Of a stretch of 64,000 nt of DNA, positions 1 through 64,000 are shown piece after piece. How positions within the stretch are numbered: position 1 is the first letter of the stretch; each line of letters starts with the position of its first letter. A program made the translations under genes and the position numbers. The stretch is from positions 1-64,000 of the forward strand of contig CAWBZV010000003.1 in assembly GCA_963793305.1 (NCBI GenBank), in the 5' to 3' direction. The notes beneath the pieces were generated by a model that saw nothing but the letters and a program-made list of their open reading frames with translations, did no database searches and was not told the origin of the DNA. Origin of the DNA: an uncultured Gemmatimonadales bacterium. GTDB taxonomy: Bacteria > Gemmatimonadota > Gemmatimonadetes > Gemmatimonadales > Gemmatimonadaceae.

Positions 1-594
1 CCGTGGCGGCCTCCGACGATCCCATGATCGTGCTGGCGCGCGCACTCGACCCGATGCGCCGCGAGCATATCAAGTGGATGCAGGACAACGTCGAGAGCGT
101 GGAGCAGCGGGGCGGCGAGCAGCTCGGCAAGGCGCGCTTCGCGGTCTACGGCAAGACCACTTATCCGGACGCCACGTTCACGCTGCGGCTTTCCTACGGG
201 ACGGTGGAGGGTTATCCGATGAACGGCACCAAGGCGCCGCCCAAGACCACGTTCTACGGGCTCTACGACCGCGCGACCAGCTTCGACTTCAAGCCGCCCT
301 TCTATCTGCCGGCGCGCTACATGCAGAATCGCGATAAGCTGAACATGGCCACGCCGCTCGATTTCGTCACTACCAACGACATTGTCGGCGGCAATTCGGG
401 CTCGCCGGTGATCAATGGGGCGGCGAGATCGTGGGTCTGATTTTCGACGGCAACATCGAATCGCTGGTGGGCGATTTCGTGTACGACGGCGAACGCAACC
501 GCGCCGTGCGGTGGACACCGCCGGCATGACGGAAGCGCTGCGCAAGATCTATCACGCCGATGCGCTGGTCAGCGAACTGCTGGGCGGGAAGTAA
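1..594 (+). CDS. S46 family peptidase (DPP7/DAP-BII-like), C-terminal part
   Basis: YPDATFTLRLSYG and the catalytic TNDIVGGNSGSPV motif; continues via a frameshift to LIFDGNIESL...; stop TAA at 592-594; 5' part lies outside the window. Confidence 0.9.
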
Positions 595-595
595 A

Positions 596-738
596 GTCAG
601 GGGTCAGGGATCGGGGGTCAGGGGTCAGGGATGCAAGAAACCGATCGGTATGATCGCGGCAGGTATGCGTTCCTTGAGGACTTTGATCGCGCTTGCTTAA
701 CGGCCGAAAACCAGAGTCCCTGATCCCTGACCCCTGAT
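596..738. repeat. Inverted heptamer tandem repeats flanking an ~87 bp spacer
   Basis: Five (G/A)TC(A/G)GGG units at 596-630 and three complementary CCCTGA(T/C) units at 718-738. Confidence 0.85.
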
Positions 739-793
739 CCCCCCGCCACAGCGGCGAGACGCTTCGGCTTTCGCCGGGCGCTACAATTTCCGC

Positions 794-1179
794 ATGGCTA
801 CCTCGGATTGATCGAATACGCCGACGCCAGCCCGGAAGTGCGGGCGGTCTATGACGACATCATGGCCACGCGCCAGACGGACTGGATCAACAATTTCTGG
901 AAGGCCCTGGCGCACGACCCGGCGACTCTGCGCCGCACCTGGGAAAGCATCAAGCAGATCATGGCGCCGGGCGCGCTCGACGCCGCTCACCAAGGAGATG
1001 ATCTACTCGCGGTGAGCGCCACCAACCAGTGCCGCTACTGCATCGCGTCCCACACCGCCTCCGCGCGCAAGGCCGGCATGACCGACGCGATGTTCGCCGA
1101 GCTGATGGCGGTGGTGGGCATGGCCAACGAGACCAACCGCCTGGCGAGCGGCTACCAGGTGGAATCGACGAGCGCCTGA
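794..1179 (+). CDS. Carboxymuconolactone decarboxylase/AhpD family protein
   Basis: AVSATNQCRYCIASH CxxC motif; ATG at 794 preceded by TACAAT; small indels near both ends. Confidence 0.85.
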
Positions 1180-1353
1180 AGCCCCGCCCACACCGAAAAC
1201 CGCCGCGCTGGCTGGTGCGGGACGCCCAGGCGCCGGAAACTATCGGCACGGCGGCAGCGCCACCAGCGGAGCGGCTGGACCAGAGCGACGGCTTGATTCC
1301 CCAGGCCTGCGCCTGCTCTGCTTCTCCGCCTGTGGTTTCGGCCCGCGGCGGCC

Positions 1354-2444
1354 ATGGGCGACATCCTCGATCGCGGCAGCCTGCTGTTCGCCAGCCTCGT
1401 CGCCGTCGCCGTCGGCTTCGCGCTGAAGTCGGGCCCGCTGCCGGTCGCGTTCAGCTTCTACATGCCGCTGCTGGTCCTGGCCGTGGTCTACGTCCCCGGC
1501 CTGCTGCTGCTGGGCGCGCTGGTGGCCCGCGTCGGCGCCGCTCGCACGGTCTTCCAGCGCGATTACGCGCCGCTCCTCACCTGCATCGCCATGGCCTGGA
1601 GCGCCGCGCAGATTCCCATCCTCATTGCGCAGTGGATCGCCCCGCTCGGCGTGCTCGAAATCGTGGCCGGGCTGGCGTATCTCTATTTCGCGGTGCTCAT
1701 GTTCTTCGCCGTGCGCACGGTCTTCGGCGCCGGCAACGGCGCGGCGGCCGGCATCGTCTGCCTCTCCTGGATTCCGCGTGGCCGCGGCGTCTTCCTCTGG
1801 GGTCCGCTGTCGTTCCTCTTCCGCCTGCTGGCCTCGCCGTTTTTCCTGTTCTTCGTCATCTATTACCTGGCCAGCGAGTTCGGCAGCCTGGGGCGGGACT
1901 GCGCAGCGGCCAGAACTTCCGCCGCATGCTGGAAGCCGCGGCGATCAATCCGCACGATGGCGACGCGCAGTATCAGCTCGGCCTGATCCACCAGCAGCGC
2001 CGCCAAGTACACCGAAGCCATCCAGCGATTCCAGGCAATGCGGTGGCCATCGACCCGACGCGAGACCGACGCGCATTTCCAGTTGGGCCGCATCGCGCGC
2101 GAGCAGGGCCGCATCGACGACGCGCTGGCGGATTTCAAATCGTCTCACGACAGGACGACAAGCACAGCCTGAGCGAAATCCACCGCGAGCTGGGCGCCGT
2201 CGTACCTGGCGCCGGCCGCACTGCCGAAGCCCGCCGCGAGCTCGAACTCTACACGGACCGCCGCGCTTACGACCCCGAAGGTCTCTATTATTACGGCCAG
2301 GTGCTGGAACGCCTCGGCAATCCGGCCGAGGCACGCGAGATGTACGCCCGCGCCGTGGAAGCCGCCCGCACCGCGCCGCGCTACCGCCGCCACGAGGTAG
2401 CTCGATGGAGCCGCCTGGCGCAGAAGGCGGGGAGCAGGTTGTGA
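1354..2444 (+). CDS. Multi-pass membrane protein with C-terminal TPR repeats (frameshifted)
   Basis: Hydrophobic helices in ORF 1354-1986; TPR-like INPHDGDAQYQLGLIH, ELGAV and DPEGLYYYGQVLERLG in the overlapping frame; true start uncertain. Confidence 0.7.
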
Positions 2445-2519
2445 CAAGGGGGCGGCCTGGTTCAGTTTCGACCTGCCGGGAATTCCCGCCATGCCTCTCA
2501 ACCCGGTACACTAATCCCT

Positions 2520-3740
2520 GTGACCCCGCCATCACCTGCTGCTCGTCGTCCTCTGCTGCCTGTGCCTGGTCCCCGCCTGCCGGCGCGCCCGTAAGGCGCC
2601 GGTGGTCTCCGAGGTCGTCGTCTACGGCGACGCCCACAAGGACCGCATGGTCCGCGGCGTGTTCCCCCGGTGAGGCAAGCTGGCGCTGGACCGCTCCCGT
2701 TTTCGCCTTCTCCCTGGACCTGCCGGCGGCCGGCAAGCCCTTATTCCTGGAACTGGACTTCGCGGTGCCGGAGGAGTGCGAGCCGCCCGTGACCGTGGCC
2801 GCCAGGATCAACGGAACCGAGGTGGCACGCCAAGCCTACACCGCTCCCGGCCGCGCACTGCTGGCGTGTCCGGTGCCGGCGTCCGCCCTGGCGCGCCGTC
2901 CGGCCCTGGTGGAATTCTCCGTGGACAAGACCTATACGGACCCTGCCACCGCGCGCGTCCAAGGAGTCCTGGTGTTCTCGGCGGCACTGAGGGAATACGG
3001 GCAGACCACCGCCGCCCGCGAAATCGCGATGGCCCAATCGCGCCAGGCTTACGAACACGTGCTGAAGCAGCGCGACCTCCAGATCCCGGTCGAGAAGCAG
3101 CGCGAGCTGATGAAGCTGTTCCACTCCCTGCCCATTTGGGACAGCATGTGGTTTCAGAACGTCCGCATCATCAAGAACCCGCTGGACCTTTGGATGCTGC
3201 AGCAGATCGCCTACGAGTCCGGCCGGACTTCGTGATTGAGACCGGGACCTGGTATGGCGGCTCGGCGCTCTGGTGGGCCCACACCTTAAATGGCATGGGC
3301 CTCGAAAACGCCCGCGTTCTGACCGTGGACATTCAGGATCTTACAGGGCAGGGGGCTTCCGCCAATCCGCTCTGGAAGAAGTATATCGAGTTCTCACTCG
3401 GCAGTTCCACCGATCCCGCCATCGTGGCGAAATTCGCCGAGCGGGTGAAGAATTCGCGGACCATCGTCAATCTGGACTCGGACCATTCCATGCATCACGT
3501 GCTGAACGAATTGCGAGCTTATGCGCCGATGGTGAGCCCGGGCAGTTACATCGCGGTGGAGGACACGCACCTGGACGGCGTGCCCACGCATCCGGAGCAA
3601 GGTCCCGGGCCGATGGCCGCGGTGCGCCAGTTTCTGGCGGAGAATCACGACTTCGAGCAGGATTTCAGCCGGGAAGCCATGGTGATGACGTCCTACCCCG
3701 GCGGCTGGCTGCGCAGAGCGGTAGCCACGAAGTCTCTTGA
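2520..3740 (+). CDS. CmcI family (cephalosporin hydroxylase/rhamnosyl O-methyltransferase-like) protein with exported N-terminal domain
   Basis: KNPLDLWMLQQI, PDFVIETGTWYGGSAL, LDSDH, YIAVEDT and GPMAAVRQFL motifs; frameshift near 3218; ends approximate. Confidence 0.8.
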
Positions 3741-3783
3741 CCTCTGTCGATTCTTGCGCGTCAGGGGTGTCGATCCGTCAGTT

Positions 3784-3846
3784 CGGGCCGGATGTATCCG
3801 GCCCCTACAATGCCGGAACCCGTAGGGGCCGGATACATCCGGCCCG
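3784..3846. repeat. GTAG-type REP pair (REPIN-like)
   Basis: GTAGGGGCCGGATACATCCGGCCCG at 3822-3846 and its exact reverse complement at 3784-3808, between convergent genes. Confidence 0.85.
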
Positions 3847-3854
3847 CCTGCTTG

Positions 3855-4960
3855 TCAGGCGGCTTGTAGCCGCAGCGGGGGTGGACCAGGCCGGCGACTT
3901 CCGGCTGGGGGCGGGGCACGCCGCCCCACACGCCCGGGAATGGCAGTGCCGCAAGCGGGGCCGGCCCTCCGCGGTGATGCGGTTGCGCAGCACGCGGAAT
4001 CCGCGGCGCTCGACGGCCGCCCCGCCGCACCCGGGCAGCGCGTATCTTCCAGCCGGTTCTGCCGGGCAGATTGCCCGCATAGACATATCGCAGGCCCCGC
4101 GCCCATGGCCGCGGCGCGAATCAGGGTCGCGGCCGGCGTGTTTTCCGGCCCCGCCATCTTGTAGTCCTGGTGAAAGGCCGTGACGTGCCACGGAATATCG
4201 CGGGAGATGCCGGCCAGGAATTCGGCGATTCGGCGCAGTTCCGCGTCGGAATCGTTGAAGCCGGGAACCACCAGCGTCACCACTTCCAGCCAGAAACCCA
4301 TCTGGTGAATGCGGCGCGATGGAATCGAGAATCGGCGCGATGCGCCCGCCCAGCTCGTGATAGCGGCGGTCGTCGAAGCTCTTGAGATCGACCTTGTAAA
4401 GGTCCACCCACGGGCGGATGTACTCCAGCACTTCCGGCGTGGCGTTGCCGTTGGAGACGAAAGCCGGTGGTCAGGCCGGCGGCCTTGGCCTCGCGGAAGA
4501 CCGCCACCGCCCATTCGGCGGTGATCAGCGGCTCGTTGTAGGTGCTCACCAGGCTGGAGCGCCCTGCGCGCAGCGCCAGCTTCACCAGTTCCTGCGGCGT
4601 GGCCGGCGCGAAATCCAGAGTCGAGCGGAAATCGCGCAGCGCCTGCGAGGAGACCCAGTTCTGGCAGTAGCCGCAGTGCAGGTCGCAGCCCAGCATACCG
4701 AAGCTCAGCGCGCGCGTGCCCGGCAGCGCGTGGAAGAAAGGCTTCTTTTCGATGGGGTCGGAATAGGCCGCGTTCACGTAGCCGTAGGGCGCGTACAGCT
4801 TGCCGTCGCGATTGAAGCGGACCTTGCAGACGCCCGCGAAACCCGGCCGGATGGGGCAGCGATGGCCGCAGGCGAAGCACTCCACGCGGTTGCGGTCGAG
4901 CGGCCGGTACAGTTCGGCTTCGCGGGTCTCGCGGGCGAGGTGTTCGGCCAGCGTTGGCAT
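3855..4960 (-). CDS. amrS: AmmeMemoRadiSam system radical SAM enzyme (frameshifted)
   Basis: CFACGHRC, DPIEKKPFFH, GCDLHCGYCQNW (CxxxCxxC), TYNEP, VDLKSF, LEVVTLVVPGFND and PWHVTAFH across three frames. Confidence 0.9.
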
Positions 4961-4996
4961 CGAACTATTAATACTATTCTAACGAGGTCTCACATC

Positions 4997-5063
4997 TTTG
5001 ACGCAGAGACGCGGAGAAAAGAAGCAATGAAGTATCTCAGCGCCTCCGCGCCTCTGTGTCAAA
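4997..5063. repeat. Intergenic inverted repeat/hairpin
   Basis: TTTGACGCAGAGACGCGGAG (4997-5016) pairs with CTCCGCGCCTCTGTGTCAAA (5044-5063), 18 of 20 complementary; sits just downstream of the spt-like gene. Confidence 0.75.
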
Positions 5064-5077
5064 TCCGCAGGTTGACT

Positions 5078-6320
5078 CTAGCGCTCGATTTCCAGGTCCC
5101 GCGCCACGCGCACCAGCGTGGTCACCAGCCCGGTCCACGTGGCTTTCGGTATGCGCGGCGGTGCAGGAGATGCGCAGCAGATTCTGCGCCGCGGCCGGCT
5201 TCAGCACCGGGTTGATGTAGATGCCTTCGTCCAGAAGCGCCTTGCACAGGCGGCACAGATCCACTTCGTCCTGGATCACCACCGGCACGATCGCCGTCTC
5301 GCCCGTCCAGCACCGAAAAGCCGCGCGCGCGCAGCTCCTCGCGCAGCAGCTGCGCGATCCGCAGCAGCCGCAGGCGCCGCTCCGGCTCCTTCTTGATGAT
5401 CTCCAGCGCCGCCCCCACCGCCGCCACCGACGCCGCCGGCAGGCTCGCCGAAAACACGAACGGCCGCGCCGTGTGCTTCAGATAATCCACCACCTCGCGC
5501 TCGCCCGCGATGAACCCGCCCACCGACGCCAGCGCCTTGCTGAACGTGCCCATCACGATGTCCACTTCGTCCAGCACGCCCAGGTGCTCCGCCGCGCCCG
5601 CTCCGGTCCGCCCCAGCACGCCCAGCCCGTGCGCTTCGTCCACGTAGATGCGCGCGCCGTAGGGCTTGGCCAGGTGCACCAGCCCGCGCATGTCGGCCAG
5701 ATCGCCTTCCATGCTGAACACGCCTTCGGAGACCACCAGGATCTTCTCGTCCGGCGCGCAGTTGTTCAGGCACCGCTCGAAATGATCCAGATCGTTATGC
5801 CGGAAGCGCATCACCCGCGCCGGCGACCGCAACGCGCCTTCCACCAGGCTGGCGTGCAGGTTGTGATCGCAGATCATCACGTCGCCCTTTTCGGTTAGCG
5901 CCGAAAGCGTCGCGTAGTTGGCCTGAAACCCGGTGCCGAAGATCATGGCGGCTTCCTTGCGCACGAAGGCGGCCAGCTCGGCTTCCAGCTTCACGTGCAG
6001 ATCCAGCGTGCCGTTCAGCAGGCGCGAGCCGCTGCATCCGCTGCCGTACTTCCGGATCGCCTGCAGCGGCGGCTTCCTTGACCTTGCGGGTGCGTGATCA
6101 GGTCCAGGTAATCGTTGGACCCGAACATCAGCACCTTCGACGCGCCCAGCCGCACTTCGCCCGGCTCGCAGCCTTCGCGGTCGCCGAAGGTCTCGAAGTA
6201 CATGTACAGCCCGGCTTCCTGCAGCTCGCCGGGCGAGTGAACGTGCGGCATTTCTCGAAAATGTCGTTCGCTCCGCTGCTCTTCTTTTTCCGGGTGCTGT
6301 CGCTAGTCGGGTGCGCGCAT
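5078..6320 (-). CDS. spt: Serine palmitoyltransferase-like alpha-oxoamine synthase (PLP-dependent; frameshifted)
   Basis: N-terminal DIFEKC, FGSNDYL, GSRLLNGTL, HASLVEG, EGVFSMEGD, DEAH and GTFSK (PLP lysine); context next to bCerS-like and CerR-like genes favours SPT over BioF/Kbl. Confidence 0.75.
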
Positions 6321-6322
6321 GT

Positions 6323-7433
6323 TCAGTGCCATTCGTAGATTCGATAGGTCTTGTAGTGTCTTGCGCCCATCACTTCCAGGGAGCGTGTCATCAGAACGTT
6401 ATCTTCCAGGATCCACGACATTTCACAGTCGCCGCGTATCCCAACTTCCTGGCAGTCCGCACGAGCGTGGCATAGAAGGCAGCCGCCACACCGGAGGTTC
6501 GATACTCCTCCACCACCCCAAGAGCAAGAACACGCAGACTTTTGATCAAACGTTGATAATACAGAATTTTGAGCAGGCCCGTCGGGAAGAAGCTGCCGCC
6601 TCGCCGGCTTGAGCGCGAAATTGACGTCGGGCAAGGCCAGTGCGAACCCACATCGGCTCCCGCCCACTTCGCCCACCAGCACCAGCTCCGGCTTGAGAAT
6701 CTGCTTCATCTCCTTGCCCATCAGGAAGAACTCTTCGCGAGTCATGGGCACAAATCCCCAGTTGCGCTCCCACGCCGAGTTGTACACATCCCAGATCCGC
6801 CCCACTTCGCCGTCGAAATCCTTCATGTTGATGGGCCGGACCGTGACCCCGCTCTGGCGAGCTTGCGGTCCGCCACGCGCCCGATCTTCTCCAGCTCGAC
6901 TTCCGCCGCGTCTTGACGTAAGCGTAGAGATCCTTGACCTTGCGCAGCCCCGCCTTTTCCATCAACGCCGGGTAATAGCGCGGGTTGTAGGTCATCATGA
7001 CCATGGGATTGGAATCGAAGCCGTCGACCAGCATGCCGCATTCGTAGTTGGTGGAGGGGTTCACCGGCCCCCGCAGGAACTGCGCCGCGGTCGAATACCC
7101 ACTTTCGCGCGGCGCCAGCAGAGCGTCCGCCACCTCCTGGTCGTTCATCGATTCGAAGAATCCGAAGAACCCGGCGTTCTCCTCGTGAAACTTGTTGTGT
7201 GCGGTCGAGGATAGCGGCGATCCGGCCCACCACGCGGCCATCGCGCCGCGCCAGGAAGAACTCGGCCTCGGCGTTGGCGTAGAACGGATGCTTGGCCCGG
7301 TCCAGCAGTTCCTTGACCGCGATCCGCAACGGAGGCACCCAAAAGGGGTCGCCGCGGTACAGCGAATAGGGAAATTCAACAAACTCTTTCAACGGCTGCT
7401 TGTCCATCGGCCGTGACGACCTCAAGCTCCCAC
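6323..7433 (-). CDS. GNAT-fold N-acyltransferase, bacterial ceramide synthase (bCerS)-like (frameshifted)
   Basis: WVPPL, HPFY, GRIAA, GFFGFFES, GPVNPSTNYECGMLVDGFD, MMTYNPRYY, YNSAWERNWGFVP, EMSWILEDN and KTYRIY motifs; GGAGG SD before GTG 7433. Confidence 0.75.
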
Positions 7434-8318
7434 CGCGACTCCTCCCTTGGACAGCTTCCGGTACATCACGGGGCCCGACACAATCAGAGCCGGCGCCAGG
7501 ACGGCTCCCGCCAGACAGATCAACCGTGTAGTGGTATCGAAGATAAACTGTAGCAAAAATGATGAACGGAGTGTACGCCAAATAGACCCGGAACAACCGC
7601 TTCGAGACCATGCGGCTGCTCCACCAGGCCAGGATCGTGAGCTCGGTGTGGCCGCTCGGAAAGCAATCGTAATGGACTGATTCGAGCCGATCAAGCGCGT
7701 CCTGCATGCTGTCGAAACACCCACAAGTCCTTGCAACGGCAAATGCTGTAAGTGATCCAGCAAGAAGCGGGGCCCGCGCGCGGGCACAAGCAGGTAGCCG
7801 ATATAAGACACCAGAAAGCCCGAGCGCGATCAGGAAAGCATAATACCGAAAGTCCGGAAGCGCCGTTTCCGCCACAGCAGCCCGGGGACCAGCAGGACCG
7901 CCGGAACAAACAGAGTATAGACAAGTTGCAGAAATTCCGTGAGCGCCGGCGTTTGGATGCGCTCCAGCCAGACGGTCGGATTCGCATGCCAGATCGAAAA
8001 GTCGAGATCCGCCAGCCATTGGTCGGCGGCCGCGCCTCGGACCGCTGGAATCAGGATCGCCATCTCCTTATAGCAGGAAGCCACTAGGGAAGCGGATACC
8101 AATGGCGGAAGAACCAGCTGGTGGGATTCGGCCGCTTGACGTCGACCAGCAGGATGGCGATGGCGGCCACGTGCAAGGCCAGCAGCATCCCGGCGCCGGG
8201 AACCGGTTCCACCACCCCACGACCAGAGCACCGTGCTGCAGCGAGGTAAGCGAGGATCGATTTGTCGACCGCCCAAAAGCTCGCGTGACCCGAATCCGGG
8301 CTTCAATACTTCAGCCAA
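7422..8318 (-). CDS. PAP2-superfamily membrane protein, Aur1/IPC-synthase-like (PAP2_3) (frameshifted)
   Basis: DQWLADLD, EFLQLVY, YIGYLLVPARGPR, DCFPSGHT and FATVYLRYHYTVDL motifs; overlaps both neighbours. Confidence 0.8.
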
Positions 8319-9255
8319 CCCGCCTCCTTGTACCAGGCGAGCGTTTGGCCAACGCCAGGCTCCAGGGCGGTGTCTGCGCTTGAAGCCGAGCTCGGCGCCG
8401 CGCGGCGCGTATCGCAGGTCCAGCGCCGGCAGTGGGCTTCCTTCACTTTCTCGCGCGAGATGATCCCCGGCTTCCCGGTGAGTCGCGACCAGACTTCGGC
8501 GACGCCGCCTACGGCGTACGCAAGCGGCGCAGGAATGCGTAGGCGGCTCGGGCGCTCGCCGCATGACGCGCGCGCGCCGCGGCACTCAGCTCGCTCCAGG
8601 AGACCGCCTTCGCGTGGTCAGGAAGTACGTGCGGCCGGCGGCGCGGGGATGCGAGCGCCGCCAGCAACCCTTCGGCCAGATCCTCCACATAGATCGCCTG
8701 AACCAGCGCTCGCCGCCCGCGATCTCGAGCGACAAAGCCGCGGGCTACGGATCGGAACATTTCCAGCACCCCGGTGTCGCGCGGCCCATAGACGACGGGC
8801 GGCCGCACGATCACCGCGTCCGGAACCAGCGCTCGCACCACCTGCTCCGCCTTCAGCTTCGATCTTCCGTAGTGCGAGACGGGGCGCGGCGGCGCATCTT
8901 CGTCGATGGGCGCGGCATCGGGGCTGGGACCGGCGGCGGCGAGCGAGCTGACGTGCACGAAGCGGATACCGCGGCCGGCGGCGGCGCGGGCGAGGGTTTC
9001 CGTGGCGCGCGCGTTGCCGGCGAGTAATCCGCGGGTCGCAGCGCCTTGGTGACGCCGGCCAGGTGGATGACGGTGTCGACACCGCGCAGGGCCGCGGCGA
9101 CGCCGTCGCCGGTGACGAGATCCGCCTGGACGAATTCGGCGCGCACGTGGCGGGGCCTGCCCGGGCGTCACGTCGGGGATCACCGCAACGGGCCCGGACA
9201 CGCGTTCGAGCAGATGGCTGCCGATGAAACCGGTGGCGCCGGTGACCAGGAGCAT
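8303..9255 (-). CDS. NAD-dependent epimerase/dehydratase (extended SDR), ceramide reductase CerR-like (frameshifted)
   Basis: VTGATGFIGSHL, HLAGVTK, HVSSLAAAGP, YGRSK (YxxxK) and RPPVVYGPRD; ends WYKEAGWLKY*. Confidence 0.75.
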
Positions 9256-9264
9256 TCTTCCAAT

Positions 9265-9888
9265 TTAGTTGGAGGCGCTGCGGAATGCGACTTCGCCGAA
9301 GAAACTCTCGGCCATGCTGCCGGTGTGCTGCGAATTGATTTGCAGGCGGAGGCCCTTGACGTGGGGCGCGGGCTTTGCCGAAGGCGCGCTCGTAATCGGC
9401 GGCCGACGTTGTGGGATTCCTGGAGCCAGCGGTCGGCCTGCGCCGTTGCCCGATTCGCACACCACGGCGTAAATATGCACCAGCGGAATATTGCTGGCGT
9501 TCTGCATGGTGCCTTTGGGCGCGCTGCTGTCCCAGATGTAGCTGAGGACGCGGCGGTCGGCGAAGGCCACCAGCACCTGCGCGGCCTGGTCATCCGTCGA
9601 GGCGTTGCGGAAATCGCCGCCGGGCGGCAGCCTGGTCACCTTCCAGGTCCAGGAAAGATAGGGCGTGGCGGTGGGATCGACATCCACGGCGCGCTCCAGC
9701 GAGAAGGACGATTTGTCGCTCTTCAGGTGGATGCACGGCTGATCCCGCTGGCTGCACACGGAGATATCCGGCTTGCCATGATTGGCCCGGATCTGCCAAT
9801 CGGAAGAAAGGTGGCCGGCATCCAGGTTGGCCGCGCTCAGAAGCATTACCGCCAACTGGGGAGGTACGGGCCTGGTGAGCGAGCACAA
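9265..9888 (-). CDS. DUF3047 domain exported protein
   Basis: TPYLSWTWKVTRLP, DDQAAQVLVAF and LSYIWD motifs; signal-like N-terminus (true start probably ~9915); frameshifted. Confidence 0.7.
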   Translation of the reverse strand: MCSLTRPVPPQLAVMLLSAANLDAGHLSSDWQIRANHGKPDISVCSQRDQPCIHLKSDKSSFSLERAVDVDPTATPYLSWTWKVTRLPPGGDFRNASTDDQAAQVLVAFADRRVLSYIWDSSAPKGTMQNASNIPLVHIYAVVCESGNGAGRPLAPGIPQRRPPITSAPSAKPAPHVKGLRLQINSQHTGSMAESFFGEVAFRSASN

Positions 9889-10082
9889 CGATAGCGCACA
9901 GGAGTAGAAACTTTTTCAAAAAACCTCTCGGGTGGCGCGAAGCCCTAGTCTTTACTATCGCATGATTGCGCACGTTTTGCCATAGAGTCTTGCGCATCGG
10001 CGATCCGTTTTCAGCCCGGAAGGCGCCGGCTGGCAACGGAGCAGCCGGGGTACCAGAGAGGTTGAAATTACGGAGCCATTTT

Positions 10083-10140
10083 GGGCCGGATGTATCCGGC
10101 CCCTACGGCTGGTGTAGAGGCCGGGCGTGTCCGCGGCCCG
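10083..10140. repeat. GTAG-type REP pair (one intact, one degenerate)
   Basis: GGGCCGGATGTATCCGGCCCCTAC at 10083-10106 and GTAGAGGCCGGGCGTGTCCGCGGCCCG at 10114-10140. Confidence 0.8.
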
Positions 10141-10196
10141 CGCCTGACCGGTGCCGCGTCTTCTACATGAGCCCATCCGCGCCTAAGTCGCGGCCG

Positions 10197-11907
10197 TTAT
10201 TGGCCGAGCAGCTTTATATAAGCTGCACGGGCTTCGGGATCGTCGGGGTAAGGATGCTCCAGGTATAACTCCAGCGCGCGGCGCGCGCGAGCGCGATCGC
10301 CGTGCCGCAGGAAGTAGTCGCCCAGCGTGCGCGCGCATCCCGGCGAGGTCGGGATCGTGCTCGACGTGCAGGCGGCATTCGGCGTCCAGGTGATCGTAAA
10401 GGCGGCTGGCATCGAGCGCGATCATGCCGGGAGGAAGATCGCGCACGAACACCAGCGCCTGCGGGTCTTCATACACCAGCTTCCAGTCGGCGAGCGCGAG
10501 CACCAGCGGGTATAGCGTGCCGCAGTTGTATTCGAAGGCATTGACCACGATCGCGCCGACGCCGTACTGCGCCAGCACGCGGTCGCGCAGCCGGGTCGTC
10601 GGGCGGCGCGCCGAGGATCGTGCGGTAATCCTGGAACACCGCTTCGCTGAGCGCGCGGCCGTCGATGAAGACCGGCTAGTCCGCGCCAGATCAGATAGCC
10701 GCCGTACTCGTAGGTGTTGAACAGCGGGGCGCGCGATGCGGTGCTGCAATAGAAACGCCGCCGCGCCGGCGGGATAGCTCCACTCGGCGGCGCGCAACTG
10801 GAAGAACGAGCCCCGCGCCGCGCCCCAGGCGGTGGTGGCCATCAAGGCGGCCAGGGCGGCATACGGCAGCGCCCGTAGGGGCCGGATATATCCGGCCCGC
10901 GGCCTGAAGCGCGCGGCCATCGCTTTCAGGCGCTCCCGTGGCGCGTAGCTGGCGATCAGCACCGGCGCCAGCAGGCCGATCAGCATCTCGTTGCGGAACG
11001 CCATCAGCGCCGCCGCGGCGAAGGCGGCGAACAGCAGCCAATCCGAGAGCCGGACGCGGCGCCAGGCCAGCGCCAGCGCCAGCGCCGCGCCGTAAAGCAG
11101 CAGGTCGAAGGCGTAGGGCGGACCCCACAAATCGGCGCGGGACCACTCGATGAGCGTGGCCTGGAGCGGGCTCTGGCGATATTGCAGCACCGTGGCCAGC
11201 ACCGCGAAGCCATTGGGATTGAAGCCCGAAGCCAGCACGGCGGCGGCGCCCGCGGCGAAAACCTTGCGCCAGTCCGGCGCGCGCCGCGCGATGGCGTCAA
11301 TGGCATAGGCGCCACAAACGATCCAGCCCAGAAAAAACCCGCCGTGGCAGTTGGCCCAGATGAGCGCGAGCAAGGGAAGAAGATACAGCCGGCGGCGCGA
11401 CTCCAGAATGGCCAGGAACGCCGCGGTGAAGACGTAGGTGAGCAGGGCCGGGCGGTCATGCGCGAACTCGATGGCCAGTGATGCCGCCGCCAGCGCCGCG
11501 GCAATGCCCCACCATCCCGACTGCGCCCGCCGCGCCGCCACCCAGCCGGTGAGCCCGCACAGCAGCGCCAGCAGCACGGCTTTCCACAGCACCACGGCCG
11601 CGAACCCGCCCGCCCGATAAACGCCATACCAGGCCGCCTGCGCCAGCCATTCATGGGTCAGGTTGAACTGCCGCGTGCGGGCCTCATCGGGAGAGGCCGG
11701 AGCTGCCTTAGCCGTGGTGTAAGCGAACGGATCGGGCGTCGGCAGACGGTGGTGCTGGACGATATAACGCCCCGTGGCGAGGTGCCACCACGCGTCCGGA
11801 TCGCTCATTTCCGTGGAAAACAGGCCGAGCAGAAAAACCGCGGTGAGGACGAGAGCGGCAGGGAGGAGCCATCGTGTTGTCGCCGGAATCGGATCGGGCT
11901 TGCGCAA
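10197..11907 (-). CDS. Polytopic membrane protein, probable GT-C fold glycosyltransferase-like, with C-terminal TPR-like helix pair
   Basis: DPDAWWHLATGRYI, PDPF, HEWLAQ, DRP, WANCHGGF, NPNG and IEW motifs; many TM segments; 3' frameshifts. Confidence 0.65.
10875..10899 (+). repeat. GTAG-type REP copy inside a coding sequence
   Basis: GTAGGGGCCGGATATATCCGGCCCG, one mismatch from the copy at 3822-3846. Confidence 0.85.
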
Positions 11908-11917
11908 GTCTCAGTAT

Positions 11918-11985
11918 CCTACACCCGGGTACGGACGACCGCAGGTGGTTTCCAAAAATCCCACTTCAAGACCGCTTATCGGAAA
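11918..11985 (-). repeat. Left arm of an imperfect inverted repeat, dif/Xer-like
   Basis: Minus strand reads TTTCCGATAA-gcggtcttgaagtggga-TTTTTGGAAAC...CGTCCGTACCCGGGTGTAGG. Confidence 0.55.
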
Positions 11986-11994
11986 TGAGGCGGC

Positions 11995-12636
11995 TCACGG
12001 CCTTTGGGGCATGTACAGGGGCCTAAATGATTCGTCCTTCGCCATGTGCCGAAGCTTGCCCGCTTTGTTGAGTACCCAACGATGATCCATGCGGCACCGG
12101 TTGGCCGTATTCGGTTCCAAGACAATCTCACCGGCATTGATGGTGCCAGCCACTGCGAACGATGTACCACAATTGCCCGCCTTCAATTGCGACAAGCCCT
12201 GCTGGATTTGTATTACCACGTTGGAACCATCTCTCTTGTCTCTCTTGTAGTCGAACACCTGAACGAACGAGGCATTGCCGCCTTCGGAGATCACACCAAA
12301 AATGTGTTGGCCGTCGTTAGAGAAACCGTCTAAATGAAGCGAGAGCCTTCGCCCCCACTCGGCGATGCTGTTGGTGAAACCGTAGGAGGCTGTTTCATCT
12401 ACTTCCTCCCGGCCATTGGGAAGTGTGATATGAAGGTGATACTCCGCCATGCACTGGTGTGAATTCTTCATGTTGTCGTCATGAGTATGGACCTTAAGCA
12501 CGGCGACGACGCCACCCGGTCCGGTCTTACTGCGGGTCTCTGTGTCTGCCAAGTGGGAACAATCCATGGACTGGCCGTGAGCATAGTGAATTGCCACTAG
12601 GAAGAGCCACGCTCTGGTGATTCTGATCGAAACCAC
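11995..12636 (-). CDS. Hypothetical secreted protein (AT-richer cassette gene)
   Basis: Intact 213-aa ORF with a signal-peptide-like N-terminus and four Cys; codon usage visibly differs from the flanks. Confidence 0.7.
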   Translation of the reverse strand: MVSIRITRAWLFLVAIHYAHGQSMDCSHLADTETRSKTGPGGVVAVLKVHTHDDNMKNSHQCMAEYHLHITLPNGREEVDETASYGFTNSIAEWGRRLSLHLDGFSNDGQHIFGVISEGGNASFVQVFDYKRDKRDGSNVVIQIQQGLSQLKAGNCGTSFAVAGTINAGEIVLEPNTANRCRMDHRWVLNKAGKLRHMAKDESFRPLYMPQRP

Positions 12637-12677
12637 GATCTCACGATAGCAGTCATAAGCCGAGGCGGCGACTACTG

Positions 12678-12751
12678 TCTCCGATAATCATTGAAAAACG
12701 GGGTTTGTGGACTTCATCCCGAGTGGCGTCCGTACTTCCGGGCCGGGTAGG
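12678..12751 (+). repeat. Right arm of an imperfect inverted repeat, dif/Xer-like
   Basis: TCTCCGATAA-tcattgaaaaacgggg-TTTGTGGAC...CGTCCGTACTTCCGGGCCGGGTAGG shares blocks with 11918-11985. Confidence 0.55.
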
Positions 12752-12843
12752 CGATCCCCCCGATTAGGTTCTTCGTTTCTTCAAAGTCTTCCGGTTGAAA
12801 TACCGGGCTCCCGGCGGGATATCGCGCCCAGGCGGGGCCGGCG

Positions 12844-13862
<1,019 letters not shown>

Positions 13863-14261
13863 GAACCTCTATGTTAACCGCACGACTGCGCGGTGGCGAG
13901 CCCCGCAACCCATGTTTCAATTCCGGAGGGTGTTCGAGTGAGAAGATCCAGCCGGTTGAAAGGCAGGCCGTTGCTGCGGCCGACAATACGGCCGTGTCGC
14001 GTGTTCCTCCACGCCTTCGCTTCTCCACGGCGCGCGCAGAAACAATGAGACGTTCGTCCCACTTGCAAGCGTCGACTCGTTGCCGTCCGCGGGAAGAAGC
14101 TGTACCCTTGGGCTATTCGCCGTCAACCGGCAACTTGAACTGGAAGCGGACCAACGGTAACTTCCCCGTTGCAGTGCCTCTCGCGCTCCACTTTTGATTA
14201 GCACTGGAATTCTGCCTTCCCGTCGGTCCGGGACGAGGGTCCATTTATTGCGAAAGGAAAG

Positions 14262-15097
14262 GTGGTTACAGTTATGCGGAGAAGTCTGTGTGTCTTCACC
14301 TTTGTGCTGTGCGCCCTGCCGACAGGCTGGGCGGTGCAGCCTAACTCTACCCTCCCGGCCGGGACGCTGCTAAGCTGCACGCTCGACGAGCCTCGGATCC
14401 CTCGAACGGCGGAGCGCGGCGATCCGCTTCTCTGCCACATTAACCAAATTGAAATATTCGGGCGGCCGATGATCGCCAGGGGATCGTACCTGTCGGCCCA
14501 ACTGAAGAACTACCGCGACCCCGGACATTTTGTCGGAAAGGGGTGGATCCAATTGGAGTTCACCAGCCTGACGCTGCCTAGCGGAACCTTTCCGCTGGAG
14601 GCTAAGGTCATCTCGGCAGGCCGTTACCGGGTGGACGGACAGGGCAAAATCCGGGGGCAAGGGCATGCGGTGCGCGACGCGATCGAATGGACTATCCCGC
14701 TCTTGTGGCCAGTCAAACTTCTGACCCTGCCGGCTCGCGGACCTCGACCGACTTTCAAAGGCGAAACGCGAGTACAGTTGCGCCTTATGGCGGATGTATC
14801 ATTCCCTTCACCCACGAGTTCGATTCCCGGTGGAGTAACTTCGAGTTCGAACTACGGTGCCGCCTCTAAGCCAGAACCAAAGCCCGAAGATTCCTCGAGG
14901 CAGTCCACGCTCCTGGTTCTGCGAGGTGGAAGCACGAGACGGTCGCCGACTACTGGGTCGACAGAGGAAACATCCAGTACATCACACGAACGGGTACGCT
15001 ACATGTCTTCCCGCCGACCGATATGTCGATGACCAAACAGCTCAACGCAGAGCGGGGCGTAGCCTTCATTCTGAAAACCCGCCAGGCTGACAAGTAG
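14262..15097 (+). CDS. Hypothetical exported protein
   Basis: Signal-like N-terminus and a beta-rich domain (LPAGTLLSCTLDEP...); after a frameshift near 14940 continues DYWVDRGNIQY...LNAERGVAF to TAG 15095-15097. Confidence 0.65.
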
Positions 15098-15129
15098 GAT
15101 GGCGTGGCGGCTGACGTTACCTCGACTAC

Positions 15130-15157
15130 TTCCCGATATGCGGGGTTTCTGGAAACT
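15130..15157 (+). other. dif-like 28-bp site
   Basis: CTTCCCGATAT-GCGGGG-TTTCTGGAAAC (11-6-11) resembles the sites at 11950-11985 and 12678-12712; preceded by CGACTACT as at 12669. Confidence 0.35.
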
Positions 15158-15253
15158 CGTCCCAAGGCGACGTTACGTCTCGTGAACTCGCCGTTCCCGT
15201 CAGCTTGCGCCGCCGCCGGCCCCTCTCGCGCGTTCCGCTATCCTGAAGCTTCC

Positions 15254-17033
15254 ATGCCCGAGGGATCCTACCTCTATTGCGACGTCAGCCTGCCGGTGCC
15301 GCTCGATCAGCCGTTCACCTACTCGCTGCCCGAGACGCTGCGGCATCGCGTGCAGCCGGGCAGCCGCCTGCTGGTGCCGTTCGGGACGCGCAAGCTGACC
15401 GGCGTCATCCTGCGCTGCCACGACGATCCGCCCTCCAGTGGCCACGCGCGAGGCCCTGCGCCTGATCGATGCCGAGCCGGTGCTGGACGCCGAACTGCTG
15501 GCGCTCGGCCGCTGGATCGCCGGCTACTACTGCGCGCCGCTCGGCGACGTGCTGCGCGGCATGCTGCCGCTGGCGTCGGAGATCCGCCGCGGCAAGATCT
15601 GGTCGCTGACCGATGCCGGCCGCGACGCGGCGCGCCAGCTGCTGCTCGATTCCGCGCCCGACGATCCGGTGGCGCAGATCCTGCGCATGCTGGAGAAGCG
15701 CCCGCTCTCGGCGGCTTACCTGGCCAAGGCGCTGCCGCTGGCGGATAAGGCGATCCGGTCGCTGGAGCGCAAGGGCTTCATCGTGGCCGAGCAGGTGCAG
15801 ACGGAGCGCGACCCGCTGCGCGCGCCCTCGCGACCGGCTGCGCGTGGAACTGGCGCGCGCCGCACCCAGGCCGGCCGACGCCAAACTCAACAAGCCGGAG
15901 CGCGAGCTGCGCGCCTTTCTGGAACTGCATCCCGGCTCGCACAATCTGAAGGACCTGGAAGACGACGGTGAAGAACGCCAGCCCGGCGGCGCGTTCGCTG
16001 GCGCGCAAGGGACTGGTCTCGCTGAAGCCCGAAACCGTGCGCCGCTCGACGGCCGGCACGCGTGCGCGCGGCACGACCTGAACCCCGCCCAGCAGGCGGC
16101 CTTCGACGCAGATCCGCGAGGCCATCCAGGCGCGGCAGTTCCAGCACGTTTCTGCTGCACGGCGTCACCGGCTCGGGCAAGACCGAGGTGTACCTGAACG
16201 CCATCGAGGCGGCGCTGGCGGAGGGCCGCGGCGCGCTGCTGCTGGTGCCGGAGATCGCGCTGACGCCGGCCATGGCGGGCCAGTTCTTCTCGCGCTTCGG
16301 CGACCGCGTGGCCATTCTGCACAGCGCCTTCACCGACGTGGAGCGCACCGAGCAGTGGCGGCGCATCCGCTCCGGCGCGGCATCGGTGGTGGTGGGGACG
16401 CGCTCGGGCGTGTTCGCGCCGGTGCGCAACCTCGGGCTGATCGTGGTGGACGAAGAGCACGACGGCAGCTACAAGCAGGAGGAGACGCCGCGCTACAACG
16501 GGCGCGACGTGGCCATCGTGCGCGCGCAGGCCGCCGGCGCGTGCGTGGTGCTGGGGTCGGCCACGCCCAGCCTGGAGAGCCGCTACAACGCCGAGCGCGG
16601 CAAGTACACGCTGCTGGAGCTGCCCGAGCCGCATCGAGGCGCGGCCCATGCCGACGGTGGAACTGATCGACATGCGGCAGGAGTTTCTGGAGACGCGCAA
16701 GCAGGCCACGTTTTCGCGCGAAGCTGCTGGAGGCGCATCGGCGCGCGCCTGGAGAACGGCGAGCAGACCATCGTGCTGCTGAACCGCCGCGGCTTTTCCA
16801 GCTTCGTGGCCTGCCGCGCCTGCGGCGAGCGCGTGCAGTGCATCAACTGCTCGCTCACTCTGACCTATCACAAGCGCGACCGGCGCCTGCTGTGCCACTA
16901 CTGCGGCTACGCCGAGAAGGTGCCGAGCGTCTGCCCCAAGTGCGCCAGCGAGCACATCTATTTCCTGGGCCTGGGTCGGAGCGCGTGGAAGAGGAGCTGC
17001 ACCAGGCGTTCCCCACCGCCCGCGTGCGGCTCG
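15254..17033 (+). CDS. priA: Primosomal protein N' helicase, 3'-truncated and frameshifted
   Basis: LHGVTGSGKTEVY, LVPEIALTP, VVGTRSG, VDEEHDGSYKQ, LGSATPSLES, LNRRGF and four CxxC pairs; breaks at ERVEEELHQAFPTARV. Confidence 0.95.
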
Positions 17034-17578
17034 CCGAAGTCGTGCCTCGCCATCGGGCTGAGCTCCAATAACCCGGGCAATCCCGCGCCGATCGCCGAGG
17101 CGTGGAACGGTACCAGGTGGCGGTCAGTGGCGGTGCCGACGGAGAGTCGCCGACGTCTTCTGTACGGCGTTTCCTGCCGGTCGGCGACGTCTTGCCTGGT
17201 GGTCGGGACCTACTTAGCCGTCGCCGGGACCGGCTTCGAGCGGCCGTACGCCCTGACCTGGAACGGAAAGTCGCTGAGGCCGACCGCCAGGCCCCCTGCG
17301 CCCAAGGGCAGCGCGTTCGGGTCGCTGACCGGCGTGTCCTGCGTGACGACCAGAGGCTGTGTCGCGGTCGGCGACTCGTAAGGAGGCAGCGGCCCGCTGC
17401 CGGTCGAGACCTGGAACGGCGCGAAGTGGACGCTGCACACGGCGGGGATCCCGGGCCAGGCGGGGTGTCCGTCTCCAGCGGCATCTCCTGCCGGTCGGCT
17501 ACGTCCTGCGTTGCCGTCGGCGAGACTTATTCGATCACGGGTGCGGAGCGGATGTTCCTGGATCGGTGGAACGGCAAC
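17025..17578 (+). other. Fragment of a Cys-rich repeat (beta-propeller-like) secreted protein, of the kind seen in actinobacterial genomes
   Basis: Repeated (G)VSCxSATSCxAVG...WNG units: CGSPKSCLAIG, VSCRSATSCLVVG, VSCVTTRGCVAVG, ISCRSATSCVAVG; no start or stop of its own. Confidence 0.7.
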
Positions 17579-18696
17579 TCGCGGGCGCGGCGCTGCTCGT
17601 CAGGAGCTTCCAGGCACTATCGCGGGTGGCACCGGGCTTCGATCCCGACAGCGTCCTGGTGTTTCAGATGACCGCTTCGTGGGATGAGACGGCGGATCCC
17701 GCCAAAGCCCAGCAACGCGCGGACCGGATTCTCGAGCGGTTGCAGTCCCTGCCGGGCATCGAAGCGGCAGCAGGCGTCACCGGCCTCCCGGGGATCCCGA
17801 GCGACTATCAACTGGAGCTGGAGTCGCGGGAGCCGCGCGCCGCGTCCGAGCCCAAGATCATTGCCCAGGCTCGTATCGTGTCACCTGAGTATTTCGCCAC
17901 GTTGCGCATCCCGCTCCTTGCCGGAGATCTCTGCCGCGAGCAGGGCGCGGGCATGACGAACATGACCATGATGGTCAATCGCGCGTTCGCCAACGCGTAC
18001 TTCCGCGGAACGTCTCCGATCGGGCACCATCTCTCGCAACCCGGGAACATTTACGTTCCGTCGAGCGAAGTGCGCGGCGTCGTGGGCGACGCGCGCGAGA
18101 TGGGGTTGGATCGCCAACCGGTTCCGACGGTCTACTGGTGTGCCGCGTTCTTTCAACCCGGGACGCATTTCCTCGTGCGCGTGCGCGGCGACCCCGGACC
18201 GGTCGCCCCGGCAATCCGCGCGGCAATCCACGAGATCGAGGCGACTAGGTCGGTCTACGACGTGGCGCCGCTGGCCGACCAGATCGCCGACGCCTACGCG
18301 ACGAACCGCCTGCGGATGATCCTGCTCTCCTGCTTTGCCTCGCTGGCGATGCTGCTCGCCTGTGTCGGGCTGTACGGAACGATCAGCTACAGCGTGAACG
18401 TCCGGCGCGGCGAGATAGGCTTACGGATGGCCCTGGGCGCGGTGCGCGAGCGGATTATTCGGCAATTCCTGTCGCAAGGGCTCGTGGTCTCGGGCCTCGG
18501 ATGCGCGGTCGGCATCGCGTTGGCGCTGGCGCTCACGCGATTCCTCTCCGGCATGCTCTACGGCGTCTCGGCGACCGATCCGGCGACGCTGGCCGGCGTG
18601 GTGGTCATCGTGCTCTTGGTCTCCCTGATCGCGTCGCTCGTTCCGGCTATTCGCGCTTCGCGCGTGGAGCCGATGCAGGTGTTGCGGGGAGACTGA
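17578..18696 (+). CDS. MacB/FtsX-type ABC permease (ADOP-like), C-terminal half only
   Basis: LAGAALLVRSF...PGFD, LACVGLYG, RRGEIGLRMALGA and PAIRASRVEPMQVLR; N-terminal half missing. Confidence 0.85.
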   Translation, partial: LAGAALLVRSFQALSRVAPGFDPDSVLVFQMTASWDETADPAKAQQRADRILERLQSLPGIEAAAGVTGLPGIPSDYQLELESREPRAASEPKIIAQARIVSPEYFATLRIPLLAGDLCREQGAGMTNMTMMVNRAFANAYFRGTSPIGHHLSQPGNIYVPSSEVRGVVGDAREMGLDRQPVPTVYWCAAFFQPGTHFLVRVRGDPGPVAPAIRAAIHEIEATRSVYDVAPLADQIADAYATNRLRMILLSCFASLAMLLACVGLYGTISYSVNVRRGEIGLRMALGAVRERIIRQFLSQGLVVSGLGCAVGIALALALTRFLSGMLYGVSATDPATLAGVVVIVLLVSLIASLVPAIRASRVEPMQVLRGD

Positions 18697-19105
18697 GCCG
18701 CTCCATGACCTCGGCCGCACGGCCGAGCAGATCTTGATCGTCGACGCTCAAGTCCGCCACGCGCGCGGTGAGCGCAGCCACACGCCGCGCGCGCGCGTTC
18801 ATGAGCAGCTTGGTCCCCTTGGCCGTCGCGCGAATGCGAATGGCGCGCCCGTCCGACGGATCGTCGCGCCGCACCACCAGGCCATCGCCTTCGAGCCCAT
18901 CGACCAGTCGCGTCATCGTGGGCGGCGTCACGCCTTCGGCCGCGGCCAGATCGCGGAGGGTGATCGGCCCGGCAAAGACGACGACGGAGAGGGCCGAGAG
19001 CCGGGGCGCGGTCAGGCCACTGGTCTCATCCTCGCGGCGAACCAGCCGCAGCACATGGATCGCCGCGGAGTGCAGCCGGTCGGCAACCCGTTCCTCTTGC
19101 GTCAT
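18647..19105 (-). CDS. MarR family transcriptional regulator
   Basis: LAAAEGVTPPTMTRLVDGLE...GLVVRRDDPSDGR winged HTH. Confidence 0.9.
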   Translation of the reverse strand: MTQEERVADRLHSAAIHVLRLVRREDETSGLTAPRLSALSVVVFAGPITLRDLAAAEGVTPPTMTRLVDGLEGDGLVVRRDDPSDGRAIRIRATAKGTKLLMNARARRVAALTARVADLSVDDQDLLGRAAEVMERLSLPATPASAPRAKRE

Positions 19106-19114
19106 CGCATAATA

Positions 19115-19131
19115 TTAGTTAGCCTAACTAA
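19115..19131. promoter_or_regulatory. Probable MarR operator
   Basis: Perfect palindrome TTAGTTAG-C-CTAACTAA in the 28-bp gap between divergent marR and VOC genes. Confidence 0.7.
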
Positions 19132-19133
19132 CT

Positions 19134-19529
19134 ATGATCAACCATCTGACGCAAGTGGCGGTCGTCGTTCAGGACCTCGACCGCGCCGTGCGGTTCTACC
19201 GGGACACGCTGGGACTCAAATTTCTCTTCCAGGCGCCGCCGGGCTTGGCGTTCTTCGACCTGAGCGGCGTGCGACTCATGCTCGACCAGCCGTCCGAGCC
19301 GCTGCCGACCGGCGTCGGTACGTCGATCCTCTACTACGGCGTCGACGACATCCAGGCCGAGCACACCACCCTCGTCGGGCGCGGCGTGAAATTCGAGGAG
19401 CCGCCACACCGCATCGCCTCGCTCGGCGACCGCGATATCTGGATGGGCGCGTTCCGCGACAGCGAAGGGAATATGCTCGCCCTCATGAGCGAGGTGCGTC
19501 ACCCTTCCCCATCTCGTCCCACAGCGTAG
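19134..19529 (+). CDS. VOC/glyoxalase family protein
   Basis: VQDLDRAVRFYRDTLGL and FRDSEGN motifs. Confidence 0.9.
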   Translation: MINHLTQVAVVVQDLDRAVRFYRDTLGLKFLFQAPPGLAFFDLSGVRLMLDQPSEPLPTGVGTSILYYGVDDIQAEHTTLVGRGVKFEEPPHRIASLGDRDIWMGAFRDSEGNMLALMSEVRHPSPSRPTA

Positions 19530-20887
19530 CGACCGCCCGCATCCCGAGCTCGAAGTTCTCGACGCTCATCCACTCGTCGGGCGCGTGCGCGTTCTCGCCC
19601 GGGAGCCCGAAGCCCATGAGCAGGACGGGCGCGCCGAGTGTGCGCACGAAGTCGTCGACGACCGGGATCGAGCCGCCCTCGCCTTGCACGACGGGCTCGC
19701 GGTGAAACGCCGCCGCCAACGCCCGTTTCGCGGCGTCGAACACCGGCCCGTCGACTTTCGCTCTCCAGGGGCGGCCGCCATGCAGTTGTTGGATCGTGAC
19801 GCGTACTCCGGCCGGCGCGACGCGCTGTACGTGTTCCCGCATCAGACGTTCCGACCGTCTCGGGATCCTGATCGGGAACAAGGCGGCAACTGACTTTGGC
19901 CATCGCCTTCGCTGGGAGCACAGTCTTGGCGCCCTCCCCGGTGTAGCCACTCAGTAGCCCGTTGATCTCGCATGTAGGCCGCGTCCAGATCCGTTCTAAT
20001 GTCGAATATCCAGCCTCGCCACCGAGCGCAGGAGCGCCGACGTCACGCTGAAACGACGCCTCGTCAAATGGCAACTGACGGATTTCAGCGCGAGCCGAGG
20101 CTTCCCAGTCCCGGACTTTGTCGTAGAAGCCAGGGATCGCAACGTGTCCGTTCGCATCGTGGAACGTCGCGATAATCCGCGCCAGCGCCGTCGCGGGGTT
20201 GACCACTGCGCCGCCATACATCCCCGAGTGCAAATCCTGCGCAGGTCCTTGCACGTCGATCTGGAAGTACGCGAGCCCGCGCAGAGACGAGAGGATGGAC
20301 GGCAAGCCCGGCGCGAACATCGCCGAATCGGAGATGACGACCGCGTCGCACTTGAGCCGCTCGGCGTGCGCCTCGACGAACGGCGCGAGATGGTCGCTCC
20401 CGACCTCTTCTTCGCCCTCGGCCAGAACGACGATGTTGACCGGCAGGCGGCCACGCACGACGAGGTGCGCCTCGAGCGCCTTGACGTGCGCGAACAACTG
20501 CCCTTTGTCGTCGACCGATCCGCGCGCGAAGATCTTGCCGTCGCGCACCGTCGGCTCGAACGGCGGCGACGTCCAGAGCTCGAGCGGCTCGGCCGGTTGC
20601 ACGTCGTAATGCCCGTACACGAGCACCGTCGGCTTGCTTGGCCCCGCGCCACGCCACTCGGCCAGCACGACGGGATGGCCGGGCGTCGGCATCACCTCGG
20701 TCGTGAGCCCGGCCTTGCTCATTGACGCGGACAGCCACTCCGCCGCGCGCCGGGTGTCGCCATTGTGCTCGGATTTGGCGCTGACGGACGGGATCCTCAA
20801 GAAATCGAACAGCTCGCGCTCGATTCTCGGGCGATTGGCCGAGAAGTACGTGTCGAGATCGCGGGGGACAGTCGGAGACGTGGTCAT
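19483..20887 (-). CDS. M20 family dipeptidase (one frameshift near 19855)
   Basis: YGHYDVQP, ARGSVDDKGQ, EGEEEVGS, DLHSG, GGSIP and NAHAPDE motifs. Confidence 0.92.
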
Positions 20888-22353
20888 GTCGAGGAATTTA
20901 TAAGCGAGCGCGGGAGCGGGGTCCCCGCGATCCATCCGGCGCACGTCCAGATCCGCCGCGCGCCGATCACCTCGCGCCCACGCCTGAGCTCGACCGTATC
21001 GCCGCGCGCCATCGAGAGACAATGTGGCAAGAGCGCGACGATCGCGTCCGGTGTGTGGCTCTCGTCCGGGACGACGACGAGCACCGTATCACCGGCGCGG
21101 GCCCGCTCGGAGAGCTGCGGCCAGAGATCGTACTCGTTCGGCCGGCCACCGATGTTCAACGAGAAGACCGCCGGGTGATTGTTCAGATGAAACGCCAACT
21201 CGGCCGCGTCTTGATACCGGTTCGTCGCGATCCACGCCCCTTGTCGCACGCCATCGATCTCGCGCGCCAGCGACGCCCATCCGGCGCCCTGCGCGGTCGG
21301 GTCTCTTCGGGCCGGGAGCGGCAAGAATGGGACGATCACCTGAGCGTAGATGGCCGCAACTAAAACCATCCCCAGCGCCAGCCCGGCCTTCTCCCATCGC
21401 GTCGTGATCGCCCTCTCAGCTCCCCAGACAATCGTGCCCGCCAGCACGGCCGGCGCCAGCCAATTCGGCTCGACGGATCGCCTGGCGGCACTGTAGACAA
21501 AAAAGGCCGCGATAAACGCAGCGACGCCCGCCACAATAAACACTCTCGACGGCGCCACCCGTCGTAACGCACGTGCGACCGCGATGCTGATCAGGATAAA
21601 GAGAATCGGCGAGACCAACCCGAGTTGCCCACCGAGTAGCGACAACTCGCGGTTGAAGACGTTGCTGTGCCCCTTGGGAACCAGCCCGTGTTGTAACTGA
21701 AACCGAAAAGAGATCCAACCATGCCCAGCATTCCATAACACGACCGGCAAGAACACCACCGCCGCGACGAGTATGGCGACATACGGCCCAGGCCGCCGCC
21801 ATTGCTCGCGCAGATCTTTGCGGGCAATCAACGCCAGCGCGATGCCGACGCCGAACAAGACAGCGGTGTACTTCGACTCGAGACCGCAGCCGAGCGCGAG
21901 ACCCGCCGCGGCCCACCAGGCGATCGGCCGGGTCGAGCTGAGCGCATGATCGACCATGAGAAGCCCGATGCTCAGGGCCGCCAATAGCGGCACGTCAGGC
22001 GTGGCAAGCACGAGTCCGGCACCCGCGAGCGGCATCGCCAGTACCGCCCATGCGGCTCGCTGCGCAGCGACCGCACCACCGAATCGTTGCGCAAGCGCCA
22101 CCGCGGCCACCGTCGCGATCGTCCCGACGAGCACGGCAACGCACCGCACGCCGAACGGCGTGTTGCCGGCAATTAGCGTCCCGGCACGAATCAGAACCGC
22201 GATCGCCGGCGGATGATCGAAGTATCCCGCCGCCAGATGCCGCGACCACTCCCAATAGTACGCCTCGTCCGGAACGATCGGCACGATCGCTGCCATAACT
22301 AATCGCAGTACGCCCGCGAGCCCCAAGATCCACCACGCGGTGTTGTCTGTCAC
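20884..22353 (-). CDS. Glycosyltransferase family 39 (ArnT/PMT-like)
   Basis: PDEAYYWEWS, GYFDHPP, TPD, SKYT and WNAGHGWISF; multiple TM helices. Confidence 0.88.
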   Translation of the reverse strand: MTDNTAWWILGLAGVLRLVMAAIVPIVPDEAYYWEWSRHLAAGYFDHPPAIAVLIRAGTLIAGNTPFGVRCVAVLVGTIATVAAVALAQRFGGAVAAQRAAWAVLAMPLAGAGLVLATPDVPLLAALSIGLLMVDHALSSTRPIAWWAAAGLALGCGLESKYTAVLFGVGIALALIARKDLREQWRRPGPYVAILVAAVVFLPVVLWNAGHGWISFRFQLQHGLVPKGHSNVFNRELSLLGGQLGLVSPILFILISIAVARALRRVAPSRVFIVAGVAAFIAAFFVYSAARRSVEPNWLAPAVLAGTIVWGAERAITTRWEKAGLALGMVLVAAIYAQVIVPFLPLPARRDPTAQGAGWASLAREIDGVRQGAWIATNRYQDAAELAFHLNNHPAVFSLNIGGRPNEYDLWPQLSERARAGDTVLVVVPDESHTPDAIVALLPHCLSMARGDTVELRRGREVIGARRIWTCAGWIAGTPLPRSLINSST

Positions 22354-22368
22354 GGTCGGGAGGCCTCT

Positions 22369-23437
22369 GTGTCTTGGCGTTTGTCTGTATGCGTTCTGGT
22401 GTCGCTCGCCATCGGTTGCTCGGACGGCACGAGTCCGCTGACCCGCCCCACACTACCCTCGAAGTTGTCGGCCTCTTTGCCGGTCGACTCGACGATCAGC
22501 GTCCGCGTCGCACCCAATCTGGACGGCAACAACGTTACAGTCACCGGGTTCAACCAGTATGACGTGATCACCGGCTACGTCACGACGGGCTCGACCTCGC
22601 AGGTCTTTCGCTCGCGCCGGGCGATCGAGTACTTGACGCCGCCGCCCGGGTTCCAGCCGGGCAATTTCTTTTCGATCCACGCCGGGATCAACACCGGCGG
22701 GCAAGTGGTGGGCGGCATTATCAATGACACGTCCCAGCGCGCATACATTCTGGTGGCACGGCGGCGGGACGACACTGCTGCCGCCGGCAATCCCCGCCAT
22801 CCCCGAAGGGCCGCTCGGCTGCGGCGCATGGGCGAACAGCGACAGCGGCTACGTCGTCGGCACGTGCATGCCGGACGTGAACTGGTTCGCCACCGAGTGG
22901 GCCCCGGGCGGCACGGTCATCAAGGAGGCGTGCTGCGGCGTGCTGACGGCGATCGCCGAGAATCAGTACCTCACGGGATACGACTTGACGTTCGATCCTC
23001 CCATAGCGCTACTCTGGCCACCAGGTGCAGCGAACTACACGCTCATCGGCTTGAACGGCGGTCAGATGGAGCCGTCCTTGGGGTTGGCCGTCAACGACAG
23101 CGGCTGGGTCGCAGGCTGGGCATTCGTCTCGGGCACCGACACCGCCGCGCTGCTGTGGGTCCCCGGACAACCCCAGCGCGTCCTGAGCCACCTGGGCGTC
23201 GCCACGGGCGTCGACACGTGGGGCGACGTTGTCGGGTACCACCGCGATACGCCCGCGGGTCCGACCACGGCTTTTCTCTGGAACCTCGCGACCGGTGCGC
23301 ACTTTCTGCCGGGACTCCCCGGTGGCGGCGCGACGGCCGCCGTCGCCATCAACAACGTCAACCCGGAGATCTTAGGCTGGGCCATCGACGCTCAGGGTCT
23401 CAAGCACGCGGTGATCTGGACCTTCCAAAGGAGCTAG
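22369..23437 (+). CDS. Extracellular repeat (HAF-like beta-propeller) lipoprotein (frameshift near 22750)
   Basis: Lipobox-like LAIGC; repeated INxxGQVVG, VNDSGWVAG and VDTWGDVVG...AFLW units. Confidence 0.65.
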
Positions 23438-23458
23438 CGCGACAGCCAACTTGCGGTC

Positions 23459-25406
23459 ATGGCGAACCGGCTGGCCCTCGAAACGAGTCCGTATCTCCGG
23501 CAGCACGCCGATAACCCCGTCGACTGGTACGCCTGGTCGCCCGAGGCGTTCGAGCGCGCTCGCCGGGAGGACAAGCCGATCCTCCTCTCCGTCGGCTACG
23601 CCGCGTGCCATTGGTGCCACGTGATGGCGCACGAGTCGTTCGAGGACACGGCGACCGCCGCGATCATGAACGAGCAGTTCGTCAACATCAAAGTCGACCG
23701 CGAGGAGCGGCCCGACGTTCGACGGCATCTACATGCAGGCCGTGCAGGCGATGACGGGACATGGCGGATGGCCCATGACCATGTTCCTGACGCCGGCCGG
23801 CGAGCCGTTCTACGGCGGCACGTACTTTCCGCCGCGCGATCGGCACGGGTTGCCGGCGTTCACGCGCGTCCTCCGCTCGGTGTCCGAAGCCTATCGCTCG
23901 CGCCGCGGGGAGCTCGAAGAGAGCACGCGCCGGCTGCGCGGATTGTACGACGTGACTGGTGCGGCGGCCGTGGCGAGTGGCGAGATCACGGCCGGCACGC
24001 TGGACCGCGCGTACCAGAGCATCGCCGCGCGGTACGACGCGCGGTACGGTGGGTTCGAGGGCGCGCCCAAGTTTCCGATGGCCATGGTGCTCGACTTCGC
24101 GCTGCGGCACGCACACCGCGCGGGTCATGCAACGCCGACCATCGCGCTCGAATCCTTCCGCCACATGGCGCGTGGCGGCATCTACGACCAACTCGGCGGC
24201 GGGTTCCATCGCTATACCGTCGATGCCATCTGGCTCGTGCCGCATTTCGAGAAAATGCTGTACGACAACGCCCTCTTGGCCCGCCTCGGCGTACACCTGT
24301 GGCAAGCCACCGGCGACGCCGAAGTGCGGGGCGCCACCGAACGGACGCTCGATTGGGTGGCGCGGGAGATGACGGATCCGAATGGCGGATTCTACGCCAG
24401 TCTCGACGCCGACTCTGCTGGGGGCGAAGGCACGTTCTACATCTGGACCGCCGACGAAATCGACTCGATCCTGGGGCCCAATGCGCCGGCGTTCAAGGCG
24501 TACTACGGCGTCACGGCGGAAGGCAATTTCGAAGGCGCGAACATTCTCTTTGTCGCCATGCCTGATGCATCGCCGCCCGTGACCGCCCGCGAGAAAGTGT
24601 TCGCTCTCCGCGCCAAACGTGAGCGTCCGGCGCGCGATGAAAAGATCCTCGCGTCCTGGAACGGCCTCATGCTGCGGGCGCTCGCTGACGCGGCCCGCGC
24701 GTTCGGCCGCGCCGATTATCACGCGCAGGCTGTGTCCAACGGGGAGTTTCTCGCGCGAACCATGGTGCGCCCTGATGGGCGCGTCATGCGGTCGCACGCG
24801 TTTGGCGTCACCAAGATCGATGGCTTTCTCGAGGATCACGCGGCCGTCGCCCTGGGCTTTATCGGATTGTATGAGCTCACCTTCGACGACCGGTGGCTCG
24901 CGCTCTCACGTTCGATCGCGCAAGCAATCGATGCGTACTTCTGGGACGACCACCATCGCCTGTTCTTCGACACGGCCCGTGATGCCGACGCGCTGATCGT
25001 TCGGCCTCGAGACGTGACCGACAATGCCGTCCCGTCCGGCACATCGCTGACCACCGCGCTCTATCTTCATCTGGCCGAGTTGACCGGAGACACGGCGCTT
25101 CGGGAGCGCGCCGAGTGGGTGCTGTCGACGCTGACCGAGTCGATGACAACACACGCGCCGGCGTTTGGATACCTGCTCGGGGCGGCCGACACCGTTGTGC
25201 ACGGCGCGCTGCAGGTCTCGCTGACGGGCAATCCGGCCGCATTTGCCGACGTGGTCGCGACGACGTACATCCCATCGCTTGTGCTAGCTACCGGGAACCG
25301 GCCAGCGATCGACGGACGTCCGACGGCGTATGTGTGCAAGGGGCCGGTGTGCGACCGCCCAGTCACCGACCCCAAGGATCTCAAAGACCAGCTGACGCAT
25401 GCCTGA
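23459..25406 (+). CDS. Thioredoxin-domain protein YyaL/SSP411 family (frameshift near 23720)
   Basis: [42 protein letters not shown] and [12 protein letters not shown]. Confidence 0.93.
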
Positions 25407-27186
25407 GCCAAAGCCATCGTTCCTCCGCGGCCTCTTCCAGGGCGCGATCCACGAGTCGCTCGTCTTCCCGTACCCGCCAGGCCTCGAGGCCCGCAACCCG
25501 GACGAAGCGCAGGTCGTGCGACGACTCATCGGCGCGCTCAGGGACATGCAAGCCTCGGGTCTCATCGACTCGACCCGGTTCGACGAAGAGGAGACGATCC
25601 CCGAGAACGTGATCCGCGCGCTCGCCGAGTCCGGCTGGCTCGCGCTTTCGATCCCGAAGGCGTATGGCGGGCTCGGTCTCTCGGCGACCGGCTACGCGCG
25701 CGTGTTCGAGACGCTCTCGCGCGTCGATGGCTCGCTCGCCGTGCTCGTCGGCGTGCACTGCGGGCTCGGCTCGAAAGCGATCGTGCTCTTTGGCAACGAC
25801 GAGCAGAAAGCCCGCTATCTGCCGATGCTCGCCCGGGGCGAGACGCTCGCCGCGTATGCGCTCACCGAGCCCGAGACCGGTTCGGACGCGCAGAATATCA
25901 AAACGACGGCGAGGCTCGACGGTGATCATTGGGTGCTCAACGGCCGCAAGATCTGGATCGGCAACGGCCAGCGCGCGGGCGTGATCGCCACCTTCGCCCA
26001 GACCCAGGTCGACCGCCGCGGCGAGCACGTGATGCGCCCGACCGCGTTCATTATCCGGCCGGACATGCCGGGATTCCGGGTCGTGGAGACGGTGCACAAG
26101 CTCGGCATTCGCGGCTCGACACAAGCGCAACTCGCCTACGAGAATCTCCAGGTCCCCACCGACCATGTGCTCGGCGCGGTCGGCAAAGGATTCTTGGTCG
26201 CGGTCAACGTCTTGAACGGCGGCCGCCTCTCGCTCGGCGCCGGATGCACCGGCGGTTCGAAAGAGCTGATCACGCTCATGACCCGCTACGCCAGCGAGCG
26301 CGTGCAGTTTGGTCATCCGCTGGCGGATTTCGAGATCACCCAGCGCAAGCTCTCGTCGCTCGCTGCCGACACGTATGCCGCGGATGCGATGCTCGGGCTG
26401 CTCGCGGCGACCATGGATCGCGGTGACGCCGATTATGCGCTCGAAGCGGCGTGCCTCAAGGTGTTCGCGAGTGATCTCGTGTGGCGGGCGGCGGATGAGA
26501 TGGTGCAGGTCGCGGGCGGCCGCGGGTACGTGCAGCCGTATCCGTACGAGCGTCTGCTCAGAAACGCTCGGATCAATCGCATCTTCGAAGGCGCGAACGA
26601 GATCTTGCGATTGTTCATCGCATTGAACGGCATACAGGCGCCGGCCGAGCGGCTGACCGAGATCGGGGCGGCGATCAGAAAGCCCATCAAGAATTTCGGG
26701 CTCGTGTCTGGATACGTGTCGTCGCGCATATTCGGCGGACGGCCCGACCTGACCGTCACGCTGCATCCGTCACTGGCTGAGCACGGGCGCTATCTGGAAA
26801 AGCACACGGCCGAGCTCCAGGCCGAGACGGACCGCGCCATCACCAAGTATCGGAAGGCGATCGTCGAGCGGCAGTTGGTGCTCGAACGGCTGGCGAACAT
26901 GGCGATCGATCTCTACGCCACGGCGGCCGCGATCTCCCGCACCCAGAGTCTCATCGAGTCAGACGGCGCCGATGGCGCCCGCCATGAGATCGCCCTGTGC
27001 GATCTCTTCTGCGTCACCGCCGGTCGACGGTTCCGCGAGCATCGGCAGGCGCTCTCCGGGCGCGAGGACGAAGTCGACGACACGCGCCGCAACATCGCGG
27101 CGGCGCTGCGCGCCGCACGCGGCTACTTCGTCGAGGACGCGATACTGGACGCCGAGGAGGGCACGAAGGCGACAGAACGAGTCTGA
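25399..27186 (+). CDS. Acyl-CoA dehydrogenase (VLCAD/ACAD9-like)
   Basis: AYALTEPETGSDA, LNGRKIWI, KLGIRGS, RVQFG and RINRIFEGANEILR. Confidence 0.93.
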   Translation: MPEPKPSFLRGLFQGAIHESLVFPYPPGLEARNPDEAQVVRRLIGALRDMQASGLIDSTRFDEEETIPENVIRALAESGWLALSIPKAYGGLGLSATGYARVFETLSRVDGSLAVLVGVHCGLGSKAIVLFGNDEQKARYLPMLARGETLAAYALTEPETGSDAQNIKTTARLDGDHWVLNGRKIWIGNGQRAGVIATFAQTQVDRRGEHVMRPTAFIIRPDMPGFRVVETVHKLGIRGSTQAQLAYENLQVPTDHVLGAVGKGFLVAVNVLNGGRLSLGAGCTGGSKELITLMTRYASERVQFGHPLADFEITQRKLSSLAADTYAADAMLGLLAATMDRGDADYALEAACLKVFASDLVWRAADEMVQVAGGRGYVQPYPYERLLRNARINRIFEGANEILRLFIALNGIQAPAERLTEIGAAIRKPIKNFGLVSGYVSSRIFGGRPDLTVTLHPSLAEHGRYLEKHTAELQAETDRAITKYRKAIVERQLVLERLANMAIDLYATAAAISRTQSLIESDGADGARHEIALCDLFCVTAGRRFREHRQALSGREDEVDDTRRNIAAALRAARGYFVEDAILDAEEGTKATERV

Positions 27187-28064
27187 GGCTTGAGCGTGAG
27201 CAGGATGACCGCGCCGATGATCACTCCCATGGCGACCACCGTGCGTGGTCCGATGGTCTCGTGGGCAATGAGCCAACCGAGCAAGAGGGCGATGCAGGGG
27301 TTCACGAACGCGTAGGTGCCGAGTTGCGCGGGCGTGACGGCGGTCACGAGGTACGTGTAGGCCGAGTACGCGACCCATGAGCCGAGCACGATGAGATACA
27401 CGAGCCCGATCAGCGAGTCGTGGGAGACGGCCGCGATCTGAAAGTGCGCGGCCTCGCCGGTGCCGACCCCCACGAGGCCGTTAATAACACCACCCGCGAT
27501 CATCTCCATGCCGGTCGTGAGCACCAACGATTTCGGCATGTCGGCGCGGCGAGCAAACAACGATCCGGCGGACCAACCCATCGATGCGATGAGCACGGCG
27601 AACGCGCCCATTGGGTCGACGCCACCATGGCCACCCGGGCCGGTCGGCCCCACGAGCAGCCCGACGCCGACCAATCCGAGGATGATGCCGACGATCGCGT
27701 AGCGCCCAGGCCGCGGGCCGCCGCTCAGCCAATCGAATACGACCATCCATAGTGGCACGATGGCGACAATGAGCGCCGCGAGCCCCGATGGGATGCGGAG
27801 CTCCGACCATGAGAGGAGCCCGTTGCCGATCATCAGCATGCTCCCACCCGCAATGGCCGCATTGCGCCATTGCTTGGGCGTGGGGCGTGGGCCGCCGCGC
27901 AGGCGTTGCCAGAGATAGAGCGCGGAGCCGGCGACGAAGAATCGCGTGCCCGCCATGAGGAACGGCGGAATCGTTCCGATCGCGTAGCGAATGGCCAGGT
28001 ACGTCGATCCCCAGATCACGTACACGAGCGCGAACGCGATGATGACCTTCAGCTGCTTCGTCAT
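27123..28064 (-). CDS. EamA/DMT family transporter (YedA-like)
   Basis: VYVIWGSTYLAIR and TYAFVNP; about ten TM helices. Confidence 0.9.
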   Translation of the reverse strand: MTKQLKVIIAFALVYVIWGSTYLAIRYAIGTIPPFLMAGTRFFVAGSALYLWQRLRGGPRPTPKQWRNAAIAGGSMLMIGNGLLSWSELRIPSGLAALIVAIVPLWMVVFDWLSGGPRPGRYAIVGIILGLVGVGLLVGPTGPGGHGGVDPMGAFAVLIASMGWSAGSLFARRADMPKSLVLTTGMEMIAGGVINGLVGVGTGEAAHFQIAAVSHDSLIGLVYLIVLGSWVAYSAYTYLVTAVTPAQLGTYAFVNPCIALLLGWLIAHETIGPRTVVAMGVIIGAVILLTLKPQTRSVAFVPSSASSIASSTK

Positions 28065-28507
28065 ATTGGTATCGTCGCCGATTCTTTAACGGTCTGCAGT
28101 ACGATCGTTGTGTTCGTCGAACGCACGGTCGGGATCGCCCCGATCCGATTCTTGAGCAGCGCGGACAGCGCGTCAGTGTTCGCCACGCGGACCTTGAGGA
28201 GGAAGCAGTCTTCTCCCGCCACGTGATGGACTTCCTGCACTTCCGGGATGTCGGCGAGCGCGCCCTGAGCCTGCGGCCCCCCAACTCGCTCGTCGGTCCG
28301 CACGAGGACGTACGCCAGGAGTCCGTAGTCGAGCGCCTTGGGGTCGAGGCGAGCCTCGTACCCACGAATCACACCGCGCTCTTCGAGTTTCCGCACACGT
28401 TCCAGCACCGCCGACGCGGCCATCCCCACCTGCCGGGCCAACTCGGCGTTCGGTGTTTTGGCGTCAGACTGAAGGATATTCAGTATTTGGCGGTCTACGC
28501 TGTCCAT
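28061..28507 (-). CDS. Lrp/AsnC family regulator
   Basis: MDSVDRQILNILQ...ELARQVG...ERVRKLEERGVIRGY and HHVAGED. Confidence 0.93.
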   Translation of the reverse strand: MDSVDRQILNILQSDAKTPNAELARQVGMAASAVLERVRKLEERGVIRGYEARLDPKALDYGLLAYVLVRTDERVGGPQAQGALADIPEVQEVHHVAGEDCFLLKVRVANTDALSALLKNRIGAIPTVRSTNTTIVLQTVKESATIPI

Positions 28508-28509
28508 TG

Positions 28510-28535
28510 TTCTGCATTAGGCTAGTAATGCAGAA
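28510..28535. promoter_or_regulatory. Palindromic operator upstream of the lrp-like gene
   Basis: Perfect 10-bp inverted repeat TTCTGCATTA-n6-TAATGCAGAA, 2 bp from the ATG. Confidence 0.65.
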
Positions 28536-28547
28536 TCTAGTTCCCGC

Positions 28548-29531
28548 CTAGTTCCCGGGGCGCGCAAAGGTTACCAGGAGGGCTCCGGCGATCAAAACGG
28601 CGAGGATGGCGCTGATGACCATGACCCGCCGCCGAATCTTCCGGTCGACCTCGGCTGGCGTCTCGCCGCTCCACCTGGCGGGCAGCCTCGGCTGCACGGG
28701 AGTAATCGTCTGCGGCCCCGACGCACGCTCGGCCGGCGTAATGCGCACCTCGTTGATCGCCGCCAGCAGCTCCTCGGCCGACTGCACCCGATCCTCGCGC
28801 CTTTTCTCGAGCAGGCGCATGACGACCGCGGCCAATGCCGGCGGCGTCGCCGGCCGGCGCGCGGTCACCGGGGCCGGCGGCTCCAGCGCATGGGACGATG
28901 CCAACTGGGCCGCTGACCGGCCGACAAATGGGGGAGTACCGGTGAGCAGCTCGTAGGCAACGACGCCGAGCGAATACAGATCGGCGCGATGATCGATTGG
29001 CTCGTCATCAGGCGCCGCGTAGACCGGTGAGGTACTCTTGCCGAGCACACGGAAAATTCCCGCATCGGCGACGAGCGTGGAGACCCCGTTCTGGAACAAT
29101 GTCCCGGGCGTGATATCACCATGGCACACGCCGCGGCTGTGCATGTGCGCCAGCGCCCGGCCGACATCCCGCAGCATCGAGACGACGTCGCTCGTCGGCA
29201 GCTTCCCACTGCGCGCGAGCACCTCGCGCAGCGGTTCGGCGTGCACGTAGGTGGTGACGTAATACAACTGCGTTTCGACGCGTCCGGCGGCGAGCAGCGC
29301 GACGAGATTCGGGTGCTGCAGATTCCGAATGGGATCGAGCGACGTCAGAAACCGGTCGGGGCTGACCGCGGCCGAGTCGTCGCGCGACAGAATCTTGAGC
29401 ACGACGAGACGGCCGATCGCGAGGTCGGTGGCGACCCAGGTTCCAGCTCCCCCGATCGCCCCGACACTCAGCTCGCGGTCGAAGCGATACGCGCCTGCGA
29501 GCGCCGATTGCAGCGCGGCCCGCGGTCCCAC
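28548..29531 (-). CDS. Hanks-type Ser/Thr kinase-like protein with C-terminal TM anchor; degenerate motifs
   Basis: VVLKIL, LQHPNLV, HGDITPG, DHRADLYSLGVVAYELLTG; DFG replaced by DAG. Confidence 0.85.
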   Translation of the reverse strand: MGPRAALQSALAGAYRFDRELSVGAIGGAGTWVATDLAIGRLVVLKILSRDDSAAVSPDRFLTSLDPIRNLQHPNLVALLAAGRVETQLYYVTTYVHAEPLREVLARSGKLPTSDVVSMLRDVGRALAHMHSRGVCHGDITPGTLFQNGVSTLVADAGIFRVLGKSTSPVYAAPDDEPIDHRADLYSLGVVAYELLTGTPPFVGRSAAQLASSHALEPPAPVTARRPATPPALAAVVMRLLEKRREDRVQSAEELLAAINEVRITPAERASGPQTITPVQPRLPARWSGETPAEVDRKIRRRVMVISAILAVLIAGALLVTFARPGN

Positions 29532-29539
29532 GGGCTCAA

Positions 29540-30511
29540 CTAGTCGAAATCCAACGCCAGATCGAGCGCCGGAGGCGAATGCGTCAGCGATCCGGCCGAG
29601 ATCCAGTCGACGCCAGTCTCGGCGATGGCCCGGACGTTCTCCAACCGCACGCGCCCTGACGCCTCGACGATCGCCTGGTGATCAACCAGGCGCACGCACT
29701 CGGCGAGCAACGGCAGCGACATGTTGTCGAGCAGGATGATGTCGGCCCTTGCCTCCAACGCCGCGGCGACCTGCTCGCGGGTCTCGCACTCGATCTCCAC
29801 TCTCGCTCCCGGAGGCGCGACTTCTCTGGCGCGCTGCACGGCGAGCTGCACGTTGCCGTCGAGCGCCGCGAGATGATTGTCCTTGATGAGCACAGAGCTC
29901 GCGAGATCCATGCGATGATTCACGCCGCCGCCACAACGCACCGCGTATTTCTCGAGCACGCGCCATCCCGGTGTCGTCTTGCGGGTATCGACGATCTTCG
30001 CCCGAGTGCCGTAGACGGCTTCGACGAACTTCGAGGTGAGCGTCGCGACGCCAGACAGCGGCTGCATGAAGTTGAGCGCCACGCGCTCGGCCGAGAGCAA
30101 ACCACGGGCGCTGCCACTCAAGAAGATGATCGGGGACCCGACATCGACGTGGCCGCCGTCCTCGACGTCCACGCGCATGGTGACTTTGGGATTGAGGAGT
30201 CGAAACGCTTCCAAAGCCAAAGGGACGCCCGATACCACGCCACGCCCACGCGACACGATCATGCCCCGCGAGCGTCGCGTGCTGACGACCGTAGCGACGG
30301 TCGTGATGTCGTGAAACGCGCCGTCCTCATCGAGCGCCTGGCGGACAATCGCGGACAGTTGCTCCTGATGGAGCGGGAACGCGAGCCGTCCTTCGTCGGC
30401 GCCCAGCGCCGGCAGCTCGCTCGGCGTGATCGTTCGTGGACGCGACAACCGCCGCTCGCCGGTGCGGCGATCGGGGCTACTTCCCCCGCCTTGCTGCTGC
30501 ATTTCGGCCAT
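29540..30511 (-). CDS. nadC: Quinolinate phosphoribosyltransferase
   Basis: ERVALNF, DTRKTTPG, NHRMDL, LIKDNH, ILLDNM and EASG. Confidence 0.95.
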   Translation of the reverse strand: MAEMQQQGGGSSPDRRTGERRLSRPRTITPSELPALGADEGRLAFPLHQEQLSAIVRQALDEDGAFHDITTVATVVSTRRSRGMIVSRGRGVVSGVPLALEAFRLLNPKVTMRVDVEDGGHVDVGSPIIFLSGSARGLLSAERVALNFMQPLSGVATLTSKFVEAVYGTRAKIVDTRKTTPGWRVLEKYAVRCGGGVNHRMDLASSVLIKDNHLAALDGNVQLAVQRAREVAPPGARVEIECETREQVAAALEARADIILLDNMSLPLLAECVRLVDHQAIVEASGRVRLENVRAIAETGVDWISAGSLTHSPPALDLALDFD

Positions 30512-30527
30512 CAGCCCTCCCCATCGA

Positions 30528-31514
30528 CTACTCGCCCGGGTCAACTGTTGGAGTTTGGCCCCCGATGGCGACCATGCGTTCGATGGCGCGCCGCGCTCGA
30601 CCAGCAATCTCCGCGGGGACGGTAATGCGGTGTTGCATGAGCTGTAAGCTCGTCAGGACCTTTTCCAAGGTCGTGACCTTCATGAACGCACACACAGCCC
30701 GCTCGTTCGCCGCGTAGAAGGTCTTCGTTGGGTTCTCGCGGCGCAAGCGGTGCAGAATTCCGACCTCCGTGGCGACGATAAACTCGCCTGCTTCGGATAC
30801 GGCAGGTCTCCGAATCATTCCCTCTGTCGAGAGAATCTGCACCCCCTCGGGGTCAATATCTCCAGCCGAGACCGCTTCCACCACACTCGTTGCGCACCCG
30901 CATTCCGGGTGTATCAGAAACTCGGCGTTCGGGTGCGCCGTGCGTTTCCGCCGAATGTCTTCCGGGTCGATCCCCGCGTGGACATGGCACTCCCCCACCC
31001 AGATCTCCATGTTCGAACGGCCGGTGACCCGCTTCACGTGAGTCCCGAGAAAAAAATCGGGCAGAAACAGTACCGTTCGATCGGCTGGGATGGAGTTGAC
31101 CACATCGACGGCATTGCCGGATGTGCAGCAATAATCGCTCTCGGCCTTTACCTCGGCCGTCGTATTCACATACGACACGACCACGGCGCCTGGGAACTCG
31201 GACTTCCATGCTCTGAGTTGCTCGCCGTCAATGGTCGCCGCGAGCGAGCAGCCGGCCGCCATATCTGGCAAGAGAACAGTTTTCTTCGGCGACAAAATCG
31301 CGGCCGTCTCGGCCATGAAATGCACGCCGCAGAAGACGATCGTCTCGGCGGTGGTTTTGGCGGCTTCGCGCGAGAGGCCGAGGGAGTCCCCGACAAAATC
31401 AGCGACATCCTGAACCTCCGGGCGCTCGTAATTGTGCGCCAGGATCACCGCATTGCGTTGACGCGCGAGCTCGCGGATTTCTTCCGCTAAAACTCTATGT
31501 GCTTTTTCCGCCAT
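30528..31514 (-). CDS. nadA: Quinolinate synthase
   Basis: ILAHNYE, VFCGVHFMAETA, AGCSLA, YVNT, GECHVH, HPEC and CAFMK. Confidence 0.95.
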   Translation of the reverse strand: MAEKAHRVLAEEIRELARQRNAVILAHNYERPEVQDVADFVGDSLGLSREAAKTTAETIVFCGVHFMAETAAILSPKKTVLLPDMAAGCSLAATIDGEQLRAWKSEFPGAVVVSYVNTTAEVKAESDYCCTSGNAVDVVNSIPADRTVLFLPDFFLGTHVKRVTGRSNMEIWVGECHVHAGIDPEDIRRKRTAHPNAEFLIHPECGCATSVVEAVSAGDIDPEGVQILSTEGMIRRPAVSEAGEFIVATEVGILHRLRRENPTKTFYAANERAVCAFMKVTTLEKVLTSLQLMQHRITVPAEIAGRARRAIERMVAIGGQTPTVDPGE

Positions 31515-32989
31515 TTGTCCTTGGCGTGGGGGAAATCCGCGCGATAATGGCCCCCGCGTGATTCCTTTCTGAGCAGCGCAGCCCCGGCGATGAGGAGCGC
31601 GGTATCGACCATGTTGGCCTCCTCCGTCGCCCCTTCGGGAAGCCGCTGGCCAATGTCGGTGAGCTGCGCGACGGCCGTACGAAGACCTTTGGCGGTCCGC
31701 GCGATGCCCGCGTCTTCCCACATGATGTCACGAATGCGCCCCGCGGCGACCTGGGCCGCGCCGCGGTCTGAGAGCTGGGCAACAGTCCACGGCGCGATCT
31801 CCGGGACAGTCCCCGGCAGCGGTTCGACTGTCGACAGATCGCGAGCTACGCGCTCGGCGAACACGAGGCCTTCCAGCAGCGAATTCGATGCCAAGCGGTT
31901 GGCGCCATGCACTCCGGTACGTGACACTTCCCCGCACGCGTACAGCCGCTCCAGTGTGCTGCGACCCTGAAGGTCGACCACGACACCACCCATCATGTAG
32001 TGAGCGGCTGGGGTCACAGGGATGAGATCGGTTCGCGGGTCGATCCCCCTTGCTGTGCAGAGGGCGAAGATGCCGGGGAATCGCGTATCGAAATCGCCGA
32101 TCTTCCGCGCGTCCAAGAAGACCGCGCCGGTGGCCGCGCGCTCACGGAAAATCTCGCGAGCGACCACATCGCGCGGCGCCAACTCGGCGAGGCGGTGGCG
32201 CTCGGTCATGAAGCGCTTGCCGTCGGCGTTGACCAGGATGGCGCCATCACCGCGAACCGCCTCCGATATCAGTGCCAGAGGGTTCTCGGGCGTATCCAGC
32301 GCCGTCGGATGGAATTGGACGAATTCCATATCGGCGAGCCGGGCCCCGGCGCGATGGGCGATCGCATAGCCGTCGCCCGTCGCGACCTCGGGATTCGTGG
32401 TGTAGCGATAGACCTGGCCGCAGCCACCCGTGGCGAGAACCGTCGCGTCGGCGATGATGTCGACCGCTTTCCCCGCGACGCTCGCACGGACGCCGTAGAC
32501 GACGCCGTCGTGAACGATGAGGTCCAGCACCCGGGCCTTCTCGATCACCGTGATGCGAGGATTCTCGCGTACCCGCTCGGCCAAGGTGCGCGCGACCTCG
32601 GCCCCGGTCTGATCGCCATGCGCGTGGACGATGCGCCGCCGGGAATGCGCCGCCTCTTTGCCGAGCTTGAACTTCCCGTCGGCTTTGACGTTGAAGTCAG
32701 CGCCGGCCCGGTACAGCTCCCGCACCCGGGCGGGACCTTCCTCGACGAGCACCCGAACCGCATCGGCGTCGCACAACGCCGCCCCAGCCGCGAGCGTATC
32801 GCGCCAGTGGAGCTCCGGCGAGTCCCCCGCGCCAATGGCCGCCGCGATCCCGCCCTGGGCGTACGAAGTCGCTGAGTCGAACAGGGACCGCTTCGTGAGG
32901 ACGACCACTTCGCCCCTGTCGGCCGCCCGCCAGGCCGTATGTAACCCCGCGACCCCGCTACCGATGACCAGGTACCGCGTTCGGTTCAT
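31487..32989 (-). CDS. nadB: L-aspartate oxidase
   Basis: IGSGVAGL, YAQGGIAA, MEFVQFHPT, PAAHYMMGG, GVHGANRLASNSLLEG and ESRGGHYR. Confidence 0.95.
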   Translation of the reverse strand: MNRTRYLVIGSGVAGLHTAWRAADRGEVVVLTKRSLFDSATSYAQGGIAAAIGAGDSPELHWRDTLAAGAALCDADAVRVLVEEGPARVRELYRAGADFNVKADGKFKLGKEAAHSRRRIVHAHGDQTGAEVARTLAERVRENPRITVIEKARVLDLIVHDGVVYGVRASVAGKAVDIIADATVLATGGCGQVYRYTTNPEVATGDGYAIAHRAGARLADMEFVQFHPTALDTPENPLALISEAVRGDGAILVNADGKRFMTERHRLAELAPRDVVAREIFRERAATGAVFLDARKIGDFDTRFPGIFALCTARGIDPRTDLIPVTPAAHYMMGGVVVDLQGRSTLERLYACGEVSRTGVHGANRLASNSLLEGLVFAERVARDLSTVEPLPGTVPEIAPWTVAQLSDRGAAQVAAGRIRDIMWEDAGIARTAKGLRTAVAQLTDIGQRLPEGATEEANMVDTALLIAGAALLRKESRGGHYRADFPHAKDKWRKKHIEF

Positions 32990-33009
32990 ACTTGAAGTAT
33001 AATGGGGGT
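32988..33009. promoter_or_regulatory. Overlapping divergent -10 elements (bidirectional leaderless promoter)
   Basis: TATAAT (+, 32998-33003) lies 6 nt before GTG 33010; TATACT (-, 33001-32996) lies 6 nt before nadB ATG 32989. Confidence 0.65.
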
Positions 33010-33999
33010 GTGCGGAGGCTCACTCTCACGGTCGGATTGCTCGCGGCGCTCCACGTAGCCCTGCTCGGCATCCGGCCGAAGGGCTCCAGGGCCACTCCGC
33101 CGGCCACCGTCGGCATCGTGCTCGACATTGGCGGACGAGGCGATAAGAGCTTCAACGACGGTGCGTTCGCGGGTGGCGAGCGAGCCACGCACGCCCTCGG
33201 CGTCGGGGTCCGCTATATCGAGCCCGGCGACGGCTCGGACCGCGAGGCGGGACTGCGGCTCCTGACCGCTGAGGGCATGAAACTCGTCATCGGCGTCGGA
33301 TTTATTTTCACGGACGACCTGACAGAATTGGCCCGCCAATTCCCAAGCACGAACTTCGCCGGCATTGACTACGCCGCCGGCGTAACGCCTCCACCGAACC
33401 TCGCGGCTATACGCTTCCGAGAAGAAGAGGGCTCTTATCTCGTCGGCGCGATTGCGGCTCTCGCTGGCGGCTCCAAGAAAATCGGGTTCGTGGGCGGCAT
33501 GGACATCCCGCTGATCCACAAGTTCGAGGCGGGATATCGCGCGGGTGTCGCAAAGGTCTGCCCGGACTGTGTCGTGATCGCGCAATACGCCGGCGCGACT
33601 CCCGAGGCATTCCGTGATCCTCCCCGCGGCAAAGATCTCGCGCTGAGCCAATACCACTCAGGGGTCAACGTGGTCTTCCAGGCCGCTGGAGCCACCGGGC
33701 TTGGCGTGTTCGAGGCGGCTCGCGAGACGAACAAGCTCGTCATCGGCACCGACGCCGACCAATACGACGAAGCACCCGGACACGTGTTGACGTTGATGGT
33801 CAAGCATGTCGACGTTGCCACGTTCGAAACCATTCGCCATTTCAGCGGCGGCGTCCATGAGTTCGGCCTAGCCGATGGGGGCATCGGCTATGTGTATGAC
33901 GCGCGCAATAAGGCCCTCATCGCGGACGCGGTGCATGCGAAAGCCGACTCGCTCGCTGCCGATATCATCGCGGGACGCATTCACGTGCCCTCGCGCTGA
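33010..33999 (+). CDS. BMP family (nucleoside) ABC substrate-binding protein
   Basis: GGRGDKSFN, FREEEGSYLVG, IGFVGG and AAGATGLGVFEAA. Confidence 0.92.
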   Translation: MRRLTLTVGLLAALHVALLGIRPKGSRATPPATVGIVLDIGGRGDKSFNDGAFAGGERATHALGVGVRYIEPGDGSDREAGLRLLTAEGMKLVIGVGFIFTDDLTELARQFPSTNFAGIDYAAGVTPPPNLAAIRFREEEGSYLVGAIAALAGGSKKIGFVGGMDIPLIHKFEAGYRAGVAKVCPDCVVIAQYAGATPEAFRDPPRGKDLALSQYHSGVNVVFQAAGATGLGVFEAARETNKLVIGTDADQYDEAPGHVLTLMVKHVDVATFETIRHFSGGVHEFGLADGGIGYVYDARNKALIADAVHAKADSLAADIIAGRIHVPSR

Positions 34000-35473
34000 T
34001 GCTATCGCTCGAGGGGATCAATAAGACCTACGGAACCGTTGTCGCGAATCGCGATGCTTCGTTGACCGTCGCGACGGGCGAAATCCACGCCGTGGTCGGC
34101 GAGAACGGCGCGGGCAAGACGACACTCATGCGGATCGCCGCCGGCGAGCTGCGCCCCGACTCGGGTCGCGTGATGCTCGACGATCGCGACGTCACCGGGT
34201 GGAGCGTCACCGAGGCCATCGCGGCCGGTGTCGGCATGGTGCACCAGCACTTCATGCTCGTCCCAACGCTGACGGTGACCGAGAACATGATCCTCGGCCG
34301 CGAGCCCGTGTTCCTCGATCGACGACGCGCATCGCAAGCCGTTCGGGATCTGTCCGAATCGACCGGCCTGGCTGTCGATCCCGACGCGAAGGTCAGCGAT
34401 CTCTCGGTTGGCGAGGCGCAGCGAGTCGAGATTCTAAAGGCCCTCTACCGCGGCGCCACGCTGCTCATCCTCGACGAGCCGACCGCGGTGCTGTCCCCTC
34501 CCGAAGTCAACGACCTATGGAAAGTCCTGCGTGCGCTTCGGGATCAAGGCAGCACAGTCATACTGATCACGCATAAGCTCGACGAAGTCATGGCGATTGC
34601 GGACTCCGTGACGGTGATGCGCGGTGGGCAGACGATCGGCCAATTCAAGACGAGCGATGTCACGTCAGCCGACTTGGCACTTGCCATGGTGGGACGAGAG
34701 CTGGCCGAGTTCTTCACGCCGGCACCCGCCCGATGTGAACGGCGCGCCGGTGCTCGAAGTCGACAATCTCGTCGTGGGCCACGACGGTCGATGGCGTGTC
34801 GTTCACGGTCGCGCCAGGCGAGATCTTCGGAATAGCCGGCGTTGAAGGGAACGGTCAGCACGAGCTGATCGAAGCCATCGCGGGCTACGCCAAAGTCACG
34901 AGCGGCAGCATTCACCGCGGCGGCGTGGCGATCGAGCGCTTGAGCGTGCGCCGGCGTGGCGAGCTCGGGATCGCGCACATCCCCGACGACCGGCAGCGAC
35001 GCGGCCTCGTGCTCGACTACACGGTCGCCGAGAATCTCATCCTGGGGCGCGAGCGGTCGTTCGGCCGGGTGCGGCTCGATCGCATGAAGATGGCCATCGA
35101 GGCCCAGCGGTTGATCACGGCGTTCGACATTCGGCCGCACGACCCTCGCCGTCTCGCGCGCACGCTCTCGGGTGGCAATCAACAGAAAGTCGTGGTCGCG
35201 CGTGAAATGGGCGGCATGCGCGATTTCCACGTGCTGTTGGCTGCCCAACCGACACGCGGCGTCGACATTGGCGCGATCGAGACCATTCATGCTCACTTCC
35301 GCCTGGCGCGGTCCGAAGGGCGATCCGTCGTGCTGGTGTCGTCTGATTTGAGTGAGTTGCTCGCCCTCGCCGATCGTATCGCGGTGATGCTACGCGGACG
35401 GTTCGTAACGGTTGTCGATCGCGCTGACGCGAGCGCCGAGGTCATCGGGCGATATATGGCCGGGGCAGCGTGA
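33999..35473 (+). CDS. CUT2-type ABC ATP-binding protein (frameshift near 34790)
   Basis: GENGAGKTT, ILDEPT, GVEGNGQ, LSGGNQQK and QPTRGVD. Confidence 0.92.
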
Positions 35474-36477
35474 AAGCGCTGTTCCCCGTGCTCGTGGGCG
35501 CACTCGTGGCGCTCGTCGTCGGAGACTTGCTCATCCTCGGCGTCGGTCAGTCGCCGGCCGAGGTCTATCGTCTGTTACTGGAAGGGACGTGGGGCAACCC
35601 GTACGGCTTTGCTCAAGTACTGTATAAGGCGACCACGCTGACGTTCACTGGCCTCGCCGTCGCTCTCGCTCTCCGCGCGGGCCTATTTAACATTGGCGCT
35701 GAAGCCCAACTGGCGCTCGGCGGCTTCGCCGCCAGCATGATGGGTCTCGCGCTACCCGTGGGCGTACCTGCGCCACTCGCGATTATCGCTTGCATTGTAG
35801 CCGCAGCAATGGGTGGGGCGGTTGGCGGCGCGGTACCGGGGGCGCTGAATGCGTGGTTCGGCGCCAACGAGGTGATTACGACGATCCTGCTCAATTTCGT
35901 CGTCTTGTTCTTTCTGAATTGGGTAGTGTCCGCCCATCTCCACGTGGCGGAGACTGTACACACGCCTGTCCTGACGAACGGGATTGTGCCGAGATTATCC
36001 GTGCTGATTCCGGCATTTCGTGGCTCGGCCGCCAACGCAACGGTGCTACTGGCGATCGCCGCGGCCGTTGTCACGGGATGGTTCGTGTTTCGTACGAGAT
36101 ATGGCTACGAGCTGAGGGCGGTCGGCCTGTCGCCGGATGCGGCCGAGGCGGCGGGGATCGTTCTGCCGCGCGTGCGGGTAGCAACGTTCACCCTAGCCGG
36201 CGCGTTGGCTGGTATGGGCGGAACGAATTTCGTCCTCGGCTACAAGCACTACTACGAAGATGGATTTACGGGCGGCGCGGGCCTCATTGGGATCGCGGTC
36301 GCGCTCGCGGGCCGAGCGCATCCGATCGGCATCATGCTCGCGGCGCTCGCGTTCGCTACGCTCTCGCAAGGCGGGCTCGCGATCCATGCGCTCGTGCCGA
36401 AGCAGATGGCTGATATCCTCCAGGGCGTCGTGATCCTCGCGATCGCGATTGCCTCTGCCTCGCGGGCGCGATCATAA
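35470..36477 (+). CDS. Nucleoside ABC permease
   Basis: GLFNIGAEAQ, NEVITTILLN and GYELRAVG. Confidence 0.9.
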   Translation: MKALFPVLVGALVALVVGDLLILGVGQSPAEVYRLLLEGTWGNPYGFAQVLYKATTLTFTGLAVALALRAGLFNIGAEAQLALGGFAASMMGLALPVGVPAPLAIIACIVAAAMGGAVGGAVPGALNAWFGANEVITTILLNFVVLFFLNWVVSAHLHVAETVHTPVLTNGIVPRLSVLIPAFRGSAANATVLLAIAAAVVTGWFVFRTRYGYELRAVGLSPDAAEAAGIVLPRVRVATFTLAGALAGMGGTNFVLGYKHYYEDGFTGGAGLIGIAVALAGRAHPIGIMLAALAFATLSQGGLAIHALVPKQMADILQGVVILAIAIASASRARS

Positions 36478-37313
36478 TGGGGCTCATCCTCCAGATCGTT
36501 CGCATCGCGACGCCGTACTTGTTCGCGGCGGCCGGCGGAACGATCGCCGAGCGCTCCGGCATCGTGAGCCTGGGCCTCGAGGGCTACATGCTCACCGGGG
36601 CGTGCGCGGCCGCGTTCGGATCGTACTACGGCGGCACGGTGTGGTCGGGCATCCTGTGGGGCGCGACGGGTGGGGCCGTCCTCGCCTCGATCCACGCGAT
36701 CGCGACGATCCGCTTTCGAGCCGATCAAATTGTCTCTGGTATCGCGGTCAATATTCTGGCGGTCGGCACCACACGGTTCGCGCTGCGTGTCGCGTTTGGC
36801 AGCTCGTCGAATTCACCTCGTGTACCGGGCGGGGCGAGTGGTGTGTTGGAGATCGCGGGACTGCTGTCGATCGTCTGTGTCGCGATGATCCTCGATAGGA
36901 CTCGATTTGGGTTGCGTCTTCGCGCGGCCGGGGAGCACCCTGAGGCCGCGACGACGGTCGGCATCTCCGTCAATAGAATCCGGGCGATCGCCGTGCTCGC
37001 GTCAGGCGCGCTCGCCGGACTGGGCGGGACGTTTCTGGCACTCGACCAGCACCAGTTCTCGGACGAGATGACGGCCGGCCGGGGGTTCATTGCGCTCGCC
37101 GCGGTGATCTTCGGCCGCTGGGATCCGGTCCGCGTCGGGGCCGCTTGTCTCCTGTTCGCGGCAGCCGAAGCGCTGGAGATCAACCTGCAAGGAACCAGCG
37201 CGATCCCTTCGCAATTCGTAGCAATGATTCCGTACGTCCTCACAATTGTAGCGTTGGCGGGCATTGTAGGCCGTTCCGTCCCTCCGGCCGCCCTCGGTAA
37301 GAGCGGACATTAG
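36477..37313 (+). CDS. Nucleoside ABC permease
   Basis: ERSGIVSLGLEG, GLRLRAAGEHP and GRGFIALAAVIFGRW. Confidence 0.9.
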   Translation: MGLILQIVRIATPYLFAAAGGTIAERSGIVSLGLEGYMLTGACAAAFGSYYGGTVWSGILWGATGGAVLASIHAIATIRFRADQIVSGIAVNILAVGTTRFALRVAFGSSSNSPRVPGGASGVLEIAGLLSIVCVAMILDRTRFGLRLRAAGEHPEAATTVGISVNRIRAIAVLASGALAGLGGTFLALDQHQFSDEMTAGRGFIALAAVIFGRWDPVRVGAACLLFAAAEALEINLQGTSAIPSQFVAMIPYVLTIVALAGIVGRSVPPAALGKSGH

Positions 37314-37326
37314 ATTTTGTGGCCTG

Positions 37327-38559
37327 GTGAATAAAAAACTTCTCGTCCTCATCATCACCGCCGGCGTGGACATGGTGGGGACGTTTCTGGTTGTCCCACA
37401 ACTGCCGTTCTACGCCAAAGCATTCGGCGCGTCCGCATTCGTGGTCGCAGCGATTGCCGCATCATTCAATGTCGCCACCCTGCTTTCGGCCCCGTACTGG
37501 GGCCGTTTTTCCGATAAGTACGGCCGCCGGCCCGCGCTCCTGATCGCGCTCACCGGCTCGGTCATCGGGTACATCATCTTCGCGTTCTCGGGCAATATCT
37601 GGATGCTGTTTCTGTCCCGCATTGTGACGGGACTCGGCGGCGGGACGGTCGGCGTCATTCAAGCGTATGTGGCCGACGAGACGCCGCCCAAGGATCGCGC
37701 GAAAGCCCTCGGCTGGTTGTCGGCCGCCACCAACCTCGGCGTCGCCGGTGGCCCGGCCATCGGCTCACTGTCCGCCAAGCTCGGCGCGCACGGCCCGGGC
37801 TTGCTGGCTGCGGCGATCTGTCTCGTCAACATGTATTTCGCGTGGCGCTACCTCCGCGAGTCGCGCGTCGTCACACCCCGCACCTCGCGCTCGGATACGT
37901 CGAGCTCATTCCGCGTGATCTGGCGCGTCATCCGTCACTCGGATCAACCCGCGTCGCGTCTCATCCTGATTTACGCGATCGGCCTCGGCGCCTTCTACGG
38001 CATTACGCCGGTGCTCGTGCTGCTGCTCAGCGACAAGTACGACATCACGAAGGAGACCATCGGCTACTTCTTCTCCTACATGGGCCTGGTGGGATTCTTC
38101 ACGCGCGCATTCTTGCTGGGGCCCGCCGTCGATCGCCTCGGCGAGGCGCGACTCGCGCGGATCGGCACGCTCCTGCTGGCGCTGGGGTTGGTGCTCCTGC
38201 CACTCCCGCCGAACATCCTCATCTTCTGTCTCGTCTCGCCGCTGCTCAATTTCGGCACGGCGTTCACGTTCCCCGGGGTGACGTCACTCCTCTCCCGAGT
38301 GATCCGGGGGAGCGAGCGCGGCGTGTACATGGGCGTTCAGCAGTCGTTCGGACGGGTGTCCACCGTCATCTTCCAGTTGGGCTGCGGACTCGCGTACGAC
38401 CGGCTCGGCCAGTCGGCGCCGTTCTGGATCTCGGCGATCTTCGTCGCCGGGACGCTGTTCATGGGACTCGATATGGAGTCGTACATGCGGACCGACACGC
38501 CCGCGCCGGTCGAAACGGCCGCTCCAGCGGCGGCCGCCGCCGTCACCGCTAAACCGTAG
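37327..38559 (+). CDS. MFS transporter (TetA/DHA1-like)
   Basis: WGRFSDKYGRRP motif A and AYVAD; about twelve TM helices. Confidence 0.9.
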   Translation: MNKKLLVLIITAGVDMVGTFLVVPQLPFYAKAFGASAFVVAAIAASFNVATLLSAPYWGRFSDKYGRRPALLIALTGSVIGYIIFAFSGNIWMLFLSRIVTGLGGGTVGVIQAYVADETPPKDRAKALGWLSAATNLGVAGGPAIGSLSAKLGAHGPGLLAAAICLVNMYFAWRYLRESRVVTPRTSRSDTSSSFRVIWRVIRHSDQPASRLILIYAIGLGAFYGITPVLVLLLSDKYDITKETIGYFFSYMGLVGFFTRAFLLGPAVDRLGEARLARIGTLLLALGLVLLPLPPNILIFCLVSPLLNFGTAFTFPGVTSLLSRVIRGSERGVYMGVQQSFGRVSTVIFQLGCGLAYDRLGQSAPFWISAIFVAGTLFMGLDMESYMRTDTPAPVETAAPAAAAAVTAKP

Positions 38560-39041
38560 TGATGCTCACGTTGGCGCTCTTCGAGAGCGCCAAGCCGCGC
38601 GTCTGCAACCACTCGAGCGGCCACCGGATCGCCTCGTGCACGCCGACCGCGGGCGGCATCGAGAACGTCGATTTCGGCGAGCGGCGCTGGCGGCAGCCCT
38701 AACAGTGGCTTGCCACCGGTCTCGCGCGCGCGGCGAGCGACCGCATCGAGCACGCGCATGAGATGCCGCAGCATGTAATCGGGCCGTGGACGCGCCTCGA
38801 GGATGAGCCGCGTGAGCCGTCCGCGGAGCGTCGGCTCGATGACGCCCGTGCGCATGGCGTCGAGGACCGCGAAGTAGAGTTTCTTGGCTCGCCGCTCTAC
38901 CGCGTGCGCGGCATACGAGCCACCTGACGGTACCGGAGGGACCGGTAACCGAAACCGGTAACGAGTGTCTCCGTCATTCGACGAGCGGCCGCGCACGATC
39001 AGCGCTGGCGCACGACGCAACGGTTGCGTCCGGTTATGCAT
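38549..39041 (-). CDS. Hypothetical protein (probable frameshift near 38650)
   Basis: AGGGGAG SD before the start; alternative frame ends EAIRWPLEWLQTRGLALSKSANVSITTV* at 38549. Confidence 0.5.
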
Positions 39042-39112
39042 CAATCAGTATCTCCCCTGCTCCTCTGACCTAGACGCGCGAGAAGATAGAGCGGGAACGG
39101 CCTCGAATCCAG

Positions 39113-40417
39113 TCACCCAACGCGTGACGCAGTTGCTACACTGGTGTTGACCGCCATATCAATGGGTCCAGCGGTCCGGCTGATAATTCGCGACCCGCGC
39201 TGGTAGGTAAAGTACGCGTAGGCCCACTCGACGAGTACACTCAACCTGTTTCTGAAACCGGCTAGATACATGATGTGCACGAAGAGCCACAGCCACCACG
39301 CGAGTACCCCCGTCACCTTGATGAAGCCGAAGTTGGCGATCGCCTTGTTGCGACCGATCGTCGCGAGATCGCCTTTGTTGACATAGTGAAACGGTTTCCG
39401 CGGGCGGCCCGCCAGATCGGCGATGATGTTGGCGCCGGCGAGCCATCCTTGTTGCTGCGCCGCGGGCGCGACGCTGGGCACGGGCGTTTTCCCGTCGTCC
39501 TTCATCGAGATCGAGAGATCGCCGACCACGAACACGTCCCGGTGGCCCGGGATCGAGAGATCCCGCTCTACGATCACGCGACCCTGGCGGTCGAGCGGCA
39601 CGCCCAAGTCGCGGCCCAACTTGGACGCCTCGTTGCCCGCGGCCCAGAACACGTTGCGCGTGGGAATTCGCTCCGTGCCAACGTACACGGCGTCCGGTGT
39701 CACTTTCGTCACCAACTCGCCAAGCCGGACGTCGACCCCGAGTTTGCGCAGATCATTCAGCGCGTGATTGGCGAGCGAGTCCGGAAACCCCGGCAGAATG
39801 CGATGCGTCCCCTCGAGCAGGATGACCTTCGTCTGTCTGGTGTCGATGTGATGGAACTCGTGGCGAAACACTTTATGCGTCACCGGCGCGATCATGCCCG
39901 CGAGCTCACATCCCGTCGGCCCTCCGCCGACGATCACGAACGTCATCAGCGCGGATTGCTCCGCCGGATCATCCGACCGCTCGGCGGCCTCGAACGCCGA
40001 CAGAAACCGATTGCGCATCGCTCTCGCATCGTCGAGGCTCTTGAGTCCGGGCGCGATGGCCTCCCATTCCGGGTGGCCGAAATACGAGTGCCGCGCACCC
40101 GGCGCGACGACGAGATAATCGTAGTTGAACGATGAGCGGCCGCCGTCGAGCTCGACGAGCTTCGCGTTCACGTCGATGCGTGTGACCTCGCCCATCAGGA
40201 CTTCGGCATTCGGCTGCCGGCGCAACAGCCAGCGAATCGGCGTCGCAATGTCGCTCGGCGCGAGCGTCGCCGTCGCGACCTGATAGAGCAGCGGTTGAAA
40301 GGTGTGGTGATTCGAGCGATCGATCAGCGTGATATCGACGTTCGCACGCCTGAGCCGTTGCGCGGCTTTGTGTCCGCCGAACCCTCCACCAATAATTATT
40401 ACCCTGGGACGGCTCAC
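39113..40417 (-). CDS. ndh: Type II NADH dehydrogenase-like FAD oxidoreductase
   Basis: GGGFGG, FQPLLYQVAT, VGGGPTGCELAG, WAAG and KGDLATIGR. Confidence 0.9.
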   Translation of the reverse strand: MSRPRVIIIGGGFGGHKAAQRLRRANVDITLIDRSNHHTFQPLLYQVATATLAPSDIATPIRWLLRRQPNAEVLMGEVTRIDVNAKLVELDGGRSSFNYDYLVVAPGARHSYFGHPEWEAIAPGLKSLDDARAMRNRFLSAFEAAERSDDPAEQSALMTFVIVGGGPTGCELAGMIAPVTHKVFRHEFHHIDTRQTKVILLEGTHRILPGFPDSLANHALNDLRKLGVDVRLGELVTKVTPDAVYVGTERIPTRNVFWAAGNEASKLGRDLGVPLDRQGRVIVERDLSIPGHRDVFVVGDLSISMKDDGKTPVPSVAPAAQQQGWLAGANIIADLAGRPRKPFHYVNKGDLATIGRNKAIANFGFIKVTGVLAWWLWLFVHIMYLAGFRNRLSVLVEWAYAYFTYQRGSRIISRTAGPIDMAVNTSVATASRVG

Positions 40418-42096
40418 GTAATTGGCTGCTCAGTAAGTTCGACACGGCCCTGGGCGCCGACGAGGCGCGCGATCGCCGTGAACGCCAACACGACGCCGAT
40501 CAACAACACACTGAAGGCCGCCGCGGTTCCAAACGCGAAATCGCGGATCTGCGCCAGGATCTCGATCGAGATCGGCCGATTGGCGTGGGTGTACAGCACG
40601 ACCGAGGCCACGAACTCGCCGACGGCCGTGATTGCCGCGAGCAATGCGCCCGCGACCAGTCCCGGCCGGGCGGCCGGGAGCATCACGCGGCGCATCACGA
40701 GCCACCAGTTCGCGCCGAGTCCGCGCCCGGCGTCTTCGAGGGACGGGTCCATCTGGGACAGCGAGCCTTCGACGGCCGAGGCGACGAGGGGGATGCCGCG
40801 GATGAAGTAGGCGAGTGGGAGGATCCAGAACGTGCCGACGAGCAGCACGCGCAGCGTCGCGGGATCATTGCGGTTGAACGTCGACGCGAGACCGATCGCG
40901 ACGGCCATGGCGGGGATCGCCCACGGGAGCGCGGTCAGCAGCTCGAGCAATCGCTTCCCTGGGAATTTGCGGAGCGCGATGAGGTAGGCGGCGATCGAGC
41001 AGACGATGACGTTGCCGCCGGTCGCGATGAGCGCCATCTCGATGCTGTTCCAGATCGGCTTGACGAGGTCCGGGTCTGTCACCAGGCGCCGGAAATTGTC
41101 CAGCGTGTACTCGGGCGGCAGGACCTGCGTCGTCCACGCCCCGTCTTTCGCGAATGAGACCAACACGATCATCAGGTGCGGCAGGATCAGCACGATCACC
41201 GCGGCGGCGGCCGCGGGCATCGTGAGTGCTCGTAGTACGGGCGACTGCACCCGCTGCCGCGTCACCCGCCCCTTTCCCGCACTCGTGTACTGACTGCGGC
41301 CCTGTACCCAGCGGGACAACCAGAGCGCGCCGATCGACGCCAAGGCGAGCACCGTCGTCTCGACGTACGACACGCCAATGTTCCCATTCAGCCGCAACGT
41401 CACAATTTGCGTGGCGAGTACACGGAGTCCGCCGCCGAAGATATATGGCGCTGAGAATGACCCGAGTGAGCTCATGAACACGAGCAGCATCGCGCCGACG
41501 AGCGCGGGCGTGAGCAATGGTAACGTCACCCGTCGCAATCGCAACGTCGTGCCGGCGCCCAATCCCGCCGCTGCTTCGTCGAGCAATGTGTCATATCGTT
41601 CGAGCCCGGCCGACACGAACATGTACACGTACACATACATCGTGTACGCGTGGACAAACACGATCGCCCAACCGCCGCCGAGCGTCCACGGCGGGGTGTC
41701 TTTATGAAGGATCGCTTGGACCGCGCGGGTGATCACGCCACTTTCGCCATACAGGAACAAGAACGCGACGACGCCAACGAGCGGCGGCAGCGCTGCCGGA
41801 AGGGTGGCGGCGGCACTGAGTATCTTGCGGCCACGAAATTCGACGCGCGTCAGCAGGAAGGCGAGGGGTACGCCGATGGCGGTGGAGAAGACGACGGATG
41901 CGATGGAGACCCAGATCGACGTCCACAGCGCCTCGCGATCGGCGGGACTGTCGATAAACGCTTTCCAGTATCCGAGTCCGTGCGCGAAGCTCCCAGCGAT
42001 GACGGACACGTTGGGATAGACCACTGCCCACAAGAGCACAGCGAACAGCGGCCAGGCGATGAGCGGAACGCGCTTAGCCGTAGTAGTCGAGCCCAC
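40414..42096 (-). CDS. ABC permease, FbpB/AfuB-like (two BPD modules)
   Basis: Two EAA loops (LDEAAAGLGA and LEDAGRGLGA). Confidence 0.9.
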   Translation of the reverse strand: MGSTTTAKRVPLIAWPLFAVLLWAVVYPNVSVIAGSFAHGLGYWKAFIDSPADREALWTSIWVSIASVVFSTAIGVPLAFLLTRVEFRGRKILSAAATLPAALPPLVGVVAFLFLYGESGVITRAVQAILHKDTPPWTLGGGWAIVFVHAYTMYVYVYMFVSAGLERYDTLLDEAAAGLGAGTTLRLRRVTLPLLTPALVGAMLLVFMSSLGSFSAPYIFGGGLRVLATQIVTLRLNGNIGVSYVETTVLALASIGALWLSRWVQGRSQYTSAGKGRVTRQRVQSPVLRALTMPAAAAAVIVLILPHLMIVLVSFAKDGAWTTQVLPPEYTLDNFRRLVTDPDLVKPIWNSIEMALIATGGNVIVCSIAAYLIALRKFPGKRLLELLTALPWAIPAMAVAIGLASTFNRNDPATLRVLLVGTFWILPLAYFIRGIPLVASAVEGSLSQMDPSLEDAGRGLGANWWLVMRRVMLPAARPGLVAGALLAAITAVGEFVASVVLYTHANRPISIEILAQIRDFAFGTAAAFSVLLIGVVLAFTAIARLVGAQGRVELTEQPIT

Positions 42097-42325
42097 GGAC
42101 GATATCGCGCAAATCCTCGTCGCTCATGCGCGCGAGCCCAGACCACGTTGCGGTGGCATAGGGCACAGCCCGAAACATCCCCGTGCTGGACTTGAAGAAC
42201 AGCCGGGGAGGACTCGGCGGGAGGGCCGCGCGTGCCTCGCTGACACGCGGGTCAGGTGGGAGGTCCGAGGGCCATGCCTCCCATAGCATCCCGTCACAGA
42301 CGAAGCGGCGACGTTTCTGGTCCAT
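42074..42325 (-). CDS. Small hypothetical protein
   Basis: MDQKRRRFVCDGMLWEAWP...LFFKSS...WSGLARMSDEDLRDIV; fills the gap between the ATPase and permease genes; start uncertain. Confidence 0.55.
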   Translation of the reverse strand: MDQKRRRFVCDGMLWEAWPSDLPPDPRVSEARAALPPSPPRLFFKSSTGMFRAVPYATATWSGLARMSDEDLRDIVRGLDYYG

Positions 42326-42383
42326 GGTACGTACAACCCACTTTAGCCACCCCCGCTCATAGCGGAGTAACAACATCGTACCC

Positions 42384-43448
42384 TCAGTCCCCATTTCCGG
42401 TCGCAACGACTGGAATAGGCTCACGTACGACCCGGACCGCAACCCGGTCGCCCTCATCGGCCGAACGCTCGCCGAGCGCGACCTCGACTTCCAATCCGCC
42501 ATCGAGGCGCACGCGATAGTGATACGAAGATCCGGCGAAGCGCCGGCTGTGTACGACGCCGGGCCATGCATCCGCCCAGCCCGCTGGCACGAATCCGAGC
42601 GCCTCGGGACGAAGTACAGCCGATAACGGTCCTTTGACGCCATCGGGACGTACCACCTTCACTAACCGCTCAACGCCGCCGACAATGATCGCGGCTGTAT
42701 CCTCTCCACGTTCTATGGCCGGAATCAGCGTGGCGCGCCCAACGAACTCGGCCACTGTGCGACATGACGGCGTGTCATACAGCTCCTCCGGCGAGCCGAT
42801 CTGTAGTAACCGGCCTCGACTGAGTAGCGCGACCCGATCGGCAATGGCGAATGCGTCTTCTTGGTCGTGGGTGACAAACAGCGCCGTCACCCGTTGTCGC
42901 CGAAGCATTGCCCGCAACTCATCACGAGTAGACTGACGCAACTGCGGATCCAGATTCGACAGCGGCTCGTCGAGAAGAAGCACGGGCGGCTCGATGACGA
43001 GTGCGCGCGCCAGCGCGACTCGTTGCTGCTCGCCACCGGAGAGTGACTGGATAGGCCGAGGTCCAGCGCCTTCTAGCCCTACAGACGCCAATGCCGCGGT
43101 CGCGCGCGTGCGTCGATCTCGACGTGACACGCCGCGTGCTTCGAGTCCAAACCCGACATTGTCTTCGACGGATAAGTGGGGAAACAGCGCATAGTGCTGA
43201 AACACCATCCCGAAATTGCGACGCTGTGGTGGCAATCGCGTGATATCACGATCGTTCAGCCTGACGACGCCAGAGTCAGCGGGCTCATAGCCGGCGACAA
43301 TGCGCAACGTCGTGGTTTTCCCGGAGCCACTCGCCCCGACGAGCGCGAGCAGCTCGCCGGTGCAGACCTCGAACGACACGTCGTTCACCGCCGTCGTCGT
43401 CGCGAACCGGCGCGTGATATTGCGTACGTCCAGCGCGCAGGCCGTCAC
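42384..43448 (-). CDS. ABC ATP-binding protein, PotA/FbpC family
   Basis: GASGSGKTT, VFQHYALFPH, LSGGEQQR, LLDEP and C-terminal TOBE-like region. Confidence 0.93.
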   Translation of the reverse strand: MTACALDVRNITRRFATTTAVNDVSFEVCTGELLALVGASGSGKTTTLRIVAGYEPADSGVVRLNDRDITRLPPQRRNFGMVFQHYALFPHLSVEDNVGFGLEARGVSRRDRRTRATAALASVGLEGAGPRPIQSLSGGEQQRVALARALVIEPPVLLLDEPLSNLDPQLRQSTRDELRAMLRRQRVTALFVTHDQEDAFAIADRVALLSRGRLLQIGSPEELYDTPSCRTVAEFVGRATLIPAIERGEDTAAIIVGGVERLVKVVRPDGVKGPLSAVLRPEALGFVPAGWADAWPGVVHSRRFAGSSYHYRVRLDGGLEVEVALGERSADEGDRVAVRVVREPIPVVATGNGD

Positions 43449-44455
43449 CCGTGCCGACGGATGTGAGAGTCCCAGTACGTCATCCAGTCGTCGAGACTAT
43501 CCGCGAGCAGCGCCCGATCCACTGGCATGGCTTTGATCTCCCGCCGCGCCACGCGGATCCAGTCGGGCAACGAGTCCTCCGGCATATCCGTCCGCACTGG
43601 AATGCGCTTGTGCTCGCGCGCCGCCACCAGGAGCAGCGGCTCGCTCGACACGAACTCGTAGAACGCCTTCGCGGCGGCGACTTGCTTGGTGCCCTTCACG
43701 ATGGCGATGCCTTCCACGAGAATTGGCGTGCCGCTCGTGGGGATCGTGTATTTGATCGGAAACCGCCCTTCGAGCGTCGCGATATCCGGCATGTCCCAGA
43801 GCGTGATCACTCCTTCCTGCCGACCGAGCTTCTGATATAACAGGGTCGGGTTGAGCGCGTACTCCTTCGTGTTGGCGTCGAGCCTCCTGAGCCACGCCCA
43901 GCCCGCGGCCGTCGACCCGGTGGCCGTCACCGAGCGCGCGAGAATCGCGCCGAAAATCGCCCGCATGCTCCCCGACGCGACGGGGTCGCGAATCAGCACC
44001 TTGCCCTTCCACTTGGGATCGAGCACGTCGTCCCAATCCTTCGGCGCCGCCGAGTCGGAGACCGCCACACTGTTGTAGCCGATCACCTCGGGCGTGAGAT
44101 ATGTCCCGAACCACCGGTCCGCGCTGTCGCGCGCATCCGGCGGCACATACTCGGCCCACGTCGGCGTGTACGGTTCGAGCAGCCCTTCTTTGGCCGCGCG
44201 TGTGAACTCGCTGCCCGGCCCGCCGAACCACACATCGGCCTGCGGATTGACCGACTCTGACCGGAGGCGGTCCAGCACTTCCTGCGCGCCCATGTCGACA
44301 GGCTGGACATCGATATCCGGATGCGCGCGCTCGAATCGCGCCGCGAAATCCGAGAGCAGAGCCTTGCCGTGCGGTGAGTACACGACGAGCGGTATGCGAT
44401 GATCGTGTGAGCAGGCGCACAGGCACACCGCCGCCGCCAGAACGAGCCGCCTCAC
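43445..44455 (-). CDS. ABC solute-binding lipoprotein (AfuA/FbpA-like)
   Basis: Lipobox LCAC, VVYSPH, NPQADVWFGG and PKDWDDVLDPKWKG. Confidence 0.88.
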   Translation of the reverse strand: MRRLVLAAAVCLCACSHDHRIPLVVYSPHGKALLSDFAARFERAHPDIDVQPVDMGAQEVLDRLRSESVNPQADVWFGGPGSEFTRAAKEGLLEPYTPTWAEYVPPDARDSADRWFGTYLTPEVIGYNSVAVSDSAAPKDWDDVLDPKWKGKVLIRDPVASGSMRAIFGAILARSVTATGSTAAGWAWLRRLDANTKEYALNPTLLYQKLGRQEGVITLWDMPDIATLEGRFPIKYTIPTSGTPILVEGIAIVKGTKQVAAAKAFYEFVSSEPLLLVAAREHKRIPVRTDMPEDSLPDWIRVARREIKAMPVDRALLADSLDDWMTYWDSHIRRHG

Positions 44456-46953
44456 TGCACGACCGTCGAATGTCCCGCGGCGAGCAGATTGACGAACAAC
44501 CGCGCCGCGCCCGGGACTCCCGCCGGCAGCTGGCGGAAGAACGCGAGCGTCGCGTACACGTACGTACCTTTGCCGAGTGGCGCCACCAGTATGCCGGCGT
44601 TGTTCGGCTGCTCGCCTGGGTCGTTGATCGAGAGCACGGTCGTGTAGTGATCGTCGAACGTGCGTGGCATGTACGTCGACCGTTCCTGAACCCAGCCAAC
44701 CCAATCGCTCGGCCCGATCTTGTTCGGCGTATTGAGCACCGGTGAACCCGCATCGAGAATCCGCACCGGCGCGTTCTCGTCGGTCACACGATCCGCTGGC
44801 CGGGCCAGCGTGATGGGATACGGCATGACGCCGGGATCCACCATCTCGTTCTGGCCATACTGCACGACCAGCGTCCCACCATTCCGCGCATAGTCGAGCA
44901 AAAACCGGTTCTTCGCCTTCAAGTCCGCGCTCGCCTGATACGCCCGCGTCCCGACGACGATCGCGCCGAACTTGCTGAGATTCACCGATCCGAGCGACGC
45001 TGGATCCAAAACGGTGACTGGAATACCGAGCGTCTGGAGCGTCGGCGCGACATTGTCGCCGACACCGGGGATGTAGGCGACCGTCAATCCGGCCGGCACT
45101 CGTACGTCCACCGCGACGAGGTGGACAGTCGCATCGCGATAGAGCCTCTCGGGCCGAATGTGCTCGTACTCTATCGGGACATAGCCGTTCGTGTACCGCT
45201 TGCCATCGAGCTCCGCGGCCGCACTCAACGTCGCCTCGCCCGCCGGTACCGTGCCTCTCACCGAGAATTCGACCGTTCGCGCGCCATACGCCGGGACCAC
45301 TGTGTGTCGGACCGCCGAGTCGCTGACGAGCCCTTTGGGTAGAGTCAGCGACACCTGCACCATCCGCTCGGTGTCGGACGCCGAACGCAGCAACACGGGA
45401 ATCCGCCGCTCAATGCGGGTGCCTGCCGGCACGTACTCGACGGTCTGGTCCAGTGTCACGGAGATGAGCGGGACCCAGGCGAGCGGCCGGTCGATCTCGC
45501 CGCGACTCGGATCGGCGATCCGCTGGACGGGATTTTTCGAGATGACGTACTCCGTCGGCGCCCCCATCCCGTCCACCGCGAGCGCGACCTGCATCCACGT
45601 GTCGTCGCCGATATCCGTCGTGGCGCGCTGATCCTCGGCGACCGTCGACACCGGAACGCCGAACAGGTCGCCGACGCGCGGCCGAGCCAGCCACCATGGC
45701 TGCGTCACGCGGTTGGTCGTCGTCGTCCAAGAGCGATTGATGGACGAATCCGGAGCGATCGTGGCGGGCTTGGGGTCGTCCTTGCCCTGCGCCATCTCCT
45801 TGAACTCGAGCGGCGTGCGGCCTCGATCGTACACGGTCACGCTGACGTGCGCCGTTGTTCCCGTCGCCACCACGTCGTGTGGAATCGTCAACTCCACCGT
45901 GGAGCCCGTCGCGAGTGCCAGCGCATGCTCCGCGCGGCCGAGGGCGATCGCGATGGTGCGCGCGCCATCCGGGTCTCTAACGCTTGCCTTTCTCAGTGAG
46001 GATACAAGAGAAGCGAGCGATGGCACGATCGGCGTCGGGTCGTACGCATTCCACCGCCGCCGAATGGAATCGATCACCGCGCGATAGGGATTGAGGCGGG
46101 AGGTATCGAGCCCCTCGAACATCGTCTTCTCGGCGCCCGAATTGACACGGCTCGCCTCACGATACACTGACGCGGTAAACGGCCCCTTGCGAATGAGCTG
46201 CCCGAATCCCTGCGACCGGTGCTGACTGCGACTCAGCGATGCGATCTCGGAGTAGGACTGGCCGAGTAGCGGACTATACTCGCCGACCTGAATCGTGAGC
46301 GCCTCTGCCCCACCGCCAAAATACGACCGGTCTCGATAAAACTTGGGCACGGTCCAAGCCGGCCCGTACTTCGCCTCGGGAAAGCGCGCCGTGTCTCCGG
46401 ATACGTCGTATGCTTCGCGTGCCAGGAGCGCCGAGACCTGATGTTGTCCGTGCCCGTCTTGTGGAGTCCCGGTAAAGACCGCGACAATGATATGGGGACG
46501 GAACGCCCGGATGATCGTAACCACATCGCCGAGCAGAGAGTCGTGCGGCCAGTGCGTATATGTCTCGGCCGCGGTTTTCGAGAACCCGAAGTCATACGCC
46601 CGCGTGAAGTACTGGTGCGCCCCGTCGATGCGGCGAGCGGCAAGCAGTTCTTCCGTGCGGATGACGCCGAGCGCTTCGCCAAGCTCGTTGCCGATGAGAT
46701 TCTGCCCACCGTCGCCACGAGTCAACGAGAGATAGGCGGTCTCGACGTGCTGCCCGCGCGCGAGCCACGCGATGAGCCGCGTGTCCTCGTCATCAGGGTG
46801 CGCGGCGATCATGAGGACGCGCGGTGTGACGCCCAGTCCCTCGACCGCCTCGCCCAACGCGATCGCGCCGCGCTCCTGAGCGGTGACGCGGCGCGGCGCG
46901 GCTGACGAGCACGCAGTAAGCCCTACAACAAGAACGGCGTACCGCAGGGTCAC
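44452..46953 (-). CDS. PIG-L/LmbE family deacetylase, large exported multidomain protein
   Basis: Lipobox LTAC, AAHPDDED, LTRGDGGQN, RTEEL, HGQHQ; C-terminal FFRQLPAGVPGAARLFVNL. Confidence 0.9.
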   Translation of the reverse strand: MTLRYAVLVVGLTACSSAAPRRVTAQERGAIALGEAVEGLGVTPRVLMIAAHPDDEDTRLIAWLARGQHVETAYLSLTRGDGGQNLIGNELGEALGVIRTEELLAARRIDGAHQYFTRAYDFGFSKTAAETYTHWPHDSLLGDVVTIIRAFRPHIIVAVFTGTPQDGHGQHQVSALLAREAYDVSGDTARFPEAKYGPAWTVPKFYRDRSYFGGGAEALTIQVGEYSPLLGQSYSEIASLSRSQHRSQGFGQLIRKGPFTASVYREASRVNSGAEKTMFEGLDTSRLNPYRAVIDSIRRRWNAYDPTPIVPSLASLVSSLRKASVRDPDGARTIAIALGRAEHALALATGSTVELTIPHDVVATGTTAHVSVTVYDRGRTPLEFKEMAQGKDDPKPATIAPDSSINRSWTTTTNRVTQPWWLARPRVGDLFGVPVSTVAEDQRATTDIGDDTWMQVALAVDGMGAPTEYVISKNPVQRIADPSRGEIDRPLAWVPLISVTLDQTVEYVPAGTRIERRIPVLLRSASDTERMVQVSLTLPKGLVSDSAVRHTVVPAYGARTVEFSVRGTVPAGEATLSAAAELDGKRYTNGYVPIEYEHIRPERLYRDATVHLVAVDVRVPAGLTVAYIPGVGDNVAPTLQTLGIPVTVLDPASLGSVNLSKFGAIVVGTRAYQASADLKAKNRFLLDYARNGGTLVVQYGQNEMVDPGVMPYPITLARPADRVTDENAPVRILDAGSPVLNTPNKIGPSDWVGWVQERSTYMPRTFDDHYTTVLSINDPGEQPNNAGILVAPLGKGTYVYATLAFFRQLPAGVPGAARLFVNLLAAGHSTVVQ

Positions 46954-49679
46954 ACGCCGCCCGCGATGGAAGGCCGATCGGACGCGATTGGCGCCGCGAG
47001 CGCCTCGGCGACGATGCGCGCCTGCTCCTTCTGGTGCGACGCCATATAGCCTTCGGCCGGACTCGCCCGGTCGGGGCGCCCAATGTACCGGATGCCACTG
47101 AGGCGCTGCATGACGAACGACCATGCGCCCATGTTCTTCGGCTCTTCCTGTACCCATACGATATCGTCCGCTTCGGCGTAGCGTTCGAGGACGTGGGCCA
47201 CCTCGTCCTGTGCCCACGGATACAATCCCTCTACCCGAACTATGGCTACGTGCGACGGCCGAGGTTCGCTGGTCAGATCGTAGTAGATCTTGCCGGTGCA
47301 GAACACGACCCGCCGCACCGCCCACCGTTTCTCTGGATCGGCCATCGTCGGATCATCGATCACGGCGTGAAACTGCCCGGTCGCGAGATCGTCGACGCTC
47401 GACATCGCGCGATCGAGCCGCAAGAGACTCTTGGGCTGCATGAGCACGAGCGGGCGGCGCACGGCCGTCATGGCTTGTGAGCGCAACAAATGAAAGTACT
47501 GCGCCGGCGTCGAAGGATACGCGATCTGCATGTTCCCCTCAGCCGCCAACTGAAGGAACCGCTCCAATCGTGCGCTCGAGTGCTCCGGGCCGCCGCCCTC
47601 ATAACCATGCGGCAGCAGGAGCACCACTCGCGAACCCTCGCCCCACTTGGCGCGGTCGGCCGCCAGGAATTGGTCAATAATTGGTTGGGCGACGTTGACG
47701 AAATCGCCGTACTGCGCTTCCCACAACACGAGCGAGTCCGGTGCGGCGGCCGCGTACCCGTACTCGAATCCGAGGACCGCGGTCTCCGATAGCGGACTAT
47801 TGTGCACCTCGAACACGCCCGTCCCCGGAAGATTCTGCAGCGGGGTGTATACCGTCCCCGTCTTCACATCATGCAGCACCGCATGCCGGTGCGAGAACGT
47901 TCCGCGCGCCGCGTCCTGCCCGGTGAGCCGTACCGACGTCCCATCGGTTATCAGCGAGGCGAGCGCCAACGACTCGGCCTCGCCCCAGTCGATCGCGTTC
48001 GCGCCAGAAAGGGCATCGCGACGCCGACCGACCGCGCGCGCCACGCGCGGGTGCGCGGTAAATCCTTCGGGCCACGCGAGCAGCCGATCGTTCAACGCAA
48101 CCAGGCGTTCGCGCGGAACCGCTGTCTCGGCGCTCGCCGGTCGCGTCAGCCCCGGGTACACCGGCTCGATCCCCTCGGCGGCTGGCGCCGTACCCGACGT
48201 CACCTGCGCGTGTACCGCCGTGAGCTTGTCGAGGATCTCCTTGTCGACCGCCTGCACGTCCGCGGCCGTGACGACGTTCTCGTTCACGAGCCGTTGACCC
48301 CAGATCTGACGCGCCGTGGGGTGCGCCTTGATCTTGTCGTACATCGTCGGCTGCGTGAAGCTGGGCTCGTCGCCCTCGTTGTGGCCGTTCCGGCGATAGC
48401 CCACGAGATCGATCAAGAAATCTTTGCCGAACGTCGAGCGATAGGCGATCGCGATGCGAACGGCGATGACACACGCCTCGGCGTTATCCGCATTGACGTG
48501 CACGATCGGCACGTCGAATCCCTTCGCGAGATCACTCGCGTAATACGTCGACCGGCCGTCAACGGGATCGGTCGTGAAACCGATCTGATTGTTGACGATG
48601 ATGTGCAGTGTCCCGCCGACACGGAATCCCGGGAGCCGAGACAGGTTGAACGTCTCGGTCACCACACCCTCCCCAGGGAACGCCGCGTCGCCGTGTATGC
48701 ACACGGGGACGACGCTCGCCTCGTTTCGGGTTTTGCCTTCCCGCTCCAACGCCCTCGCGACACCCTCCAAGACCGGGTTGACGAACTCCAGATGGCTGGG
48801 GTTGGGCAGCAACGTGATGTCGACGCCGCCACGCGAAGCGTGCGCGCCGAGGTGGTACTTCACGTCGCCGGTTCCGGTGTCGTCATCGTGCTTCCCTTCG
48901 AACTCGGCGATGATAGACGCGTACGGCTTACCGAGGATGTGAGCCAGCACGTTGATGCGCCCTCGGTGGGCCATCGCGATAACGACCCGGTGTGCGCCCG
49001 CGGTACCACCTCGTGCAATCGTCTCGTCGAGCATCGGCACGAGCGCGTCGGTGCCCTCGATGCCAAAACGCTTCACGTTCGGATAGGCGCGGGCGATGAA
49101 TCGCTCCAGACCGTCGACTTCGGTCAATCGGCGCAGGAGCGCCCGCTTCTCGTCGGGAGTCAGCGGCTTGGTCAGCTCCTCAGCCGTGAGCATCTGCCGA
49201 AACCACTTCCGCTCATCCTCGGCCGCGAGATGCGTGACCTCGAAGGCGAGTGTCGTGGTATACCGGAGGCGCAAGCGCTTGAGCACGTCGGCCGCGGTCG
49301 CCATGTGCGGAAAACCAACGGCGCTGCCCGGGACCGACTCGAGATCGGCCTCGGAGATACCGTGAAATTCGGGAGAGAGCTCAGGGGCGCCGAGTGGGGG
49401 CGTGCCGAGCGGGTCGAGCTGGACCGCGAAATGCCCGTACGTCCGAATGGCCTGCATGAGCGCCGCGGCGCCGGCGGCCTTTTTCAGTAACGCCGGGTCG
49501 GGCGCACGGCGTTCTACGCCGTCGGGCGCGCCGCGGGTCGTAGAGCCCGCAAAGCGCTCAGCGGCGCGGAAGAACTGCTGCCAGGATTCCGAGACGGACG
49601 CCGGATCACGCTGATAGGCGTCATACAACTCGGCGATGTATCCGTCGTTAAAGACGTTAGTCGCTGGGTCAGTCGGCAT
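46950..49679 (-). CDS. sucA: 2-oxoglutarate dehydrogenase E1
   Basis: MAHRGR, GDVKYHLG, NPSHLE, HGDAAF, GHNEGD, WEAQYGDF and GPEHSSARLERFLQL. Confidence 0.96.
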   Translation of the reverse strand: MPTDPATNVFNDGYIAELYDAYQRDPASVSESWQQFFRAAERFAGSTTRGAPDGVERRAPDPALLKKAAGAAALMQAIRTYGHFAVQLDPLGTPPLGAPELSPEFHGISEADLESVPGSAVGFPHMATAADVLKRLRLRYTTTLAFEVTHLAAEDERKWFRQMLTAEELTKPLTPDEKRALLRRLTEVDGLERFIARAYPNVKRFGIEGTDALVPMLDETIARGGTAGAHRVVIAMAHRGRINVLAHILGKPYASIIAEFEGKHDDDTGTGDVKYHLGAHASRGGVDITLLPNPSHLEFVNPVLEGVARALEREGKTRNEASVVPVCIHGDAAFPGEGVVTETFNLSRLPGFRVGGTLHIIVNNQIGFTTDPVDGRSTYYASDLAKGFDVPIVHVNADNAEACVIAVRIAIAYRSTFGKDFLIDLVGYRRNGHNEGDEPSFTQPTMYDKIKAHPTARQIWGQRLVNENVVTAADVQAVDKEILDKLTAVHAQVTSGTAPAAEGIEPVYPGLTRPASAETAVPRERLVALNDRLLAWPEGFTAHPRVARAVGRRRDALSGANAIDWGEAESLALASLITDGTSVRLTGQDAARGTFSHRHAVLHDVKTGTVYTPLQNLPGTGVFEVHNSPLSETAVLGFEYGYAAAAPDSLVLWEAQYGDFVNVAQPIIDQFLAADRAKWGEGSRVVLLLPHGYEGGGPEHSSARLERFLQLAAEGNMQIAYPSTPAQYFHLLRSQAMTAVRRPLVLMQPKSLLRLDRAMSSVDDLATGQFHAVIDDPTMADPEKRWAVRRVVFCTGKIYYDLTSEPRPSHVAIVRVEGLYPWAQDEVAHVLERYAEADDIVWVQEEPKNMGAWSFVMQRLSGIRYIGRPDRASPAEGYMASHQKEQARIVAEALAAPIASDRPSIAGGV

Positions 49680-49690
49680 GTGCCGGTAAT

Positions 49691-50041
49691 CTAACCGATC
49701 GTCTGTAGCGCTAGCTCGCGTGTCGTGAGGGGGAGATACAAGAATCGTATCGCGCCACGGACCGCCAACGGCGGCATCTCGTCGAAGCGGCGATTCATGC
49801 TGAAGACGACGAGCCGGTCGATCACGAGAAGCGGCGATGCATGCCACTCTTCCTCGGTGAGCGGCTCGAGGAGATCGTAGTCGCAGAGGATCGCGTCGAA
49901 CGTTCCGCCGGCGGCGGTCGCTTCAGTCAAGCCTACGGCTATGCACGACTCGAGACCGAATCCGTCGAACAGCCTTGCGACGTGTTCGCTCAAGTATCGA
50001 TGCCGTCCAATGCACAGGACGCGGGGAGCCACAAACGCCAA
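49691..50041 (-). CDS. Hypothetical protein, degenerate receiver-like domain
   Basis: RVLCIG...FDAILCDYDL...LVVFS...FLYLPLT pattern follows a CheY-like fold. Confidence 0.5.
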   Translation of the reverse strand: MAFVAPRVLCIGRHRYLSEHVARLFDGFGLESCIAVGLTEATAAGGTFDAILCDYDLLEPLTEEEWHASPLLVIDRLVVFSMNRRFDEMPPLAVRGAIRFLYLPLTTRELALQTIG

Positions 50042-50042
50042 T

Positions 50043-51167
50043 TTATAGCTCAGTCAGCTTCCCGGGGACAGATCCCGTAAGAATGGCGACCGGTATCCCG
50101 CCGTTCACCGTACGAAGCGCCGGTGTGAGCGGCAGTTGCGTCGCCCGGGCCAGCGAGCTCGCCTCCGGCGCCAGGATCGCTACGCGCCACCCGGGCAAGC
50201 TTTTCCTCGCCACCTGTCCCAGGCGGGCATACAGGTCCCGGAGTTTCGTCTGGTCGCCCACTCTGACGCCCCAGGGGGGATTCGTCACCAGCCACCCCGC
50301 GCCACCGGGCGCCTCCAAATCGGAGATACTCTGGGTTTTTATCTCGATATCAGCGCCCACTCCCGCCCGCTCCGCATTCGCCCGTGTCGCCTCGATCCCA
50401 CCAGCGTCCCGGTCGGCGGCGATTATGCGAACAAGGCTAGCTGTCGATGGCCTCTCGCCAGCTTGAGCTGCGTCGCACACAGTTGTCCAACATTTGCTGT
50501 CGTATTCTGGCCACTGCATAAACGCGAACGACCGCGAGATGCCCGGCGCACGATGCCGTGCAATCAGCGCAGCCTCGATCGCAATCGTCCCGGATCCGCA
50601 GAATGGATCGACGAGGGCTGCGTCCCCAGTCCAACCCGAGAGCATTGCCGCGGCGAGCGTCTCTCGCATTGGCGCTTTCGCCGTCGCGAGCCTGTAACCG
50701 CGACGGTGTAACAACGCCCCGGAGCTATCGATACTCACGGTGCACTCGTCGTGAGACAATCGCACAATGACGAGCGCGCCACTTTCCGACGCGCTGACCA
50801 CCGACCCCGTGCGTCGCTCGATGGCACGACGGATGCGCTCGGCAACGGCATCCGAGTGATACAATCGCGACTTGCGGCAACTCACCCGAATGTCGACGGC
50901 CGACCCGGGCGCGATGAATCGTTCGAATGACACTCGCTTCGCGTGCCGCTCCAGCTCGTAGAACGTGTCCGCGTGAAAGCTCGCCAGCCGCACAATGATG
51001 CGGCTAGCGACCCTGAGCCAGAGATTCGCGGCGTAGAGCTGGTCAGATGTGGCGTGGAATGTCACGCCGCCAGGCACAGCGGTCCCTCGCAGCCCAAGCG
51101 CGTCGAGCTCGCGCGCGACGAGCGGCTCGAGTCCAGGGGCCGAGATGGCGAAGCAGTCGTACGTCAT
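50043..51167 (-). CDS. THUMP-domain RNA methyltransferase (RlmL-like)
   Basis: DSSGALLHRRGYR, APMRETLAAA, DPFCGSGTI and TNPPWG. Confidence 0.9.
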   Translation of the reverse strand: MTYDCFAISAPGLEPLVARELDALGLRGTAVPGGVTFHATSDQLYAANLWLRVASRIIVRLASFHADTFYELERHAKRVSFERFIAPGSAVDIRVSCRKSRLYHSDAVAERIRRAIERRTGSVVSASESGALVIVRLSHDECTVSIDSSGALLHRRGYRLATAKAPMRETLAAAMLSGWTGDAALVDPFCGSGTIAIEAALIARHRAPGISRSFAFMQWPEYDSKCWTTVCDAAQAGERPSTASLVRIIAADRDAGGIEATRANAERAGVGADIEIKTQSISDLEAPGGAGWLVTNPPWGVRVGDQTKLRDLYARLGQVARKSLPGWRVAILAPEASSLARATQLPLTPALRTVNGGIPVAILTGSVPGKLTEL

Positions 51168-51226
51168 AACAGTTGAGCTTAACCCACGGGCAGCCACTTG
51201 GCGCAGATTCTGCGAATGCACCCGGC

Positions 51227-52699
51227 ATGTCGCCCACATCGCTCTCGTTAGGGAGAGCCCGAACCGTTTTGTCCGAGCGGTTCGGGCATGCTGATTTCCA
51301 GCCCGGCCAGTGGCCGTCGATCCAGGCGGTCTTGGCCGGCCGGGATGCGATCATCGTCATGCCCACGGGCAGTGGGAAATCCCTCGTCTACCAGCTGCCG
51401 TCGCTGGTCCTCCCCGGACTCACCGTCGTTATCACGCCGCTCATCGCCCTCATGAAAGATCAGCACGACAAGCTGATCGCCCAGGGCGTCGACTCGGTCG
51501 CGATGCATTCGCATCTCACCGGTCGCCAGACCCGCGAGGCGCACCGGCAAGTCTCGGACGGCGAGGGGCAGATCCTGTACATGACGCCGGAACGATTCAA
51601 GGACCGCGATTTCTTTGACCGCCTGTTATCCCGGCGTGTGAGCCTCTTCGTCGTCGACGAGGCCCACTGCGTGAGCCAGTGGGGCCATGACTTTCGCCCG
51701 GATTATTTAATGCTCGGCTCCGTCGCCGAACGACTCGGCCGGCCGCCGATCATGGCGCTCACGGCGACCGCGACGTCGGCGGTCCGCCTCGACATTGGCC
51801 GGCAACTCGGCCTCAGCGATCCATACGTGGTCGTCACCGGCTTCGCGCGCCCGAATCTCCGGTTCGAGGTCCGCCGGACGGTCAACGACGCCGAGAAAGA
51901 CGTGGCACTGCTCGACATCCTGTCGCGGGCCGACGGATCGGGCGTTGTCTATGTGGCGACCGTGAAGGAAGCCGAGCGGTTGCACGCGATGCTGCGCGAA
52001 CGGTTCACCGTCGGGCTGTATCACGGCAAGATGGCCGCGACCGATCGCACGCAGGCGCAGGATCGGTTCATGGCGGGCGAGCTCGATGCCATGATCGCCA
52101 CGAACGCGTTCGGGCTCGGCATCGATAAGCAGGACATCCGGTTCATTGTTCACTATCACTTCCCCGGGTCGATCGAGTCGTACTATCAGGAAGCCGGCCG
52201 AGCCGGGCGCGATGGGCAGCCCGCGACGTGTACCGTGCTGTATCGCGTCGAGGATCGGCGGATTCAGTCGTACTTTCTCGGCGGCAAGTATCCCGAGATC
52301 GAGGAAGCCGCGAAAGTCGCGATCGTCCTCGAGCACCATCCGATGCGCACGCCGGTGTCGCTCGATGACCTGGCCAATGCGGCCGGCGTTCCGCGGCGCA
52401 AAGCCCGCATCGTCTTCACGCTTCTGAAACGCCACGGTTTGGTTCGCGAGCATCGCGGTGGTAGCTGGGAGCGACTCGCCGGGCACCTCACGCAGGTCGA
52501 CTTGAGCCACGATCTCATCGACTACGAGGAGCGGCGCGCCAAGGACCAGGCCAAGCTCCGCTCGATCATTCGCTTCTGCCAGACCGCCCAGTGTCGCACA
52601 CGCGTCATCCTCGAGTATTTCGGCGAGCCCGTCGCGGTCGACTGGCGATGCAATAACTGCGACGCCTGCGATAGCACGGCGGCATGGGAAGCCGCGTAA
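51227..52699 (+). CDS. recQ: RecQ family DNA helicase
   Basis: MPTGSGKS, VDEAHCVSQWGHDFRPDY, TATA, YYQEAGRAGRDG and CxxCDxC Zn site; no HRDC domain evident. Confidence 0.92.
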   Translation: MSPTSLSLGRARTVLSERFGHADFQPGQWPSIQAVLAGRDAIIVMPTGSGKSLVYQLPSLVLPGLTVVITPLIALMKDQHDKLIAQGVDSVAMHSHLTGRQTREAHRQVSDGEGQILYMTPERFKDRDFFDRLLSRRVSLFVVDEAHCVSQWGHDFRPDYLMLGSVAERLGRPPIMALTATATSAVRLDIGRQLGLSDPYVVVTGFARPNLRFEVRRTVNDAEKDVALLDILSRADGSGVVYVATVKEAERLHAMLRERFTVGLYHGKMAATDRTQAQDRFMAGELDAMIATNAFGLGIDKQDIRFIVHYHFPGSIESYYQEAGRAGRDGQPATCTVLYRVEDRRIQSYFLGGKYPEIEEAAKVAIVLEHHPMRTPVSLDDLANAAGVPRRKARIVFTLLKRHGLVREHRGGSWERLAGHLTQVDLSHDLIDYEERRAKDQAKLRSIIRFCQTAQCRTRVILEYFGEPVAVDWRCNNCDACDSTAAWEAA

Positions 52700-52715
52700 G
52701 CATAGTTTTCGCCCG

Positions 52716-53762
52716 ATGCCGGTGCTCCAGTACGAGGTCTACCACAACACGGTGCAGACGTGGCTGATCGCCCTCGGCATTTTCGCCGTGTGCGTAGGCG
52801 TGCTGCTGATCCTGCGCGGCGCACTCGCCGGCCGGATCGAGAAGCATTCGCCGGAAGCCGCTCACATCGTCCGGTCGACCAGCCTGTTCTTCGTGGTCGC
52901 CCTCGGTCTGGCACTCGGCGCGCAAGAGCTGACGCTGGTCGAAGCCTGGGACCGGACAATCCGGGCGTTGCTCACCATCGCCAGCATCGTCCAAGTCGCC
53001 CTGTGGGGAAACGGGGTGATCGGCTTCCTGCTGAGAAAGTGGTCTGCACGCCGCGCCATCTCAGGAGACGCCCAAAACCCGACGACGCTGGCCGCCCTCG
53101 GCGTGCTGATCCGCATCGCGATGTGGGTGATCCTGCTGCTGATCGCCCTCGACAACCTGGGCGTGCGCATCACAACGCTCGTCGCCGGCCTCGGCGTCAG
53201 CGGCGTCGCCGTCGCGCTCGCCGTGCAGAACGTCCTGGGCGACCTGTTCGGCGCGATGTCGATTGTCCTCGACAAGCCATTCGTGGTCGGCGACACGATC
53301 ACGGTCGACACCTTCACGGGCACCGTCGAGCACATTGGCCTCAAGACAACGCGCCTCCGGAGCATCACCGGCGAGCAGATCGTGATCGCCAACCTCGACC
53401 TGCTCAAGAGCCGCATTCGCAACTGGAAGCGCATGAGCGAGCGCGGGGTCACGATGGTGACGCGCCTCTCGTACGACAACCCGCCCCACGTGATCGCCGG
53501 CGTGCCGGCGCTCATCGAGACGATCGTGAGAGCGACACCACAGGTGCGCTTCGTCCGCTCCCACGTGCGCGCCCTCGCCGATCTGGGCGCCGAGGTCGAG
53601 ACGCTGTACTTCGTGCTCTCGGCCGACTACCTGGTGTACATGAACGCGCAACAAGCGATCACTGTCGGCACGCTCGATAGCCTCGCGGCTGAAGGCGTGA
53701 AGATCCCGACGCCAGTGACCACTGTGATGCTGCGCGCGGATGCCGCTCCGCGGCACGTCTAG
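52716..53762 (+). CDS. MscS family mechanosensitive channel
   Basis: LVAGLGVSGVAVALAVQ, DKPFVVGD and GTVEHIGLKTTRLRS. Confidence 0.92.
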   Translation: MPVLQYEVYHNTVQTWLIALGIFAVCVGVLLILRGALAGRIEKHSPEAAHIVRSTSLFFVVALGLALGAQELTLVEAWDRTIRALLTIASIVQVALWGNGVIGFLLRKWSARRAISGDAQNPTTLAALGVLIRIAMWVILLLIALDNLGVRITTLVAGLGVSGVAVALAVQNVLGDLFGAMSIVLDKPFVVGDTITVDTFTGTVEHIGLKTTRLRSITGEQIVIANLDLLKSRIRNWKRMSERGVTMVTRLSYDNPPHVIAGVPALIETIVRATPQVRFVRSHVRALADLGAEVETLYFVLSADYLVYMNAQQAITVGTLDSLAAEGVKIPTPVTTVMLRADAAPRHV

Positions 53763-53785
53763 GCTGCGCTCTGCGCCGCCTAGAC
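53757..53785 (+). terminator. Hairpin overlapping the mscS-like stop codon
   Basis: GTCTAGGCTGCGC-TCT-GCGCCGCCTAGAC, 13-bp stem with one mismatch; no U-tract. Confidence 0.35.
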
Positions 53786-53943
53786 TGGTCGATTCGCCTC
53801 CGGGGGGCAAACCCCAAGTACGCCCCCGGACCCCCCTTCAAGCACGGTGCGCGCTGATCGCATCGTCCCACGAAATAATTTCCGCGATCTGCCCACGCGG
53901 ACAATCGGCGTAATGCTGCTGTAATCCTAGGTTGACGGGTCCA

Positions 53944-56715
53944 ATGCCCGTCTTCCTTCGACGCATTCGCATTGCGCGCTGGTGCGTTCGCACGGCCGTT
54001 GCCTGCGGCGCCAGCGTCCCGCTCGTGACCGTCCATCCCGCGCGCCTCGCCGCCCAAGCGGCGGGCGGTGCCGTTGCGGGGCGTGTCGCCGATTCGAGCG
54101 GCACGCCGGTTCCGGGCGCCATGATTTATATAGCAGGAACGCGGTACGGTGCCGTCACCGGCGACGATGGCCGTTACCGCGTCGCCGCACTCCCCGCGGG
54201 ATCGTACGCGATGCACGTCCGGCGCATCGGCTTCGCCGCCGATTCGTTCCGGGTGCGCATCGCGACCGGCGTCGTCGAGCGCAACGTCGTACTCCGTCCC
54301 GTCGCGTCGTCGATCGCCGGCGTCCAGATCACCGCCTCGCGCCCCGTCGAAACTCCGGAAGCCATCGTCGAGCAAGTCAAGCAAGCGCCGACGATCGAGA
54401 ACGTGGTCGGCGCGAAAACGATCGCCGCGCTCCCAAACGCCAACGCCGCCAATGTCGCGGCTCGACTCCCTGGCGTGACGACGGAGCGCGACGAAGGCGA
54501 GAGCAAGTTCGTCGAGATCCGCGGCACGGAGCCGCGCTTGAACAACGTGATGGTCGACGGCGTGCACGTTCCCGGCACCGAGCAAGGCGAGCGCAATCCC
54601 AAGCTCGACAATGTGCCAGCGGCGCTCCTGGGCGAGCTTACCGTCGACAAGACGCTGACGGCCGACATGGACGCCGACGCGATCGGCGGGACCGTCAACC
54701 TCGTGACGCGCGTTCCCGAAGGCGCACCCCACGGATCCGTGTCCGCCGAAGCGGGCGCCATCACGTTGCTGGGGCGCGAGACGGGCGATGCCACCGTGAT
54801 CTACGGCGGCCGAGTCGGGCACGACGAGCGGTTCGGCTTCCTTTTGAGCGCGTCCTACGATCGCAATGACCGCGCGATTAATGACCTCGAGCCGACATGG
54901 AGCAGCACCGCGGGCGGTGTGCATTTCTATCCCGGCGAATTCAGCCTGCAAGCTGACGAGTACGAGCGCACGCGCTACGGCGTGGGCGGTGGCGTCGATT
55001 ATCGTCTCTCGCCGTCGACCACGCTCTTCGTCAAAGGGCTCTACAGCCTTTTTCTCGATCACGGCTCGCTGTACGTGTTCGACGTCGGCAACGGCGAGGG
55101 CGCGCCCGTCGCGGGCAGCCGCGGGTCGACCGGTGTCGATACGGGCGCGACGCTCTATCGGATGTCGCAGGCGCTGACGCCGACCGAGCAGCTCTATAGC
55201 ACCGTGCTCGGCGGCACGACCGCCTTCCGACACGACACGCTGTCCTATCGGGTGAACATCGGTGGCACCTCGCGCAATGTCACCGGATTTCGCGCGTCGC
55301 CGTTCTACTACAACGCGCCGGCGTCGTATCGGTTCAATTACTCGAATCCCAACGTGCCGCTCTACTCCGGTCTTGCGCCTTCGGCCATGAGTGCGGCGCC
55401 GTATAGCCTGGGCGGTTATACCGACGACGACACGCGATCGCGGGCCTCGACCTACGGCGTCCGCTTCGACTACGCCACGCCGCACGTCGTCACCGGCTTT
55501 CGCATACGGTCCGAGGATTCGTATTACATCGATCAGAGCTATTCGGCGACGTACACCGGCCCGACGATGCCGCTCTCGGATTTCGTGAGCGGGTTTCACG
55601 ACCCCGGGTTCTACTCGGCGATTCATCCGCTCGCGTTGGGGCCGGTGCCCGACGATGCCGCGGTTCGGGCCTACGAGAACGCGCATCCCGGTCTCTTCGC
55701 TCGCACGGTCGACACGTTGGCGAATGCGCTCGGCAGCTTCTCCGGCAGCGAGCGGGTGTATGCGGGATACACCATGTTCCGCACCGACGTGGGTCGAGCC
55801 TCGCTTAACGCGGGATTGCGATTGGAGGTCACGGACGGGTCATACGCGGGCCATGGCGCCGCCGGCAACCAGACCTATGCGGATCTCTTCCCGAGCGCGC
55901 AGGTCAAGTTCCAACTCGATGACGCCACCGACGTGCGGGTAGCGGGGTCGCGGGCTATCGGGCGACCGAACTTCTCGGATCTCGCGCCAAGTGTGTCCGG
56001 ACTACCGGGCGACCCGGCGACGATCGTGATGATCGGCAACCCGAATCTCCGCCCTGAGTACTCATGGAACCTCGACCTGCTCGGCGAGCGGTTCCTCGAC
56101 CGCGCCGGGGTTCTGTCGGCGGGTCTCTTCTACAAGAACGTCAGCAATTTCATCTTCGTGCACTCGATCCCGGGCTACCGGGTCGCCCCGTTCAACGACG
56201 GTCCGAACTATCGCGCCGGGCAGCCCGAAAACGGGAGCGCCGGCACGCTCCTCGGGGTCGAGGCGGAGTGGAACCAGCGACTCGCGTTCTTGCCGGGCGT
56301 TTTGTCGGGCTTGGGATTCAACGTCAACGGCGCATTGACAACGTCCTGGGCGACGATAGACGACCGCCGCGTGCGGCTCCCGCGCCAGGCGCCGGCGCTG
56401 GCAAACACGGCGCTGGTCTACGAAAAGGGAGTCCTCGAGCTTCGCGCCGCTTGGGCGTATCAGGCCGCGAACATCGTGAGCTACGGCGACGGCACCAGCA
56501 ATCCGGCGACCGGCGATCAGTACTTCTACTCGCACGGTCAGGTCGATGCGTCGATCGAGTGGAAGCCGTTCCGCGATACCGAGATCGAGCTCGAAGGGAC
56601 GAACCTGAACGATGCCGTGTTCGGCTTCTACGCCGGCACGCCGCATCAGCACTACAGCTTCCAGCGCGAGTACTACGGGCAGACTTTCGCGGTCAGCGTG
56701 AAACGCGAATTCTGA
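53944..56715 (+). CDS. TonB-dependent receptor with N-terminal carboxypeptidase-regulatory-like domain
   Basis: Plug motifs RLPGV...RDEGE...IRG and DADAIGGTVNL; GNPNLRPE; C-terminal Phe. Confidence 0.92.
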   Translation: MPVFLRRIRIARWCVRTAVACGASVPLVTVHPARLAAQAAGGAVAGRVADSSGTPVPGAMIYIAGTRYGAVTGDDGRYRVAALPAGSYAMHVRRIGFAADSFRVRIATGVVERNVVLRPVASSIAGVQITASRPVETPEAIVEQVKQAPTIENVVGAKTIAALPNANAANVAARLPGVTTERDEGESKFVEIRGTEPRLNNVMVDGVHVPGTEQGERNPKLDNVPAALLGELTVDKTLTADMDADAIGGTVNLVTRVPEGAPHGSVSAEAGAITLLGRETGDATVIYGGRVGHDERFGFLLSASYDRNDRAINDLEPTWSSTAGGVHFYPGEFSLQADEYERTRYGVGGGVDYRLSPSTTLFVKGLYSLFLDHGSLYVFDVGNGEGAPVAGSRGSTGVDTGATLYRMSQALTPTEQLYSTVLGGTTAFRHDTLSYRVNIGGTSRNVTGFRASPFYYNAPASYRFNYSNPNVPLYSGLAPSAMSAAPYSLGGYTDDDTRSRASTYGVRFDYATPHVVTGFRIRSEDSYYIDQSYSATYTGPTMPLSDFVSGFHDPGFYSAIHPLALGPVPDDAAVRAYENAHPGLFARTVDTLANALGSFSGSERVYAGYTMFRTDVGRASLNAGLRLEVTDGSYAGHGAAGNQTYADLFPSAQVKFQLDDATDVRVAGSRAIGRPNFSDLAPSVSGLPGDPATIVMIGNPNLRPEYSWNLDLLGERFLDRAGVLSAGLFYKNVSNFIFVHSIPGYRVAPFNDGPNYRAGQPENGSAGTLLGVEAEWNQRLAFLPGVLSGLGFNVNGALTTSWATIDDRRVRLPRQAPALANTALVYEKGVLELRAAWAYQAANIVSYGDGTSNPATGDQYFYSHGQVDASIEWKPFRDTEIELEGTNLNDAVFGFYAGTPHQHYSFQREYYGQTFAVSVKREF

Positions 56716-56728
56716 GTTATGTTTCGGC

Positions 56729-57172
56729 ATGGAGACCACGCAGTCCATGCCGCCGTCCGTCGAGCGCGTGCTCGAGCGCTTCCGCTCGCTCTCGCGCGAG
56801 GACAAGATGCAGGCCCTCGTGCAGTACTCGAAGCAGCTCGAGCCGGTGCCCGAGCGATTCCTGGGACTCGATCGGGCCGAGTTCACGGTGCCCGAGTGTC
56901 AGACTCGGGTCGATCTGTTCCCGGAGCTGGTCGACGGGAAGCTGCACTTCTACGCTGATCTGAACTGCCGTCAGTCACCGACGATCGCGGCGTTTCTGGC
57001 GATCCTCTTCTCGGCGATCAACGATCAGCCGCCCGAGGTGGCGATGGCGCTACCGAACGATTTCGTGGCGCAGGTGATGAGCGACATCGGGCTGAGTAGC
57101 CGCGAGATCGGCCTCAATGCCATGCTCGCGAGAGTCAAACGCTACGCTCAGGCGGCGCATGATTCGCATTAA
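56729..57172 (+). CDS. SufE family sulfur-acceptor protein
   Basis: VPECQT conserved Cys, SPTIAAF and LSSREIGLNAML. Confidence 0.85.
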   Translation: METTQSMPPSVERVLERFRSLSREDKMQALVQYSKQLEPVPERFLGLDRAEFTVPECQTRVDLFPELVDGKLHFYADLNCRQSPTIAAFLAILFSAINDQPPEVAMALPNDFVAQVMSDIGLSSREIGLNAMLARVKRYAQAAHDSH

Positions 57173-57383
57173 GGTCAGCGAGAACGGACCCTATCGCATC
57201 TCGGCCGAGGATGCCGACCAGGTCGTGGTCGTCGACGAAGCCGGCAACCTGATTCCGTCGCCTCGGCCCGACAAGAAGGCCATCGCGCTATGTCGTTGTG
57301 GAGCGTCTATGAAAAAGCCGTACTGCGACGGCACGCATAAGACGCTGTGGCCGCTTACGCCCGCGCCAGCACCACGTGAGTAG
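57159..57383 (+). CDS. CDGSH iron-sulfur domain protein
   Basis: NGPY...ALCRCGASMKKPYCDGTH. Confidence 0.9.
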   Translation: MIRIKVSENGPYRISAEDADQVVVVDEAGNLIPSPRPDKKAIALCRCGASMKKPYCDGTHKTLWPLTPAPAPRE

Positions 57384-57993
57384 CGTTCGTACCGGGAACG
57401 AACTCACGGCAAGAATATCCCATTGCTCGCAGGTTCAAGCCGGCCAGGAGTAGCTCGCCCGAACCGAGGACGACGGGCGAGATGGCCAGATGCATCTCGT
57501 CCACGAGCCCGGCGCGCAGGTATTGCTGGATCGTCGCGACCCCGCCGCCGACGCGCACGTCTTTCCCGTTCGCCGCTGCCGTGGCGCGCTCCAACGCGGC
57601 GTGGATCCCATCAGTGACGAAGTGAAACGTCGTGCCGCCTTCCATGGTGATCGACGGCCGCGCGTGATGGGTCAGCACGAACGTAGGCACGTGATACGGC
57701 GGGTTCGCACCCCACCAGCCTTTCCATGCATCATCGGGCCAGGGCCCGCGAATCGGCCCGAACATATTGCGTCCGAGGATCCACGCCCCGACGTTCTGGA
57801 ACCCTTTCGCGGCAAACTCGTCATCGACGCCGGTGGCTCCATCACCGTCGCCGTGCATGCGCTGGAACGTGCGGGTCGGGAAAAACCACTGGTGAAGCTC
57901 GTGCCCGCCGACGCCGAGGGGATGCTCCAGGCTCTGATTGGGCCCCGCGCCGTAGCCATCGAGCGAGACCGAGAAACTCGAAACGCGGAGCAC
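57355..57993 (-). CDS. Dihydrofolate reductase/RibD-C family protein
   Basis: SVSLDGYGAGP, ILGRNMF, GWWG.NPPYH and GGGVATIQQYL. Confidence 0.88.
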   Translation of the reverse strand: MLRVSSFSVSLDGYGAGPNQSLEHPLGVGGHELHQWFFPTRTFQRMHGDGDGATGVDDEFAAKGFQNVGAWILGRNMFGPIRGPWPDDAWKGWWGANPPYHVPTFVLTHHARPSITMEGGTTFHFVTDGIHAALERATAAANGKDVRVGGGVATIQQYLRAGLVDEMHLAISPVVLGSGELLLAGLNLRAMGYSCREFVPGTNATHVVLARA

Positions 57994-58487
57994 TACGCCG
58001 GCAGTACTGCGGCGTGCCAGGAATGCGCGGCTTCCGTCTCGAAGCGCTCGCGCCACTCGCCAGCGGTGGCGACGGTGGGATCGAACACGGTCGTATGCCG
58101 CGTGACGACACCGGACTCGCCGAGCCGGGAGAACTCGTCCCGCGTGACAGTCTGGATCGCCCCGGTCTCGTCACGGAAGTGCACGCGACCGCCGCCAACG
58201 AGCGCGGCGCCGAGCCGTGATTCCAAACCGCGGAGGCTGCGGAAGAGCCCGTCGATGGAACACCCGGACGCATACGCGTCGGTCTGATCGACGGCGATCG
58301 TGAGAAACCGGTCGTCCCGCCACTCCCGCGCGACGATCAGCGGCTGGCCGTGCGCGCGCCACTGCTCCAGGTACGCGTCGACCTCGGCGAGCAGCAGCTC
58401 AGCCTGCGCCGGCGCGAGCGGCCGGTCAGCTGCGAATACCCAGACGCGGGCGTCGGGGGGGAGCGATGAAAATGATACCAACGGCAT
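57993..58487 (-). CDS. Conserved hypothetical protein
   Basis: LPPDARVWVF, WRAHG and ASGCSID motifs of a conserved uncharacterised family. Confidence 0.8.
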   Translation of the reverse strand: MPLVSFSSLPPDARVWVFAADRPLAPAQAELLLAEVDAYLEQWRAHGQPLIVAREWRDDRFLTIAVDQTDAYASGCSIDGLFRSLRGLESRLGAALVGGGRVHFRDETGAIQTVTRDEFSRLGESGVVTRHTTVFDPTVATAGEWRERFETEAAHSWHAAVLPA

Positions 58488-58516
58488 AATCTGAAGAATA
58501 ATGTTAAGATGGGGGT

Positions 58517-58834
58517 ATGGGGGGTACGGAAGAGAACAGAGAGCGAGCTGACGTGGTCGCCGAGCTCGCGGCCAAGCTCCGCCGCCGTGGCGTCGAGCTA
58601 ACTGGGAAGGAAACGAGCGACGAAGTCGGCGACCTTCTCGATGCCGTCGAGAATTGGGAGTCGGTGGTCGAGCGCCAAGGTGGCGATCTCTACGTGGACG
58701 AAGGCGGCGATGAGCCGGATAACCCCGACTTCGTGCTGCCGAAACGGCGCGCTGGCGAGCGAGTCGGCCAATACATTGGTCGCATCGAAGAAGCGACCGA
58801 GCTCCTGCGCCACGGTGGTCATCCGCCGCGATAG
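58517..58834 (+). CDS. Hypothetical protein
   Basis: Intact acidic 105-aa ORF; TG-n-TAAGAT 6 nt upstream of the ATG. Confidence 0.75.
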   Translation: MGGTEENRERADVVAELAAKLRRRGVELTGKETSDEVGDLLDAVENWESVVERQGGDLYVDEGGDEPDNPDFVLPKRRAGERVGQYIGRIEEATELLRHGGHPPR

Positions 58835-58869
58835 TCTCACTCGCTGACGTCCCGCACGCGCCGGCGGCG

Positions 58870-59385
58870 GTCTACACGATCGGGCATTCGACGCGTCCGA
58901 CAGATGTCTTCGTCTCGCTACTGACGCCACAGGGCATCGCGACGCTGATCGACGTGCGTCGGTTTCCGGGCTCGCGCCGGCATCCGCAGTTCGGCAGCGA
59001 TGCACTGGCCGCCTCGCTTCGCGCCGCCGACATCAATTACGCTCACTTCGTCGACCTCGGCGGCCGGCGTAATCCCGCTCCTGACTCCATCAACACCGCG
59101 TGGCGCCTGGATGCATTCCGCGGCTATGCCGACTACATGGAAACGCCGCAGTTTCATCGAGCCCTTACCGCGGCGCTTTCATTGCCATCGCCGCTCGTGT
59201 TCATGTGCGCTGAGGCTCTCTGGTGGCGGTGCCATCGGAGCCTGATCTCTGATTACCTCACCGCTGGCGGGATCCAGGTACGGCACATTGGCGATTCCGG
59301 TGTCACGATCCACACCGGTACAACGCCGGCGGTGATCACGCCCGGGTCGCTGTCGTACTCACCGCCCCAAGGGGATCTGTTTTAG
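58870..59385 (+). CDS. DUF488 domain protein
   Basis: VYTIGHSTR, DVRRFPGSR, LGGRR and MCAEALWWRCHR; no in-frame canonical start visible. Confidence 0.85.
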   Translation, partial: VYTIGHSTRPTDVFVSLLTPQGIATLIDVRRFPGSRRHPQFGSDALAASLRAADINYAHFVDLGGRRNPAPDSINTAWRLDAFRGYADYMETPQFHRALTAALSLPSPLVFMCAEALWWRCHRSLISDYLTAGGIQVRHIGDSGVTIHTGTTPAVITPGSLSYSPPQGDLF

Positions 59386-60258
59386 GGCGTCAGGCAGGAA
59401 GGCGTGCTTGAACACGAACCCCGCGCGCTCCAGCGCATGGGGAAGAACGCGCTGCGAAGCGAGGAGCACGGCCTCCCCCATTTCACCATAGGCCAGCTTC
59501 AAGGCGAACCCGGGCACCGTTGCGACCGCGGGCCGGTGCAGCGCGTGCCCCAACTCGTGGGTAAAGTCGGCGTTGATCACCGGATTTGGCGCCACGACAT
59601 TGACGGGCCCACTCACGAGATCGGACGTGATCGCAAAATCGATGGCCGCGACGACGTTGTCGAGCGTCACCCAACTCATCCACTGCCGGCCATTGCCGAG
59701 TCGCCCACCGGCGCCGAGCTTGAACGGCGGCAGCATTTTCTCGAGCGCCCCACCCGCCGCGCTCAACACGATGCCGAACCGCGTGAACACGGTCCGGATG
59801 CCGCGCTCGATGACGGGCGCGGCCGAAGACTCCCAGGCTTTCGCGACGTTGGCGAGGAACCCGGTGCCGGTCGCCGAGGTCTCGTCGAGAACCTCATCGC
59901 CGCGATCGCCATAGATGCCGATGGCCGACGCGTTGACGAGCACGCGTGGCGGTCGCGCCAAACCCGCGATCGTTTTGGCGAGCACCGTCGTCGCCTCCAT
60001 ACGGCTCGCCTTGATACGCCGCTTCCGCTCGGCCGTCCATCGCTCGGCGACTGGCTCACCGGCGAGGTTCACGACCGCCTGCACCCCGTCCAGCGCCGTG
60101 GGATCGAGCACGCTGCGCGCGGGATCCCATGTCACATCCCCGCGCGAGGCATCGGCGCCGCGTCGCATGAGGCGCACCACCCGATGTCCGGTCGCGCCCA
60201 AGTGTGCGACGAGCGCGCTGCCAATGAACCCCGTGGCGCCCGCGACCGCGATCTTCAT
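59359..60258 (-). CDS. TIGR01777 family epimerase/oxidoreductase
   Basis: GATGFIG, VNLAGE, SAIGIYG and GNGRQWMSW. Confidence 0.92.
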   Translation of the reverse strand: MKIAVAGATGFIGSALVAHLGATGHRVVRLMRRGADASRGDVTWDPARSVLDPTALDGVQAVVNLAGEPVAERWTAERKRRIKASRMEATTVLAKTIAGLARPPRVLVNASAIGIYGDRGDEVLDETSATGTGFLANVAKAWESSAAPVIERGIRTVFTRFGIVLSAAGGALEKMLPPFKLGAGGRLGNGRQWMSWVTLDNVVAAIDFAITSDLVSGPVNVVAPNPVINADFTHELGHALHRPAVATVPGFALKLAYGEMGEAVLLASQRVLPHALERAGFVFKHAFLPDALKQIPLGR

Positions 60259-60638
60259 CCGCTGCGTTTGCGCCGGAGCACCGCGTCGAGCGACCACGCG
60301 CCCGCGCCGATGGCCGACAGGTACAAGAAGATGAAGCAGAGCAGCGAGGGCGTCTCGCCGTGGTTCACGATGGGCAACAATCCGCGCGGCAGGTGAAAGA
60401 GATAGTACGCGACCGCCATCTCGCCGGAGCACAGGAAGGCAATGACGTGCGTGAACAAACCGAGGATAATGCACGCGGCGAACACCGTCTCCATCACCAT
60501 GGCGATGTCCTGGAGCGGCCCCATCGGCTCGTGGTGCATGAATGAGATCACCTTCTGCACGCCGTGCTGCATGTACACGCCGGCCGCGAACACCCTCAGC
60601 AGCGTGTGAGTCAGGGTCTGCCACTTGGTTTCAGTCAT
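60255..60638 (-). CDS. DoxX family membrane protein
   Basis: HGVQK, GEMAVAY, NHGE and GAGAWSLD. Confidence 0.9.
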
Positions 60639-60662
60639 GCGACAAGTATATATCCCATTTCA

Positions 60663-62015
60663 ATGCCAACGCTCGTCGACAAGATCTGGGATGCGCACGT
60701 CGTTCGACCCGCGACGCCGGAGACACCGGCGATCCTGTACATCGACCTGCACCTCGTCCATGAGGTGACGTCGCCGCAGGCGTTCAGTGGCCTCCGCTCG
60801 CGTGGGCTGCGCGTCCGGCGGCCTGATCGGACGTTGGCGACCATGGACCATTCGACGCCAACGCTACCGGTGCATTCCGCTGATCCCATGGGGCTCAAAC
60901 AGCTGGCCGAGCTCGAACGGAATTGCGCCGAGTTCGGCGTCCCGCTGTACGCCCTCGGCTCTGATCGCCAGGGGATCGTGCACGTGATCGGGCCGGAGCT
61001 CGGGCTGACGCAGCCGGGTATGACGATCGTCTGCGGCGACAGCCATACGAGTACGCACGGTGCTTTCGGTGCGCTGGCGTTCGGCATCGGCACGTCGGAG
61101 GTCGAGCACGTGCTCGCCGCCCAGTGCTTGTTGCAGTACAAGCCGAAGACCATGCAAGTCCGCGTCGACGGCCGACTTCAGCCTGGCGTCTCGGCCAAGG
61201 ACATCATTCTCGCGATCATCGCTCAGAATGGCGTCGATGGCGGCACGGGGTACGTCTTCGAGTACACCGGCGACGCCATACGCTCGTTGTCGATGGAAGA
61301 GCGCATGACGGTCTGCAACATGTCGATCGAGGGCGGAGCGCGTGCTGGGCTCATCGCGCCGGACGGTACGACGTTCGAGTACGTGCTGGGGCGACCGTTC
61401 GCTCCGAAAGACCTACCAGCCGAGTGGCTCCGTCTATCGACTGACGACGGTGCGGTCTACGACCGGACCATAACTCTCGACGCTTCGCGTCTCGCGCCTA
61501 TGATCACCTATGGCACCAATCCCGGCGCAGGCATGCCCATCGACGGTCGCATTCCAGAGCCCGCGTCCATCAGCGACCGCAAGGCGCTGAATTACATGGG
61601 CCTCACACCGGGAGAGAGGCTGCTCGGCAAGCGGGTCGATGTCGTATTTCTTGGAAGCTGCACGAATGCGAGAATCTCGGATCTGCGACTCGCGGCGAAC
61701 GTCCTGCGTGGCCGTCGTGTGGCAGTACGGATGCTCGTCGTGCCGGGATCACGGGAGGTGAAGCGCCAGGCCGAGGCCGAAGGATTGGCTGATGTATTTC
61801 GTGAGGCGGGCGCCGAGTGGCGCGAGGCGGGCTGCTCGATGTGCATCGCGATGAACGGCGACTCATTGTCGCCCGGCCAGTATGCCGTGAGCACGAGCAA
61901 CCGCAACTTCGAGGGCCGCCAGGGCCAGGGTGGTCGCACGTTCCTGGCCAGCCCACTGACGGCCGCCGCCACGGCGATCGCTGGCATGATCGCCGATCCC
62001 AGGGCGGTCGCATGA
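60663..62015 (+). CDS. leuC: 3-isopropylmalate dehydratase large subunit
   Basis: [32 protein letters not shown] and [12 protein letters not shown]. Confidence 0.97.
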
Positions 62016-62560
62016 AGATTGTGTCCAAAGTATTCGTGATCCCGAACGAGAACATCGATACGGATCAGATCATCCCGGCGAGATTCCTCAAGGTCACCGA
62101 CAAGAGTGGCTTGGGCTCCAATGTGTTCGCCGACTGGAACCCACGCCCGGACCCCGCCGGCGCGGCGATCCTCGTCGCCGGGCACAACTTCGGTTGCGGA
62201 TCCTCTCGCGAGCACGCGCCGTGGGCGCTGCTCGGCGCCGGATTCCGCGCGGTCGTCAGCACGCAGATCGCGGATATTTTCAGAAACAACGCGCTGAAAA
62301 ACGGATTGTTGCCGATCACGGTCGATCCGGCGATGCACGCGCACCTCGCCGCGGACCGTGGCGAGGTCACGATCGATCTCGCGCTGCAGCGAATCGCATC
62401 AAGCGAGGGGCGGGATGCGACGTTTGCGATCGATCCGTTCGCCAAGCATTGTTTGCTGCAGGGTGTCGATCAACTCGGTTTCGTACTGGCCGAGTCTCGG
62501 GCGATTGACCGATTCGAATCCACGCATCCGGCACGGATCGTGACAACGAGTTCAGCGTGA
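62012..62560 (+). CDS. leuD: 3-isopropylmalate dehydratase small subunit
   Basis: [13 protein letters not shown] and [15 protein letters not shown]. Confidence 0.96.
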
Positions 62561-63624
62561 AAGCACACATCGCGGTATTGCCGGGCGACGGCATCGGCCC
62601 AGAGGTCATCGCGGAAGGCGTGCGCGTGCTCGGCGCCATCGCCGAGCGATTCGGGCACACGTTTGATTGCACGCAGGCGCTAGTCGGCGGCGCGGCGCTC
62701 GATGCCTGCGGTATCGCGCTGCCGGTCGACACGTTGGCCATCGCCAAGTCGTCGGACGCCATTCTGCTCGGTGCCGTCGGTGGGCCGAAGTGGGATAATC
62801 CCGATGCGGTCCAGCGACCAGAGATGGGACTGCTCGGGCTTCGGAAAGGGCTCGAGCTGTACGCGAATCTTCGACCGGTCACGGTGCAGCCCTCCCTCGT
62901 GGCCGCGTCGCCGATCCGTGCGGACCGACTCACCGGCGTCGACATTCTGGTCGTGCGTGAGCTCACCGGTGGGTTGTACTTCGGCCCACAGGGGCGGGAC
63001 GGCGACCGGGCGTTCGACACGTGCGTCTATACGACGGCCGAGGTCGAGCGCGTCGTGCGGCTCGCCGCCCGCATCGCGCGCACGCGGCGCGGCAAGCTGA
63101 CGTTGGTCGACAAGGCCAACGTGCTCATGACCTCCCGCCTGTGGCGCAACGTCGTCGCGCGGTTGGCTCGCGAGGAATTTCCCGACCTCACGGTCGAGCA
63201 TGTACTCGTCGATGCGTGCGCAATGCACCTCATCCGGCGGCCCGCCGACTTTGACGTCATCGTCACCGACAACATGTTCGGGGACATTCTCACCGACGAG
63301 GCATCCGTGCTCGCCGGTTCGGTAGGCCTCCTGCCGTCCGCGTCACTCGGCGACACGCGCCGTGGACTCTACGAGCCGATCCACGGCTCGGCGCCCGACA
63401 TCGCGGGCCAGGGCGTCGCGAATCCCGTCGGCACCATACTGAGTGTCGCCCTCTTGCTCCGCCACTCCCTCGGCCTCGAAGCCGAGGCCCGCGCCATCGA
63501 GACCGCCGTCTTGGCCACCATCGACTCCGGCTGCCTCACGCGCGATCTCGCCCCGTCAGGAATTCGGCCTGCGACGACGCACGACGTGGGATCCGCGGTC
63601 ATTGCGAAGCTGACGATCAGCTGA
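62557..63624 (+). CDS. leuB: 3-isopropylmalate dehydrogenase
   Basis: [25 protein letters not shown] and [12 protein letters not shown]. Confidence 0.96.
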
Positions 63625-63697
63625 CGCACCGTTCGACATTGCGCGTTGCCGACGCCGACTCCTCGGCGTTAGGCTCGGCTTATACACGGGAGGCAAC

Positions 63698-64000
63698 GTG
63701 CAAAAGAGATTAGTGACGGCGGAAGAGTATGCGGAAGGGTCCTGGGGCGACGAGACGACCCAAGAGGAGCTCGTGCGCGGGGTCGTGATGTGCGTGCGCG
63801 ACCTTCCGCCCACACATGCACACGGCGCGACCAAGAGGCGCGTCTTTCTTCTTCTTCACGAATTCGTGAATGCCCACCGCCTCGGATACGTGTGGTCCGA
63901 GGACGGCTTCATCCTCGAACGGGGACCGGACACAGTTCGGATACCGGAACGTTTATTTCATACGAGATGAGCGCGTGGACCTGGACGTCCACCCGTACCC
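63698..64000 (+). CDS. Uma2 family (PD-(D/E)xK) endonuclease, partial
   Basis: GGAGG SD; T.EEY...ELVRG...P...HG...GFIL..GPDTVR.P N-terminal pattern; runs to the window end with a probable frameshift. Confidence 0.7.

Follow-up and report, generated by a model that had tools for sequence, protein, structure and literature searches.

In Caulobacter crescentus, the reductase CerR is periplasmic (PMC11087976) and the head group is added via the kinase CpgB (bioRxiv 10.1101/2023.05.01.538943), as far as the accessible text of both reports describes it. In Bacteroides thetaiotaomicron, according to the accessible portions of two studies, BT_1522 was identified by AUR1 homology and its deletion abolishes PI-dihydroceramide, with the CDP-alcohol transferase BT_1523 making the PI donor (PMC9246714, PMC8791184). 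The available part of a report on yeast Aur1 describes eight helices with broken TM3 and TM4 and two long outer loops, and states that the isolated enzyme is inactive without Kei1 (PMC13133130). Here, we describe a five-gene operon that, judged from homology, is most likely a ceramide operon of the known bacterial route, and whose PAP2 protein is probably a periplasmic ceramide head-group phosphotransferase, the operon then making a phosphosphingolipid.

The operon occupies positions 5078-9919 on the minus strand of the window (i.e., the whole analysed stretch of 64,000 nucleotides) and comprises five co-oriented genes which abut or overlap. Their order, DUF3047-SDR-PAP2-GNAT-alpha-oxoamine synthase, had been given in a preliminary description of this DNA and was confirmed from the open reading frames of the window and Pfam; the layout of its span 5078..9913 could be kept, but not the start of the first gene, which is probably a TTG at 9919 and not 9913. 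Comparison with intact homologues revealed at least 18 frame switches across the five genes; many Bryobacterales and related Terriglobia carry the operon intact. On the window fragments, Pfam returned DUF3047, Epimerase, Aminotran_1_2 and weak matches to PAP2, PAP2_3 and PAP2_C, whose weakness is due to the frameshifts.

By homology, positions 1-17 kb of the window are acidobacterial DNA joined to the contig of a different organism, and the operon genes are therefore not to be credited to the genome under which the contig is filed. The join, probably an assembly chimera, lies at 17013..17578 (unstranded), with acidobacterial DNA on its left and host-genome DNA on its right: a priA match to Bryobacterales (78-85% at the nucleotide level) ends mid-gene at 17001-17033, colinearity with the host genus (91-92%) begins at 17577-17578, and the host genome has its own priA on contig C2. 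The host's own spt-bCerS-SDR cluster, on contig C5, has no PAP2 gene adjoining. Tetranucleotide distance sets the foreign segment apart (0.15 vs. 0.06-0.11), but a composition test with a fourth-order Markov model showed no such separation; with the composition tests disagreeing, its foreign origin was decided by homology. An Rfam scan of the window gave no match at gathering scores. None of the 24 public sequencing runs listed contained the operon (highest word share 0.08), and the rows of this listing are no evidence of habitat. The chimeric contig also serves as a practical warning, since a gene survey would wrongly assign the operon to the filed genome.

The three genes which had been proposed to encode Spt, a GNAT-fold bCerS and a CerR-like SDR keep these assignments, the SDR as a candidate; all of them match the spt cluster of E. 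coli BL21(DE3). The Spt gene (5078..6320, minus strand, ~413 aa, at least four frameshifts) encodes a serine palmitoyltransferase of the Bacteroidota type, a class that follows from score ranking in NCBIfam and the PDB and not from a tree: the best NCBIfam model is NF047600 SerpalmtaseCFB with 450 bits, below its curated cut-off of 640 and above bioF (374 bits) and Kbl (338 and 284), and the best PDB matches are the SPT structures 8guh/3a2b (E 1e-101; next family 1e-74). In this ranking the enzyme does not fall with BioF or Kbl, a grouping that would have spoken against the preliminary proposal. The motif GTFSK is present in 76/76 Spt sequences. Downstream of the PAP2 gene lies the candidate N-acyltransferase of bCerS/YghO type (6323..7433, minus strand, ~371 aa, at least five frameshifts), which in full length shares 32% identity over 373 aa (E 5e-73) with YghO of E. 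coli BL21(DE3), which we take to be bCerS; Pfam gave a weak Acetyltransf_1 match and the PDB search weak GNAT matches only. The extended SDR, a CerR-like ceramide reductase candidate (8303..9255, minus strand, ~321 aa, PF01370, at least four frameshifts), carries YxxxK in 62/62 sequences and is 27% identical (E 9e-28) to the epimerase-family gene adjoining spt in E. coli BL21(DE3), ECD_RS14835, presumably CerR. With this BL21(DE3) SDR as query, the spt-linked SDR was the best match in 5/5 genomes. NCBIfam held no model matching PAP2, GNAT or DUF3047, and neither a dedicated ACP nor an acyl-AMP ligase is present within the operon.

The Spt score below the curated cut-off, the low identity of the SDR to its BL21 reference and its higher scores on HpnA-type models could also be read to mean that the core genes make an amino-lipid other than ceramide, from another amino acid or acyl acceptor, which the PAP2 protein then modifies. 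The joint match of all three genes to the BL21 cluster, together with the ceramides reported for Solibacter usitatus (Halamka et al. 2024, doi 10.3389/fgeoc.2024.1400278), makes such a product most improbable.

Conservation of the operon was counted in the loci of the best 80 of 313 Spt relatives that had enough upstream DNA. Here, GNAT was found in 74/75, PAP2 in 70/73, SDR in 68/70 and DUF3047 in 58/68 loci, a co-occurrence showing that the gene grouping is not due to chance. Two loci (L033 and L063) keep SDR-bCerS-spt without PAP2. The DUF3047 protein (9265..9919, minus strand, ~216 aa, Pfam PF11249, one frameshift near 9860) has a hydrophobic, signal-peptide-like segment at its N terminus, and its predicted model (pLDDT 91) is a beta-sandwich resembling a carbohydrate-binding module, with jelly-roll/CBM-type chains as fold matches (top Z 15.6-12.5). 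As it is absent from 10/68 loci and, of the 19/151 phylum genomes containing it, only the centre genome shows linkage to bCerS, we rejected it as a core part; it is a lineage-specific accessory gene.

The PAP2 gene (7422..8318, minus strand, ~290 aa, at least four frameshifts) encodes a predicted eight-helix membrane enzyme with an H-H-D triad. All three motifs named in the preliminary description occur in the window translation on the minus strand, namely PARGPR (7784-7767), FPSGH (7662-7648) and RYHYTVD (7539-7519), with PARGPR out of frame relative to the two others. The frameshifted fragment reaches 26 bits on the PAP2_3 model PF14378, just below the cut-off of 27, and an intact homologue 62 bits; 6/6 intact homologues tested score 52-66 bits. 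Its proposed likeness to Aur1 is borne out by sequence, predicted fold and topology. At the sequence level the similarity is weak: the best PDB profile match is Aur1 (E 7e-5 over 69 residues), and LpxE matches as well (E 0.01); searches of the PDB with two single PAP2 sequences gave no matches. Among structures, the predicted model fits yeast Aur1 best (Z 16.0, rmsd 4.5, 267 residues aligned, 18% identity), ahead of LpxE (Z 12.0 over 162 residues) and SMSr (Z 11.7), and Foldseek likewise puts Aur1 first (E 1.2e-3). In this model TM3 is broken near its start, TM4 is split, and long loops follow TM3 and TM5; the Lys/Arg density puts these loops and the triad outside. The triad residues H220, H259 and D263 are invariant in 65/65 homologues, present in the window, and align in the profile alignment with FPSLH and THHYFVD of Aur1.

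Databases label the protein a phosphatase, and a protein atlas added family names only. In such a role, as a phosphatase of sphingolipids or a hydrolase of their head groups, it would transfer the phospho group to water, converting phosphosphingolipid to ceramide, or dephosphorylate an intermediate made elsewhere. The same triad performs hydrolysis in LpxE, PgpB and G6PC1, the invariant arginines 178, 181 and 257 could bind a phosphomonoester, and hydrolysis would account for the synteny equally well. However, the motifs of canonical PAP2 lipid phosphatases (PgpB, LpxE, LPP) are not matched. The C3 motif has the consensus SRxxxxxHxxxD, and its Arg position is Thr in 65/65 homologues (A-T replacing S-R), as in Aur1. 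The Lys position of the C1 motif K-x6-RP, which is also absent from SMS enzymes (PMC5798408), is Gly in 64/65 homologues, with RGP instead of RP and the C1 Arg itself retained. As the full-length architecture moreover matches Aur1 and not the shorter phosphatases, and neither a kinase nor a CDP-alcohol transferase is found within the operon, we consider a hydrolase unlikely and a phosphotransferase the probable function.

A survey across genomes agrees with the expectation that the PAP2 gene stays syntenic with the ceramide genes in relatives, both in Bryobacterales and in other Acidobacteriota. In 101 Bryobacterales genomes, PAP2 (E<=1e-30) occurs in 12 and bCerS in 14; all 12 PAP2 genes immediately precede bCerS, and the 87 genomes that lack bCerS yielded no PAP2 gene. 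These 12 carriers are mostly close kin, largely of one clade, since the ten best PIP-synthase matches all come from carriers, and three of them are already among the Spt-relative loci. A sample of 151 genomes of the phylum contained 49 with a bCerS match. Leaving the centre genome aside, every one of its 11 top-ranking PAP2 matches (E<1e-45) belonged to a genome of this kind, and nine of these neighbourhoods comprise five spt-SDR-PAP2 loci, one SDR-PAP2 pair, one gene abutting bCerS and two PAP2 genes alone. A quick tree, which sampled one third of mid-length representatives and to which we give no weight, places the proteins of the five-gene and spt-SDR-PAP2 loci together (support 81); two spt-linked proteins fall on long branches.

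Beyond these, a sister group (E 2e-38 to 5e-25) comes from genomes of which only 4/18 have bCerS, with no ceramide genes in eight neighbourhoods examined and no Spt-level match in five genomes tested, suggesting that the wider PAP2 family does other jobs. One of its members sits in a CDP-alcohol-transferase/HAD cluster. Together with weak AtPDCT1_2 matches (E ~0.002), this would fit a protein that acts on glycerophospholipids, by PDCT-like head-group exchange with DAG or as a generic lipid phosphatase, and merely travels with the ceramide genes. Such a passenger appears quite unlikely given the strict pairing with bCerS in Bryobacterales and the retention of PAP2 beside spt/SDR across three or more gene orders in Acidobacteriota.

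DedA proteins are linked to undecaprenyl-phosphate flipping, and a VTT/DedA gene precedes spt in three of the five spt-SDR-PAP2 loci. This arrangement would suit a periplasmic LpxT-like enzyme that takes a bare phosphate from undecaprenyl-PP, PA or PGP and turns ceramide into ceramide-1-phosphate without a kinase; LpxT is reported as a bacterial precedent for periplasmic PAP2 phosphotransfer (PMC2229476). The five-gene operon itself, however, has no VTT gene, and Aur1 is the top match in both fold and profile comparisons, which renders this reaction highly unlikely.

We infer the activities, donor and product of the proposed pathway from the computed genes, linkage and residues and from the predicted fold and topology. 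Following homology to the Caulobacter and E. coli BL21 set, Spt would condense serine with an acyl thioester, bCerS would N-acylate the keto-base, and the SDR would reduce the N-acylated keto product to dihydroceramide. The PAP2_3 protein would then carry out an Aur1-type transfer at the periplasmic surface of the inner membrane, on the side where CerR resides in Caulobacter: His259, activated by Asp263, would take the phospho-head group from a glycerophospholipid with release of DAG, and His220 would activate the 1-OH of ceramide as acceptor. DUF3047 would be an exported accessory beta-sandwich protein, dispensable for the chemistry. The earlier proposal that the operon makes ceramide and adds a phospho-head group thus finds support in its gene set and in the Aur1-like PAP2 protein, with the activities themselves kept as predictions.

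PI is the likeliest head-group donor, with about half of the probability, followed by PE or PG. MIPS is present in 5/5 operon genomes, and a complete operon genome contains PIP-synthase-like, PssA/Psd and PgsA genes. As markers of a PI donor, MIPS (93/151 phylum genomes) and the PIP-synthase-like gene (99/101 Bryobacterales genomes) were discarded as too common, and no lipid genes were seen beside MIPS in five partly scanned neighbourhoods. Two Acidobacteriota genomes (G094 and G190) have a bCerS-linked PAP2_3 gene and neither MIPS nor a PIP-synthase-level match, so PI is unlikely to be the donor there. A possible, if rather doubtful, extension is that the spt-linked PAP2_3 group is made up of full-length sphingolipid synthases of Aur1 shape that work as single subunits without Kei1, with a donor varying by lineage. 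Some members would then make ethanolamine- or glycerol-phosphoceramide in bacteria, a synthase type for which a 2022 study found no candidate in Bacteroides (PMC8791184), and the DedA/VTT genes before spt in three loci could encode the missing flippase for ceramide.

The literature searched gave no description of a PAP2 gene within an spt operon, and Stankeviciute 2022 and Halamka 2024 with their supplements may cover this operon. The route had been thought distinct from that of Bacteroides, a view which did not survive comparison with BT_1522, a published Aur1-like IPC synthase (PMC9246714, PMC8791184, in their accessible parts). Compared by description, both are bacterial AUR1 homologues, and the predicted reaction here is the same, a phospho-head group placed on dihydroceramide; two NCBIfam models tried as guesses for the BT_1522 family (NF052560 and NF052562) proved unrelated. 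BT_1522, as described there, belongs to the inositol operon BT_1522-1526, apart from spt, whereas the PAP2 gene here is embedded among the core ceramide genes and has no inositol genes as neighbours. Since the head-group step has already been shown in gut Bacteroides, the operon would extend a known pathway, and what it adds lies in range, gene organisation and testability. Should our reading be correct, it identifies the sphingolipid head-group enzyme in a group of soil Acidobacteriota, to whose order Solibacter usitatus, with its reported ceramides, belongs. The specific lipid class then predicted, probably inositol phosphoceramide, is one that in soil is often ascribed to fungi and plants.

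With the described Caulobacter (PMC11087976) and E. coli BL21(DE3) pathway, the operon shares Spt, a GNAT acyltransferase and a candidate epimerase-family reductase; it differs in its Bacteroidota-type Spt and in the lack of a dedicated ACP or acyl-AMP ligase. With the IPC synthase Aur1 of S. cerevisiae (PDB 9ivc, 9vj4), as far as described, the PAP2 protein shares the eight-helix layout, the outer loops and the triad, H220/H259/D263 corresponding to H255/H294/D298; it differs in its low identity, the C1-region motif PARGPR and the absence of a Kei1 partner from the operon. As a model of the antifungal target Aur1, it could offer a compact bacterial enzyme that probably works without a partner and can be expressed as one operon.

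The five minus-strand genes proposed in the preliminary description are borne out in the order DUF3047, extended SDR, PAP2 membrane protein, GNAT and alpha-oxoamine synthase (Spt), abutting from 9919 to 5078 of the window, and the PAP2 motifs named there were found as well, in reading frames that differ between motifs. Judged by intact homologues, at least 18 frame switches fall within these 4.8 kb, and because the operon is intact in relatives with 82–87% DNA identity, they most likely represent consensus errors and not decay. The analysis was therefore performed on intact homologues, with L001, a Candidatus Solibacter sp. contig whose Spt is 88% identical to that of the window, as main reference. 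This five-gene ceramide operon is real and conserved, and we consider it rather likely that it encodes an Aur1-type head-group transferase.

For Spt, the top-scoring model was the Bacteroidota-type SPT (450 bits, below its cut-off of 640), followed by bioF (374) and Kbl (338 and 284), and the closest solved structures are SPT (E 1e-101). The GNAT protein shares 32% identity over its full length with YghO of the E. coli BL21(DE3) spt cluster and the SDR 27% with the epimerase-family gene of the same cluster, for which the spt-linked SDR was the best match in 5/5 genomes; these two E. coli genes we take to be bCerS and CerR. The DUF3047 gene, found in 58/68 loci and without linkage to bCerS in the rest of the sample of 151 Acidobacteriota genomes, is an accessory gene. 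Its product starts with a signal peptide-like N-terminus and is modelled as a confident beta-sandwich matching jelly-roll folds and carbohydrate-binding modules; binding of the head group or of a glycan would be our guess. The reaction order of the pathway and the periplasmic location of CerR follow PMC11087976, and Spt-like genes are spread over about 40 phyla according to PMC11334938.

Intact copies of the PAP2 protein exceed the PAP2_3 cut-off, and a profile of 27 sequences retrieved Aur1 first among PDB entries (E 7e-5), followed by LpxE (E 0.01). In the profile alignment, FPSGH corresponds to FPSLH and RYHYTVD to THHYFVD of Aur1, whose essential triad is given as H255, H294 and D298 in PMC13133130. 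Likewise, the predicted model (pLDDT 82.6) superimposed on Aur1 with a Z-score of 16.0 over 267 residues, LpxE reaching 12.0 over 162 residues and SMSr 11.7, and Foldseek also ranked Aur1 at the top with a modest E of 1.2e-3. The helix list of the model agrees with the published layout of Aur1, which features eight helices, cytosolic termini, interrupted TM3 and TM4 and two long luminal loops (PMC13133130). The density of Lys/Arg per residue is 0.14–0.28 in the predicted inner loops and ends versus 0.09–0.12 in the outer loops, where the triad is located. At the phosphatase C1 Lys position the protein carries Gly and at the C3 Arg position Thr; C1 is also absent from sphingomyelin synthases, as stated in PMC5798408. 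The protein may also work by hydrolysis, a possibility we keep because three of its arginines are still invariant.

Partnership of the probable Aur1-type transferase with ceramide genes was evident at the level of gene order. Of the 313 Spt relatives, the best 80 were considered, and PAP2 was present in 70 of the 73 loci with enough flank, the remaining three featuring spt alone (one) or SDR-bCerS-spt (two). An even sample of Bryobacterales (n = 101) contained PAP2 in 12 and bCerS in 14 genomes; all 12 PAP2 genes were adjacent to bCerS, and the 87 genomes lacking bCerS yielded none. Most of these carriers are closely related and three had already been included in the studied loci, so that the adjacencies do not count as 12 independent events. 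More independent support came from the phylum sample (n = 151), where PAP2 was matched in 45 and bCerS in 49 genomes, and all 11 best PAP2 matches apart from the centre genome, one of them from the unpublished genome G066, belonged to bCerS-positive genomes. Nine of the 11 neighbourhoods were fetched: five showed spt-SDR-PAP2 with bCerS elsewhere, one SDR-PAP2, one PAP2 abutting bCerS, and two PAP2 standing alone. Two weaker matches sit within spt-bCerS clusters, with the order spt-bCerS-SDR-PAP2 in genome G094. In the next tier of matches, just 4 of 18 genomes contained bCerS, none of eight fetched neighbourhoods held ceramide genes and none of five genomes tested gave an Spt-level match, which counts against a ceramide role across the whole PAP2 family.

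Two further gene arrangements were observed in these surveys. In three Acidobacteriota genomes, spt-SDR-PAP2 is immediately preceded by a VTT/DedA-domain gene (L084:8177-8785, L085:2051-2662 and L087:2197-2796), a candidate for the ceramide flippase, described as unidentified in PMC11087976. At the fetched locus L091 (3218-5924), genes for a CDP-alcohol phosphatidyltransferase, a HAD hydrolase and a PAP2_3 protein are consecutive in a genome with MIPS and without a bCerS match, suggestive of a distinct pathway for a head-group lipid.

Regarding the head-group donor, MIPS was found in 5/5 operon genomes, and a complete operon genome contains PIP-synthase-like (scores under cut-offs), PssA/Psd and PgsA genes. 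Since MIPS also occurs in 93/151 phylum genomes and a PIP-synthase-like CDP-alcohol transferase (e.g., L108:2793-3425) in 99/101 Bryobacterales genomes, PI would be available but is not singled out as donor; from these frequencies, inositol lipids are predicted to be widespread in Acidobacteriota. Genomes G094 and G190 carry bCerS-linked PAP2 and gave neither a MIPS nor a PIP-synthase-level match, which, provided that they are complete, suggests donors other than PI in other lineages. That some members of the PAP2 group account for the missing PE- or PG-ceramide synthases seems improbable, if conceivable.

Regarding the origin of the DNA, the window forms the beginning of contig C3. Across 20 host relatives, its positions 1-17.4 kb had no DNA match that exceeded both 72% identity and 200 bases in length, and consecutive genes match five Bryobacterales-type genomes at 64–85%. 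The Bryobacterales priA match breaks off mid-gene at 17,001-17,033, and colinearity with same-genus relatives of the host sets in at 17,577-17,578, with 91–92% identity and 92–93% further on; the host's own priA is a 790-codon open frame on its contig C2, 49% identical to that of the window. Judged by these matches, the frameshift-rich segment 1-17033 with its truncated priA is acidobacterial DNA, foreign to the organism supplying the rest of the genome and joined to host DNA at 17578-64000, the simplest reading being a misassembled contig end. The host (G000), whose gene content gives a Gemmatimonadota-like impression, should consequently not be credited with genes of this 17-kb segment. It has its own intact spt-bCerS-SDR cluster at G000:C5:667147-670572 (identities to L001 of 42%, 46% and 37%) that lacks an adjoining PAP2; its contig C9 carries a distant PAP2_3 gene next to an RND transporter.

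A 7.3-kb host stretch occurs twice in the assembly (window 17578-24828 and G000:C4:157517-164784; 96% identical, 114 gap openings) and is probably a redundant low-quality contig end. In the acidobacterial segment, REP-like short palindromic repeats with a GGGCCGGATA core recur at about 3784-3846, 10083-10108 and 10878-10898, and a membrane protein of ~570 aa is encoded upstream of the operon (10183-11907, minus strand), which is also present in 11/80 related loci and had no match in Pfam or NCBIfam. The operon copies closest by DNA (83–87%; L008, L019, L041, L047 and L069) lie on contigs assigned to Acidoferrum, Sulfotelmatobacter or unclassified Acidobacteriota rather than to Bryobacterales, which suggests operon transfer within Terriglobia or mislabelled bins.

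In the main-text literature searched, no report of an spt operon containing a PAP2 gene was found, and both arrangement and lineage appear undescribed there. A 2024 paper reportedly describes ceramides in Solibacter usitatus. In Caulobacter, the head-group route involves the kinase CpgB (bioRxiv 10.1101/2023.05.01.538943). The contrast to Bacteroides drawn in the preliminary description is wrong, because BT_1522, identified via AUR1 homology (50% cover, 26% identity), is needed for PI-dihydroceramide, which was lost upon its deletion while PI-DAG was spared (PMC9246714), and the independent study PMC8791184 agrees. The operon is a variant of known biology, and its chemistry is not new.
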